Source of the DNA: Okamejei kenojei
Taxonomy: Eukaryota
Assembly (NCBI GenBank): GCA_035221665.1
Contig: CM069134.1
Coordinates: 121,458,001 to 121,522,000 of the forward strand
Length of the DNA stretch: 64,000 nucleotides
Direction: 5' to 3'
The position numbers were made by a program, and so were the translations under genes. Positions 1 to 64,000 of the stretch are shown here, piece after piece. Position 1 is the stretch's first letter, and the number at the start of each line of letters is the position of its first letter. The notes below the pieces were generated by a model. The model saw nothing but the letters and a program-made list of their open reading frames with translations. It was not told the DNA's origin and did not search any database.

Positions 1-1499
1 TGGCAGCAACTCTACCAGCTGCACCATTGTGCTGCCCAGATATGCATCAAACAGGCCAAAATTAAACTCACTGTTTCAACACGTTTGTTTACCGTTCAAT
101 CCATCCATTTGCCAGCTTCCAGATCTTCAAAGATATACAATACAATACAAAGAATACAAAAGAGTGTACTTCAATTTTGTGCAGTTAAACATTTTCTTGA
201 TCTCATATCTGTATCCTCTCTTTGCCAGTTCTTAATTGAAGCACAATATTTTTTACAGCAGTGGGAAAAAATGGATACAGTGCAACATTGTGCTAAGAAA
301 AGTGTAGGCTAGTCATTTAAACAACGTGAGGTAAAGTTTAGAAAAGAGCAGTAAACAGATATGTGTGCATCTTATGGATAATTACATGAAGAGGGAATGA
401 TTTGTTTTGTGGAGAGCTGCAACTACATCTTAATAAATTATGCAATCCATGAGATAACCTTACCATTGTTACAAAGTAACATGACTTGTGGAATGAATTG
501 CTTGACTGAAGGGACATACCGTAGTTGCAAGTTTCGTAGTTCAATGCTAATCAGGTCAGAAACCCAACCCCTCCCCCCACCCCCCACCTTCCCCCTCTCG
601 CCCACCTTCCCTCTCCCTCCAACAGTGGTGCCTCGGGCTATCGTATGTACTGTCAATGCGATGTACCATTCAATAAATCAACATTGACAGCATTTCCCTC
701 TTCCTGTAGCATCTATAGACTGAGGGGAACTATTACAGTAGAGACTGCTCTAAATCGAGGGCCCACCATCTCAAGGTAATCAGACTCAACAATAAATTTT
801 GCCTCATTCGTTTTTCCAAATTTTAAAAAGTTTGATTCATAAACCGGCGCGAGAAGCCATCAGTACTTTTACATTATACCACTGATGAGTACAAAATGGG
901 CTGTTTGCTGTTAAATTCTATGTGCAGTTGGGAATACAGGCACTTTAAGTGCAGCACGAACTGTCATGCGCACAGTCAGTAATTCATTGTGGTGTGTCTT
1001 TTTGTTTTTTTAACATTCTTCACAGCTGCTTATGTGAATTCCGTAGGGCCAATGACTATCAATTTCCACAAAAGCCATGGAAAATGTTTGCCCATGTTTT
1101 CTATTGCATGTATATCCTTCCTTGGAGAGAGACAAAACCAGCACAGAATATATCAGGAGTAGTCTTTGTAATTGCAATTTAAATGCCAATTCTTATGTCC
1201 TCTTGCAGTAAATGCCAACATACCATTTACCTTTCTAATTATTTGCTGTACCTGACCATTAACATTTAGTGATTTGTGTACAAAGTTTACCCAGATCTCT
1301 CTGAACGCCAATATTTTTCAAGCTCTCACCATTTTTAAATGTATTTTAGATGGGTGATTTGACTTTTTTTAAATTTGGGTTTCATATTCTTCCTCACTTT
1401 TGCATAAACCTTTGTATCTTCCTCATAATGTACGGCATTATTCTAAGCTCACTTTAAGCGCAAGAACAACAGGGCATTGACATCTGTCCCATCAGATTC

Positions 1500-1930
1500 A
1501 AGTGCATTTGATGAGCACTGGGCCTCCACTCGCTGGAGTTTAGAAGTTTGAGGGGGGACCACATTGAAACTTACAGAATAATGAAAGGCAGAGATAGAAT
1601 GGATGTGGAAAGAATGTTACCACTGGTGGGAGAGTCCAGGACCAGAGGTCATAGGCTCAGAATTAAAGGGCGATCTTTTAGACAGGAGGTGAGGAGGAAC
1701 TTCTTTAGTCAGAGGGTTGTTAATCTGTCAAACTCATTGCCACAGTGGTCTATAGAGGCCAAGTCAGTGAATATTTTTATGGCAGAGATAAGCAAATTCT
1801 TGATTAGAACGGGTGTCGGGGATTATGGGAAGAAGGCAGGAAAATGGGATTATGAGGCTGCGATCAGCCATGATTGAATGGCGGAGTAGACTCGAAGGGC
1901 CGAATGGCCAAATTCTACTCCCACAACTTG
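1500..1930 (+). mobile_element. CR1/HER1-type LINE 3' fragment
   Basis: ORF 1548..1877 RGDHIETYRIMKG...SRTRGH...FFSQRVVNL is a CR1 ORF2 C-terminus; 3' UTR atcagccatgattgaatggc...gggccgaatggcc. Confidence 0.85.
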
Positions 1931-2446
1931 TGAAGTGTGCCTCTTCCCACGGAAGATGCCTTTGATACAAACAGTTTAACTTTAGAGTTTTAACGTTTTA
2001 CAGTCATCCAGAATTTTATATTAAATTGTGTTTATGTATGTTTCGGTCGATGTTCCCGTGATGTTGCTGCAAATGTTTCATTATACCTGCACCTTACCAT
2101 TTAACAAACTCATCTTGACTTGACGGTTTTCTAAAACAGGTTATCTGTTTTTCTACAGTGTTCTGAACAGTATTTATAATCTCAGTGCACCAAATTATGT
2201 AGTCATTGTTTGTGGGAGTAATTGTTCGTCATGGTTGTAACATGTTTAGGATCATAGTAAATATATGATGGTTACTGTAAAAAGCTAAGAAGATGCTATT
2301 CTCTTTTAAAGAACAGGATGGCAAAACATTTTATGAAAATAATACAATTAACTCCATCGATATGACAACAGAAATAAATAAGTAGATATGTAACAGTATC
2401 TGTAATGCTTAATTTTCCTTCTTTGCAGGCTAAAGTTGCATGGGAC

Positions 2447-2504
2447 ATGGCCACAACTTGTTCAAGTAACAATCAAAATGGAAGATCACAGTTGCACGTA
2501 ACTG
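2447..2504 (+). CDS. WWP1: WWP1 coding exon 1 (MATTCSSNNQNGRSQLHVT); exon acceptor at 2429
   Basis: ttcctt ctttgcag|GC, strong Kozak gacATGG, donor G|gtatgt; 58 nt, phase 1. Confidence 0.9.
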
Positions 2505-4107
2505 GTATGTTGTTTTCTCTCCATGATAATTTTACTTAAAACTACACCGGAATGTATGAAGAGGCATTCTTGTCATGAGAATTGTTGAAATAAAGTTTTC
2601 ATTAAAAAATTAGATTTTTAATAATATTTGATGATTTATATTCTCCTGTTGCAACGTGGTCTTGAATCACAGAACATTTACGATGTTTAATTGGGAAGAT
2701 GTCAAGTAGTTTAAGTAACATCTTTAATGGTACTCCCTTGGCATTTCATATAACTAAGTTGCTAAATGAAAAAGCTTTAAAATAAAGTTCTTAAAGTGTA
2801 TTTGCATCTGTAATTAAATATCCCAAACGTATAGTAAATGGAAATATTTTTAAACCCTTCTGGATAAATGTTGAGGATGGGTGTGTTTTGAAGAGTTTTG
2901 TCACTTTATTTTGTTTTAAATTGGTGATTTTTCTTTTAGTTTTCATTTGATCATTTCAGCCTCGATCATTTTGTTGTGATTTTTAACTTTTTGTAGATTT
3001 TGGTCCAAAGGTGAGACATGAAGAAACCAGAGTTTGATTTTACAGAATCATTGTGGAAGAATACAACATGCGTTTTAATGATGTCCCATAATTCTAGCTG
3101 GATTACATCACTGTTGTAAAATTCCTAGTTCTCATGCACGTAGCAGCCTGCTTGTTAGGTACCATATCCACCACCAATGCACAGTAGCAGCTGTGAGTAA
3201 CATCTACAGGATGTACTGCAGCAACTTACCATGACTCCTTAGAAAGCACCTTCCATGCCTATGTCCTCTACAGCTAGCAGAACAAGGGCAGCAAAAGCAC
3301 AGTAAAGGATAGCACTCCAAAGTAGATTTGGGGGGGAAAAGGCACAAGAACCTGGACATAACTTTCCTATTGGGTTGTGGCATTGATTATGAGATATGGG
3401 GTATGGTGAGAGGGCACTTTTACTTAGACCATAACCTGCACAATTGGAATGTATGATCCCAAGTTTCAATGAATGTAGAGTGCCTTCCTAACAATATGAT
3501 GCTCATTGCTTTACGGTGGTGAATCAGATGACTGTGTTCCAAATAGATTATCAAATCCATTATCTCTAATGCCACGCAACTTTAAGATTGTCTGTAATTT
3601 GACATTAACATTGAACACGATCATTTAACAGGTGATAATTACAAGTTGTGCGACTTGTTAACAGTTCTTCCATAACGTTGTCGACCATTAACGCTGTCAA
3701 TAAATTTGCACATGACCTGTTCATCAAGTGCAATTATGGTGTCATTGGACGTACACTTATTGCCAATTAGAGAATAAATATCTTTGGTCCGTGCAAACTA
3801 AAACCATGTAAACCAGCAACTGAAAAATTAATGACAGAGAAAAGTAAAATTGAAGTTTTGACAAGTATTTCAAAACTTTTATATGTGTCGAAGTTGATGA
3901 AGGCAGAGCAGTAGACCTGGTTTCCATGGACTTTAGCAGGGCTTTTGACTCAGTCCTGCAAGATAAGCTGATCCAGAGGCTTCAAGCTCATGGGATCCAA
4001 GGTTTGTTGACAAACTGGTTATATTATGCAGAGATAGTAGTGGAGGGTTTTTTCTTCTGACTGGAAGTCTGCAATCATCGGTCAGGGATAGACGCTGAGA
4101 CCCTCTA

Positions 4108-4770
4108 TTGTGAAGAAAGCAAATGGTATGTTAGCATTCATAGCAAAAGGATTTGAGTATAGGAGCAGGGAGGTTCTACTGCAGTTGTACAGGGTTTTGG
4201 TGAGACCACACCTGGAGTATTGCGTACAGTTTTGGTCTCCAACTCTGAGAAAATACATTCTTGCCATAGAGGGGGTACAGAGAAGGTTCACCAGACTGAT
4301 TCCTGGGATGTCAGGACTTTCATATGAGGAAAGACTGGATAGACTTGGCTTGTACTCGCTAGAATTTAGAAGACTGAGGGGGGATCTTATAGAAACTTAC
4401 AAAATTCTTAAGGGGTTGGATAGGCTAGATGCAGGAAGATTGTTCCCGATGTTGGGGAGGTCCAGAACAAGGGGTCACAGTCTAAGGATAGGGGGGGATT
4501 CCTTTAGGACCTAGATGAGGAAAACATTTTTCACACAGAGAGTGGTGAGTCTCTGGAATTCTCTGCCACAGAAGGTAGTTGAGACCAGTTCATTGGCTAT
4601 ATTTAAGAGGGAGTTAGATGTGGCCCTTGTGGCTAAAGGGATCAGGGGGTATGGAGAGAAGGCAGGTACAGGATACTGAGTTGGATGATCAGCCATGATC
4701 ATATTGAATGGCGGTGCAGGCTCGAAGGGCCGAATGGCCTACTCCTGCACCTATTTTCTATGTTTCTATG
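4108..4770 (+). mobile_element. Young CR1/HER1 LINE, 5'-truncated
   Basis: ORF 4110..4514 KKANGMLAFI...[15 protein letters not shown]...; ends in the tttctatgtttctatg octamer tail. Confidence 0.93.
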
Positions 4771-5467
4771 CCACATAAATGAGTTGGATGAAAATGGACT
4801 GATTAGTGAGTTTAATGATGACACAAAAATTGGTGGAGAGCCAGACAGTGAATAAAGTTGTAAAAGGATACAGAGGGTTGGGCAGTGATAGAAACATTTA
4901 ATTTAATCCACACCAGTGACAGGTGATGCATTATGGGATGTCAAATACTATTGGAGTGTGTACAGAACAAGGAGCTACTGAGAGTAGATGTTGGATTGCA
5001 AGTTCATAACTTCCTGAAAATAACGAAACAGGTGGATGGGGTAATGAAGAAGACATTTGGCATGCTTACTTTTGTTGGTTGAAGCTTAAAGTATAATTGG
5101 GATGTTGAGTTGCAGCTGTATGAAACATTGGTTAGTACACACTTAGATTAATTATAATGTACAGTCCTGGTTGTCTCAGTACAGGATAGATATGGTAGCA
5201 TGAAAAAGAATGCTGAAGAATTTCACCAGTATTTTATCTGGAATGGAAGGCTGTAGTCATAAGGAGAGATTGATGGGTTGGGTATAATATCTCTGGATCA
5301 TAGGAGTGAACTATATAAAGTAAGATGGAGTAGATAGAGTAGATAGTCAGAGTCTTTTTTCTTGGCCAGAGGTGGGGGTGTACGGAGGGCGTCTAAAGAC
5401 CTGGGGATACAATTACAGCATTTAAAAGGCATTTGGACAGGTTCTTGGAGAGGAAAAGAGTAGTCGC

Positions 5468-6035
5468 TCAAGTCAAGTCAAGTCACTTTTATTTCGATTG
5501 CACATTTAAAAAACAACTCTCGTTGACCAAAGTGCTTTTGCATTGGTGGAGGTACTAACGTTATACAACAGTGGTTCATAGATTAAGTGCATACATAAAT
5601 ACATACATGTAGCCCTCCCTCAGAGGACGTCAAGAAAGGCTTGAGAGTAAAGATGAGTTTTAAGTCTCGACTTAAAAGAGTTGATGGAAGGGGCAGTTCT
5701 GATGGGAAGAGGGATGCTGTTCCACAGTCTAGGAGATGCAACTGCAAAGGCGCGGTCGCCCCTGAGCTAATGCCTAGACCGCGGGATGGTCAGTAACCCC
5801 AAGTCGGCCGATCTGAGGGACCTGGAGGAGGTGTGGTGGGTAAGCAGACATTTGATGTAGGTGGGGGCAAGCCCGTTAAGGGCTTTGTAAACATAAAGAA
5901 TGATCTTAAAATTTATTCAGAACCGCACAGGGAGCCAGTGGAGGGAGGCCAGAATCGATGTGATGTGGTCCCCTTTTCGGGTGCCCGTCAGGATTCTCGC
6001 TGTGGCGTTTTGGACCAATTGCAGACGGGACAGTA
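5468..6035 (-). mobile_element. L2-clade LINE 3' fragment
   Basis: Minus strand reads RGDRAFAVASPRLWNSIP...FKSRLKTHL, followed by a (TTGAC)n tail. Confidence 0.8.
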
Positions 6036-7169
6036 AGGGATACGGACCAAATACGGGCAAATGGAATTAGCATAGATGGGCATAAAAACTTGCATGGATG
6101 AGTTAGGCTGGAGGGTCTGTTTCTGTGTTGTAAAACTCTGGCTCATTATCACTAAATTACTCGATGGCCTAGGTGACATTAATTGGTGCTTATGAAAATA
6201 TCTGCTTTTAATTTTAATGTGATTAATGTCTTAAACATTTTTTTTAAGTATTAATTTTAACATTAGTTCTTTTAGAGTAGATAGTTAAATGAATATCATT
6301 AAATAGACTAAAATAATCTTAACAATTTATTTTGTTGAAACTTTATTGCTTTTTATACACAACCCAACTTCGGCATGTATATTTTTGTAATAATCAGTTT
6401 AATCATATAGATTATAAATAGCAATATATTTTAATGTAGGTCATGACTGCAGTGAATGGAATTGAGTGGATCACCTTGCAAGTCCCAAATCACAATGTTG
6501 ATGCACCTACAGAGTGTTTCTGGGTGTAATTATCTGCTGCTGATATTTGAGAACCTCAGTTTTTCGAGGAACATTGTGGTGCTGAATTATCTTACAAATA
6601 AATGTGCGCAGACCAGAAATGAACATACTATGCAAATTCAATGTGTATATGAAGCGGCAAAACACACAACAAAGTTAATAGAATGCTAGTTTCTTATTTT
6701 ATTTCTTAAATATTAATAATTTATTCATGTTAAATAATATATAAATGATTTAGATGAAGGGATTACAAGTAACATTAGCAAATTTGCAAATGACGCAAAG
6801 CTGGGTGGCAGTGTGAACTGTGAGGAGGATGGTGTGAGAATGCAGGTTGGGTGAGCGGGCAGATGCATGGCAGATGCAGTTTAATGTGGATAAATGTGAG
6901 ATCCACTTTGGTAGCAAAAAGAGGCAGGCAGATTATTATCTAAATCGTGTCAAGTTGGAAAAAGGGGAAGTACAATGGGATCTGGGGGTCCTTGTTCATC
7001 AGTCAATGAAAGTAAGCATGCAGGTGTAGCAGGCAGTGAAGAAAGCAAATGGCATGTTGAGTATAGATGCAAAGAGGTCCTTCTGCAGTTGTACAGGGCC
7101 CTAGTGAGACCACACCTGAAGTATTGTGTGTAGTTTTGGTCTCCAAATTTGAGGAAGGACATTCCTGCC

Positions 7170-7980
7170 CAAAGTCAAAGTCAAATTTATTCGTCACATG
7201 CACCAACTAAGGTACAGTGAAATGAATTTGCCATGCAGCAATACACTTAAAAAAAGAACACACAGTACACAATAGAATTGAACACAAACATCCACCACAG
7301 TATTCTTCACTTTGATGGAAGGCAACAAAGTTTCAGTCAGTCCTCCTCCTTTTGTTCTTCCGTGGTTGGGGCCATGAACTCTCCGTAATCGCCACTACGG
7401 ACGGCCGGATGTACAGGCCCTCTCGTCGGGTTGATCGAAACTCCGACGTCGGGACGGTCGGACACACTCCGTGGCTTGGATTGCCCGAATCGGCACTTTC
7501 CTACCGGAGACCGCAGCTTCAGGACATTGTAGGCTGCATGCCGGCGGTCGGAGCTCTTCTCCGGTGATTCCCCGCAAGGGACCCCAGACTTCGGATGGTA
7601 AGTCTACGCCATGCCTGCGTCTGGAAGCTCCGCAGACCACAGCCCCATGATGCCAGTCACCAGACCAACGATGGGAGCACTCCTCTTTGGCGACCCCGGC
7701 AGGAGTTCGCCCCCGCTCGGCGATGGAAAAGTCCACGCTGCGCCTGCTGCTGAAGTGAGAGGGGAGGCGGAGAAACGACATGGAAAAAGTCGCCTCCATC
7801 GAGAAAATGACTGAAAAGACGATTTGCCCCTCCCCACCCACCACCCCCCCACATAAGACAGACCAAAAGACACTAAATCAAACATTTGGACAACAAAAAT
7901 AAGTTGAAATAACGAACACGCTGCTGGCAGGGCAGCCGAATCGCAGCGCCCCTTCCTTGATGAGACGCACCTATTGCTGA
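7170..7980 (-). mobile_element. Unclassified GC-rich non-autonomous retroelement with a Rex1-like 3' tail
   Basis: Minus strand ends ...atttcactgtacc...gtgacgaataaa(tttgac)n like the Rex fragments here; interrupts CR1 at attcctgc|..|gattgaggg. Confidence 0.55.
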
Positions 7981-8243
7981 TATGCTGCACTCCCTGCGAT
8001 TGAGGGAGTGCAGCGTAGGTTCACAAGGTTAATTCCCGCGATGGCGGGAATGTCATATGCTGTGAGAATGGAGCGGCTGGGCTTCTATACTCTGGAATTT
8101 AGAAGGATGAGAGGATATCTTATTGAAGCATATAAGATTATTAAGGAGTTTGACACGGTAGAGGCAGGAAACGTGTTTCCGATGTTGGGGAAGTCCAGAA
8201 CCAGGGGGCCACAGTTTAAGAATAAGGGGTGAGCCATATAGAA

Positions 8244-8890
8244 CAGAGATGATGAACCAAGTGTCCCGGATTCGCCGTATTTTATCCCGGCGAAATAACC
8301 TTTTTACGGTGTTCCGGCAGCCAAACATGCTGTTACGCAACACCGCCGCGCCGGTGTTCCTCCCGTGGTGAACGCCGCGCCATGTGTCCCCGGTTTGCCG
8401 CCCGCGCGATCAGCGCACTTTGCCGGGCCCTAGTGTCCGCGCCTGCGCAGTTGGGGAGGTTGCCGGGCCCCAGTGTCCGCGCCTGCGCAGTTGGGGAGGG
8501 TTGCCGGGCCCCAGTGGCCGCGCGTGCGCAGTGGGGGAGGGTTGCCGGGCCTGGCGCCATTTCGAGCCACGCCACGCCCGGCCCAAAGCCCGGGCGGCGC
8601 CGGCCCGCGCGATCAGCGGCAGCCGCCAGCCGGGCCGCTCGCGGCAGCCCCATCACCGGGCCTCCCCCCCCACCCCCACCCAGTGCGCATGCGCAGACCC
8701 GCCGGCAACCTTGCCAAGTGCGCATGTGCCGCACCCGCCCGCCGGCAGCCCGCTGATCTGCACCAGTGCGCAGGCGCAGACCAGCCGGCAACAACCCCAA
8801 GTGAGTACGGAGAGAAATGCATTTAACCCCATTTGTTACGGACAAATGGTTGAATGTTACTGTGAACTAAATTTAGGGTTGGCATCTCTG
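8244..8890. mobile_element. GC/CpG-rich insertion with internal ~41-bp tandem repeats; probable non-autonomous DNA transposon
   Basis: Termini cagagatg...catctctg; flanking direct repeat catatagaa (8235-8243 / 8891-8899). Confidence 0.6.
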
Positions 8891-9359
8891 CATATAGAAT
8901 GGAGATGATGAAACACTTTTTCACAGAGAGTTGTGAGTCTGTGGAATTTTCTGCCTCAGAAGGCGGTGGAGGCCGGTTCTCTGGATACTTTAAAGAGAGA
9001 GCTAGATAGGGCTCTTAAAGATAGCGGAGTTAGGGGATATGGGGAGAAGGCAGGAACGGGGTACTGTTTGTGGATTATCAGCCATGATCACATTGAATGG
9101 TGGTGCTGGCTTGAAGGGCGAATGGCCTACTCCAGCACCTATTGTCTATTGTCTAAACAACACATATTAGATTAGAATAGATTATTGTCCTATAAACTAG
9201 ATGCAATGAAATACCTTGTTCATATGAAGCTTATGGAGTAAACAGTATACAAATAGTCATAATAAATACAACAATAACTGCAAAGACGAGGGCAAAACAG
9301 CAGGATGGTGCAAGATTGCAGTGCAAAATCCAAGTCATGCTAAATATTAAAGTATAATA

Positions 9360-10895
9360 ATGTAAAGCGCCTGGACCTGATGGTATATCTAGTCGTGTTC
9401 TAAAAACCTGTGTGGACCAACTGGCTGGAGCTTTTACGGACATTTTCAACCTGTCACTTCTGAGGTCTGAGGTTCCCACCTGCTTCAAAAGGGCATCAAT
9501 AATACCGGTGCCCAAGAAGAGCAAGGTGACATGCCTCAATGACTATCGACCAGTGGCACTAACGCCTGTGGTGATGAAGTGCTTTGAGAGGTTGATCATG
9601 GCGCAAATCAACTCCTACCTCGACAAAAACCTGGACCCACTGCAGTTCGCTTACCGCCACAACAGATCAACGGTGGATGCGATCTCGCTAGCCCTCCACT
9701 CCGCTCTGGACCACCAGGACAACAAAAACTCATATGTCAGGCTGTTATTCATCGATTACAGCTCGGCATTTAACACAATCATCCCCTCCAAGCTGGTTAC
9801 CAAACTCGCAGAACTATGCGCATCACTCTGCAATTGGATCCTCTACTTCCTCATTCACAGACCACAGTCTGTTCGTATTGGTGGAAATGTGTCAGACTCG
9901 ATAACAATCAGCACGGGAGCACCTTAAGGCTGCGTGCTCAGCCCCCTGCTGTACTCACTCTATACTCATGACTGCGTAGCCGGTCATAGTGCGAACTCCA
10001 TCATCAAGTTCGCTGACGACACCACTGCTGTGGGACGTATCACTGATGGGGATGAGTCAGAGTATAGAAGAGAGATCGAGCGACTGTCCATATGGTGCCA
10101 GCACAATAACCTGGCCCTCAACACCAGCAAAACCAAGGAACTGATTGTGGACTTTGGAAGGAGTAGGATGGGGACCCACAGTCCTGTTTAAATCAACAGG
10201 ATTTAACAGGATGGTTGAAAGGGTCAAGAGCTTCAAATTCCTGGGTTGGCACATCTCTGTATATCTTTCCTGGTCTGAGAACACAGATGCAATTATTAAG
10301 AAAGCTCATCAGCGCCTCTACTTCCTGAGAAGATTACGGAGAGTCGGTTTGTCAAGGAGGACTCTCTCTAACTTCTACAGGTGCACAGTAGAGAGCTTGC
10401 TGACCGGTTGCATTGTGGCTTGGTTCGGCAACATGAGCGCCCTGGAGAGGAAAAGACTACAAAAAGTAATAAACACTGCCCAGTCCATCATCGGCTCTGA
10501 TCTCCCTCCCATCGAGGGGATCTATCGCAGTCGCTGCCTCAAAAAGGCTGGCAGCATCATCAAGGACCCGCACCATCCTGGCCACACACTCATCTCCCTG
10601 CTACCTTCAGGTAGAAGGTACAGGAGCCTGAGGACTGCAACGACCCGGTTCAGGAATAGCTACTTCCCCACAACCATCAGGCTATTAAACTTGGCTCGGA
10701 CATAACTCTGAACATTTATACCCCTCCATCTGTTATTTGCACTTTATCAATTTAATTATTCATGTGTGTATTTACGTATATAATGGTATATGGACACATT
10801 GATCTGTTTTGTAGTCAATGCCTACTATGTTCTGTTGTACTGAAGCAAAGAAAGAATTTAATTGCCCTGTCAGGGACACATGACAATAAACTCTT
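9360..10895 (+). mobile_element. Rex1/Babar-clade LINE, RT region to 3' end, with stops and frameshifts
   Basis: APGPDG...[20 protein letters not shown]...[12 protein letters not shown]...KFADDT...KAHQRLYFLRRLRR; ends tgacaataaa. Confidence 0.9.
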
Positions 10896-11026
10896 TTTGA
10901 AAATTTGATTTTGACTTTGGAATAACCAAATGATGTAGAGGTACAGTTGGACAAAACTGACAAATCTGTTAACTACAGAAACGTTGGAGAAGTGTAAAGT
11001 TGGAGAAGTTACAGGCTCCATGGAAG

Positions 11027-11052
11027 GAGAGAGAGAGAGAGAGAGAGAGAGG
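11027..11052. repeat. (GA)n microsatellite
   Basis: gagagagagagagagagagagaga. Confidence 0.9.
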
Positions 11053-11119
11053 GAAGGTTGCAGCTTAAGACAGATTTGAAAACAAGAATAAACATGTTGT
11101 TATCGGACATTGTTTATCT

Positions 11120-11730
11120 AGGATAGATACAAAATGCTGGAGTAACTCAGCAGGACAGGCAACATCTCTGGAGAGAAGGGTCGAGACCCTTCAGACTGAT
11201 GTGAGGGGAGTGGGAGGTACATAGATAAGGAAGTGCATAGATAACAAAGAGTAAGGTGTGAAAACAGGACAAAGGGAATGGAGATCAAGGAAAATGTAGA
11301 ATAGATCATTGTTAGTCCGGAGAAGGTAACAACAAAGCAAACAGGGATAAAATGTAGTCGGAGACAGTAAGACTGGTTGGAAAACTGGGAAGGGGATGGG
11401 GAGAGAGGGAAAGCTAGTTAGATAAGTCAATGTTTATATCGCTGTGGTGTAAGCTCCCCAAACGGAATATGGGGTGCTGTTCCTCCAATTTGCGCTGGGT
11501 CTCACTTCGACACTGGAGGCCCAGGACAGAAAGGTCAGTGTGGGAATGGGAGGGGGAGTTAAAGTGTTTAGCAACCGGGCGATCAAGTCGGTTTAGGCGG
11601 ACTGGGCGGAGGTATTCAGCCAAACGATCGCCGAGCCTGTGCTTGGTCTCGCCGATATACAGGAGTTGACACCTGGAACAGTGGATACAGTAACTGAGGT
11701 TGGATGAGGTGCAAGTGAACCTCTGCCTAT
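11120..11730 (-). mobile_element. Penelope-like element 3' fragment (GIY-YIG C-terminus and terminus)
   Basis: ORF 11414..11623 PVAKHFNSPSHS...RKLEEQHPIFRLG; terminal ctcagc/ccagcattttg sequence. Confidence 0.85.
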
Positions 11731-11984
11731 CTGTTTATCCAAGCTATCCTAGATCATTCCTCTAGGAGTTGATGTATGTCAGCAAATACAGATACACTTG
11801 AAGAATAGGGTTTGGTTTGATTTAGGATATGGATAGCAGAGTATTGAATGCACTTAAGCTTACAGAGAGTGGAAGATGTGAAGTTGTCCAAAAACGGGAT
11901 GGAACAACCATATTTAAAGGAACTAATTCCAATGATGATTTCAGCTGAGACAGAATGTAGTTGGCAATGTTCTAAGGGTTCAGT

Positions 11985-12262
11985 TTAGAGATACAGCGTG
12001 GAAACAGGCCCTTTGGCCCACGCCGGCCAACGATCCCCGCACTACCCTACACACACTAAGGACAATTTATATTTATACCAAACCAATCAATGTACAATCC
12101 TGTACGTCTTTCGACTCTGAGGGGAAACCGATGATCTCGGAGAAAACCCACGCGGTCACGGGGAGTGAACAAACTCTGTATAGACAGCACCCGTAGTCAG
12201 GATCGAACCAGGTCCCTAGCGCTGTAAGGCAGCAACTCTACCACTGCATCACCATACTGCCC
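11985..12262 (-). mobile_element. HE1-like V-SINE (tRNA-derived head)
   Basis: Reverse complement has A-box ggtagagttgctgcc, B-box ggttcgatcc, central V-domain and gggcctgtttcc..tctctaaac tail. Confidence 0.85.
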
Positions 12263-14296
12263 TAGGTGACTAAGTGATGCTGTGGAAATATGGTTGAAAC
12301 TTAGCTCAGCGTCAACTATAGCAACAAGGTTGCAAATGCCATTTCTCTCAGCTTACGACCACCCGACCTATGTACTGCCTATACATCAGAATGAGTGTTT
12401 GGGACACTGACAGGAAGGATTTGCCAGCTGTGGTACTGTATTTATCTCCACCCTGTGGGAATACTGTTCTTGGTCACATTTCCAACTTGTAAAGTGTTTG
12501 TGTTATAAACTGTTTGTGGGAATGGAACCTTGTGGTAACCTGCAGAGGACCTGTAGATAGACAAAACATGCTGGAGTGACTCAGCGGGACTGACAGCATC
12601 TCTGGAGAGAAAGAATGGGTGACGTTTCAGGTCAAGATCCCTCTTCAGACTTTTCAGACTCTTCGGGACCTGTAGTCTGGTATTAGTTCAGTCAGATGCC
12701 AGGGAGATGGTTGGAATCTGTGGCTTGCATTGTTATTATGTTGAGTGGGCGCAACGCCAATAACTAGCCAAATTGGAGGAACATGATCAGTCTCTGTACA
12801 TGCAATGAGAGTATTATCAAGTGTACTGTGAATGACTTATGTACAAAGAGGTTAAACAGTTTTTTTAAAAAAGAATTCAAATTTTATGAATGAAAGTGCA
12901 CAAAATACTGAAAAGGGTAGACAATAGTCATCAATGAAAATAAGCCAAAATCCGATAAGGGAATTTAGATTTTAATGAATGAATTGTAAAAAGAAAATAA
13001 GTAAAATCATTTTTGGATGTACTGGTTTCAATGATATCCTAATTTAGATACTAAAGTTCTTCAGGGATCAGTAAAATGTATTTTCCTCAACCGTTGCTTA
13101 TTTTTGTGTTCCCACAACTATAACATTCTCATGTCTGGCATGATTAAAACAACTTCTGTAACATAACTAAAGAGAAGATAAACTAATTCAGATTCTCTCT
13201 GACGCATCTAAAGGAATATAGAGGAAGATTTCTTTCTATCTTTCCTTTATATATTGTGCACATGGACTTCAGTAAGGCATTCAACAAGGTTCCGCATGGT
13301 AGGCTGTTCTGGAAGGTTAGATCACATGGGATCCAGGGAGAGATAGCCGAATGGATAGCAAATTGGCTCCATGGAAGGAAGCAGTGGGTGATGGTGGAAG
13401 GTTGCTTCTTAGACTGGAGGCCTGTGATTAGTGGTGTGCCTCAGGGATCGGTGCTGGGCCCGTTACTGTTTGTCACCTACATCAGTGATTTGGATGAGAA
13501 CATACAGGGCAAGATTAGCAAGTTTGCTAATGATACAAATGTTAGTGGTTTTGCATATAGTGAAGATGGTTGTGAACGATTGCAGCAGGATCTGGATCAA
13601 TTGGCCAGCTGGGCGGAGGAATGATTGATGGAATTTAATACAGAGAAGTGTGAGCTGTTGCATTTTGGGATGTCGAATAAGGGCAGGACCTACACAATAA
13701 ATGGTAGGCCACTAGGTTGTGTTGTAGAGCGGAGGGATCTAGGAGTACAGTGTGTATGGTTCCTTGAAGGTCTAGTCGCAGGTAGATAAGGTGGTCAAAA
13801 AGGCTTTTGATACTTTGGTCTTTATCAGTCAGAATATTGAGTATAGAAGTTGGGAGGTCATGTTGAAGTTGTATAAGACATTGGTGAGACCACATTTAGA
13901 ATAATGTGTGCAGTTCTGGCCACCATGTTATAGGACAAATATTGTCAAGCTTGAAAGGGTTCAGAAAAGATTTACAAAGTTGTTGCCAGGACTAGATGGT
14001 GTGAGCTATAGGGAGAGGTTGAGTAGGCTGGGTCTCTATTCCATGGAGCACAGGAAGATGAGGGGAGATCTTATAGGGGTATACAATATCATGAAATGAA
14101 TAGATCGGGTAGATGCACAGTCTCTTGCCCAGTGTAGGGGAATCGAGGTCCAGAGGACATAGACTCAAGGTGAAGGGGAAAAGATTTAATAGGAATCCGA
14201 GGGGTAACTTGTAAATTTTCACACAACGGGTGGTGGGTGTATGGAACAAGGTGCCAGAGAAAATAGTTGAGGCTGGGAGTATCACATCGTTTAAGA

Positions 14297-15022
14297 CGGG
14301 TGCCTCCAAACTTTTCAGCATGAGGGTAGACAAAAGTGCTGGAGAAACTCAGCGGGTGAGGCAGCATTTATGGAGCGATGGAAATAGGCAATGTCTGGGG
14401 CCGAAAGCCTTCTTCAGCATGAGGGCAACATTATATATTTTGCACATTTTTGCGGGACACCCCCCCCCATCTCCCATCTCCGCAGGGCTGGCGTGAGAGG
14501 GGGGGGGGGGAATGAAAGGGGGGAGAGAGGGCAGGGTCACCCTCAAGGGGGAGAGACCGCTACATGCCGACCCTGGCTGACCCTGCCGCCAACTAGCTCC
14601 CCCTCCACTCCCCACCCCACGCTACTGCCCCGCACAACTTGCCTTTGCAACATAGGAGCAGTGGCACGGTGGTGGAGCGGTAGAGTTGCTGCCTTACAGC
14701 GCCAGAGACCCGCGTTCCATCCTGACTATGGGTGCTATCTGTATGGAGTTTGTACTTGTGTGGATTATCTGCGGGTGCTCTGGTTTCCTCCCACACTCCA
14801 CATTTGCAGGTTAATTGAATTTGTTCCGAGTGTGTGTAGGATAGTGCTAGTGAGTAAGGGAACGCTTCAATGGGCCGAAGGGTCTGTATCTCTATAGCTG
14901 TGCTACCACAGAACCCGCTAAATGGCCCGTCGCACGTAACGTACTAAAAGCTTGCTGCGGGCTGGATAAAATCTCGTGGCGGACCGGACGTGGCCCGCGG
15001 GCAATAGTTTGGAGACCCCCTG
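14297..15022. mobile_element. Non-autonomous hAT (Charlie-like) element
   Basis: Imperfect TIRs cgggtgcctccaaact / agtttggagaccccctg; exact 8-bp TSD gtttaaga at 14289-14296 and 15023-15030. Confidence 0.85.
14660..14895 (+). mobile_element. V-SINE inside the hAT element
   Basis: gcggtagagttgctgccttacagcgccagagaccc...gtatggagtttgtac...gggtgctctggtttcctcccac. Confidence 0.85.
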
Positions 15023-15485
15023 GTTTAAGAAACAGTTAGACAGGTACATGGATAGGACAGGTTTGGAGGGATATGGACCAAACGCAGGCAAGTGGGACTA
15101 GGGTAGCTGGGACATTGTTGTACGGTGTGGGCGAGTTGGGCCAAAGGGCATGTTTCCACAATGCCTCCATATGTTACATAGAAAATAGATGCAGGAGGAG
15201 GCCATTCAGCCCTTTGAGCCAGCACCGCATAATAGGGAATTTTAATAGGGTATTTTTTTTAATAGCAGCTTTAATGTAAACATAATTGGGGATAAAATGG
15301 AGAGTGGTTTACTGTTCTGGAATTGAAACAAAGAAAAATGCTCATGAATAATTTTGGTAATACATGTCAGTATGGTGTTGCCCAAATAGAAATTATGTTG
15401 TGCCGCTTTGTTTTGATCTTCTGAAGTTTCTAAGAGATCTTCTGTCTGCATTTGCTTAAATTTGTGCCACAATTTTACTTAATAG

Positions 15486-15624
15486 TTGCTTCTGCAAAGT
15501 TAAAAAGAAGAAAAATTTGGTTTGGAACTGCAATCTATGTGGAATTATCAGCAGATGGAGAACTAAAGAAATCTGCAAAATCAAATAGTTCATCCAATCC
15601 AAAATGGGATGAGCACTTAACAAT
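15486..15624 (+). CDS. WWP1: WWP1 coding exon 2, C2 domain (VASAKLKRRKIWFGTAIYVE...NPKWDEHLT)
   Basis: aatag|TT ... AT|gtaagc; 139 nt. Confidence 0.95.
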
Positions 15625-16019
15625 GTAAGCAAAATGACAAATGTTTATTTTCGATGTATAATAAATATTAATATAAGTTTGAAAATATGTTCTAACCTAT
15701 CACTAAATTACAAAGGGATTAGACTGTCTAACCTGTGAAATTAAATTTTCTGGAAATTTATGTAGGCAAAATTCTAAACTTATGTTTAAATGGGAAGACA
15801 TTTAAACTTTTTTTTGTGATATTGAATTCCAACCGTTTTCTTGCTATTCTACCTCAGCAATCTTGGAGACAGATCCGAGTAAATAACAGGGAGGATAGGA
15901 ATTGAGGCTTCACCTAAGCAAATCCCATACCAAACTGCCCAATCCAGGAAGTACAGGTGAAGGATAGGATGCGGAAGTCAATTATAGAATACGTGAGCAA
16001 TTGAAAGAGACAGCTTAGT

Positions 16020-16310
16020 TTTTCGTTTTTAGAGATACAGCGCGGAAACAGGCCCCACCAACCAGCGATCCACACACTTTAACACTACCCTGCACATGCT
16101 GGGGACAATATTACATTTATCCAATTATACCAAGCCAATTATACCAAGCTACATATCTATACATCTTTGGAGTGTGGAAGGAAACTGAAGATCTCAAGAG
16201 AAAACTCACGCAGGTCACGGGGAGAACTTACAAACTCCATACAGATAAGCACCCGTAGTCAGGATCGAACCCGGGTCTCTGGCGCTGTAAGGCAGTAGCT
16301 CCACCTGCTG
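16020..16310 (-). mobile_element. V-SINE
   Basis: Reverse complement B-box gggttcgatcc and V-domain. Confidence 0.85.
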
Positions 16311-16500
16311 TGCGCAAAATGGCCTTTCCTTACTCTGAACTTTATGCCGACATGAGATTTTCTTAATTTTTTGTATGGCTTTCGCTAGTTTTACGCAGTA
16401 GGTGAATACTATTGATTAGAAGAAATCATATATATGGGTTTATCGACCATCACTTTTCATCTTTGATTTTTTTACTGAGCAAAATATATTAAACACTCTT

Positions 16501-16825
16501 CATAGAAACATAGAAAATAGGTGCAGGAGTAGGCATTTGGCTCTTTGAGCCATTCAATATGATCATTATTGATCATCCAAAATCAGTACCCCATTCCTGC
16601 TTTCTCCCCATACCCCTTGATTCCATTAGCCCCAAGAGCTCTATCTAACTCTCTCGAAAACATCCATTGCCTTCTGTGGCAGAGGATCCCACAGATTCAC
16701 AACTCTGGGTGAAAGAGTTTTTCCTCATCTCAGTCCAAAAGGGCCTACCCCTTATTGTTAAACTGTGACCCCCTGGTTCTGGACTCCCCCGAAATTGGGA
16801 ACACTTCCTGTATCTTACCTGCATC
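16501..16825 (-). mobile_element. CR1 3' fragment
   Basis: catagaaacatagaaaataggtgcaggagtagg is the reverse of the CR1 tail. Confidence 0.85.
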
Positions 16826-16984
16826 TATGCCACCAGAGTTGGAAAAGTCCGAACATTTACAAAATAAAACATCCCTTTTGTGTTATTGAAAATGTTAATT
16901 TGTTATCATAAAATGTCATGGTTTATATAAAAAATAGTGGATGCTACAATCTTTCAAAATAACCATGAATCAAGATATGATTGA

Positions 16985-17206
<222 letters not shown>

Positions 17207-17826
17207 TAAAAATCATTATCCTATTAGGGTTACCTGTTACTGGAAAGGTGTTATACAAGGATAATGTAATATAAGGGGTACAACAACACCACAGTTTCAC
17301 CTCAAACTTTATTTCTTTGACGAGTCTATTTTGTATTCCCCTCTCTTTTAGCCATTAATTGGCAGTTGTCTCGATCTGTCTCGTTCCCCCACTTGGTAAT
17401 TCTAAGCATCTCTGAGACTTTCCTCAAAATAGGCTTTTTAACTTCAGCTTTTGGTAATTACTAGCATTCTCTTTCTTGCCTGACTTTAAATATCTTTGGC
17501 TTTTTTATTTCTTAAAAACTCTATTTAACAGAATAGGCACAGGGATATGCTGGGAATGTGAGGAGGGATGTGGTGTGGATCACCTGCAGACAGATGATGA
17601 GACTGGTTTGCCTTAGCATTATGTTCAATGCAGCCATTGTGTGCTAAAGGGCCTGTTCCAGTGCCGTACTTTTCTATATTCTAGCGGAGATTGTTGTTAA
17701 TAGTTATAGTTTGTTTTTAGCATTATTTCGAGCTAAAAGCTAAATATACAATTTGCCAAAGTGTTGTTTTTGCGGACATAACCGAACAAAATATTATTGT
17801 GCTGTAATTATTTTGTTTTTCATTAG

Positions 17827-17964
17827 TGGAAAATGTTAAAGAAGTGTTGAAGCTGACGTTAGAAAATAAGAGTGGGTCGGTACAAACTGGTGACCTGACT
17901 GTATTCCTTGATGGCATGACAGTGGATCAGGAATCTGTACCCAATGGCAATACATCAGCAACCA
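17827..17964 (+). CDS. WWP1: WWP1 coding exon 4, end of C2 (LENVKEVLKLTLENKSGSVQTGDLTVFLDG...)
   Basis: cattag|TG ... A|gtgagt; 138 nt. Confidence 0.95.
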
Positions 17965-18101
17965 GTGAGTAAATATAAAATATAGCCAGTTGGCCAGGAT
18001 AGTACAGTTAAAATATTTTACATTTGTATTACCAGTTACTTTAAAATAGCTTAAATAGCCTGTTAATTATATATCCATATAACTGAATTTCTTTTGCACA
18101 G

Positions 18102-18168
18102 AAGTTCAGCAGAATGGAGACGCCATCCACGTAAATGGAGGTGAATCTTCTACAAGGGCTAGAACAAG
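18102..18168 (+). CDS. WWP1: WWP1 coding exon 5 (KVQQNGDAIHVNGGESSTRART)
   Basis: ttgcacag|AA ... AG|gtgtgt; 67 nt; resembles human IQENGDALHENG. Confidence 0.85.
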
Positions 18169-18478
18169 GTGTGTAAAGACTTTCACTGAAATATAGCCAG
18201 ATTAATCCCCGACTGATAACTGATATAAATGTGATCTGGGGCGATAAAAATAAATCACTTCAGAGATATTCGTTGGGTGATATTTGTTCAGATATATTCA
18301 TTGGCTGTTATCAAACAACTGAATCATCCTACTACAACCAGAGAGCAGTGCTGAACTACTATCTATCTCTTTGATAACCCTCAGGCTATCCTTGATCGGA
18401 CTTGCTGGCTTTACCTTGCACCAAACATTATTCCCTTATCATGTATCTATACTGTAAATAGAACGGTTGTAATCATGT

Positions 18479-19547
18479 GGCAGACAAAAATGCTGGGGAA
18501 ACTCAGCGGGTGAGGCAGCATCTGGGGATAGAAGGAATAGGTGACGTTTCGGGTCGAGACCCTTCTTCAGACTAATGTTGTGGGTGGGGCGGGAAGAAGA
18601 AAGGAAGAGGCGGAGACAGTAGGCTTGTGGGAGAGCTGGGAAGGGGAGGGGAAAGAGGGAGAAAGCAGGGACTACCTGAAATTGGAGAAGTCAATATTCA
18701 TACCGCTAGGGTGTAAACTGCCCAAGCGAAATATGGGGTGCTGTTCCTCCAATTTGCGCTGGACCTCACTCTGGCAATGGAGGAGGCCCAGGCCAGAAAG
18801 GTTGGATTCAGAATGGGAGGGGGAGGTGAAGTGCTGAGCTACCGGGAGATCAGGTTGGTTATTGCGAACTGAGCAGAGGTGTAGGGCGAAGCGACCGCCA
18901 AGCCTGCGCTTGGTCTCACTGATGTAGAGCAGTTGACACCTGGAACAGCGGATGCAGTTGGAGGAGGTGCAGGTGAACCTTTGCCTCACCTGGAAGAACT
19001 GCTTGAGTCCTTGAATGCAGCCGAGGGGAGAGGCAAAACGACAAGTGTAGCATTTCCTGCAGGTTGCAAGGGAAAGTACCAGGGAGGGGGTGGTTTGGGT
19101 GGGAAGGGACGAATTGCCCAGAGAGTTACGGAGGGAGCAGTCTCTGCGGAGAGCCAAAAGCGGAAGAGAAGGGAAGATGAGGCCAGCGGTGGGATCCCAT
19201 TGGAGGTGGCGAGAATGTCGGCGGCAGCTGGTAGGGTGGAAGGTGAGGACAAGGGGGACTCTGTCCTTGTTACGAGTAGGGGGATGGGGAGTGAGAGCGG
19301 AACTACGGCATATAGAGGAGACCCTGGTGAGAGCCTCATCTATAGTGGAAGATGAGAACCCCTGTTCCCTAAAGAATGAGGATATCTCCGATGCCCTGGT
19401 TTGGAACACCTCATCCTGGGTGCAGATGCGGCGTAGACGGAGGAATTGGGAGTAAGGGATAGAGTTCTTACAGGATGCAGGGTGGGAAGATGTGTAGTCC
19501 AGATAGCCATGGGAGTCAGTGGGTTTGTAGTAGGGTTTGTGATGGGA
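18479..19547 (-). mobile_element. Penelope-like element (RT C-terminus, GIY-YIG, terminus) inserted into a Rex 3' fragment (about 18300-19600)
   Basis: ORF 18672..19409 CIRCSRCQLLYISETKRRLG...; 12-bp TSD ttgtaatcatgt at 18467-18478 and 19548-19559. Confidence 0.9.
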
Positions 19548-20339
19548 TTGTAATCATGTATTGTCTTTCTGCTGGCTGGTCACGTGACAATAAACGAAAC
19601 TGAAATCTGGAAGAAAATGTAGTGTTCACATCTACACGGGAAATAAATCACCGTTTTTATAAATGAAAATCCTAAAAACTACCTTTTATTTTACGTTAAT
19701 TGACCATTGTTCCCATACAACATAAGGTCAATGCAGACTCATTTTACTTTTAGAAACAGCATAGCTTGCTGCTAAGTTTTTAATGGTTGGATTTACATCA
19801 TTTAAAAATAAGTCCTTTTAAAAGTACGGTTAGCTTTCATGGCTCAAAATTAAACATTTTAAAGTTTTTATATATTTAGATAGTTAGCAGGTGTGTGGGT
19901 AAGAGTTTATCTGCTTTTTTGGGAAAATAGTCAAAATGTAAATAAGTTTATTCTAAAAATCACCAAAAATACTATTGTCTGAAATCAAATTGAATTGTTG
20001 CAAGAATTGTTTAAGAAGTGGATAGACAAAATATTATCAGATTTTGGATGTGCAGAAAATACAGAGTAAAATGAATTTGTCAGTAGAAATGGAACACTCG
20101 TCATTTGTTCACTGTGTGTATCGTATTCTGTGAAAACTGATTAAACTTGGAATTATATTTTTCTCATACATTCTCATCCAAGTCATTTATACTTAACTGA
20201 TAAGAAAGATTCTGCCACTGTTCCTCATGGTACGCTACTTGTTTACAAGCAGAAAAACACCTATCCAGAAATCCCCTCCATCTCCTATCATCAAGGCAAT
20301 TTTGAAATCAGTATGCCAACATGCTTTAAATTCTTTGTT

Positions 20340-21340
20340 TAACCTTCTGGAGCCTTACTAAATTCTAAGTAAACCATGTCTCAATTTCCTTGGTTACATT
20401 CTCAAAAAAAAACTTAGAAAGAATTGTGAGACATGATCTCCCCTGCAGAAAGCTATGCTGACTCCAAATCAGACCATGTTTTTCCAAGTGACCATCAATC
20501 TGTCCTCCAGAATCTTCTCCAATAGCTTCCCAATTACTGATGTAAAGCTCAGCGGCATGTAGTTCGTTGTAGTTTCTACAACCTTTTTTTACTGCGCGGA
20601 CAACACTAGCTATCATAAAATCTTCTGGTGCTTTAGTTGTGGTTAACAAAGATTCAAAATGTCAGCGCCCCAGCAATCTTCTCTGTTGCTTCCCTTAGCA
20701 TCCTGGATAGATCTGGTTTGGGCCCTGGCGATTTATCCACCCTGGTGTGCACCAATATTTCTAAAATTTCCTTCTTCATCATACAAACATGTCCAAGATA
20801 TCCTTCCCTTCACTCTTTGGCTTCCACACCCTTGTGAATACCGATGAGATGTATTAGTGTAAGATCTTGCTGATATCCCGTACCTCTACGCATAGATTAC
20901 TCCTTTAATCTATGATGGTACCCATTACATCCATGGCTATCCTTTTGCTTCTATTATGAAATGTTGTAGGATTCTCCTTAATCCTATTTGCCAAGGTCAT
21001 TTCATGGTTGCTTTGTGCACTCCTAATTTCTTTCTTAAATTCCCTCTGACATCCCCTGTAAACCTCCAGAGACTCACTCAATACTAATTTCCCATATCGG
21101 ACAGTCATGTCTTTTTTTCCCCTAATCAAACTTTTAAGTATCCGCCGTTGATCAAGGTACCCTAAACTTACTATCTTTATCTCGTACACATACAGATTCT
21201 GAACTCTTCATATTTTGCAATTTAATGACTACCACTTTTCAGATATTGTTTTCCGCTGTAGCAGCTGCTCCCAGTCTATTTCTGCCATTCCCTGCCTTAC
21301 ACTGTTAAAATCCGCCCTTCCCCAGTTTAGGGCTTTACCT
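20340..21340 (-). mobile_element. Old degenerate CR1 internal fragment
   Basis: ORFs with SQHSFLQGRSCLT and LANRIKENP; DKSPGP-like segment near 20720-20735. Confidence 0.7.
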
Positions 21341-21374
21341 CGAGGACTTATTAGTGGAGCAGACGAAATGTATA

Positions 21375-21550
21375 GAAAGGAACTGCAGACACTGGTTTAC
21401 ACCAAAGATAGACACAAAATGCTGGAGTAACTCAGCGGGTCAGGCAGCATCTCTGGAGAGAAGGTCTGAAGAAGGGTCTCGACCCGAAACGCCATCCATT
21501 CCTTCTCTCCAGATACCGCTGATTTACTCCAGCATTTTGTGCCTATCTTC
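21375..21550. mobile_element. Fold-back mini-PLE with hammerhead-like core at its centre
   Basis: Arms agacacaaaatgctggagtaa.../...ttactccagcattttgtgcct; centre ctgaagaagggtctcgacccgaaac. Confidence 0.75.
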
Positions 21551-22029
21551 CAGGACTGTTCATCGAAGATAGACACAAAATGCTGGAGCTACACAGCGGT
21601 ATCAGCTTTATCTTTTTCTGTGGCTACCGTGAAGCTTACCAAATTATGGCCACAGTTTCCATATATTCTTCACAGACATTTGAATCACTTGTCCACCTTT
21701 GGCACATAAGATCAGGCCCTACCCTAGTAGGACTGTAAATGCTGACACAGATAACCATCTGGAATAGATGTTATGAATTCTTCCCCTCACTTTTACCCCT
21801 TGAACCCCCAAATCCATCAATGTTTTTTAGCACCCAACTTTTTACTCTGCCTCTATTTGACTTCACATGAGTGCATCACATTGCAATTTTTAAGTCAAGT
21901 GATTATGTTTCAAAATTTCCTAATTTATGAACAGCTCTAACAGATTGGAAATCAGTAAATGTAGCACTGCATTCCAAGGGAACAGGGAGAGAGGAAAATA
22001 AAGGAACTACAGATCAGTTAACTGGACAG

Positions 22030-22450
22030 TGTTTGACAGCACTGGGCTTGTACTAGAAGGAGTGGGGGGGGGGGGACCTCATACAAACTTACCACATATG
22101 AAAGGTTTGGATAGAGTGAATGTGGAGAGGATGTTTCCACTCATGGAGAGTCTAGGACAAGAGGTCATAGCCTCAGAATTAAAGAATGTTCCTTTAGAAA
22201 GGAGATGAGCAGGAATTTCTTTAGTCAGGGGGTGGTAAATCTGTGGAATTCTTTGCCACAGAAGGCTGTGGAGGCCACGTCAATTTTTACTTTGGTCAGA
22301 TTCTTGAATAGTACGGGTGTCAGGCATTATGGGGAGAAGGCAGGAGAATGGGGTTAGGAGGGAGAGATAGATCAGCCATGATTGAATGGCAGAAAAGACG
22401 ATGGGCCGAATGGCCTAATTCTGCTCCTATCACTTATCACCTTATGATCA
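22030..22450 (+). mobile_element. CR1 3' fragment
   Basis: Same family as 1500-1930. Confidence 0.8.
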
Positions 22451-22799
22451 TGACATTGTTTTTAGCAAAATGGTGTCATTTATCAGTAAGAATGCAGAAA
22501 AGTATAATATGATTAGGCTGAAATATCATGAGTTTATTGGCGGCAAATTGCATTTATGAAACCTGGCAGTATATGCCTATGTAATACACATAATAAATAA
22601 AGAACCAATTGATGTTATATTAATATATAGTACGGATATAGTGTCAAAAGACATTTGATAAGGTACCACAAAACTAGTTCTATATAGAATAAGGACTTGT
22701 GTTGTTAGTGATAACATGTTAGCAAAGATAGTAGCATAGTTAAATCTCAGCATGCAGAAAATAGGAATAATGGGTTGTGTCTGGTTTGGCAGGTTATTA

Positions 22800-23160
22800 G
22801 CATCATTGCCAAGGCCACCAGCATAATCAAGGACAAGCCTCACCCCAGTTACTCGCTCTTCTGCCCTCTCCCATCAGGCAAGAGGTACAGAAGTGTGAAA
22901 ATTCACACCTTCCAGATTCAGGGACAGTTTCTTTCTAGTTGTTATCTGGCAATTGAACCATCCTAGCACCAACTAGAGAGCGGCGCTGACCTCCTGAACT
23001 AGTGAGCGTCAATGAACTCTATTACCATTATCATGTATCTGACCACTGCGGACAGCTTGATTGTAGTCATTTATAGTCTTTCCGCTGACTGGATAGCACT
23101 CAACAAAAAGGCTTTTCACTGTACCTCGGTGCACGTGACAATAATAAACTAAACTAAACT
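22800..23160 (+). mobile_element. Rex1-type 3' fragment
   Basis: KATSIIKDKPHP...LPSGKRYRS; ends gtgacaataa(taaac)n. Confidence 0.75.
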
Positions 23161-23654
23161 TCTTGTGTTATGAAAATCATTGCTGGATACTCTATTATCC
23201 ACAGTTTATATTGACAACCAGGTCAAACTCTTAAAGTGTAACATGTGCAGGTTTGCTGATGATGAAATAGGTAGGTGGGATTTGAAGCATGTGAGGAGGA
23301 CACAGAGAGCGTTTCTCACATGTTTTTTCTGGGTCATTTGACCGTAGAATAATGGCACAATAATTACTTCAGTATTCTGTGTTCCAACAAAGTAAGTTGG
23401 CTCTCGTTTCCATTCATGCTCAGCCTTTATTAACCAGTGGGAATTACGTGCATGTGGACATAGGAAGAGGGATGGGTTGCACTTAGTCCCGATCATTTCC
23501 TTTGATTGGACAGTGCACATAATAGAATTGTAATAGAGAGTTCCATTAATTAAATTGATGGAAACTATTTTATTCATAGCGTAATATTTGAATTAAAGCA
23601 GATTTAGCTTGAAATAGCTTCCTTTGTGTTAATTTTGATTTTCTTTTCCGTAAG

Positions 23655-23833
23655 CTCCAACACTGAAACCTCCAACTGTGCAGATAGTCCATCAACGAGT
23701 TCTTCGCGGCAATCTGCAGCCAATTCTCCGGTATTGAATGGAGAAAGCAATCACTCTCCCTGTCTTGCAGCAGCCAGGCCGCAAAATACAACAGCGCCAA
23801 AAGACTCGGCTTTTCAAGCTGCCTGTAGTACTG
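23655..23833 (+). CDS. WWP1: WWP1 coding exon 6, C2-WW1 linker (SNTETS...LNGES...AARPQNTTAPK)
   Basis: ttccgtaag|C ... G|gtaagg; 179 nt; AARPxNTxAPK motif as in human WWP1. Confidence 0.85.
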
Positions 23834-24064
23834 GTAAGGAATGTAGCAAGTTTGGTACCATGAGAGAAGGGAGAGAGAGCGAGAGACTACTCTGTTTTAT
23901 ACAGTGTTTTCCCTCGCCTCAGAACCTTAGAGAGTGCCTTATGACCTATTGAAGCATCTGTGGTCTCGACACTGTTATAATGTAGGAAGCTCAGCAATCA
24001 TTTTATATTCAGCAAAGGGAACCTGCCATTTGAACTGGCGGATATAAACTGCCTAATAGGTATA

Positions 24065-24620
24065 CATAGAAACATAGAAAATAGGTGCAGGAGTAGGCCA
24101 TTCGGCCCTTCGAGCCTGCACCGCTATTCAATATGATCATGGCTGATCATCCAACTCAGTATCCTGTACTGCCTTCTCTCCATACCCCCTGATCCCTTTA
24201 GCCACAAGGGCCACATCTAACTCCCTCTTAAATATAGCCAATGAACTGGCCTCAACTACCTTCTGTGGCAGAGAATTCCAGAAACTCACCACTCTCTGTG
24301 TGAAAAATGTTTTCCTCATCTCGGTCCTAAAGGAATTCCCCCTTATCCTTAGACTGTGACCCCTTGTTTGGGACCTCCCCAACATCGGGAACAATCTTCC
24401 TGCATCTAGCCTATCCAACCCCTTAAGTATTTTGTAAGTTTCTATAAGATCCCCCCCTCAGTCTTCTAAATTCTATCGAGTACAAGCCAAGTCTATCCAG
24501 TCTTTCCTCACATGAAAGCCCTGACATCCCAGGAATCAGTCTGGTGAACCTTCTCTGTACCCCCTCTATGGCAAGAATGTCTTTCCTCAGATTTGGAGAC
24601 CAAAATTGTACGCAATACCC
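24065..24620 (-). mobile_element. Young CR1 3' fragment
   Basis: ORF 24137..24418; near-identical by eye to the reverse complement of about 4218-4770. Confidence 0.92.
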
Positions 24621-26006
24621 TGAAACACAACAGGAAAGATGTCACTGTTTTCATAGACATTAATTATTTCTTAATAATTAAGAGGCAAAAATAATCAACA
24701 TTTTAAAAGTATCTCAAAAGTACCTCAAAAAGAATCAACAAAATGCACATGCTGGTTTATACCAGAGATAGACACAACATGCTGGAGTAACAGCGGGTCA
24801 GGCAGCATCATTGGAGAAAAAGGACGGGTGACATTTTGAGTCGGGACCCTTCTTTAGACTGAAAGGGGGTGGCAGGGAGGGTGTGAAGAGCTGGAGGTGA
24901 GAAGAAATCAGGGCCGGGCAAACCGCAACAGACCTCAGCCAGGGCGTTGCCTGGTAAGCCCATTTTTGTGAAGGGAAGGGGTGACACCTCCGGAGATGCT
25001 GCATGTCCAGCACTTTATGATGAGCAACTCCAGCACTTTATGTAACATAAAATCAGTAAGAAAGAATTGCAGATGCTGGTTTAAATCAAAGGTAGGGACC
25101 CTTCTTCAGTCTGAAGAAAGGGTCTCGACCCGAAACCTCATCCATTCCTTCTCTCCAGAGATGCTGCCTGTCTCGCTGAATTACTCCAGCATTTTGTGTC
25201 TACTTCTAAAATCTGTTTCATTTATGAATCTTTACTTATTACTCAATTGTGAATTATGTATCTCCCACTGAATTCTTTATTCAACTTCTTTAATGTACCA
25301 AAATTAATAATAGCTTAGTATTTATAGAGGAATCATTATTCCTCCATAGTCTTGAAATATAATCATTATTAAATTAAGCCCTATTCCATGCATACATGAC
25401 CAGATCCAGATAAGGAGTTTGTGGTTGAAATTATCTGAAGGATATCTTCTATGATATATATCTGAATAGAGATAATTATTTAGTTTAATACTTTCCATGT
25501 CAATTCAAGGTAATTTTCCTTGAGAACATGATTTTCAATTGGGACCATTAAAATTCATAATTTTCATTCACAAGATCTTTTAATAAAGTGAAACGTAAAT
25601 CTGTCTATGATAAAGGGGTGCAAATGATTTTTTCCAAATAATACACAGTATCATGAGTTTATATTCTCTGGAGCTTAAAGGGATGAAATATTATCTCACT
25701 GAAATGCATTGTTCTTCAAAGATTTCCCATGGGGAGATGTCAGTCGGGGAACGTCAAACCACTTTGCAGTCTCAGAATAAAAAAAGGTTTCATCTGCAAA
25801 TACACTTGCTAGGGGCGAAAGGCAGGGCGTTTGTTTTGGAAATCCAAGTAGAATGTCTTTATGCACAGAACATAAGGGTCAGAAGCTGGGGGTTGACGTT
25901 CAGTAAGAAACGGGACTTGTTGCAGAGCTAAAGACAGTTTTCTAGCTTGTGATTTAGTTACAGGAAGATATGGTTCAGCTAAGGTTAGATATCGTCTGAC
26001 AACATA

Positions 26007-26219
26007 CAACATGTAGAAAGACACAAAATGCTGGAGTAACTCGGCGGGACAGGCAGCATCTCTGGAGAGAAGGAATGGGTGACATTTCGGGTCAATTTCA
26101 TGACCCGAAATGTCACCCATTCCTTCTCTCCAGAGATGCTGCCTGTCCCGCCGAGTTACTCTAGTATTTTGTGTCTATCTTCGGTGTAAACCAGCATCTG
26201 CAGTTCCTTATTACACATA
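26007..26219. mobile_element. Fold-back mini-PLE: 76-bp inverted arms, 6-nt loop
   Basis: Arms 26019-26094 and 26101-26176 (2 mismatches); TSD ctgacaacata at 25996-26006 and 26220-26230. Confidence 0.85.
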
Positions 26220-26703
26220 CTGACAACATATAAGCTCTAAAAAGATTTGATTATGGAATACCAATGTGTTTTGTGAATACCAGACAGCTATATACTTCTC
26301 CACACATGCTGAGCCACTCAGTTTATTATTGAACATATTCTTCAAATTCCCACATCTATTTTATCCCCATTCTGATTTTTTTTTCTGATTCAGCATCCAT
26401 TAATTTCTCAGCAAAGACATTTTTGCCACTTTATGCTTAAATAGCTGGCCTTTCATCTTGAGGATATGACTTGTAATTCTACACTCCCCAGCTAGAGGAA
26501 GCAGCCTATGGGAACCTATCCCATCGAGACCGTGAAGTTTTTTTTTAAATTGCATTTCAATGGTATCACATTTCATACCTTTAAGCACCAGGAAATATTA
26601 GCTCATTCTGCTAAATAAGAAATCAAGGCTTCTCTTTAAGAATATATGTATTTAGTTAAGGGAGTTAAATTTGATTTATCTTGATTTGTCTAATTTGATT
26701 TAG

Positions 26704-27130
26704 TGAACGGAGAAGCAGTATCATCACGACCGCTAACACCTCCATCAGCATCATCCTCATCTTCACCAACAATAACAGCGACAATAACTGCTGGCAGTGG
26801 AATTATTCCAGAATCCACGGAGACTTCGACCTCCATCGTTTGCACTACTACAACTGTTACTACTACTACGAGTACAACTTTACCTTCCACGTGTGCAGCA
26901 AGTTCAACGGAAACAACTGTGGCTGCTGCAGGCAACAACGCGACTTCACCACCGACTACATGCATTGGGGCATCTGCTGATGTTTCTTCAGCGGACACCG
27001 CCACGGACCCTGCTGACAGAAGCAATACCGCCGTAGACAGCGGAAAACCTAGACATTCAACTTCAAATGCATCCACTGGGCCTGTGAGACAACAGCCCAA
27101 CAGCATCAACGTAGAACCACTGCCAGCTGG
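26704..27130 (+). CDS. WWP1: WWP1 coding exon 7, Ser/Thr-rich linker ending PVRQQ...EPLPAG
   Basis: gatttag|TG ... GG|gtatgt; 427 nt; ORF 26703..27218. Confidence 0.92.
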
Positions 27131-27279
27131 GTATGTACAAGAACATTCATCAACTTTGTCTATTAAAATAGACAAAATTTTGTTCAGACCGAAAGGTCTG
27201 AATGACAATAAAGGATAGTTTACTTTACTTTACTTTAGAAAGCCTTAAAACGTATAGTTATCAGTGTCTGTGGAAAGAT

Positions 27280-27740
27280 TGTTTAGTTTAGGGATACAAT
27301 GCAGATACGAGCACTATGGACACAGAGTCTGCACCGACCAGCGATTCCCCGCATATTAACTCTATCCTGCACACTCTATGGACAATTTACAATTTTACCA
27401 AAGCCAATTAATCTACAAACCTGTATGTCTGGAGTGTGGGAGGAAACTGGAGCTCCCGGGGAAAACCCACGCAGGTCATAAAGTACAAACTCCCTGCAGA
27501 CAAATCCTTGATCGGACTTTGCTGGCTTTACCTTGCACTAAACTTTATTATCTAATCATGTATCTATACACTGTAAATGGCTCGATTGTAATCATGTATT
27601 GTCTATCTGCTGACTGGATAGCACGCAACAAAAGCTTTGCACTGTACCTCAGCACACGTGACAATAGACTAAACTCAATTAATCAAGCACCTGTAGCCAG
27701 GATTGAACCCGCGTGCATGGCGCTGCGCCACTGTGGCACC
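27280..27740 (-). mobile_element. V-SINE interrupted by a + strand Rex 3' fragment (about 27505-27680)
   Basis: V-SINE motifs either side of gatcggactttgctgg...acgtgacaatagactaaac. Confidence 0.7.
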
Positions 27741-29193
27741 CTAATCAAGAAAGAGTGATAACTTAAAGGAAGTTTTATTTGACACTTGTGAATTATCCAT
27801 CACTTTAAAAAAATGTGCACCATTTCATTATGAATAATGTGTATAATGAACAAAATTATAAAAAATAAATTTGCTTAGTATCTGTGTTCTCAGCAAACAT
27901 TTTGTTACAATTTTGTAATGGGTACAGATTGTAATCTTTCCTTAAGGGTGATTTTAGCCCTGGGTATTCATATACTCTGATTACCACCCCCTGTTCTGAT
28001 ATCTCTTTTAACATGATGATTATGCCTGGATATGAATTGCATCTGAATAGTGGATATTTGCTGTCCATTGTTTAAAGTTAGGCTCGTCCTATTAAATGGT
28101 ACTTAATATTTAGGATCCCTGGCCGGGCAGATTTCTTCCATCATATTCTCCTTCCACGTACCTGAGACAGTAATACTGCTTGATTGAATTTCGTAAACAA
28201 AGCAAGGACCTAGAATTAACAGATGTTTACCTAATGGTCTCCCTATGACCACGTGAGTTTTCTCCGGGTGCTCTTGTTTCCTCCATCATCCCAAAGATGT
28301 GCAGGTTTGTAGGTTAATTGGCTTCTGTAAAATGTCCCTAATATGTAGGATAGAACTAGTGTAGCGGACATCATTGGTCTGCGCCGACTCGATGGGCCGA
28401 AGGGCCTGTTTCTACACTATATCTCTAAATAAACTAAAAGATACAATTGGAACAGAATAAAACTGGGAGAAAGGGATTGTGATGGAGGGCAAAGCCGAAG
28501 CATTTGAGTGTGTAAAGTGCATTTCTAAATAAGCCAGGATGTGTTTTATTCATGGATGGATTCAGAAGTGGAAGGGGATTAAGGGTATTCTGCAGTGACC
28601 AGCTTTATCGCAATGAAGGCATCGAGGCCACATGGAATGGCCAAGAGGTAAGACATGAAATGACTTAAGGAAGAGAGGAAATTGAACTCAGACAGGAAAA
28701 GCTTGAACTGAGAGAGAGTTGAAATTGTAAATGAAAATCATGTTGTACTCTGGTGTTAGAAGGAAAGCGATGAAGTATGAGGAAGATTTTACGGTTCTAG
28801 GATGCTTAGATGTGAAATGAGTGAGGTTGGTAACAAGGTAAGCAAAATGAGGTTCAGATCAAAATGTGATTTTGCCACTATCACTGTCGATGGGTACACA
28901 GTGAAAGATACAGTTTGTAGTAGAAATTTCCTTCACGAAACAATGAAAAGTTAAGCAACGTTGATTGGATGTGGAGGGCAGAACAGTAAAAATGACAATA
29001 GAGGAGAATTTAGGTAAAGAGAAGGATAAAGAGATTAAACTAGTACCTTCATCTGAAAAGATTTACTTATTTTGTTTTTCTGTTTAAAAAAAAAGTTATA
29101 CTGCTCATTTTATCTCCTAAACTGTATAATAAATGTATGATGCTGCAATAAACTGTTGGAATAAAACTTCTCCTAAACTAATTCACTCTCTGA

Positions 29194-29292
<99 letters not shown>

Positions 29293-29334
29293 TGAGTGAT
29301 ACTGAGTAAGCCATTCATTTGAACCTGTTTGTGA

Positions 29335-29577
<243 letters not shown>

Positions 29578-29850
29578 TAATCTGCTTCAAAAAGCAATGT
29601 GTACTGCCATTGATGTTTACAACCCGAAACATCACCTATCTAAAGATGCTGTCTGACCTGCTGATTTTCTCCAGCACTCTGTCTTTTTCTTGTAAACCAG
29701 CATCTGCAGTTCCCTGTGTCTCTATTTTACTGCAAATTATTGCTATTCTATAGTATTAAGTGAGAAACTGTATTTTCAATCGACAGCCAGAATTGTTTGC
29801 CTTGTTCTTTCAATTCAGCCAGAATTGTTTTTTCTTGTTTAGAGAATTTA

Positions 29851-29880
<30 letters not shown>
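29851..29880. repeat. (AAT)10 microsatellite
   Basis: aataataataataataataataataataat. Confidence 0.9.
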
Positions 29881-29881
<1 letters not shown>

Positions 29882-30059
29882 CTCGCATTTTCTTTTTAGC
29901 TACTTGAAGTTTAATAAGGGGTGGAGTCATCAAATAAATATCTCTTCCACTCTGCGGCTTATTAAAAGTCAGATTTACAGCTGACGATGTTCATACAATG
30001 AATTGTACAACACGGCTGCCAGGCATTTCAGTGCAGAGGGAAATTGAGTATGTCTCATT

Positions 30060-30235
30060 GTAGAAACAAGGAACTGCAGCTGCTGGTTAATACACAAGAG
30101 AACACAATGTGCTGGAGTAACTGAGCAGGTCAGGCAACATCTCTGGAGAACATGGATATGTCTGAAGAAGGGTCTCTAGCCAAAACATCACCTATCCATA
30201 TTCTCCAGATATGCTGCCTGACCAGCTGTGTTTTC
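30060..30235. mobile_element. Degenerate fold-back mini-PLE
   Basis: ctggagaacatggatatgt-ctgaagaagggtc...aaacatc-acctatccatattctccag. Confidence 0.7.
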
Positions 30236-30421
30236 TTTGAGAGAAACATTGTTTAACTCATTGTCTCTTTGTAGAATAAATGTTACAGAACAAATTAAGG
30301 GTGAACATTAAATTAAGATGAGTATCTGAACTGTAGGTTGGTGATGTTGGTGCCTAACATTACATAATGTCATATATGTTTTGAATCTAGAGCACTAAAT
30401 TAGGTTGTTTTTTCGCAACAG

Positions 30422-30476
30422 GCCTCAATGTTATCGGCAGAAAATGATCCACTTGGTCCACTACCACCAGGCTGGG
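30422..30476 (+). CDS. WWP1: WWP1 coding exon 10 (ASMLSAENDPLGPLPPGW)
   Basis: gcaacag|GCC ... G|gtatgt; 55 nt. Confidence 0.95.
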
Positions 30477-30659
30477 GTATGTTTGAAATCAATTTTGTCA
30501 ATATTATACCTCACTGTTTTAAGTAAGGAGATGTATTAAGTCAATTATTCAGGAATTTTGTCTATTCCTAAACTGGAGAAGCTGTGATTCGAAATCTCTT
30601 CAAATCTGCCATTGTAGTCTAATCACAGAGGGATTAAGCCTGAAAAAGGAAATTGTCGC

Positions 30660-31950
30660 AATCCATTCCCTCCACGGATGCTGAGTTACTTGCACTCTGT
30701 GTTTTGCCATGGTCATCTGGCAGGCTGACCTCCACTGTGCTGAGGCAGGTGTCAGCTCTCAGACACCAGCTCATACACACCTCTTGACCATGACCCCACT
30801 GACGAACAACAGGTTGCCATCTCCCAAACCATCACCAAACACCTCCTCTGGAGATCTCCTCTCCACTGTCCCTAACCTTATTGTTCCCCAAACCCACACT
30901 GCTTGTTTCTATCTCTTTCCAAAAATCCACAAGCAGGACTGCTCTGATGATTCCATTGTCTCTGTCTGCTCAGGTTGCATCAAACTCATCTCTAAATACC
31001 TTGATTGTACCTTGACCCCTCGTCCAGTCACTTCCAACTTGCATCCGAGACACCTCGCATGCTCTTCACTACTTGAAGCATCTTCCAATTCCGAGGCCCG
31101 CATCACCTCATCTTTACCATGCATGTCCAATTGATTACTCTCAAACCCACTCTCACAGCTACCTTGACTACATCTCCTCCCACGCTGCTTCTTGCAAGGA
31201 TACTCTTAATTTCTCAATCACTGACGCATCTGCTCCCAGGATGATCCTTTCCATTCCAGGACATCTGAGATGTACTCTTTCTACAGTAAACGTGGTTCTT
31301 CCCCCCCATCCCTCTCCCAATGCTGTAGATGGAGCTGTCAACCGCATCTTCTCTGTGTCTGACAGTTTGGCTCTTGCTCCCCTCACTGCAGATGAAACAA
31401 GGATATAGTCCTCTCTTTTCACCTCACCATCCTCTACATCCAACACATCTTTCTCTGAATTTTCTAACACCTTCAACGTGATCCCTCCACTAGTTTCATC
31501 TACCCAATGTGCTATCCTGTTCCATTTTCCGTTGGGCTCATTGGTTTGTTCATCTCTTCCCATCCAACCTGTCCCCTCCCCAGATACTATCCCCGCAGGA
31601 GATGTAACACCTGGACCCACACCTTGTCTCTCCATTCTATTCATAGACTACAGCCTTTCCGGGTGAGACAGAGGCTCATGTGCACCTCTTCCAATCTTCT
31701 CTACTGCATTCAGCGCTACCAATGTGACCTCCTGTACATCAGCAAGACCAAGCATAGACCTGGTGGCCATTTCACCAAAAACCTGCCCTCTGTCCACCAA
31801 GGCTTGCTGGATCTCGCGGTTGCTAACCGTTTGAACTACCCACCCATTCCCATGCCAACCTTTCTGTCCTTGGCCTCCTCCATTGCCAGAGTAAGGCCAC
31901 ATGCAAACTGGAAGAACAGCAGCTCAAATTCTGCTTGGGTAGCTTATCTT
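30660..31950 (+). mobile_element. Older degenerate Penelope-like element (RT and GIY-YIG remnants)
   Basis: FYLFPKIHK, SYLDYISSH, NLLYCIQRYQCDLLYISKTK motifs. Confidence 0.8.
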
Positions 31951-32393
31951 TCCATTGCTTATTGATTGAAGTATAAAGTGACATTTATATATTAGATGAG
32001 AAAATTATGTTGGACTTCAACTAAATAATTAGCAATTAATTAAATAATCAACAAAATTGCCAACAAGGTAGAAATGACCGATGAAATCTGGCATTTACGA
32101 AGGAGTTTTTTGTTTTACACATGCAGAAAGATAAACATATATTTCCAACACCTGTAGTTTCTGTATTATTTTCATTAGTTTTAGTGTTATTCACTGTACA
32201 GAGATAGAAGTCAAACAATATGAAATCCTGAATTGAAGGGTTTAAATTTTCTCACCGCATCATGATTTTTCCAAACTCTGTCTTTTCCTACTTGATTTCG
32301 AAAGGGAGAATTAATTGTAATTGCTAACAAATCATGCAGAATGCAACACCTGGCCCCCACCACACATACATGTCCTTCCTTTTCTTGAAGTAA

Positions 32394-32528
<135 letters not shown>

Positions 32529-32887
32529 TAAGAAGGCATGTAAATATGTGGGTTCCTTAAGCCCAATTGAAGCAATAATATATTAATTAAATTGCTTATA
32601 ATTTCCCATTTGTTCTACTATAATCAATTTGTTCTATTTAATCATCGGAATATTTCAGGATTGTTTTCTTGCTTCAAAGAGTATTTATATAAAGTAGTCA
32701 ATCCATGAATTAATGTATTACTCCAAAAATTCATGAGTGAATTTTAAAAATGAGGTAACGCTGATTTCTCACGGATGATTGTTCTGAGATGATTTGTAAG
32801 GACGTGTAATTTCTGTGGATTTGTAAGTGAATTTACCAGATTTAAACTATTGTGCATAAATAATAAAATAATCTCAATAGCACTTAA

Positions 32888-33131
32888 TGTTTTACTGTCA
32901 ATAATTGAAAATATATATAAATCAATTACTTTCTACAATTTGCAATTATATCTGCATGATGAGCCAGTGCATAGTAGGAGATAAAGCTCTTGGGATAAAT
33001 CTTATTTGTGTTTTACTGTCAATAATTGAAAATATATATAAATCAATTACTTTCTACAATTTGCAATTATATCTGCATGATGAGCCAGTGCATAGTAGGA
33101 GATAAAGCTCTTGGGATAAATCTTATTTGTG
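32888..33131. repeat. Perfect tandem duplication, 121-bp unit x2
   Basis: gttttactgtc...cttatttgt repeats at 32889 and 33010 with no mismatch seen. Confidence 0.92.
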
Positions 33132-33733
33132 CAACGTAGCAAGATTGAGATCGGTGAAAGCATGAATTGAATAATGTGGATATTTTGTGGAGACTCAAGA
33201 TAATAGATGAAGCAGGAAGAGATTTGGGGGGTGGGGGGAGGAAATATAGGCTTGAAGAAGGATGAAATAGGTTAAGCAAAGCAGAGATTCAAATTATATT
33301 TTATCTGTTGGAAAATAGAAGGCTGCAGAGGCCAAGAATGGATATTTATAAGGCAGAGATTGATAGATTCTTGATTCGTACAGGTGTCAGGGGTTATGGG
33401 GAGGAGGCAAGAGAATGGGGTTGAGAAGGAAAGATAGATCAGCCATGATTGATGATGAAGTAGACTTGATGGGCCGAATGGCCTAATTCTGCTCCTATCA
33501 CTTTTGAACATGAAAATAAATAGGGCCCTACATATTGAAGGAATGATCAGACATAACAAAATGAATTATAAACATAACTCAACTTGACATTGTAAGAAAC
33601 CTTGGGGCACTTGTCTGTCAAGGTTCCGTGTTTATTCAAAATGAGCAATATGCCATGTGTTTTCATTTTATATTGAGAATGATTTGCAGATGTCCATCTT
33701 TTCTATTCTACATCTTGCCGGTTATTGTTTTAA

Positions 33734-33895
<162 letters not shown>

Positions 33896-34739
33896 TAAGT
33901 TTAATTCTTGAACAAATATGAAAGAACAAAACAATGAGCTTGGGTAGAATGGATGTGGAGAAGATGTTTCCACTAGTGGGATAGTCTAGGTCTAGAGGTC
34001 ATAGCCTCAGTATTAAAGGACGTCCCTTTAGGAAGGAGATGACGTGGAATTGCTTTTGTCAGAGGATAGTGAATCTGTGGAATTCTTTGCCCCAGAAGGC
34101 TGTGGAGGCCAAGTCAATAGATATTTTTAAGGCAGAGATAGATAGATTCATGATTAGGACAAGTGTCAGGGGTTATGGGGAGAAGGCAGGAGAATGGGGT
34201 TAGGATGGAGCCATGATTGAATGACAGAGTACATTTGATGGGACCTTATAAGGAGTTGATGTACTGCACCTGTATTCCAGTTGTCATTTCCCCAGTTTTC
34301 TTCAGAATTAAGTCTCAGAATTAAGTTGTCTTTCCGCTGACTAGTTAGCACGCAACGAAAGCCTTTCACTGTGCCTGGGTACACGTGGCAATAGACTAAA
34401 CTCATTTCATGTTTCTGACAATTTTGCACATTGAAAGATAGAAAGTGGATATGTAGTTGTGTATAAAATTAAATACCTGATTCAAATCCAACCTCATTTT
34501 AATTCCACACATTCCAAACCTGAACCTGTGCATTTAGAATTTATCCCAAATTCAACCTAACAATCACCAACTACTTGATCAACTTGAGGATGAAATGCTA
34601 AATGAATGTACCCGAGGCTCTCAATTTCCCACAAGGCAAATCGTCCTGACTTGAATAAATTACTGAATTGCCAATGAATGGCTCAACCACAGCTAAATGA
34701 ATGAAAATAAGAATATTTGCTAATGAGAAATCAAAATAG

Positions 34740-37700
34740 GCCCCTAGGGGACCACCAATGCGGCTTCGCCGACCCTCGTCTCTCCTCCTCCCACCAAGGG
34801 GTCAGAGCCGTCGCCTCACCTGAGTTCCAGGCTCAGCACCGGGCCCACAGCCTCCAAAATGCAGACACACACACCATGTGGTCTGACTCTGATGGGTCCT
34901 CCTGCTTCCCTCCCTCCTCCGACAAGAAACCTCAGTAATGATGGGCCTTCCCCTCCCCCCATTTTTAACCAGGTTACCCCAACGACACCCCACCCATACA
35001 ATAGTCCTCATGCCCCCTCTGAACATCCACCATTCCCACCCCCCACCAGACCTCGCCTCGACTTCTGTCCAGTCTCCATCCTTCCTGACCCCCCCCCCCC
35101 TTTTTTTGATACGGAACGGTCTGTCTTCAGCAGAGGCCTCACCTTCGTTCTCCTCCGCCCCCACCTCAATGAGCTCAGGGTCCGCCTATGGGAAGGAGTC
35201 TTTATTTCTAACTGCAGGCGTGACATCAACCGCCTCAAATTTTCCACTTCCCTTACCTACTCTAACTGCAACCCCTCCAAACTTACAGCTCTTCGCTCAC
35301 TCTGCGGCAACCCCAACATTGATACTATCACCTTGAGGCCCCAGCTATGCCTGCCTCTTACATAGAAACATAGAAGTTAGGTGCAGGAGTAGGCCATTCG
35401 GCCCTGCGAGCCTGCACCGCCATTCAATATGATCATGGCTGATCATCCAACTCAGTATCCGGTACCTGCCTTCTCCCCATACCCTCTGCTCCCCCTAGCC
35501 ACAAGGGCCACATCTAACTCCCTCTTAAATATAGCCAATGAACTGCGTCCACTACCCTCTGTGGCAGAGAGTTCCAGAGACCCACCACTCACTGTGTGAA
35601 AAAAGTCCTTCTCATCTCAGTCCTAAAGGATTTCCCCCTTATCCTTAAGCTGTGACCCCTTGTCCTGGACCTCCCCAACATCGGGAACAATCTTCCTGCA
35701 TCTAGCCTGTCCAACCCCTTAAGAATTTTGTAAGTTTCTATAAGATCCCCTCTCAATCTCCTAAATTCTAGAGAGTATAAACCGAGTCTATCCAGTCTCT
35801 CTTCATAAGACAGTCCTGACATCCCAGGAATCAGTCTGGTGAACCTTCTCTGTACCCCCTCTATGACAATAACGTCCTTCCTCAGATTTGGAGACCAGAA
35901 CTGTACGCAATACTCCAGGTGTGGTCTCACCAAAACCCTGTACAAGTGAAGTAGAACCTCCCTGCTCCTATACTCAAATCCTTTTGCTATGAAAGCTAAC
36001 ATACCATTTGCTTTCTTCACTGCCTGCTGCACCTGCATGCACCTGCATGCCTACTTTCAATGACTGGTGTACCATGACACCCAGGTCGCGCTGCATCTCC
36101 CCTTTTCTTAATCAGCCACCATTTAGATAATCAGCCACCATTTAGATAATAGTCTGCTTTCCTGTTTTTCCCACCAAAGTGGATAACCACATTTATCCAC
36201 ATTATACTGCATCTGCCAAACATTTGTCCACTCACCCAGCCTATCCAAGTCACCTTGCAGCCTCCTAGCATCCTCCTCACAGCTAACATTGCCCCCCAGC
36301 TTAGTGTCATCCGCAAACTTGGAGATATTGCCTTCAATTCCCTTATCCAGATCATTAATGTATATTGTAAATAACTGAGGTCCCAGCACGGACCCTTGCG
36401 GTACCCCACTAGTCACTGCCTGCCATTGTGAAAAGGACCCGTTTACTCCTACTCTTTGCTTCCTGTTTGCCAGCCAGTTCTCTATCCACATCAATACTGA
36501 ACCCCCAATGCCGTATGCTTTAAGTTTGTATACTAATCTCTTATGTGGGACCTTGTCGAAAGCCTTCTGGAAGTCCAGGTACACCACATCTACTGGTTCT
36601 CCCCTATCCACGCTACTAGTTACATCCTCGAAAAATTCCACAAGATTCGTCAGACATGATTTACCTTTCGTAAATCCATGCTGACTTTGTCCAATGATTT
36701 CACAACTTTCCAAATGTGCTGCTATCCCATCTTTAATAACTGACTATAGCAGTTTCCCCACTACCGGTGTTAGACTAACTGGTCTGTAATTCCCCGTTTT
36801 CTCCCTCCCTCCCTTCTTAAAAAGAGGGGTTACATTTGCTACCCGCCAATCCTCAGGAACTACTCCAGAATCTAAAGAGTTTTGAAAGATTATCACTAAT
36901 GCATCCACTATTTCCAGAGCTACTTCCTTAAGTACTCTGGGATGCAGCCTATCTGGCCCTGGGGATTTATCGGCCTTTAATCCATTCAATTTACCCAACA
37001 CCACTTCCCGACTAACCTGGATTTCACTCAATTCCTCCTTTGACCCGCGGTCCCCTGCTATTTCCGGCAGGTTATTTATGTCCTCCTTTGTGAAGACGGA
37101 ACCAAAGTAGTTATTCAATTGGTCCGCCATATCCTTGTTCCCCATTATCAACTCACCTGTTTCTGACTGCAAGGGACCTACATTTGTTTTAACTAATCTC
37201 TTTCTCTTCACATATCTATAAAAACTTTTGCAGTCAGTTTTTATGTTCCCTGCCAGTTTTCTTTCATAATCTATGTTTCCTTTCCTAATTAAGCCCTTTG
37301 TCCTCCTCTGCTGGTCTCTGAATTTCTCCCAGTCCTCTGGTATGCTGCTTTTTCTGGCTACTTTGTACGCATCATCCTTTGCTTTGATACTATCCCTGAT
37401 TCCCCTTGTTATCCACGGATGCACTACCTTCCCTGATTTATTCTTTTGCCAAACTGGAATGAACAATTTTTGTAGTTCACCATGCAGTCTTTAAATGTAC
37501 TCTTTGTAGAGTACGTTGAACAATCCCTGTTCCAGGCGTACACTGGCCCTATCCCTGAACTCTATCTCCGTTACATTAATGACTGCATCAGTGCTACTTC
37601 CTGCACCCATGCAGAACTCATGGACTTCATCAACTTCACCACCAATTTTCATCCTGCACTCAAATTTACTTGGACCGTCTCCAAAACCTCCCTCCCCTTT

Positions 37701-38180
37701 CTTGATCTCACAGTCTCAATCACAGGAATTAGACTATTGGCTGATGTCTATTACAAACCCACTCACTTCCACAACTATCTCGACTACACTTCTTCCCACC
37801 CTACTTCCTGCAAAGACTTTATCTCCTACTCCCAATTCCTCCGTCTATGCCGCATCTGCGCCCAAGATAAGTTGTTCCATATCAGGACATCCGAGATGTC
37901 CTCATTCTTTAGGGAGCGGGGGTTCCCCTCTCCCATCATAGATGAGGCCCTCACTCGTGTCTCCTCGGTAGTCCACAGCTCCGCCCTGGCTCCCAGTATC
38001 ATCGTTACTTTTTTCGCTTATCTTTTATTCATTGTTCTTTCTCTTCACATCATTGTGTCTATCTCTCGTTTCTCTTATCCCTAACCAGTCTGAAGAAGGG
38101 TCCCGAAATGTCACCCATTCCTTCTCTCCAGAGATGCTGCCTGTCCTGCTGAGTTTCTCTAGTTTTTTGTGTCTATCTTT
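34740..38180 (+). mobile_element. Penelope-like element, internally deleted and split by a CR1 insertion
   Basis: ERSVFSRGLTF and CRRDINRL at 35.1-35.2 kb; ORF 37482..38084 LRYIND...VYYKPT...YSQFLRLCRIC; terminus at about 38090-38180. Confidence 0.8.
35361..37496 (-). mobile_element. Young CR1/HER1 LINE, 2.1 kb, RT domain largely intact but frameshifted
   Basis: ORFs 36744..37466, 36123..36713 and 35589..36038 (KSPGPD, NYRPVSLT, YLDFQKAFDKV, GVPQGSVLGP, KFADDTK). Confidence 0.95.
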
Positions 38181-38304
38181 ATTTTGACCCAAGCTCAGTA
38201 CGTACAGCCAAGTCCCTTTGGGCTTTTGTCAGAGAGTCGGGTTCAACCCAGAAGCAACGATGATATGTCAAAAGGCCACTTTCTATTGATGTTCTAATCC
38301 TGTG

Positions 38305-38605
38305 CGGGTGGCACAGCAGTAGAGTTGATGCTTCGTAGCGTCAGAGACCCGGGTTCGATCCTGACCACGGGTGCTGACTGTATGGAGTTTACACGTTCTC
38401 CCTGTGACCGCGTGGGTTTGTTCCAGGTGCTCCGGTTTCGTTCCACCTTCCAAAGACATGCATGTTTGCATGTCAGATTAAATGGCTTTGGTAAATTGTC
38501 CCTAGTCTGTAGGATAGAACTAGTGTATGGGGTGATTGTTGATCGGCGCACTAGGTGGGATGAAGGGCCTGTTTCCTTGCTGTATCTCTAAACTAAACTA
38601 AAATA
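38305..38605 (+). mobile_element. Full-length V-SINE
   Basis: ggtggcacagcagtagag (A box), gggttcgatcc (B box), V-domain, (taaac)n tail. Confidence 0.88.
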
Positions 38606-38837
38606 AAATAAACTATGATATTTTAGCAAGATACAATATCTTTTGATGCATGGAGAATGTTTCTGTACCACGGTATTGTATCTAAAATCATTTAAATTTT
38701 GTTTGTTTGGGGATACTTCCATATCATGTGTCCTTAAGGTTCATCATTCAAAGCATAAACATTTTTTTAAGTTATCTCAATGTCACAAAATTCCTACTTG
38801 CTTTTTCTTAAAAGTAATATGAGACCTTTTTCCACAG

Positions 38838-38910
38838 TGCAAAGGGCCCACAGATTGCATACGAACGTAGCTTTCGGTGGAAGTTAGCGCACTTCCGGTA
38901 CTTGTGTCAG
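38838..38910 (+). CDS. WWP1: WWP1 coding exon 13 (AKGPQIAYERSFRWKLAHFRYLCQ)
   Basis: ccacag|T ... CAG|gtaaat; 73 nt. Confidence 0.95.
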
Positions 38911-39096
38911 GTAAATTTGTACTGATCTGTTTAATTCTCGGCTAGCATTCTTAATTTTAAACCGCCTCAAAATATGTAATACTTCAAAGTCTCAAGAAAT
39001 TGATTTAATGTAAATTTTTGCCTTTGAAATATTGAAGAGCTGGTTTTCAGTATTCTCTGATTCTGTAAATTAATGCAATTCATTTTGTTTTCGCAG

Positions 39097-39168
39097 TCGA
39101 ACGCATTGCCCAGTCATGTAAAGATTACAGTTTCTAGGCAGACCTTGTTTGAAGACTCCTTTCAACAA
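39097..39168 (+). CDS. WWP1: WWP1 coding exon 14 ([24 protein letters not shown])
   Basis: tcgcag|TCG ... CAA|gtaagt; 72 nt. Confidence 0.96.
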
Positions 39169-40325
39169 GTAAGTGTTTTTTATTGGCACAGGAAATTGAA
39201 ATAGAATATGTACTGGAAGATGTTTAAGATAAAGAACTGCAGATGCTGGAAAAATCGAAGGTAGACAAAAATGCTGGAGGAACTTAGCGGGTGAGGCAGT
39301 ATCTATGGAGCGAAGGAATAGGTGACGTTTCGGGTCGAGGTCATTCAGACTATACTATGTACTAGAAGATTATTATTTATAACTAAAATTTCATGGGATG
39401 TAAAAAAAAACAGACATATAATATACAAAAACTTCTTTGAATATAATACAGATTTATCTTTATGTATTTAGGATGATGTTCAGTTCAGTTTTATTTGTCA
39501 TATGTAGGTTAACACTGGGTCAACGTTACAATGAAATGTGTTTGACAAGACAACGGGTCACCTCAGTAAGGCTGTTATGCCGGCTGCTGAAGTGACTTGT
39601 TTCCTGTATTTTGTTGGTTCACATGCTTGATCAATGGTGTTTTATCATTCATGTCTTATTATTATTAATGTTTAGTGTTTTCTGAGTCATTCGTAACTGT
39701 CACTGTATGTCATGTTGTTACTAGTGGGCGGAGCACCAAGGCAAATTTCTTGTATGTGAATACTTGGCCAATAAACTTACTTACTTACTTACACTGTTCC
39801 TCCAATCCAAGGAGATATGAAAATCAAGCAAATCAGAACTCCATTTTGTTGTCTAGAATTTCAGCTCCAGGATACGTATTTTTCAATGTTATGCAATTGA
39901 CAATTTTTTTTTACTGAGATTAAACATTTGGTTTCCTGTCGGAAATATGATCAGACACTTGTGTGCATGAGTCGCCCTTGCAAGGGTGCCTGAGATGACG
40001 CATCATTCTCCATGCAATTATACTTTCAGATTATTACTGGGACACTTGATCCCTCCCGTCTGTGTAATACCTGTCCAGTTGTACACAATACCTTGGGTCT
40101 CAGGCACATCTAAAGTTTGCAGCAGAGAGGATCCCAAACCTAAAAAGGACTGATAGCCTACCCCAATCCACTTGCTAATTTCAGCGTTTGAATTCCTTTG
40201 TTATCACCTCGTCCCCAGCCAACAATGGACCATTATGGGTTCCACCTTTCTTTAAACATCAAAGCAGGCTCTGCTTTGTTCTGTCCCTTTCCATACATCT
40301 AAATTCCCCCTCCCTGGCTCTCAGT

Positions 40326-40353
40326 CTGATGATGGGTCTCGACCCGAAACGTC
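40326..40353 (+). ncRNA. Minimal hammerhead ribozyme-like core in a PLE 3' terminus (about 40170-40455), sense to WWP1
   Basis: CTGATGA-T-GGGTC-TC-GACCC-GAAAC-GTC; helix I pairing weak. Confidence 0.6.
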
Positions 40354-40639
40354 ACCTATTCCCTTTTCTCCAGAGATGCTACCTGACCCGCTGAGTTACG
40401 CCAGCATTTTGTGTCTATCTTCGGGGTAAACCAGCATCTGCAGTTCCTTCTTGCACATTGCTGGCCCACCGTTGGGTGCGCTAGCATTTCGAGGCCAATA
40501 GACTAATGTGGCAGCGGGATGGGACACTGTGTAGATGTACAGTTAAGGGTGAGGTTCAGTCAAAATATAGAAAGGAAATGAGTCCGTTCAGTAAGCAGAG
40601 GTGACGTGCATGATGAGGCAGCTGGGAGGCTAAGCTGTA

Positions 40640-41120
40640 TCTATTTTAATGTGAAGACTCGGAGGGTAAGGCAGGAAGGACAGAGTGAATGCAAAGCATT
40701 GATTAACATAGGAATATGATAGTCCTGCTAGCAATAGGGCTGTGCTTGACCTACTTCTAAGATATGACGCTGGGCAAGTGGATGTAATGTCAGTGGGCAA
40801 GCACTTTGGGGATAGTGAGCATAACTCAGTAAGCTTCAAAGTAGATATGGAGATGAATAAGAGCAGCCTGGCAATAAAGTGTCTGAATTGGCTGCAGGCC
40901 AATTTCACTATCATAAGATAAGATCTGGCAAACATAGAGCAGAAGCATCTACTTGTGGGTAAATCATTCAGGAAATGGGAGTGTTTTAAAAATGAAATGG
41001 TGAGAGTTCAAGGCAGTATTTTCTCACTAGAGTGAAGGGTAAGGACAGCAAGTCCAGGGAATCCTGGACATCAAAGGATATTATAGGTTTTGGATAAATA
41101 GAAAGCATTTGACAGATATA
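40640..41120 (+). mobile_element. Old CR1 fragment (endonuclease-RT interdomain)
   Basis: AVLDLLL...HFGDSEHNSVSF-like translation. Confidence 0.6.
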
Positions 41121-41956
41121 GAATGGGCTCACCAGGCACCACCCTGCCTGAGGTCATTTGTGGCCGTAACTGGTCTTTTCTCGCCTGCAGTTCTTCACTC
41201 CTCTCCCCCAACCCTCATCTTTTAGTCTGAAGAAGAGTCCCAACCCAGAACGTCCTCCATCCTTTTTCTCCAAAGATGCTGCCTGACCTGCTGAGATACT
41301 CCAGCATTTTGGAATGATTTTGTAACAGATATTGTAACCTTGAATAAAAATGGAAAGTTCTGAAAATGCTGTCGGCCAGGGAGCCATTTTGTAAAAAAAA
41401 AACAGAGTTAATGTTTCAAGACCATGATGGTTTGTCAGTAAATTCGTTTTTTTTTAAACTGCAGATGCTGGAAAAATGAAATAAAAGCAAAATTACTGGA
41501 AATGTTCAACAGATCAGGAGGCATGTGTTATGTTGCATAGAAAAGGAAAGGGTGAGGAGAATAAAGAAAATGGAAGGATCAATCTGCTAGAAACATTTGG
41601 TAGAAAGAAAAATAAAATGAACATTTCAGGTCAATAATCTTCAACGTAACTGGAAAATTGAGTAAACAACTGCAATGAAATTGCAGAGATATGGAGGCTT
41701 GGAAAGAACAAAGGGAATGCCTGGAAGATAGGCGCAAAATGCTGGAGGAGCTGAATAGGTCATGCAGCTTTTCTGAAAAAAAGGAATAGGCGACGTTTAG
41801 GGTTGAGACCATTCTTCAGCCTGAGAATCTATGTTAGTGTGGAGACAAGGGTGTCCAATTGCCACAATTCTTTCAGAATTGGCTTGTTTACAGATGAGTG
41901 AAGAATTTTATATTCATTTTCAGAAACTGGGCATCACTGATTGGGCCTTCTATCAG

Positions 41957-42520
41957 AATAGACAATAGGTGCAGGAGTAGGCCATTCGACCCTTCGAGCC
42001 AGCACCACCATTCAATGTGATCATGGCTGATCATCCCCAATTAGTACCCCGTTCCTGCCTTCTCCCCATATTTTCTGATTCCGCTATCTTTAAGAGCCAT
42101 ATTTAACTCTCTCTTGAAAGTATCCAGAGAACCTGCCTCCACCGCCCTCTGAGGCAGAGAATTCCACACTCACAACTCTCTATGTGAAAAAGTGTTTCCT
42201 CATCTCTGTTCTAAATGGCTTACCCCTTATTCTTAAACTTTAGCCCCAGGTTCTGGACTCTCCCAACATCGGGAACATGTTTCCTGCCTCTAGCGTGTCC
42301 AAACCCTTTATAATCTTATATGTTTCAATAAGATCCCCTCTCATCCTTCTAAAGTATACAAGTATACAGTCCCGCCATCCTGGAAATTAACCTTGTAAAC
42401 CTACGCTGCACTCCCTCAATAGCAAGAATGTCCTTCTTCAAATTAGGGGATCAAAACTCCAGGTGTGGTCTCACTAGAGCCCTGTACAACTGCAGAAGGA
42501 CCTCTTTGCTCCTATACTCG
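41957..42520 (-). mobile_element. CR1 3' fragment
   Basis: Reverse CR1 tail aatagacaataggtgcaggagtaggcc plus ORF2 C-terminus. Confidence 0.85.
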
Positions 42521-43004
42521 ACTGGCTAATTCTAACACAAAATCGAAATGCTGATCATTTTAAAATGTTGAATATTGAGCCCTGATGGCTGCAGCATTCT
42601 ACATGAAATGGCACTGCTTCTTTCTGCTTCTTCAAACTTGCATCCGGGATGGGATATAGGCAGCAAAGAGTCAAGAAGGTGGCAGAAAGCAAAGCCTTGT
42701 AAAAATTGTATGTGCAGGAAAATGGCATAGATGGAAGAAAAAAGAGGGCATAGACATAAAAGTAAATGTGGGAAGGGATATTAAAATGGTTGACAAGTGG
42801 GAGCTCTAATGGGCCTTGGGAGACAGAATGCAAATGTTTGACAACACAGTTGCCTAGTCTACAGTTGGTCTCCACAGTTATTGATGTAAAGGAGTTCACA
42901 CCAAGAATTAAATCCAATACACAAGGCTAAAAGTGTGTATGCAAATCTTTGTCTCACCTGGAAGGGCTACTGGGGTTCCTGGATGTAAGTGGGAGAGGAG
43001 GTGT

Positions 43005-43580
43005 TAGTTTAGTGTAGTTTATTGTCACGTGTGCTGTGGGAGAGTGCAAAGCATTTTAGACAACATACAATAGGTGCAGGATTGGCCATTTGGCCCTTCG
43101 ATCCAGCACCGCCATTCAATGTGATCATGGCTGATCATCCCCAATCAGTACCCCGTTCCTGCCTTCTCTCCATATCCCCTGACTCTGCTATCTTTAAGAG
43201 CCCTATCTAACTCTCTCTTGAAAGTTTCCAGAGAACCGGCCTCCACCGCCCTCTGAGGCAGAGAATTGTTGCATGCTAACCAGCAAGGTAAAGTCAGTTA
43301 ACAGATGGTCTGAGGGTCTTCAATGATGTAGATAGTAGCTCAGGACCGCTGCCCAGTTGTTGGTAGGATGGTTTGGTTGCCTGATAACAGCTGGGAAGAA
43401 ACTGTCTTTGAACCTGGAGTTGTGCGTTTTCACACTTCTGTACCTCTTGCCTGATGGGAGAGGAGAAGAGGGAGTGACATGGATAAGGAGTAACATAGAA
43501 GAGGGAATGCAACTCATCCTTGATTATGCTGTTGGCCTTGCCGATGGACTGTGAAGTCTAGATGGAGTCAATGGAGCTGG
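43005..43580 (-). mobile_element. Rex1-type 3' fragment with a CR1 tail (about 43060-43268) inserted
   Basis: ORF 43320..43517 LPSGKRYRSVK...FKDSFFPAVIR. Confidence 0.7.
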
Positions 43581-44252
43581 TGTCAATAGTCAATAGTGAC
43601 TCAATGTGAATATAAGCAACTATGCATTCCTGCTTATCCAGGGTAAACTATCACTTATTTAGGTGGGAGTTCCAAAGGTTTTGCACTTCTCTTCCTTTCT
43701 TCAAGGTGTTCTTCAAAACTGATAGATATTCCTTCTCTATGGATGATATCTGAACATCCTTATTACAGTGGGAATTACAAATTAAGATGATAATTTTAAG
43801 GATGGAGAATTTTAAAAATTATTGTAAAGTTATTAATTTATTGTGTTTTAATTTGCACAATCACATTTACCTGTCAGCCTTGTACTCTCTTTGTCAGACA
43901 TGACCATCGGAGTAGACATCAGGAATTGTAATTGCTGGAATCTTATGTAGAACAGAAAGTGCTGGAGTAACTCAGCGTGTCAGGCAGCATCTATGCAGAA
44001 CATGGATAGGCGAAGTTGTAGGTTGGTATGGTTTGAAGAAAGGTCGCGACCTGAAGCATCACCTATCCATGTCCTCTAGCGATACTGCCTGGCCCACTGA
44101 ACTACTCCAGCACTTTCTGGTCTTCAGGCCTCCTAATGCGGTTCAATATCATATTTGGTTGTGTTGCACTCCCCAGACACATCAAGCACCGTTTTATTAC
44201 AACATATGCATTGTTTAAATATAGATTTGTGTTCTTGTTGTCATCATCTTAA

Positions 44253-44378
<126 letters not shown>

Positions 44379-46210
44379 TAACTCTTGGTAACAAATATTT
44401 ACGATTAAAGACTTATTTCCAGCTAGAGTTAGCAAAATACAACAACTATTGATGCTATTTGCAAATGATCATTTTTTCAAATGATCCTGAGCTAGCTGGG
44501 ATCCCAAAATATTCTAAATGAACAAATTGAATTGCTTATTGTTTTACCTGTAAATAACACAAAAGTCATCTCATAGTGGGCGAGTGGGAGTTTAGCCGGT
44601 CTTCTTCTGAAAAGGGCTGATTTAGTCCCCAAACATTGTTTTTCTCCATAATCCTGCAAATTAATTATTTTAAATATAGATTTTCCATTAGTAAAAAAAT
44701 AATTTGTAGTTTGATTCTACATCTTTTTAAATAAACCCACTATGTGAAGAAATTAATTTTTTCATCTGGTTTGTTGGCTAATTATTTTTAATCCGTAACA
44801 TCTGGTCCACTCGCCAGAGAAAACAGTATCTTTCTACTTGATCCCCAACAACTTTGAAAACCTTTGACAAGAACAAACCAGCAACTTTATTTGTTTCTAT
44901 TTAATTGATCTATTTTATGCTAAGTGACACTATAGTAAACCTTCTCTGGATCTTGTACATTTCCATGATGTTCTCCCAAAATGAGGCACTCAAAACTAAT
45001 TCAGTTGAAGCCTTACCGCGGATATACAAAGGTTTAGTACAATTTTTGTTTTGTTTTTGTACTCGCACCCATAATTACAAAGCCCCGTATCCTGAAGTCT
45101 GCTGCGTATTAAGCTCATTTATCATTGTTGTTATGTTTATTACTGGACATGTTATGCTCATTTCAAGCCATTTATACGTCGCAAGAAAAGCAATGAAATC
45201 AATACCTAGCCCTGAAGGATCTTGTGGCAGACAACACTATCTTTATCACAACCATCTGTTTCCTATCTCCTCGCTCACTTGTAGCTAAGTTATCACCCTT
45301 CCATAAGTACCAGCAACCACTGTTGAACCTGTTACCACAGAGAAATTTCCCATCCACCTAAAACCAGCCTTCAACCACCACCCTTTACACCTCCAAGCCA
45401 TGGCCAATTAATAGTTGTAAGGGGCCCAGTGGAGGACTGGGACGCAGATTCCCAGCACAGCAGTGGGGAGGTCACAGATTTATGTCAGGTTCTCAGTATG
45501 GAGGGCAGAGATTCACGTTAGCTTACGGAATAGCAAGGTGCAGCCAAGTCAATGTATTTTTTAAAGTACGATGGGAAGGAGAGGGTACAGGTTATTTACC
45601 TGTGAGTGGATGGACTGATGGACGAGGAACACTTTAACGAATTAAGCAGGGTGGCAGAATACTTCATCAAATTCCCTTAACAGATTGATATGCAACCTAC
45701 CAGTTCTCTTCATCACTTAATTTGGTTGAACAGATTATTTGCCTTTTAACATATTGTCGCTTAAAAAAACGTTTCTCCAAAGAAGACTTAATTATGATTC
45801 ATTCTAATTGACTTTTTTTAAGTTTAAGTTCTGTTAACATTGGACTTGTTTTCTTGTAATTACCATGGATATTTCTCTCTCCTTTTGAACGTGGGTGTAA
45901 CATAGCCGTTTTGAGTCTTTACTGTATCAAATGGTGAATGCAGATCAATTTTATCATTTTATCATATTTTGATAAAATCCTTTTTAAGGATTTTATCAAA
46001 ATATATTAATTACTGTATTTTAAATGCAGCATGTTTGAACATGAAATAAGTTAATAATCTTGTAATTTGCGAATTTTTCAAGCTTTCATCTATCCAACCT
46101 CATCCTTGTGGAGTAGAATTTGCATTTGAGCAATAAAGAAATGGAATATTGGCAGACTCTATTTTTAAATAAGCAAGCTGTGGGTGGCACCAATTAAATG
46201 TGATATTTAA

Positions 46211-46417
<207 letters not shown>

Positions 46418-48189
46418 TAAGTTGTAAACAAAATAATTAATTGTTTATGTACTAAATCCATGTCCCTGGGTGCTGCCGTTTTTGAAAGGCGGATAAATCA
46501 AATCAGTAGATATTTTTAATGCGGAGATTGGCAGATTCTTGATTAGTACGGGTTTCAGAAGTTATGGGGAGAAGGCAGGTGAATGGGGTTAGGAGGGAGA
46601 GATAGATCAGCCATGATTGAATGGCGGAGTAGACTTGATCGGCATGAATGGCCTAATTCTGCTCGTAGAACTTATGAATTTATAAATCTAAAATTAAAGC
46701 TGTTTTAAAATATAATTTTTACTGCACTATTTGATATTCAAATAGATTAAACACCTGAACACTGGTAAGGCCACTTGTTCTTCTTTCCATGCGCAGCTTG
46801 CAATTATAGGCTGCATGACTGCAGAAAATGAGCAAAGGCAAATTATGTGTTTACAACACTATGTTTGAGTACTGGCCCATAAACAATGGTTCTGCCTGCC
46901 CTCTACTGGTTAAATAGTGTGATAACAAAGAGGCAGGTGACCGTGGAATCTGCAACTTGTTTGGCATTGAAATGCAAGACTTTAAAGCTCAGCATACAGG
47001 AACACTCACTTCATTATTTTCCCAATTGATAATCCCAAGCATATTGTCATTGAAGAGGTTTGCAGGATGGCTAGATGACTGTAATTACAGGATTAAAGTC
47101 ATATGGGCCAAATGCAAACAGGTGGGACAACTGTAGCTGGGACATGTTGGTCGGTGTGAGCATGTTGGGCTGAAGGGCCTGTTTCCACACTGTTTCACTC
47201 TATGACTCACTGGAAAAGCAACCAATGTGGCAGAAAGCATTTAATTTAGTGTAACTTAAACTTGAACAAGCTATAAATATAATCTAAACTGATTAAATCC
47301 ATTGGCATTTAATGTGTGTTTCGAAGTGCTGTGGGATGAATTGTTGTCCAAAAGTGGTTGCACTTTTACAAGCGTATAAGGATGTAAGTGTATGAGCAAC
47401 ATCAATGACACTTCCCCTGCATCCTTGAACATCACCTCTTCCTTTTCTCCAGAGATGCTGTCAGTCCCGCTGAATTACTGCAGCTTTTTTTTTTTGTCTA
47501 TCTTCGGTTCAAACCAGCATCTGCAGTTCCTTCCCACACATACATACTGTAGAGCACTGACTTAGGTAAAATCAAGCAGTTATTTTGGAAAAGATCAGAG
47601 AGGTCAAATTATTAAACCTATTAGCATTATTTCTAAAATTGTGAATCATTAGTAAAATAATAAATGTATTGAAACAGGGTTAATAAAATAGCTGGTATAC
47701 ATTCATAGTTTCAAAGTGATCAAGGTTGACATTAAATATTACTGAATCCTTTATTTTTAAATGAGCTAGGTAATAGGGATAACTTTGATAATAACGATTC
47801 AATCAACACTACATAGAAGACCTTGGGTCAGAAAATCAAGATGTAAAATCAGTTTGGATGAAACTAAGAAATAAGAAGGGACTGAGTCAATCGAATGCAG
47901 TTAAGATAAATTTCTAGATCAACAGACTAAGGAACTGCTATTTTAGATCTAGTTATGCGCCATGAAATAAGGTTGGTTAAAAACCGAGGGTTATTGCAAG
48001 CACAAGCTGGCACAGTGGCCCAGCAGGTTATGCTGCAGTCTCACAGCTCCCAGATTTCATTGTGACCTGTCTGCTACTGTCTGTGTGGAATTTGCACATT
48101 CTCCACAAGACAGTGGAGTTTGTACATTCTCCCTAAGAACATCCTACATCCCAACGACAGAGAAGTTGCTAAATTAATTGGCAATTAGG

Positions 48190-48495
48190 CGGTATGGTGG
48201 CGCAGCGGTAGAGTTTCTGCCTTACAATTCCAGAGACTCGGGTTTGATCCTGACTACGGGTGCTGGCTCTACGGAGTTAGTACGTTCTCCCCGTGACCTG
48301 CATGGGTGTTCTCTGATATCTTTGGTTTTCTCCCACACGCCAAAGCCTACAGGTTTGTTAACTGGCTTGGTATGATTATAAATTGTCCCTAGTATGTGTA
48401 GGGTAGTGTTAATGTGCGGGTTCACTGGTTAATGTGGACTCGATGGGCCGAAGGGCATGTTTCCGTGCTGTATCTCCAAACTGAACTAAACTAAA
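48190..48495 (+). mobile_element. V-SINE, preceded by an older V-SINE remnant at about 48008-48180
   Basis: ggtggcgcagcggtagag...gggtttgatcc...V-domain...aactaaac. Confidence 0.85.
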
Positions 48496-48509
48496 TTGTA
48501 AATAATCCC

Positions 48510-48970
48510 TGGGTTACACAAAAAGCTGGAGAAACTCAGCGGGTGCAGCAGCATCTAAGGAGCGAAGGAGATAGGCGACGTTTTGGGTCGAGACCCTTCT
48601 TCAGACTGGTCAGGGATCAGGGAAACGAGAGATATAGACGGTAGAACAACCTATTATAAGCTGTTTGTGGTGTGACTAGGGTGGGGGAGGGAGATAGAGA
48701 TAGAGGGAATGCCAGGGCCCGAGGGCTGAGGGAGAGGTGGGAAGGGGAGGAGACAGCAAGGGTTAACAGAATTGAGAAAATTCAATGTTCAAGCCTAAAG
48801 GATGCAGACTCCCCAAGCGGAATATGAGGTGCTGTTCCTCCAACTTGCGGTGTTGCTCACTCTGGCCGTGGAGGAGGCCCAGGACCGAGAGGTCGGATAC
48901 GGAATGGGAGGGGGAGTTGAAGTTCTGAGCCACCGGGAGGTCAGGTTGGTTTTTGCGGACCGAGCGGAGG
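48510..48970 (-). mobile_element. Penelope-like 3' fragment, same subfamily as 60.9-63.0 kb
   Basis: Near-identical to 60925-61460 apart from internal deletions. Confidence 0.88.
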
Positions 48971-49149
48971 CATCTAGTGGGAGAATGCCAGAGGTGTTAA
49001 CAGGTGTATGAGAGAATGGGTGACAAGGAAATTGGTAGATTGGTTTATTAGTTTCACGTACACCAATATACAGTGAAAAGCTTTGCTTTGCCTCCAATTA
49101 GTCTTTGTTCTTTATTGAACAATTTACAGCAATATTGTATTTTTTGTAG

Positions 49150-49284
<135 letters not shown>

Positions 49285-50407
49285 TAGGCATTTCATATTA
49301 GGCTTTCTGTAATTTTACCTTGTTAAGTGGGTAGGTGCCAATCAATCTAGACTCAATTTAAACTCTCAAATTGATATTGGGTGGAGTTTAACAGATTGGA
49401 AATTTGAATCGATTAAAGTGAAAACCTAAATCTGCTAATGGAGTTCTGATCCAGGGCCTTTTTTTGGACTTCTAGACTTTGGTGGGATGTTTTGCAAAAG
49501 AGACGTGTATTTTTTTTTTCTGTACCTCTGAATGCACCCGGAGTCTAGCTTTCTAATCGTACCTGGCATTGTAGACAAAGTCTGGGAAATGGCCACCAGG
49601 AGAATAGGAATGGGAATGTGCAATATCCTAGCCTAAATGTAATAGCTTTTACCTCCCAATATTTAAGATTTTGGTTAATTTGTGGCTAATTTACGAAAGT
49701 AAAAAGCTGTATATTGCTAACTCAATATATTGCTGGCTCGATTGCTGGCTTTATATAGGCCAAAATGGCATAATCCACATTCGTTCAAGCTAGATTCAAA
49801 ATTTCCATGATCCTTAACCATGGTTAACCATGTCTAAATCAATAAGTTGATGTTGACTTTATGTTAATGGTGACCGAAGAGAGTTTACAAATTGGCATGT
49901 TTTGAAAGATTTTGCATATTCAAAAGTAATTCATTTTTAACTAACTACCTAATGTGCACCATTGGAAGTAATAAATTGGCTTTTTTAAGCAGAGTGTAGG
50001 GTTTTTTTTTTAATGTTTATATTTGTGATAGCTCTATGATTTGCTATAATACTAAAACTGCACCAGGATCTCTTGGTCATATTCAATGAATGTAACTAGT
50101 TGTGCGGACTTATTGTTGGTTGAAGGAAAATTTAATTCATGTTTTGGGTCCATTACTTTTCATCAGGACCAACATTAATGAAATGTTTTATTCTGAAACA
50201 TGATCTAAATCAGTATCCATGTCAGAAACAATTCAGTAAAAACACACAATTCTAAATTGTGTGCTTATAACTAAATTTCCCCCGAAGTGTATATTTAGAA
50301 TTACCGATTGATCTATAGAATTATATATTTTTTTCACCTTAAACTGCTAGGGGAAAGACATTTTAAAATACTGATAGGAACTTACAATGATATCTGGTGA
50401 AATTTGA

Positions 50408-52432
50408 CTTTTTTTTCCTCTTTTTATTAGAGGTAATGTACAGTACAGTAATATATGCCCAAAATAACATAATACATTTCATGTACCACTTCTTGTTTTA
50501 AACTTTAATAACAGGAAAGTAACAGAAGAAAGAAAAAGAGAAATAGAGAAGGTTAGATAAGATAGTAAGTACGTGAGAAAGTGAAAAGAAATAGCCCGTA
50601 AAGACGTAGAACTCAAGGAAGAATAAAAAAAAAATAATAATAATAAATGTTTAAAAGGGAAATATAAGAAAGTAAGATAAGATAAGATAAAAGGGATGTA
50701 CCTACTTCATATCTTTACACACCCCTCATCAGATCCTAAAACCATTTATTTCCAAAGTTATCTTATAATAAGTCGATAAATGGAGACCAAATCTTTAAGA
50801 ATTGGTCTGATTTGCCTGCTCGGACGAATCTCATGTCTTCGAGGTGTAACATTTCGGACATATTTGAAATCCACATTTTTACCATTGGTGTGGGTGCATT
50901 TTTTCAGAATTTAAGTATGAGGTTTTTTGCCGTTATTAAGCCATAATTAAAGAAACTCTTTTGGAACGAAGTCAGCTCAAAGTTCGGTTTCAATTTTATT
51001 TTAAATAATTTAATAAAAATTTCAAAGATTTAATTCCAAAACTTTTGGGTTTTTATGCAAAAAAACAAAGGAATGTGCTATAGTTGCATCTTGAGATAAA
51101 CATTTATCACAAGTGGGGGAAACATTTGGAAAGATTTTACTTATTTTAGTTTTCGAATAATATAATCTGTGTAGGATTTTAAATTGGATTAGAATATGTC
51201 TTACATTGATCGAGCATTTATGCACATATAGCAAGTGTTTATTCCAACTCTCTTTCTAGATTTTTATAGAAAGTTCCTGTTCCAAATCTCTTGTAATTCT
51301 ATCGGATGATGGTATTTCTATATTTAGGATGATATTATACAAGTATGATATTAAGTTAGTTGAGTCCGCCTTTCTGTTCATAGCTTCATCTAATAGGTCT
51401 GGAGTCAAAGTTTGGGATTCTTGTGTATGTTCTTTCAAATAATCACGGATTTGAAAATATTTAAAATATTGATTACTTCTCAGATTGTATTTAAGTTGTA
51501 GTTGTTGGAATGATAAAAAAAATTCCAGTTTCATACATGTCTCCAAACGTTTTAATTCCTATTCTTTCCCAATGTGTAAGTGATTTATCAATAATGGATG
51601 GTTTAAACGACGGATTATTAACTATAGGAGAGAGAAGCGATAGGTTTCTTAATTTAAGGGTTAATTTATTTGTTTCCAAATTCTAATAGTACTATGAATA
51701 ATTGGATTTTTCTTGTATATTGTATTATTCAGTTTTATTGGTGAGAGAAGAATCACTCATATGTTATATCTCTCTCCATGACTATCCAATCCACCTGCTG
51801 GGCAGAATTGTCCAACAGGTGATTCCAGTTTTGACATTTACTGCCCAATAATAATACAAAAAATTAGGGAGTCCGCCAAATTCTTTAGGTTTACACAAGT
51901 GCCGAGCTGAAAGCATAAGAACACATCCGAATATCCATGGTTATAATACAAGATACTCAAATAATAAAATATCATTATACGCAGATGATGTACTATTGTA
52001 TATTACAAAATCGCAAATCAGTATACCAAATATATTAATTCTAATAGAGGAATTCGGATCCTTCTCAGGATATAGAATAAATTGGAATAAAAGTGAAATT
52101 ATGACAATAAAACCTCAAGACTTGACACACCTTTTAAAATTCCCTTTTAAAATTGCTACAGAAAAATTTAAATACTTGGGAATCGAAATCACCAGAAAAT
52201 ATAAATATTTATTCAATGCCAATTATATGCCCCTACTTATTAAATTAAATGCCATGATTAAATTTTGGAAAACTCTTCCAATGTCCTTAATAGGCGGAAT
52301 AAATGCTATAAAAATGATCTTCCTACCACAAATTTTATATTTATTTCAATCTATACATACCTAGAAAGTTTTTCAAAAAATTGGATTCTGATATCACAAA
52401 TTTTATATGGGACTATAAATCCCTTAGAATTT
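50408..52432 (-). mobile_element. L1-clade LINE, 5'-truncated with an inverted 5' segment
   Basis: Minus strand: polyA and AATAAA at about 50410-50428, QFKILHRLY..CDKC zinc-knuckle, LCKPKEFGGL..PNF..YYWA. Plus strand 51905-52432: ISLYADDVLL, FSGYRINWNKSE. Confidence 0.88.
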
Positions 52433-53354
52433 TAATTTTCTTCTGCAGATGAAATGTAGTAATAGACATTAAATGCTACAAACCGAGTGGAAAACCACAC
52501 TGGTTTCAACTGTAACAGGCATAAATTAATCACAGGATTTTGGGTTATAACATTTAGAAACATAGAAAATAGATGCAGGAGTAGGCCATTCGGCTCTTCG
52601 AGCCTGCACCGCCATTCAATATGATCATGGCTGATCATCCAACTCAGTATCCCGTACCTGCCTCCTCTCCATACCCCTTGATCCCCTTAGCCACAAGGAC
52701 CACATCTAATTCCCTCTTAAATATAGCCAATGAACTGGCCTCAACTACCTTCTGTGGCAGAGAATTCCAGAGATTCACCACTCTCTCTGTGAAAAATGTT
52801 TTTCTCATCTCGGTCCTAAAAGACTTCCCCCTTATCCTTAGACTGTGACCCCTTGTTCTGGACTTCCCCAACATCGGGAATAATCTTCCTGCATCTAGCC
52901 TGTCCAACCCCTTAAGAATTTTGTAAGTTTCTATGAGATTCCCCCCCTCAATCTTCTAAATTCTAGCGAGTACAAGCCGAGTCTATCCAGTCTTTCTTCA
53001 TATGAAAGTCCTGACATCCCAGGAATCAGTCTAGTGAACCTTCTCTGTACTCCCTCTATGGCAAGAATGTCTTTCCTCAGATTAGGCATCCAAAACTGTA
53101 TGCAATACTCCAGGTGTGGTCTCACCAAGACCCTATTGTAAATAGCTGTGGTCCCAGCTTCGAGCCTTGCGGTACCCCACTAGTCACTGCCTGCCATTCT
53201 GAAAAGGACCCATTTACTCCTACTCTTTGCTTCCTGTCTGCCAGGCAGTTCTCTATCCACATCAATACTGAACCCCCAATACCGTGTGCTTTAAGTTTGA
53301 ATACTAATCTCTTATGTGGGACCTTGTCGAAAGCCTTCTGAAAGTCCAGATATA

Positions 53355-54984
53355 CAGTGGCTTGCAAAAGTATTCATACCCCTTGAAATTTTCCACATTT
53401 TGTCACGTTACAACCACAAACGTAAATGTATTTTATTGGGATTTTATGCGATAGACCAACACAAAGTGGCGCATAATTGTGAAGTGGAAGGAAAATGATA
53501 CATGGTTTTCAAATTTTTTTACAAATAAAAAACTGAAAAGTGTGGCGTACAAAAGTATTCAGCCCCCTTTACTCTGATACCCCTAAATACAATTCAGTGC
53601 AACCAATTGCCTTCAGAAGTCACCCAATTAGTAAATAGAGTCTACTTGTGTGTAATCTAATCTTAGTATAAATACAGCTGTTCCATGAAGGCCTCAGAGG
53701 TTTGTTAGAGAACATTAGTGAACAAACAATGTTCCTTGGGCATCATGAAGCCCAAGGAACACACCAGACAGGTCAGGGATAAAGTTGTGGAGAAGTTTAA
53801 AGCAGGGTTAGGTTATAAAAAAATAACCCAAGCTTTGAACATCTCACGGAGCACTGTTCAATTCATCATCCGAAAATGGAAAGAGTATGGCAGAACTCTG
53901 CAAACCTTCCAAGACATGGCTGTCCAACTAAACTGACAGGCCGGGCAAGGAGAGCATTGTTCAGAGAAGCAGCCAAGAGGCCCATGGTAACTCTGGAGGA
54001 GCTGCAGAGATCCACAGCTCAGGTGGGAGAATCTGTCCACAGGACAACTATTAGTCATGCACTCCACAAATCGGGCCTTTATGGAAGAGTGGCAAGAAGA
54101 AAGCCATTGTTGAAACAAAGCCATAAGATGTCTCGTTTGCAGTTTGCCACAAGCCATGTGGGGGACACAGCAAACATGTGGCGGAAGGTGCTCTGGTCTG
54201 ATGAGACCAAAATTGAAGTTTTTGGCCTAAATGCAAAACGCTATGTGTGGCGGAAAACTAACACTGCACATCACCCTGAACACACCATCCCCACTGTGAA
54301 ACATGGTGGTGGCAGCATCATGCTGTGGGGACGCTTTTCTTCAGCCGGGACAGGGAAGCTGGTCAGAGTTGATAGGAAGATGGATGGAGCCAAATACAGG
54401 GCAATCTTGGAAGAAAACCTGTTAGAGTCTGCAAAAGACTTGAGACTGGGGCGGAGGTTCACCTTCCAGCAGGACAACGACCCTAAACATACAGCCAGAG
54501 CTACAATAGAATGGTTTAGATCAAAGCATATTCATGTGTTAGAATGGCCCAGTCAAAGTCCAGACCTAAATTCAATTGAGAATCTCTGGCAAGACTTGAA
54601 AATTGCTGTTCACAGACGCTCTCCGTCCAATCTGACTGAGCTTGAGCTATTTTGCAAAGAAGAATGGGCAAAAATTTCAGTCTCCAGATGTGCAAAGCTG
54701 ATGGAGACATACCCCAAAAGACTTGCAGCTGAAATTGCAGCGAAAGGTAGTTCTACAAAGTATTGACTCAGGGGGGCTGAATACTTTTGCACGCCACACT
54801 TTTCAGTTTTTTATTTGTAATAAAATTTGGAAACCATGTATCATTTTCCTTCCACTTCACAATTATGCATCACTTTGTGTTGGTCGATCACATAAAATCC
54901 CAATAAAATACATTTACGTTTGTGGTTGTAACGTGACAAAATGTGGAAAGGTTCAAGGGGTATGAATACTTTTGCAAGCCACTG
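53355..54984 (+). mobile_element. Full-length (1630 bp) Tc1/mariner IR-DR transposon, Passport-like
   Basis: TA TSD at 53353-54 and 54985-86; about 210-bp ITRs starting cagtggcttgcaaaagtattca with inner repeat caaaagtattcagcccc. Confidence 0.96.
53745..54766 (+). pseudogene. DD34E Tc1 transposase, 339 codons plus a 2-bp frameshift near 53895
   Basis: MKPKEHTRQVRDKVV...; WSDETK, QQDNDPKH, SPDLNSIENLW with 34 residues between D and E; ATG-to-stop span 1022 nt. Confidence 0.93.
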
Positions 54985-56120
54985 TAACACATCCACTGGT
55001 TCTCCCTTATCCACTCTACTTGTTGCATCCTCGAAAAATTCTATTAGATTCGTCAGACATGATTTACCTTTCATAAATCCATGCTGACTTTGTCCAATGA
55101 TTTCACCAATCTTTGTCCAATGATTTCCAAATGTGCTGCTATCCCATCTTTAATAACTGACTCTAGCAGTTTCCCCACTACCGATGTTAGACTAACTGGT
55201 CTGTAATTCCCTGTTTTCTCTCTCCCTCCCTTTTTAAAAAGTGGGTTTACATTAGCTACCTTCCAATCCTCAGGAACTACTCCAGAATCTAAAGAGTTTT
55301 GAAAAATTATCACTAATGCAACCACTATTTCTGGGGCTACTTCCTTAAGCACTCTGGGATGCAGCCTATCTGGCCCTGGGGACTTATCGGCCTTTAATCC
55401 ATTCAATTTACCTAACACACTTCCCGGCTAACCTCGATTTCACTCAGTTCCTCCATCTCATTTGACCCCCGGTCCCCTGCTATTTCCGGCAGATTAATTA
55501 TGTCTTCCTTAGTGAAGACAGAACCAAAGTAGTTATTCAAATGGTCTGCCATGTCTTTGTTCCCCATGATCAATTCACCCGTTTCTGACTGCAAGGGACC
55601 TACATTTGTTTTAATTAATGTTTTTCTCTTCACATATTCACATTTCAGACTAATGTATATTTTTTTACATTGTTTACATAAGTTTACTCTTCAAACCATG
55701 GAAAATAATTTAATGTGCACTTGCTATTTTTCTTATGAGCCTGTTTAACTATTTGATGCCAGTTATAATGAAATTCTTACTTGCAGCTTTATTCAATGGA
55801 TAACATAATCAACTTTTTTTTTAAGTTCATTGAATTAAAATCCCCAATATTAGTGCCAAGCAAAACAAAAGCCCGAAGTCCCTAGCGTAGTTTAGTTGGT
55901 ATATGTAGTGTTCAACACCAGGATGGTTGCTGGGAAGCAGCTATTCCTGTATCTGGAGATCGTGGAGTACTTTTGTTCTTGAAATCAGTTGACTTTTCAT
56001 GATCTATATGACTCAGGTCATCACCTATTAAGCAGTTGGAGGAAGACCAACAACAGAATCTTAGAGGGTTGATATAATATCTCATTCACAGATAAGTGCA
56101 TCAATGTTTCATAACACTAA

Positions 56121-56279
<159 letters not shown>

Positions 56280-57616
56280 TAAGAATATTTTCTTAACTCA
56301 AAACTCATCAGTTATAATGTTGTCAAATCATAGTCTGTGTGCAGTTTCAATGAGTTTATCCATTCTAACTATAATTAGTGTGAAATTGCCTCTATTTGTA
56401 TCATAGTGTAATTTCATACTTCCACCTGCCTCAGAATAAACAGACATACCTTTAGAATGTAGATGAGGCAAAGTTTTTTTTAGTCAGTAGGTGGTGAATC
56501 ATTGCCACAGACGGCGGTAGAGGCTAAGCCACTGGGAACTTTTAAAGCGGAGATTGATGGATTCTTGATCAGTGAAGGCATCAAAGGTTACAGGGAGAAG
56601 ACAGGAGAATGGGTTGAGAGGGAAAGATAGATCCGCTGGGATCGAATGGCAGAGCAGGCTCGATGGACCGTTATGGACTTGATTTACATTATTCCCTTAT
56701 CATGCATCTGTACACTGAATGGCTCAACTATTATCATGTATTGGCTTTCCGATGACTCATTAGCAAACACAAGCTTTTCACTGTACCTTGGTACGAGTGA
56801 CAATAAACTTAAACTGAGCTGAAACTGGTATGAGTCAATATCTTTGTAAATTATATCAAATGTATATGATATCAAATCTTTGTAAATTAGGGTCCATTAA
56901 TAATTCAACAATTTCACAATGGATAAATTATTTTAAGGCTTATTTATTTGTATAAAGGATAGGGACATTGATGATTAAACCAGAAAATACCTTCTGGTTA
57001 TACCTTTCTAATTGCACCTGAATGTAATGACTTACTGATCTGTTTCAAAAGGCATACTCTGCATCTGCTGTCACCCAGTGGTCAGATATAGAAAGGACAG
57101 GAATTTCCTTCTCCAGAGAACATTAGGTTTCTACTATCCGGCTGCTTTCTAGACGCCATTACAGATCATATATTTTTAATTCCAATTACATGTTAGTTTC
57201 CCAGCTGTTTAAATTTCCCAGCTGCCAAAGTGGGATTTGAAATTCTGTCTCCCGATTAACAGTGCAGGTACTTACACACTTAATTGGCTAACCACTATGT
57301 TACCACAGAGTATTTTGACACACAGGTAAAGCTGAATTCTGTAACAAACAAAATATTGGGGAGTGATTTCCCGTGTGAATAAGCTGGATGATATTTCGTG
57401 CAAAACAGAAAGTGAGTGGAAATTAATTATGGGACCCGCCTGTCTGCTTAATCCAGCCATTTTATTTATTATTATTCTTGAGTTTTCTAGTCATGCTGAT
57501 CGCTTCCAGATATTGCCATTCACCTACTGCATTTGGTACAGTCAGAATTCACATGCTACTTCATTTGATCCTGACATATCTCGCAGTGTGCAGTTTACAT
57601 TGGTTCGGTGTTAATC

Positions 57617-57920
57617 ACGGTAGCACAGCGGTAGAGTTGCTACCTCACAGCCAGAGTCCCGGGTTCAATCCCGACTACGGGTGCCGTCTGTAAGGAGTTT
57701 GTACGTTCACCCCGTGACCGCGTGGGTTTTCTCCCAAGATCTTCGGTTTTCTCCCACACTCCAAAGACATACAGCTTTGTAGGTTAATTGGCTTTCTATA
57801 AATGTAAATTGTCCTTAGTGTGTGTGGGATAGTGTAAGTGTGCAGGAATCGCTGGTCGGCGCAGACTGTGGGCCAAAAGGCCTGTTTCTGGGGCTGTATG
57901 TCTAGACTAAATTAAACTTA
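57617..57920 (+). mobile_element. V-SINE ending about 50 bp upstream of exon 19
   Basis: ggtagcacagcggtagag...gggttcaatcc...V-domain. Confidence 0.85.
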
Positions 57921-57955
57921 AAAAGTGTTCTTTACCCAATTACTTGAAATCATGA

Positions 57956-58153
<198 letters not shown>

Positions 58154-58359
58154 TAATGCAACTTTTCAAGTAGATAGAGTATTACTTTCTCTTGCACATT
58201 ACTCACATTGATTTTGAGTAAATAAATTACTGACGTTAATTTATGATGTAAAATATAATTTTAACGCAAATATTTAAAATCTAGGGTCAGTAGAATCATA
58301 GAATAATAACATAGAATAATCTTGAATATGACGAATGTTTAAACAAATTTCTGAAATAA

Positions 58360-58545
<186 letters not shown>

Positions 58546-58619
58546 TGAATCATAGAATTCCCCCTCAAAAAAGAAAGACATATCTATTCTAAGTTTGCTA
58601 GTTATATTATCATTCTAAA

Positions 58620-58830
58620 GATAGACACAAAAAGCTGGCGTAACTCAGCGGGCCAGGCGGCATCTCTAGAGAGAAGGAATGGGTGACGTTTCGGGTCGAA
58701 ACCCTTCTTCAGACCCGAAACGTCACCCATTCCTTCTCTCCAGAGATGCTGCCTGGCCCGCTGAGTTACTCCAGCTTTTTGTGTCTATCTTCAGTGTAAA
58801 CCAGTGTCTGCAGTTCCTTCTTTCACACGC
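58620..58830. mobile_element. Fold-back mini-PLE, about 80-bp arms
   Basis: Arms about 58619-58698 and 58712-58790; TSD tat(c/a)attctaaa at 58608-58619 and 58831-58842. Confidence 0.82.
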
Positions 58831-60233
58831 TATAATTCTAAATGTAGCTAATTGCCTGTAAATGGTGGTTTAGAGGATGTGAAATTCTGGAATGAAATAA
58901 CCATTATACTCTTTCATTTTGTCTTTCATTAATGTCTTTTGAATCATTATTTAAAATCCACCATCAAAAGCAGTGCTTAGTTGGATTAGATCCTGCATTT
59001 CAATCTATTCAAGTATCATGCATTGTTATGAATGACATATCTGTCTATTTCCCTGGGCCCATATTGCACAAGAATCATGTTTTGTTGTGACTGCAATTGT
59101 GGATTAAACTAGACCAACTATATGCTGGTCATGTTCTGCACACACATTGTCGGGTGCGGGCCTGTTCCTGTGCTGAATTATTCCATGTTAATCAGGGTTT
59201 TGTAAGGCTAAACCATAGCCAATATTCTGTTTTCAGTCCTTGTCATATAACACATTCTTTTAGCAGTTTTAATTATATACTGGGTGGGTCCATAACAATT
59301 TAATGATCTCACCAAGCCTCTTTCGAGTTCCACTATTGCTAGTGTTTAATTCCTCAAAAAATAGTAAACTCTCTCCCTTTCAGAACCAAAGTGGATGATC
59401 TGGCTTTTGTCTGGGTAATTCATCTGTTCAGACTTTAACAAAAATGGTGTCATACAAACACTGTTTACGTTGCTGCCTAATTTTATGCCATCAGCATATG
59501 TGGATATGCAGCTTTCTATCCCACCATCTCTTTAAGTAGTGACAAGATTAGGTTCCCGGCTGGTACCATTACTTAAATGTCATGTTTTAAATTCTCAATT
59601 CAGGAAAAGAAAAAATGAACGCTTACTATTTATAAAATAAATGTCCTAAAAGATTTTGTGCTAAAATTATTTTGAGAAATCCTAAAGTATATCTCAATTA
59701 TGCAAATCAAATTATTTGAAACATTTTTGACGTGGTTATTGTTAAGTTGAGAGTAGCTTTGAGATTCAACCAGGAGTCAGTAAGGTCAACTGAATGTAAA
59801 AAGATCTGCATAAATGACTTTGAGTACAATAACATTTTAACAGCCTGGGGAATAAATGTAATTTGATCTCTTGGGCACTCTATATTCAAATTGTACATTC
59901 AATTTGTATTAAAACAAAACATTTTAGTGTGAACCCAAATCTAATTTATAATTACACGCCACAATTTATTGATAGAAATAAAAGGAGGCATCATTCTAAA
60001 GATTGACACAAAATTCAGAAGTTCAGGCAGCATCTCTGAAAAGGAATAGGTGATGTTACAAATCAATGTATATGGATATAAGGTACTGCAGATCACATAT
60101 CTCTTGATTCGCTTAATAACCAAAAATGACCAGTCTTAAGAGCGATTAGATCCTTCATTTTGGCATCGCATTTCATATTTTATATAGATTTGTATCGTGT
60201 TGCCTTGAGTAAATTTGAATTTTTTTTTTCTAG

Positions 60234-60368
<135 letters not shown>

Positions 60369-60888
60369 TAGATATAAATAATGTGGATGCTTCTTCAAGT
60401 TTGAACAGTTTAATGCTTAGAATATTATTTGCAGATGCTTCCCATCATATATGGAAACATAAACAATAATGGCAAAGGCTGTGCACATAATGTTATTTTC
60501 TAAACACTGTTTTTCTTTTCCCTTTAACATACAAGTTGCATGATTAAATCAGGTTTCTTTTTTAACGTGGAAGAACTTTGATTATAGAGGCACATTGCTA
60601 CATTTCTCTGCTACTCTGAGAATAATTTTTATTTCAATTTATTACTTTTACAATGTATTTAATCGCCATCTAATTAGTTTGCCTATATCTTTGTTGCTCC
60701 ATAACCTGTCATTATAGGGTGCATAAGAGCCACCAAAGTTGATTTGTTTTCCAGTTTTAGTTTAGTTTTGATTTATAGCTTGGATACACTCATGCAGTCG
60801 ACTCTAATTATTCTCTTCAGCAGCTTAGAAAATCACTCATTTCCCCACCACTGTCTTCTTGAGGGTAACTAATGATGTACCATTAATA

Positions 60889-62974
60889 GTGTTAAAGAAG
60901 GAACTGCAGATGCTGGAGAATCGAGGGTAGACAAAAGGCTGGAGAAACTCAGCGGGTGCAGCAGCATCTAAGGAGCGAAGGAGATAGGCGACGTTTCGGG
61001 TCGAGACCCTTCTTCAGCCTGGTCAGGGGTCAGGGAAACAAGAGATATAGACGGTGATGTGGAGAAATAAAGAACAATGAATGAAAGATATGCAAAAAAG
61101 TATCGATGATAAAGGGAACAAGCCATTGTAAGCTGTTTGTAGTGTGAAAATGAGAAGCTAGTGCGACTAGGGTGGGGGAGAGAGATAGAGAGAGAGGGAA
61201 TGCCAGGGCCCAAGGGCTGAGGGAGAGGTGGGAAGGGGAGGAGACGGCAAGGGTTAACAGAATTGAGAAAATTCAATGTTCAAGCCCAGAGGATGCAGAC
61301 TCCCCAAGCGGAATATGAGGTGCTGTTCCTCCAACTTGCGGTGTTGCTCACTCTGGCCGTGGAGGAGGCCCAGGACCGAGAGGTCGGATACGGAATGGGA
61401 GGGGGAGTTGAAGTGCTGAGCCACCGGGAGATCGGGTTGGTTATTGCGGACCGAGCGGAGGTGTTCGACGAAACGATCGCCAAGCCTCCGCTTGGTTTCA
61501 CCGATATAGATCATCTGGCATCTGGAGCAGCGGATGCAGTAGATGAGGTTGGAGGAGGTGCAGGTGAACCTCTGAGGGATCTCGAAGGACTGCTTGGGTC
61601 CCTGAAAGGAGTGGAGGGGGGAGGTGAAGGGACAAGTGTGGCATTTCTTGTGGTTGCAAGGGAAAGTGCCCGGGGAAGGGGTAGAGCGGGAGGGAAGGGA
61701 AGAATTGACAAGGGAGTTGCGGAGGGAGCGGTCTTTGCGGATGGCAGACGGGGGGGGAGATGGGAAGATGTGGCAAGTGGAGGGGTCACGTTGGAGGTGG
61801 CGAAACTGGCGGAGGACTATGTGTTGTATTTGCCGGCTGGTGGGGTGCAAGGTGAGGACCAGGGGGACTCTGCCCTTGTTGCGAGTGGGGGAATGGGGCA
61901 GTGTTGCGGGGTATGGAGGAGACCCTGGTGCGAGCCTCATTTATAGTAGGGGAGGGGAATCCCTGTTCTCTGAAGAATGAGGCCATTTGTGATGACCTGG
62001 TGTGGAGCACCTCATCCTGGGAGCAGATGCGGCGTAGACGGAGGAATTGGGAATAGGGAATGGAGTCCTTACAGGAAGCAGGGTGGGAAGAAGAGTAGTC
62101 CAGGTAGCTGTGGGAGTCAGTTGGTTTGTAGTGGATGTCGGTCAGGAGTGTATCACCTGCAATAGAGATGGTGAGGTCAAGGAATGGTAGGGAAATGTCG
62201 GAAATGGTCCAAGTGTATTTGAGTGCCGGATGGAAGTTGGTGGTGAAATGGATGAAGTCAGTCAGTTGTGTGTGGGTGCAGGAGGTGACACCAAAGCAGT
62301 CGTCGATGTAACGGAGGTAGAGGTCAGGTCCGACAGAGGTTCACCTGCACCTCCTCCAACCTCATCAACTGCATCCGCTGCTCCAGATGCCAGATGATCT
62401 ATATCGGTGAGACCAAGCGGAGGCGTGGCGATCGTTTCGCCGAACACCTCCGCTTGGTCCGCAATAACCAACCCGACCTCCCGGTGGCTCAGCACTTCAA
62501 CTCCCCCTCCCATTCCGTATCCGACCTCTCGGTCCTGGGCCTCCTCCGCGGCCAGAGTGAGCAACACCGCAAGTTGGAGGAACAGCACCTCATATTCCGC
62601 TTGGGGAGTCTGCATCCTCTGGGCTTGAACATAGAATTTTCTCAATTCTGTTAACCCTTGCTGTCTCCTCCCCTTCCCACCTCTCCCTCAGCCCTTGGGT
62701 CCTGGCATTCCCTCTCTCTATCTCTCTCCCCCACCCTAGTCGCACTAGCTTCTCATTTTCACACTACAAACAGTTTACAATGGTTTGTTCCCTTTATCAT
62801 CGATACTTTTTTGCATATCTTTCATTCATTGTTCTTTATCACTCCACATCACCGTCTATATCTCTAGTTTCCCTGACCAGTCTGAAGAAGGGTCTCGACC
62901 CGAAACGTCGCCTGTCTCCTTCGCTCCTTAGATGCTGCTGCACCCACTGAGTTTCTCCAGCCTTTTGTGTACCC
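60889..62974 (-). mobile_element. Penelope-like element with inverted terminal duplication (pseudo-LTR)
   Basis: Minus strand: LRYIDDC RT motif near 62300-62318 and GIY-YIG ORF 61254..61940. Plus-strand duplicate 62334-62974. 14-bp TSD atgtaccattaata at 60875-60888 and 62975-62988. Confidence 0.93.
62882..62909 (+). ncRNA. Minimal hammerhead ribozyme-like core (mirror copy on - strand at 60990-61017)
   Basis: CTGAAGA-A-GGGTC-TC-GACCC-GAAAC-GTC. Confidence 0.6.
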
Positions 62975-63355
62975 ATGTACCATTAATATCTGTCTTATGA
63001 GCCAGCCCTCAAAATCCCCAAATGAATGTTACAGTTAACAGGAAAACAGCCATTAATATAGTCTGCTATATTATAGACCACTGGCCACGTGATGCTGGCT
63101 CGAAGGGCCGAATGGCCTACTCCTGCACCTATTTTGTATTTTCTATATTTTCTATGACTTGTGGTGTGGTGCTGTGCTTGTGAAATATTCGTACCTTCTA
63201 ATTAAATATATTAAATATACTAAATAAATAAATTGTTCTGACTTGCTTACTTGTATTACCCTTTGTACATATTTAACCTTGCATGACAGTGTAACCTGTT
63301 TTGAAGAAGCATTGTAGTCGATTAACCTGGTGAAATAATTGATATTTTCCAACAG

Positions 63356-63428
63356 GGAGTAATGGTCCGCAAAAGTTTTGCATTGAAAAGGTTGGTAAAG
63401 AAACATGGCTGCCCAGAAGTCACACTTG
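63356..63428 (+). CDS. WWP1: WWP1 coding exon 22, HECT ([25 protein letters not shown]; catalytic Cys codon split by the intron)
   Basis: caacag|GG ... TG|gtgagt; 73 nt; final exon not in window. Confidence 0.96.
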
Positions 63429-63556
63429 GTGAGTAAAATATTAATGCATTAGTGTTTATTTGCAGTAGGAATGCTGTGGTTTTATATCTATTACCTTTGC
63501 AATGTCTTTGGTATTTTATCTCCACTTAACCCAGTCTGGCTAGGTGTTCTATTCCG

Positions 63557-64000
63557 CTTTAGTTTAGAGATACAGTGTGGAAACAGGCCCTTCGGCCCAC
63601 CGAGTCCACACCGACCAGCGATCCCTGCACATTAGAAACATAGAAAATAAATGCAGGAGTAGGCTGTTCGGCCCTTCGAGCCAGCACCTCCATTCAATAT
63701 AATCATGGCTGATCATCCAAAATTAGTACCCCATTCCTGCTTTCTCCCCATATCCCTTGAATCCATTAGCCCTAACAGCTATAGTATATTCCACAGAGAA
63801 TTCCACAGATTCACAACTCTCTGGGTGAAAAGATTGTTCCTCATCTCAGTCTTAAATGGCCTACTCCTTATTCTCAAACTGTGACCCCCTGGTTCTGGAC
63901 TCCCCCAATATCGGGAACATTTTTCTGCATCTAGCTCCCTTAAAAATATGATATGTTTCTATAAGATCCTTCTAAATTCCAATGAATCCCAGTCGATCCA
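63557..64000 (-). mobile_element. V-SINE tail (to about 63632) followed by a CR1 3' fragment running off the window
   Basis: tttagtttagagatacagtgtggaaacaggccc; tagaaacatagaaaat... Confidence 0.8.

Follow-up and report, generated by a model that had tools for sequence, protein, structure and literature searches.

The window analysed here, a stretch of 64,000 nucleotides from Okamejei kenojei, carries several short palindromes in which the end of a Penelope-like element (PLE) is joined to its own reverse complement. These hairpins raise the question of whether such units are by-products of PLE retrotransposition or, as the original prediction entertained, a self-propagating non-autonomous class. 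Unit coordinates used below run from position 1, the A of AGTCTGAAG, to position 133, the end of the tail, which gives an end unit of 133 nt. Arms were mapped against references for four subfamilies (A to D) and for a carrier-borne variant, E.

All six short units and the 2.1-kb element were found where they had been placed, and most of their described anatomy holds (Table 1). Five of the seven are flanked by target-site duplications (TSDs) of their own, 10 to 15 bp long, whereas the units at 21370-21550 and 43.9-44.1 kb have no convincing TSD. The two clearest examples have the expected dimensions, with 79-bp arms and an exact 11-bp TSD at 26 kb and a 12-bp TSD with one mismatch at 58.6 kb. 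The offset of about 35 nt between the two arms is also borne out (outer ends at 97-99 versus 133), and the 2.1-kb element has the same short/tail geometry as the hairpins. What had been called a partial version near 25 kb is instead a full hairpin with a deletion inside its tail arm. Two of the sequence variants thought to be private to single units, tcggcgggac (2.2% of 397 arms) and cgggcc (3.8%), are indeed rare and common to both arms, but the third, gacattt/aaatgtc, is a CpG-site change found in 18% of arms. Every window unit turns in or beside the hammerhead motif, and so do 71 of the 75 sampled hairpins (those whose inner end is at or before position 35). However, the fixed point is position 1-5, which an arm reaches in 54 of the 75, and not the predicted cut site after position 31.

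Table 1. Hairpins and related features of the window; coordinates preceded by an L handle belong to other loci.
Feature	Coordinates	Strand	Basis or remark
TSD of 26-kb hairpin, left copy, 11 bp	25996..26006		exact repeat of 26220-26230
8 extra nt, mostly TSD end copied again	26007..26014		sequence; 7-nt repeat
Tail-less arm, unit 97->19, subfamily A	26015..26093	-	arm mapping
8-nt spacer of 26-kb hairpin, genome-unique	26094..26101		1 match at <=1 mismatch
Tail-bearing arm, unit 19->133	26102..26216	+	arm mapping
TSD of 26-kb hairpin, right copy, 11 bp	26220..26230		exact repeat of left copy
Hairpin: tail-less arm 98->2, 3-nt GAC microhomology, tail arm 19->133	58618..58826	+	TSD 58608-58619/58831-58842, 12 bp, 1 mismatch
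Hairpin: tail arm 133->39, tail-less arm 2->99 with 11-nt deletion	21370..21550	-	no TSD found
Older hairpin, subfamily D: tail arm 133->32, short arm 2->74	30061..30232	-	TSD 30051-30065/30262-30276, 15 bp, 1 mismatch
Decayed hairpin, subfamily D-like	43921..44124	-	arms aligned over 43952-44124; left start by eye; no TSD found
Hairpin, deletion inside tail arm	25056..25206	-	TSD 25048-25057/25207-25216, 10 bp, 1 mismatch
2.1-kb inverted insertion, subfamily C, short/tail geometry	60889..62974	-	exact 14-bp TSD 60875-60888/62975-62988
C-terminal part of PLE ORF, GIY-YIG endonuclease preceded by CxxC motifs	61254..61940	-	Pfam GIY-YIG E=0.002, below curated cut-off
Non-autonomous TIR carrier, ~700 bp	L150:2330-2880, L080, L039, L068, L215-L225		one PLE hairpin captured and amplified; 4 copies in 1.2 Mb
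Solo stub examples	L180 oriented 3929-4055; L129:5071-5202

Several other features of the window deserve mention. Pieces of the target site appear to have been copied again between the TSD and the tail-less arm at 26007-26014 and 30233-30261, possibly by slippage at priming. A third, partial inverted arm (21512-21606) follows the 21.4-kb hairpin, has its 11-nt deletion in common with the adjacent arm only, and forms a second, tail-to-tail palindrome. Positions 32888-33131 hold a perfect 123-bp tandem duplication, and one related organism's contig joins 24058 to 24612, which is the apparent empty site of a different repeat of about 550 bp (24059-24611). The 26-kb hairpin also gives sub-threshold miRNA matches in Rfam.

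The hairpins are extremely numerous beyond the window. A sample of 120 stretches of 10 kb, placed without selection at set positions along the 30 largest contigs (1.2 Mb of a 2.76-Gb genome), contains 446 end-unit arms. Among them are 78 head-to-head pairs spaced by no more than 40 nt, spread over 54 of the 120 stretches. This count takes in a few composites (for example, L129:3977-4204), and three hairpins at stretch edges were left out to give the 75 that were analysed. The density of 65 per Mb corresponds to about 1.4-2.2 x 10^5 hairpins genome-wide (Poisson limits). Head-to-head adjacency exceeds chance, with 84 of 125 neighbouring (-,+) arm pairs in the sample and window lying within 40 nt of each other versus 4 of 95 neighbouring (+,-) pairs. 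Solo stubs of 95-133 bp with their start at the hammerhead match or exceed the hairpins in number, and some have a clear TSD of their own. At L129:5071-5413, only about 20 bp separate the insertion of a solo stub from that of a hairpin belonging to another subfamily; together with the composite at L129:3977-4204, where a stub landed at the end of an older stub, this arrangement hints at an insertion preference near existing ends.

Target-site evidence supports the view that hairpins entered the genome as units. TSDs of 9-20 bp surround 30 of the 48 canonical hairpins, defined as pairs of one short and one tail-bearing arm, while ten flank-swapped controls yield 0-2 at the same score. Empty paralogous sites were recovered for 10 of 80 hairpins in the form of host-repeat paralogues whose flanks are joined, mostly with one TSD copy and no hairpin. 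The hairpin at L057 has 48 such paralogues, and those at L148 and L071 have one longer-spaced paralogue each. Across the region from 20.8 to 30.8 kb, matching contigs of four related organisms extend into the edges of the hairpins at 21, 25, 26 and 30 kb, so these units look common to at least one relative; among the matches listed there is no orthologous empty site. The variable TSDs and the empty paralogous sites thus uphold the proposal that the hairpins are retrotransposed in single insertion events and are not true MITEs.

The parent element has the hallmarks of an EN+ PLE. At L175, a single ORF codes for a reverse transcriptase (RT) and, C-terminally, for a GIY-YIG endonuclease, although the matches (RVT_1 E=0.018, GIY-YIG E=0.0015) are both under Pfam cut-offs and the ORF is broken by stops and frameshifts. 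The element looks to be of Neptune type, to judge by the CxxC motifs before GIY-YIG. The original prediction had treated the unit as the PLE 3' terminus, and its PLE origin stands, but the unit is equally the 5' leader of the element: it comes before the ORF in full-length copies, and immediately before it in the full-length tandem copy at L175. Among 30 copies with an intact ORF start, 13 have an upstream tandem pseudo-LTR (pLTR), 7 begin at positions 1-8 without upstream sequence, 7 begin inside the unit and 3 beyond it. Partial tandem pLTRs are thus present, as are two other traits of this class: an inverted 5'-truncated copy with a one-sided tail of 30-40 bp (the 48 short+tail pairs among 75) and a TSD of variable length around the whole unit.

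Judged from insertion ends, the element RNA appears to begin at about position 1-3. Solo arms start there in 141 of 275 cases, 88 of which lack the upstream body. Extra bases at the 5' junction of TSD-verified solos are G-rich. Hairpin arms that end at position 2 have an extra C next in the cDNA in 14 of 17 cases, which is partly explained by microhomology, and the matching G is found in 15 of 31 solos (p=0.02). The context of positions 1-3 resembles an initiator. An internal promoter resides in the pLTR of Drosophila virilis Penelope (PMC2377424).

A candidate minimal hammerhead core, recognised by eye through comparison with published examples (PMC4209133), is present in all four subfamily references, although an Rfam search gave no hammerhead match and helix I of the predicted structure has only 2-3 bp by eye. 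Arm ends do not peak at the predicted ribozyme cut site (31-32), and for lack of such a pile-up the idea that ribozyme cleavage produces the turn was rejected. Also rejected as the main cause of the 5' stop was a splice acceptor at position 3, which had been considered because the D. virilis intron terminates at this point of the hammerhead (PMC4209133); the tested junction occurs at only three exact places and one near place, and the TSD-verified solos have no common upstream exon. In rare copies at L226 and L227/L228 (G000:C3:2612210, C16:47182905 and 47183162), a predicted splice donor lying some 30 nt beyond the tail is joined to the acceptor at the hammerhead 5' end, as though these copies came from ORF-skipping or back-spliced PLE RNA; a control pattern has 0 matches. 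This donor-acceptor junction is found in both arms of one inverted structure at L227.

The claim that both arms were copied from one template is probably correct. Of 47 pairs with confident calls, 44 have both arms in one subfamily, where 38% would be expected, and 3 are discordant. For 59 hairpins with at least 40 nt of overlap (window units included, variant E excluded), arms differ by 16.3% within a locus versus 19.4% for same-family arms between loci, and the partner is the nearest arm in only 11 of the 59. Rare non-CpG variants are common to both arms in 16 of 170 instances (9.4%) within loci versus 92 of 3728 (2.5%) between loci. From these divergences and rare variants it follows that the arms probably had one template but mostly decayed independently, although sub-subfamily structure or gene conversion could contribute some of the likeness within loci. 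No editing-like mutation signature was seen in hairpin arms.

The outer ends of the two arms are coupled. The 75 sampled hairpins comprise 48 short+tail pairs, 6 short+short pairs (4 of them passengers of the carrier described below), 2 tail+tail pairs and 19 with a truncated arm. When the 4 passengers and the 19 truncated-arm hairpins are left out, the ratio of 48:2:2 departs sharply from the 2:1:1 expected if ends were chosen independently (p=8e-9). Solo arms end at 90-101 in 114 of 275 cases and at 120-133 in 112. TSDs occur above control levels in both solo classes (22 of 103 short ends, with controls of 0-2, and 11 of 82 tail ends), and because short-ended solo arms have TSDs, the proximal site appears itself to be a priming site.

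The inner ends are less regular. Among the 48 canonical hairpins, the tail-less arm reaches at least 5 nt further in the 5' direction in 22, the tail arm reaches further in 13, and the two agree within 4 nt in 13. At 30 loci that carry a recurrent GAC junction, the tail-less arm reaches position 2 while the other has the tail in 21, and the reverse is true in 4 (p=0.0009 on those 25); in the unselected sample this bias towards the tail-less arm is weak (14 versus 8, p=0.29). At L165, a 16-bp TSD encloses a tail-less arm of 2.4 kb and a tail arm of 375 bp. Some asymmetry of this kind could stem from post-insertion deletions in the middle of the palindrome. Simple fold-back of one cDNA, as the term fold-back insertion had implied, cannot by itself explain these arms because neither contains the other in 22 of 48 cases.

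The hairpin look and the presence of 4 of 78 sampled hairpins (about 5%) inside one TIR element of about 700 bp with TTAA-like ends are points of resemblance to MITEs and Kolobok-type non-autonomous DNA transposons, such ends being the Kolobok signature (PMC9587614). These four are passive cargo with junction and flanks in common, and only their separate carrier combines a fixed short TSD with symmetric TIRs. All other copies differ in having asymmetric ends, the retroelement sequence of the PLE end unit and long TSDs that vary from 9 to 20 bp, which rules out a MITE origin for about 95% of copies and makes it scarcely credible that a DNA transposase moved the hairpins as true MITEs. A self-propagating hairpin retroposon, in which master hairpins would be transcribed and re-inserted whole by the PLE enzyme, has several points in its favour: copy number is very high, each hairpin transcript would include the RT start region, and a junction formed by GAC microhomology recurs in 164 exact copies. 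However, 72 of 75 junctions are distinct (of all 75, 20 have microhomology, 11 are near blunt and 44 have filler), the commonest is that of the passengers just described, and the 26-kb loop occurs once in the genome. The 30 fetched loci with the GAC junction span subfamilies A and B (with single arms of D or C), both orientations and separate TSDs, show no consensus differences specific to an arm, and have common flanks in one pair only, a local duplication; this junction is polyphyletic, arising by microhomology in several subfamilies. Each of the four subfamilies also has hairpins, which are about as diverged as its solos, and a master structure repeated loop and all within different flanks was not found among these junctions. 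Self-propagation is therefore very unlikely, and this part of the original prediction is already largely refuted.

More serious is the possibility that a cDNA reaches the palindromic hammerhead stem, folds and copies itself, after which the endonuclease trims one arm by 35 nt, a route close to models in PMC3846280 and PMC8557442. The GAC junction is exactly what pairing of a 3' GAC end with the GTC of stem II would give, the hairpins whose tail arm reaches further or whose arms agree within 4 nt count in its favour, and self-priming has been inferred from palindromes at inverted junctions (PMC3846280). Nevertheless, extra 5' sequence on the tail-less arm is combined with a tail on the other arm alone in the same 22 canonical hairpins and 21 recurrent-junction loci, and the arms at L165 are non-nested by about 2 kb. 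Because tail and extra 5' sequence sit on different arms, a second primed cDNA is needed, and we regard self-priming as an improbable account of the hairpins. Fold-back may still serve as the joining step within dual priming; the sequence fits a cDNA end annealing to itself or to its partner alike. Priming of both strands on two different RNAs, or in two events that followed each other at a single site, is less probable again. The small share of rare variants common to both arms, the three discordant pairs and the composite at L129:3977-4204, which looks like two separate insertions, speak for it, but the strict short+tail pairing, the concordance of subfamilies and the single TSD pair that encloses both arms speak against it.

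We consider it probable that every hairpin arose as a single insertion in which two copies of the 133-nt EN+ PLE end unit stand head to head. It was likely made anew at its site, with reverse transcription of one and the same RNA primed from both nicked target strands and the two short cDNAs then joined. Because they were likely made afresh at each site, the hairpins would be footprints of a known insertion pattern and not a new self-copying element. Specifically, the RNA would begin at about position 1-3, such that the unit serves as 5' leader as well as 3' repeat. The RT-endonuclease, probably a dimer, would nick the two target strands 9-20 bp apart; of the two RTs, one would use the distal start (~133), the second the proximal start (~97), and both would run off the RNA 5' end after 100-130 nt. 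The cDNA 3' ends could then be joined by microhomology (often GAC on the GTC of stem II), through filler or bluntly. Confined to one strand, this reaction would leave solo stubs of 95-133 bp; long inverted copies like the 2.1-kb element would result if priming took place on the 3' copy. The hammerhead would be a passenger that happens to sit at the RNA 5' end.

A more ambitious version, to which we give slightly less than an even chance, holds that hairpins and solo stubs are integrated 'strong-stop' cDNAs, that both target strands are primed on a single RNA by an RT dimer using the two start sites, and that a run-off intermediate jumping to the RNA 3' repeat regenerates the pLTR. If so, one mechanism would account for the tail, the inverted pLTR and the tandem pLTR, and would have been recorded about 10^5 times in this genome. 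In L1 twin priming, a nick in the second strand primes on the RNA, and retroviral minus-strand strong-stop synthesis yields a short cDNA that has run off the 5' end of the RNA and is able to jump to the repeated end. The proposed reaction differs in that two cDNAs would copy the same stretch, yielding a palindrome instead of an inversion of different segments.

As an element the hairpins are not new, and they are the shortest form of a known PLE insertion pattern; inverted pLTRs, one-sided tails and TSDs are all in print (PMC3846280, PMC8557442, PMC8969392). Our literature search of main texts returned no account of minimal PLE hairpins in cartilaginous fish, and prior annotation is possible. 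Their value lies in constraints on PLE insertion that come in large numbers, namely obligate pairing of proximal and distal starts, a hard 5' stop at the unit start, and non-nested arms. PMC8557442 calls the making of inverted and tandem pLTRs undefined, and PMC11167929 calls it unvalidated. Mis-annotation as MITEs or miRNA precursors could also affect about 10^5 such hairpins.

Insertions of EN+ PLEs described for Pen2a_Av of Adineta (PMC3846280), in a general scheme (PMC8557442) and for D. virilis Penelope (PMC2377424) likewise have a head-to-head inverted 5'-truncated copy, a tail of 30-40 bp at one end, a TSD of about 9-10 bp or more, a palindrome or overlap at the junction, and partial tandems. 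In contrast to those, both copies here are the 133-nt end unit without an ORF, at about 65 per Mb, and the non-nested arms argue against pure self-priming. The minimal hammerheads of metazoan PLEs (PMC4209133; see also PMC6155905) resemble the predicted motif in their extra nucleotide between 9 and 10.1, the G10.1-C11.1 pair, the lack of helix III and the palindromic 15.2-16.2, and they too occur as dual motifs 100-700 bp apart on opposite strands and in many solo truncated copies. The present motif departs from them in its short predicted helix I and in arm ends that do not accumulate at the cut site. A biochemical parallel is Poseidon of Anolis carolinensis, which in vitro has two internal RT start sites that bracket the tail, cleaves and extends both target strands, is predicted to act as a dimer, and uses uncleaved hammerhead RNA as template (PMC11167929). 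The present element differs from Poseidon in its Neptune-type look, and hairpin products and coupling of the start sites are not described in the available part of that report.
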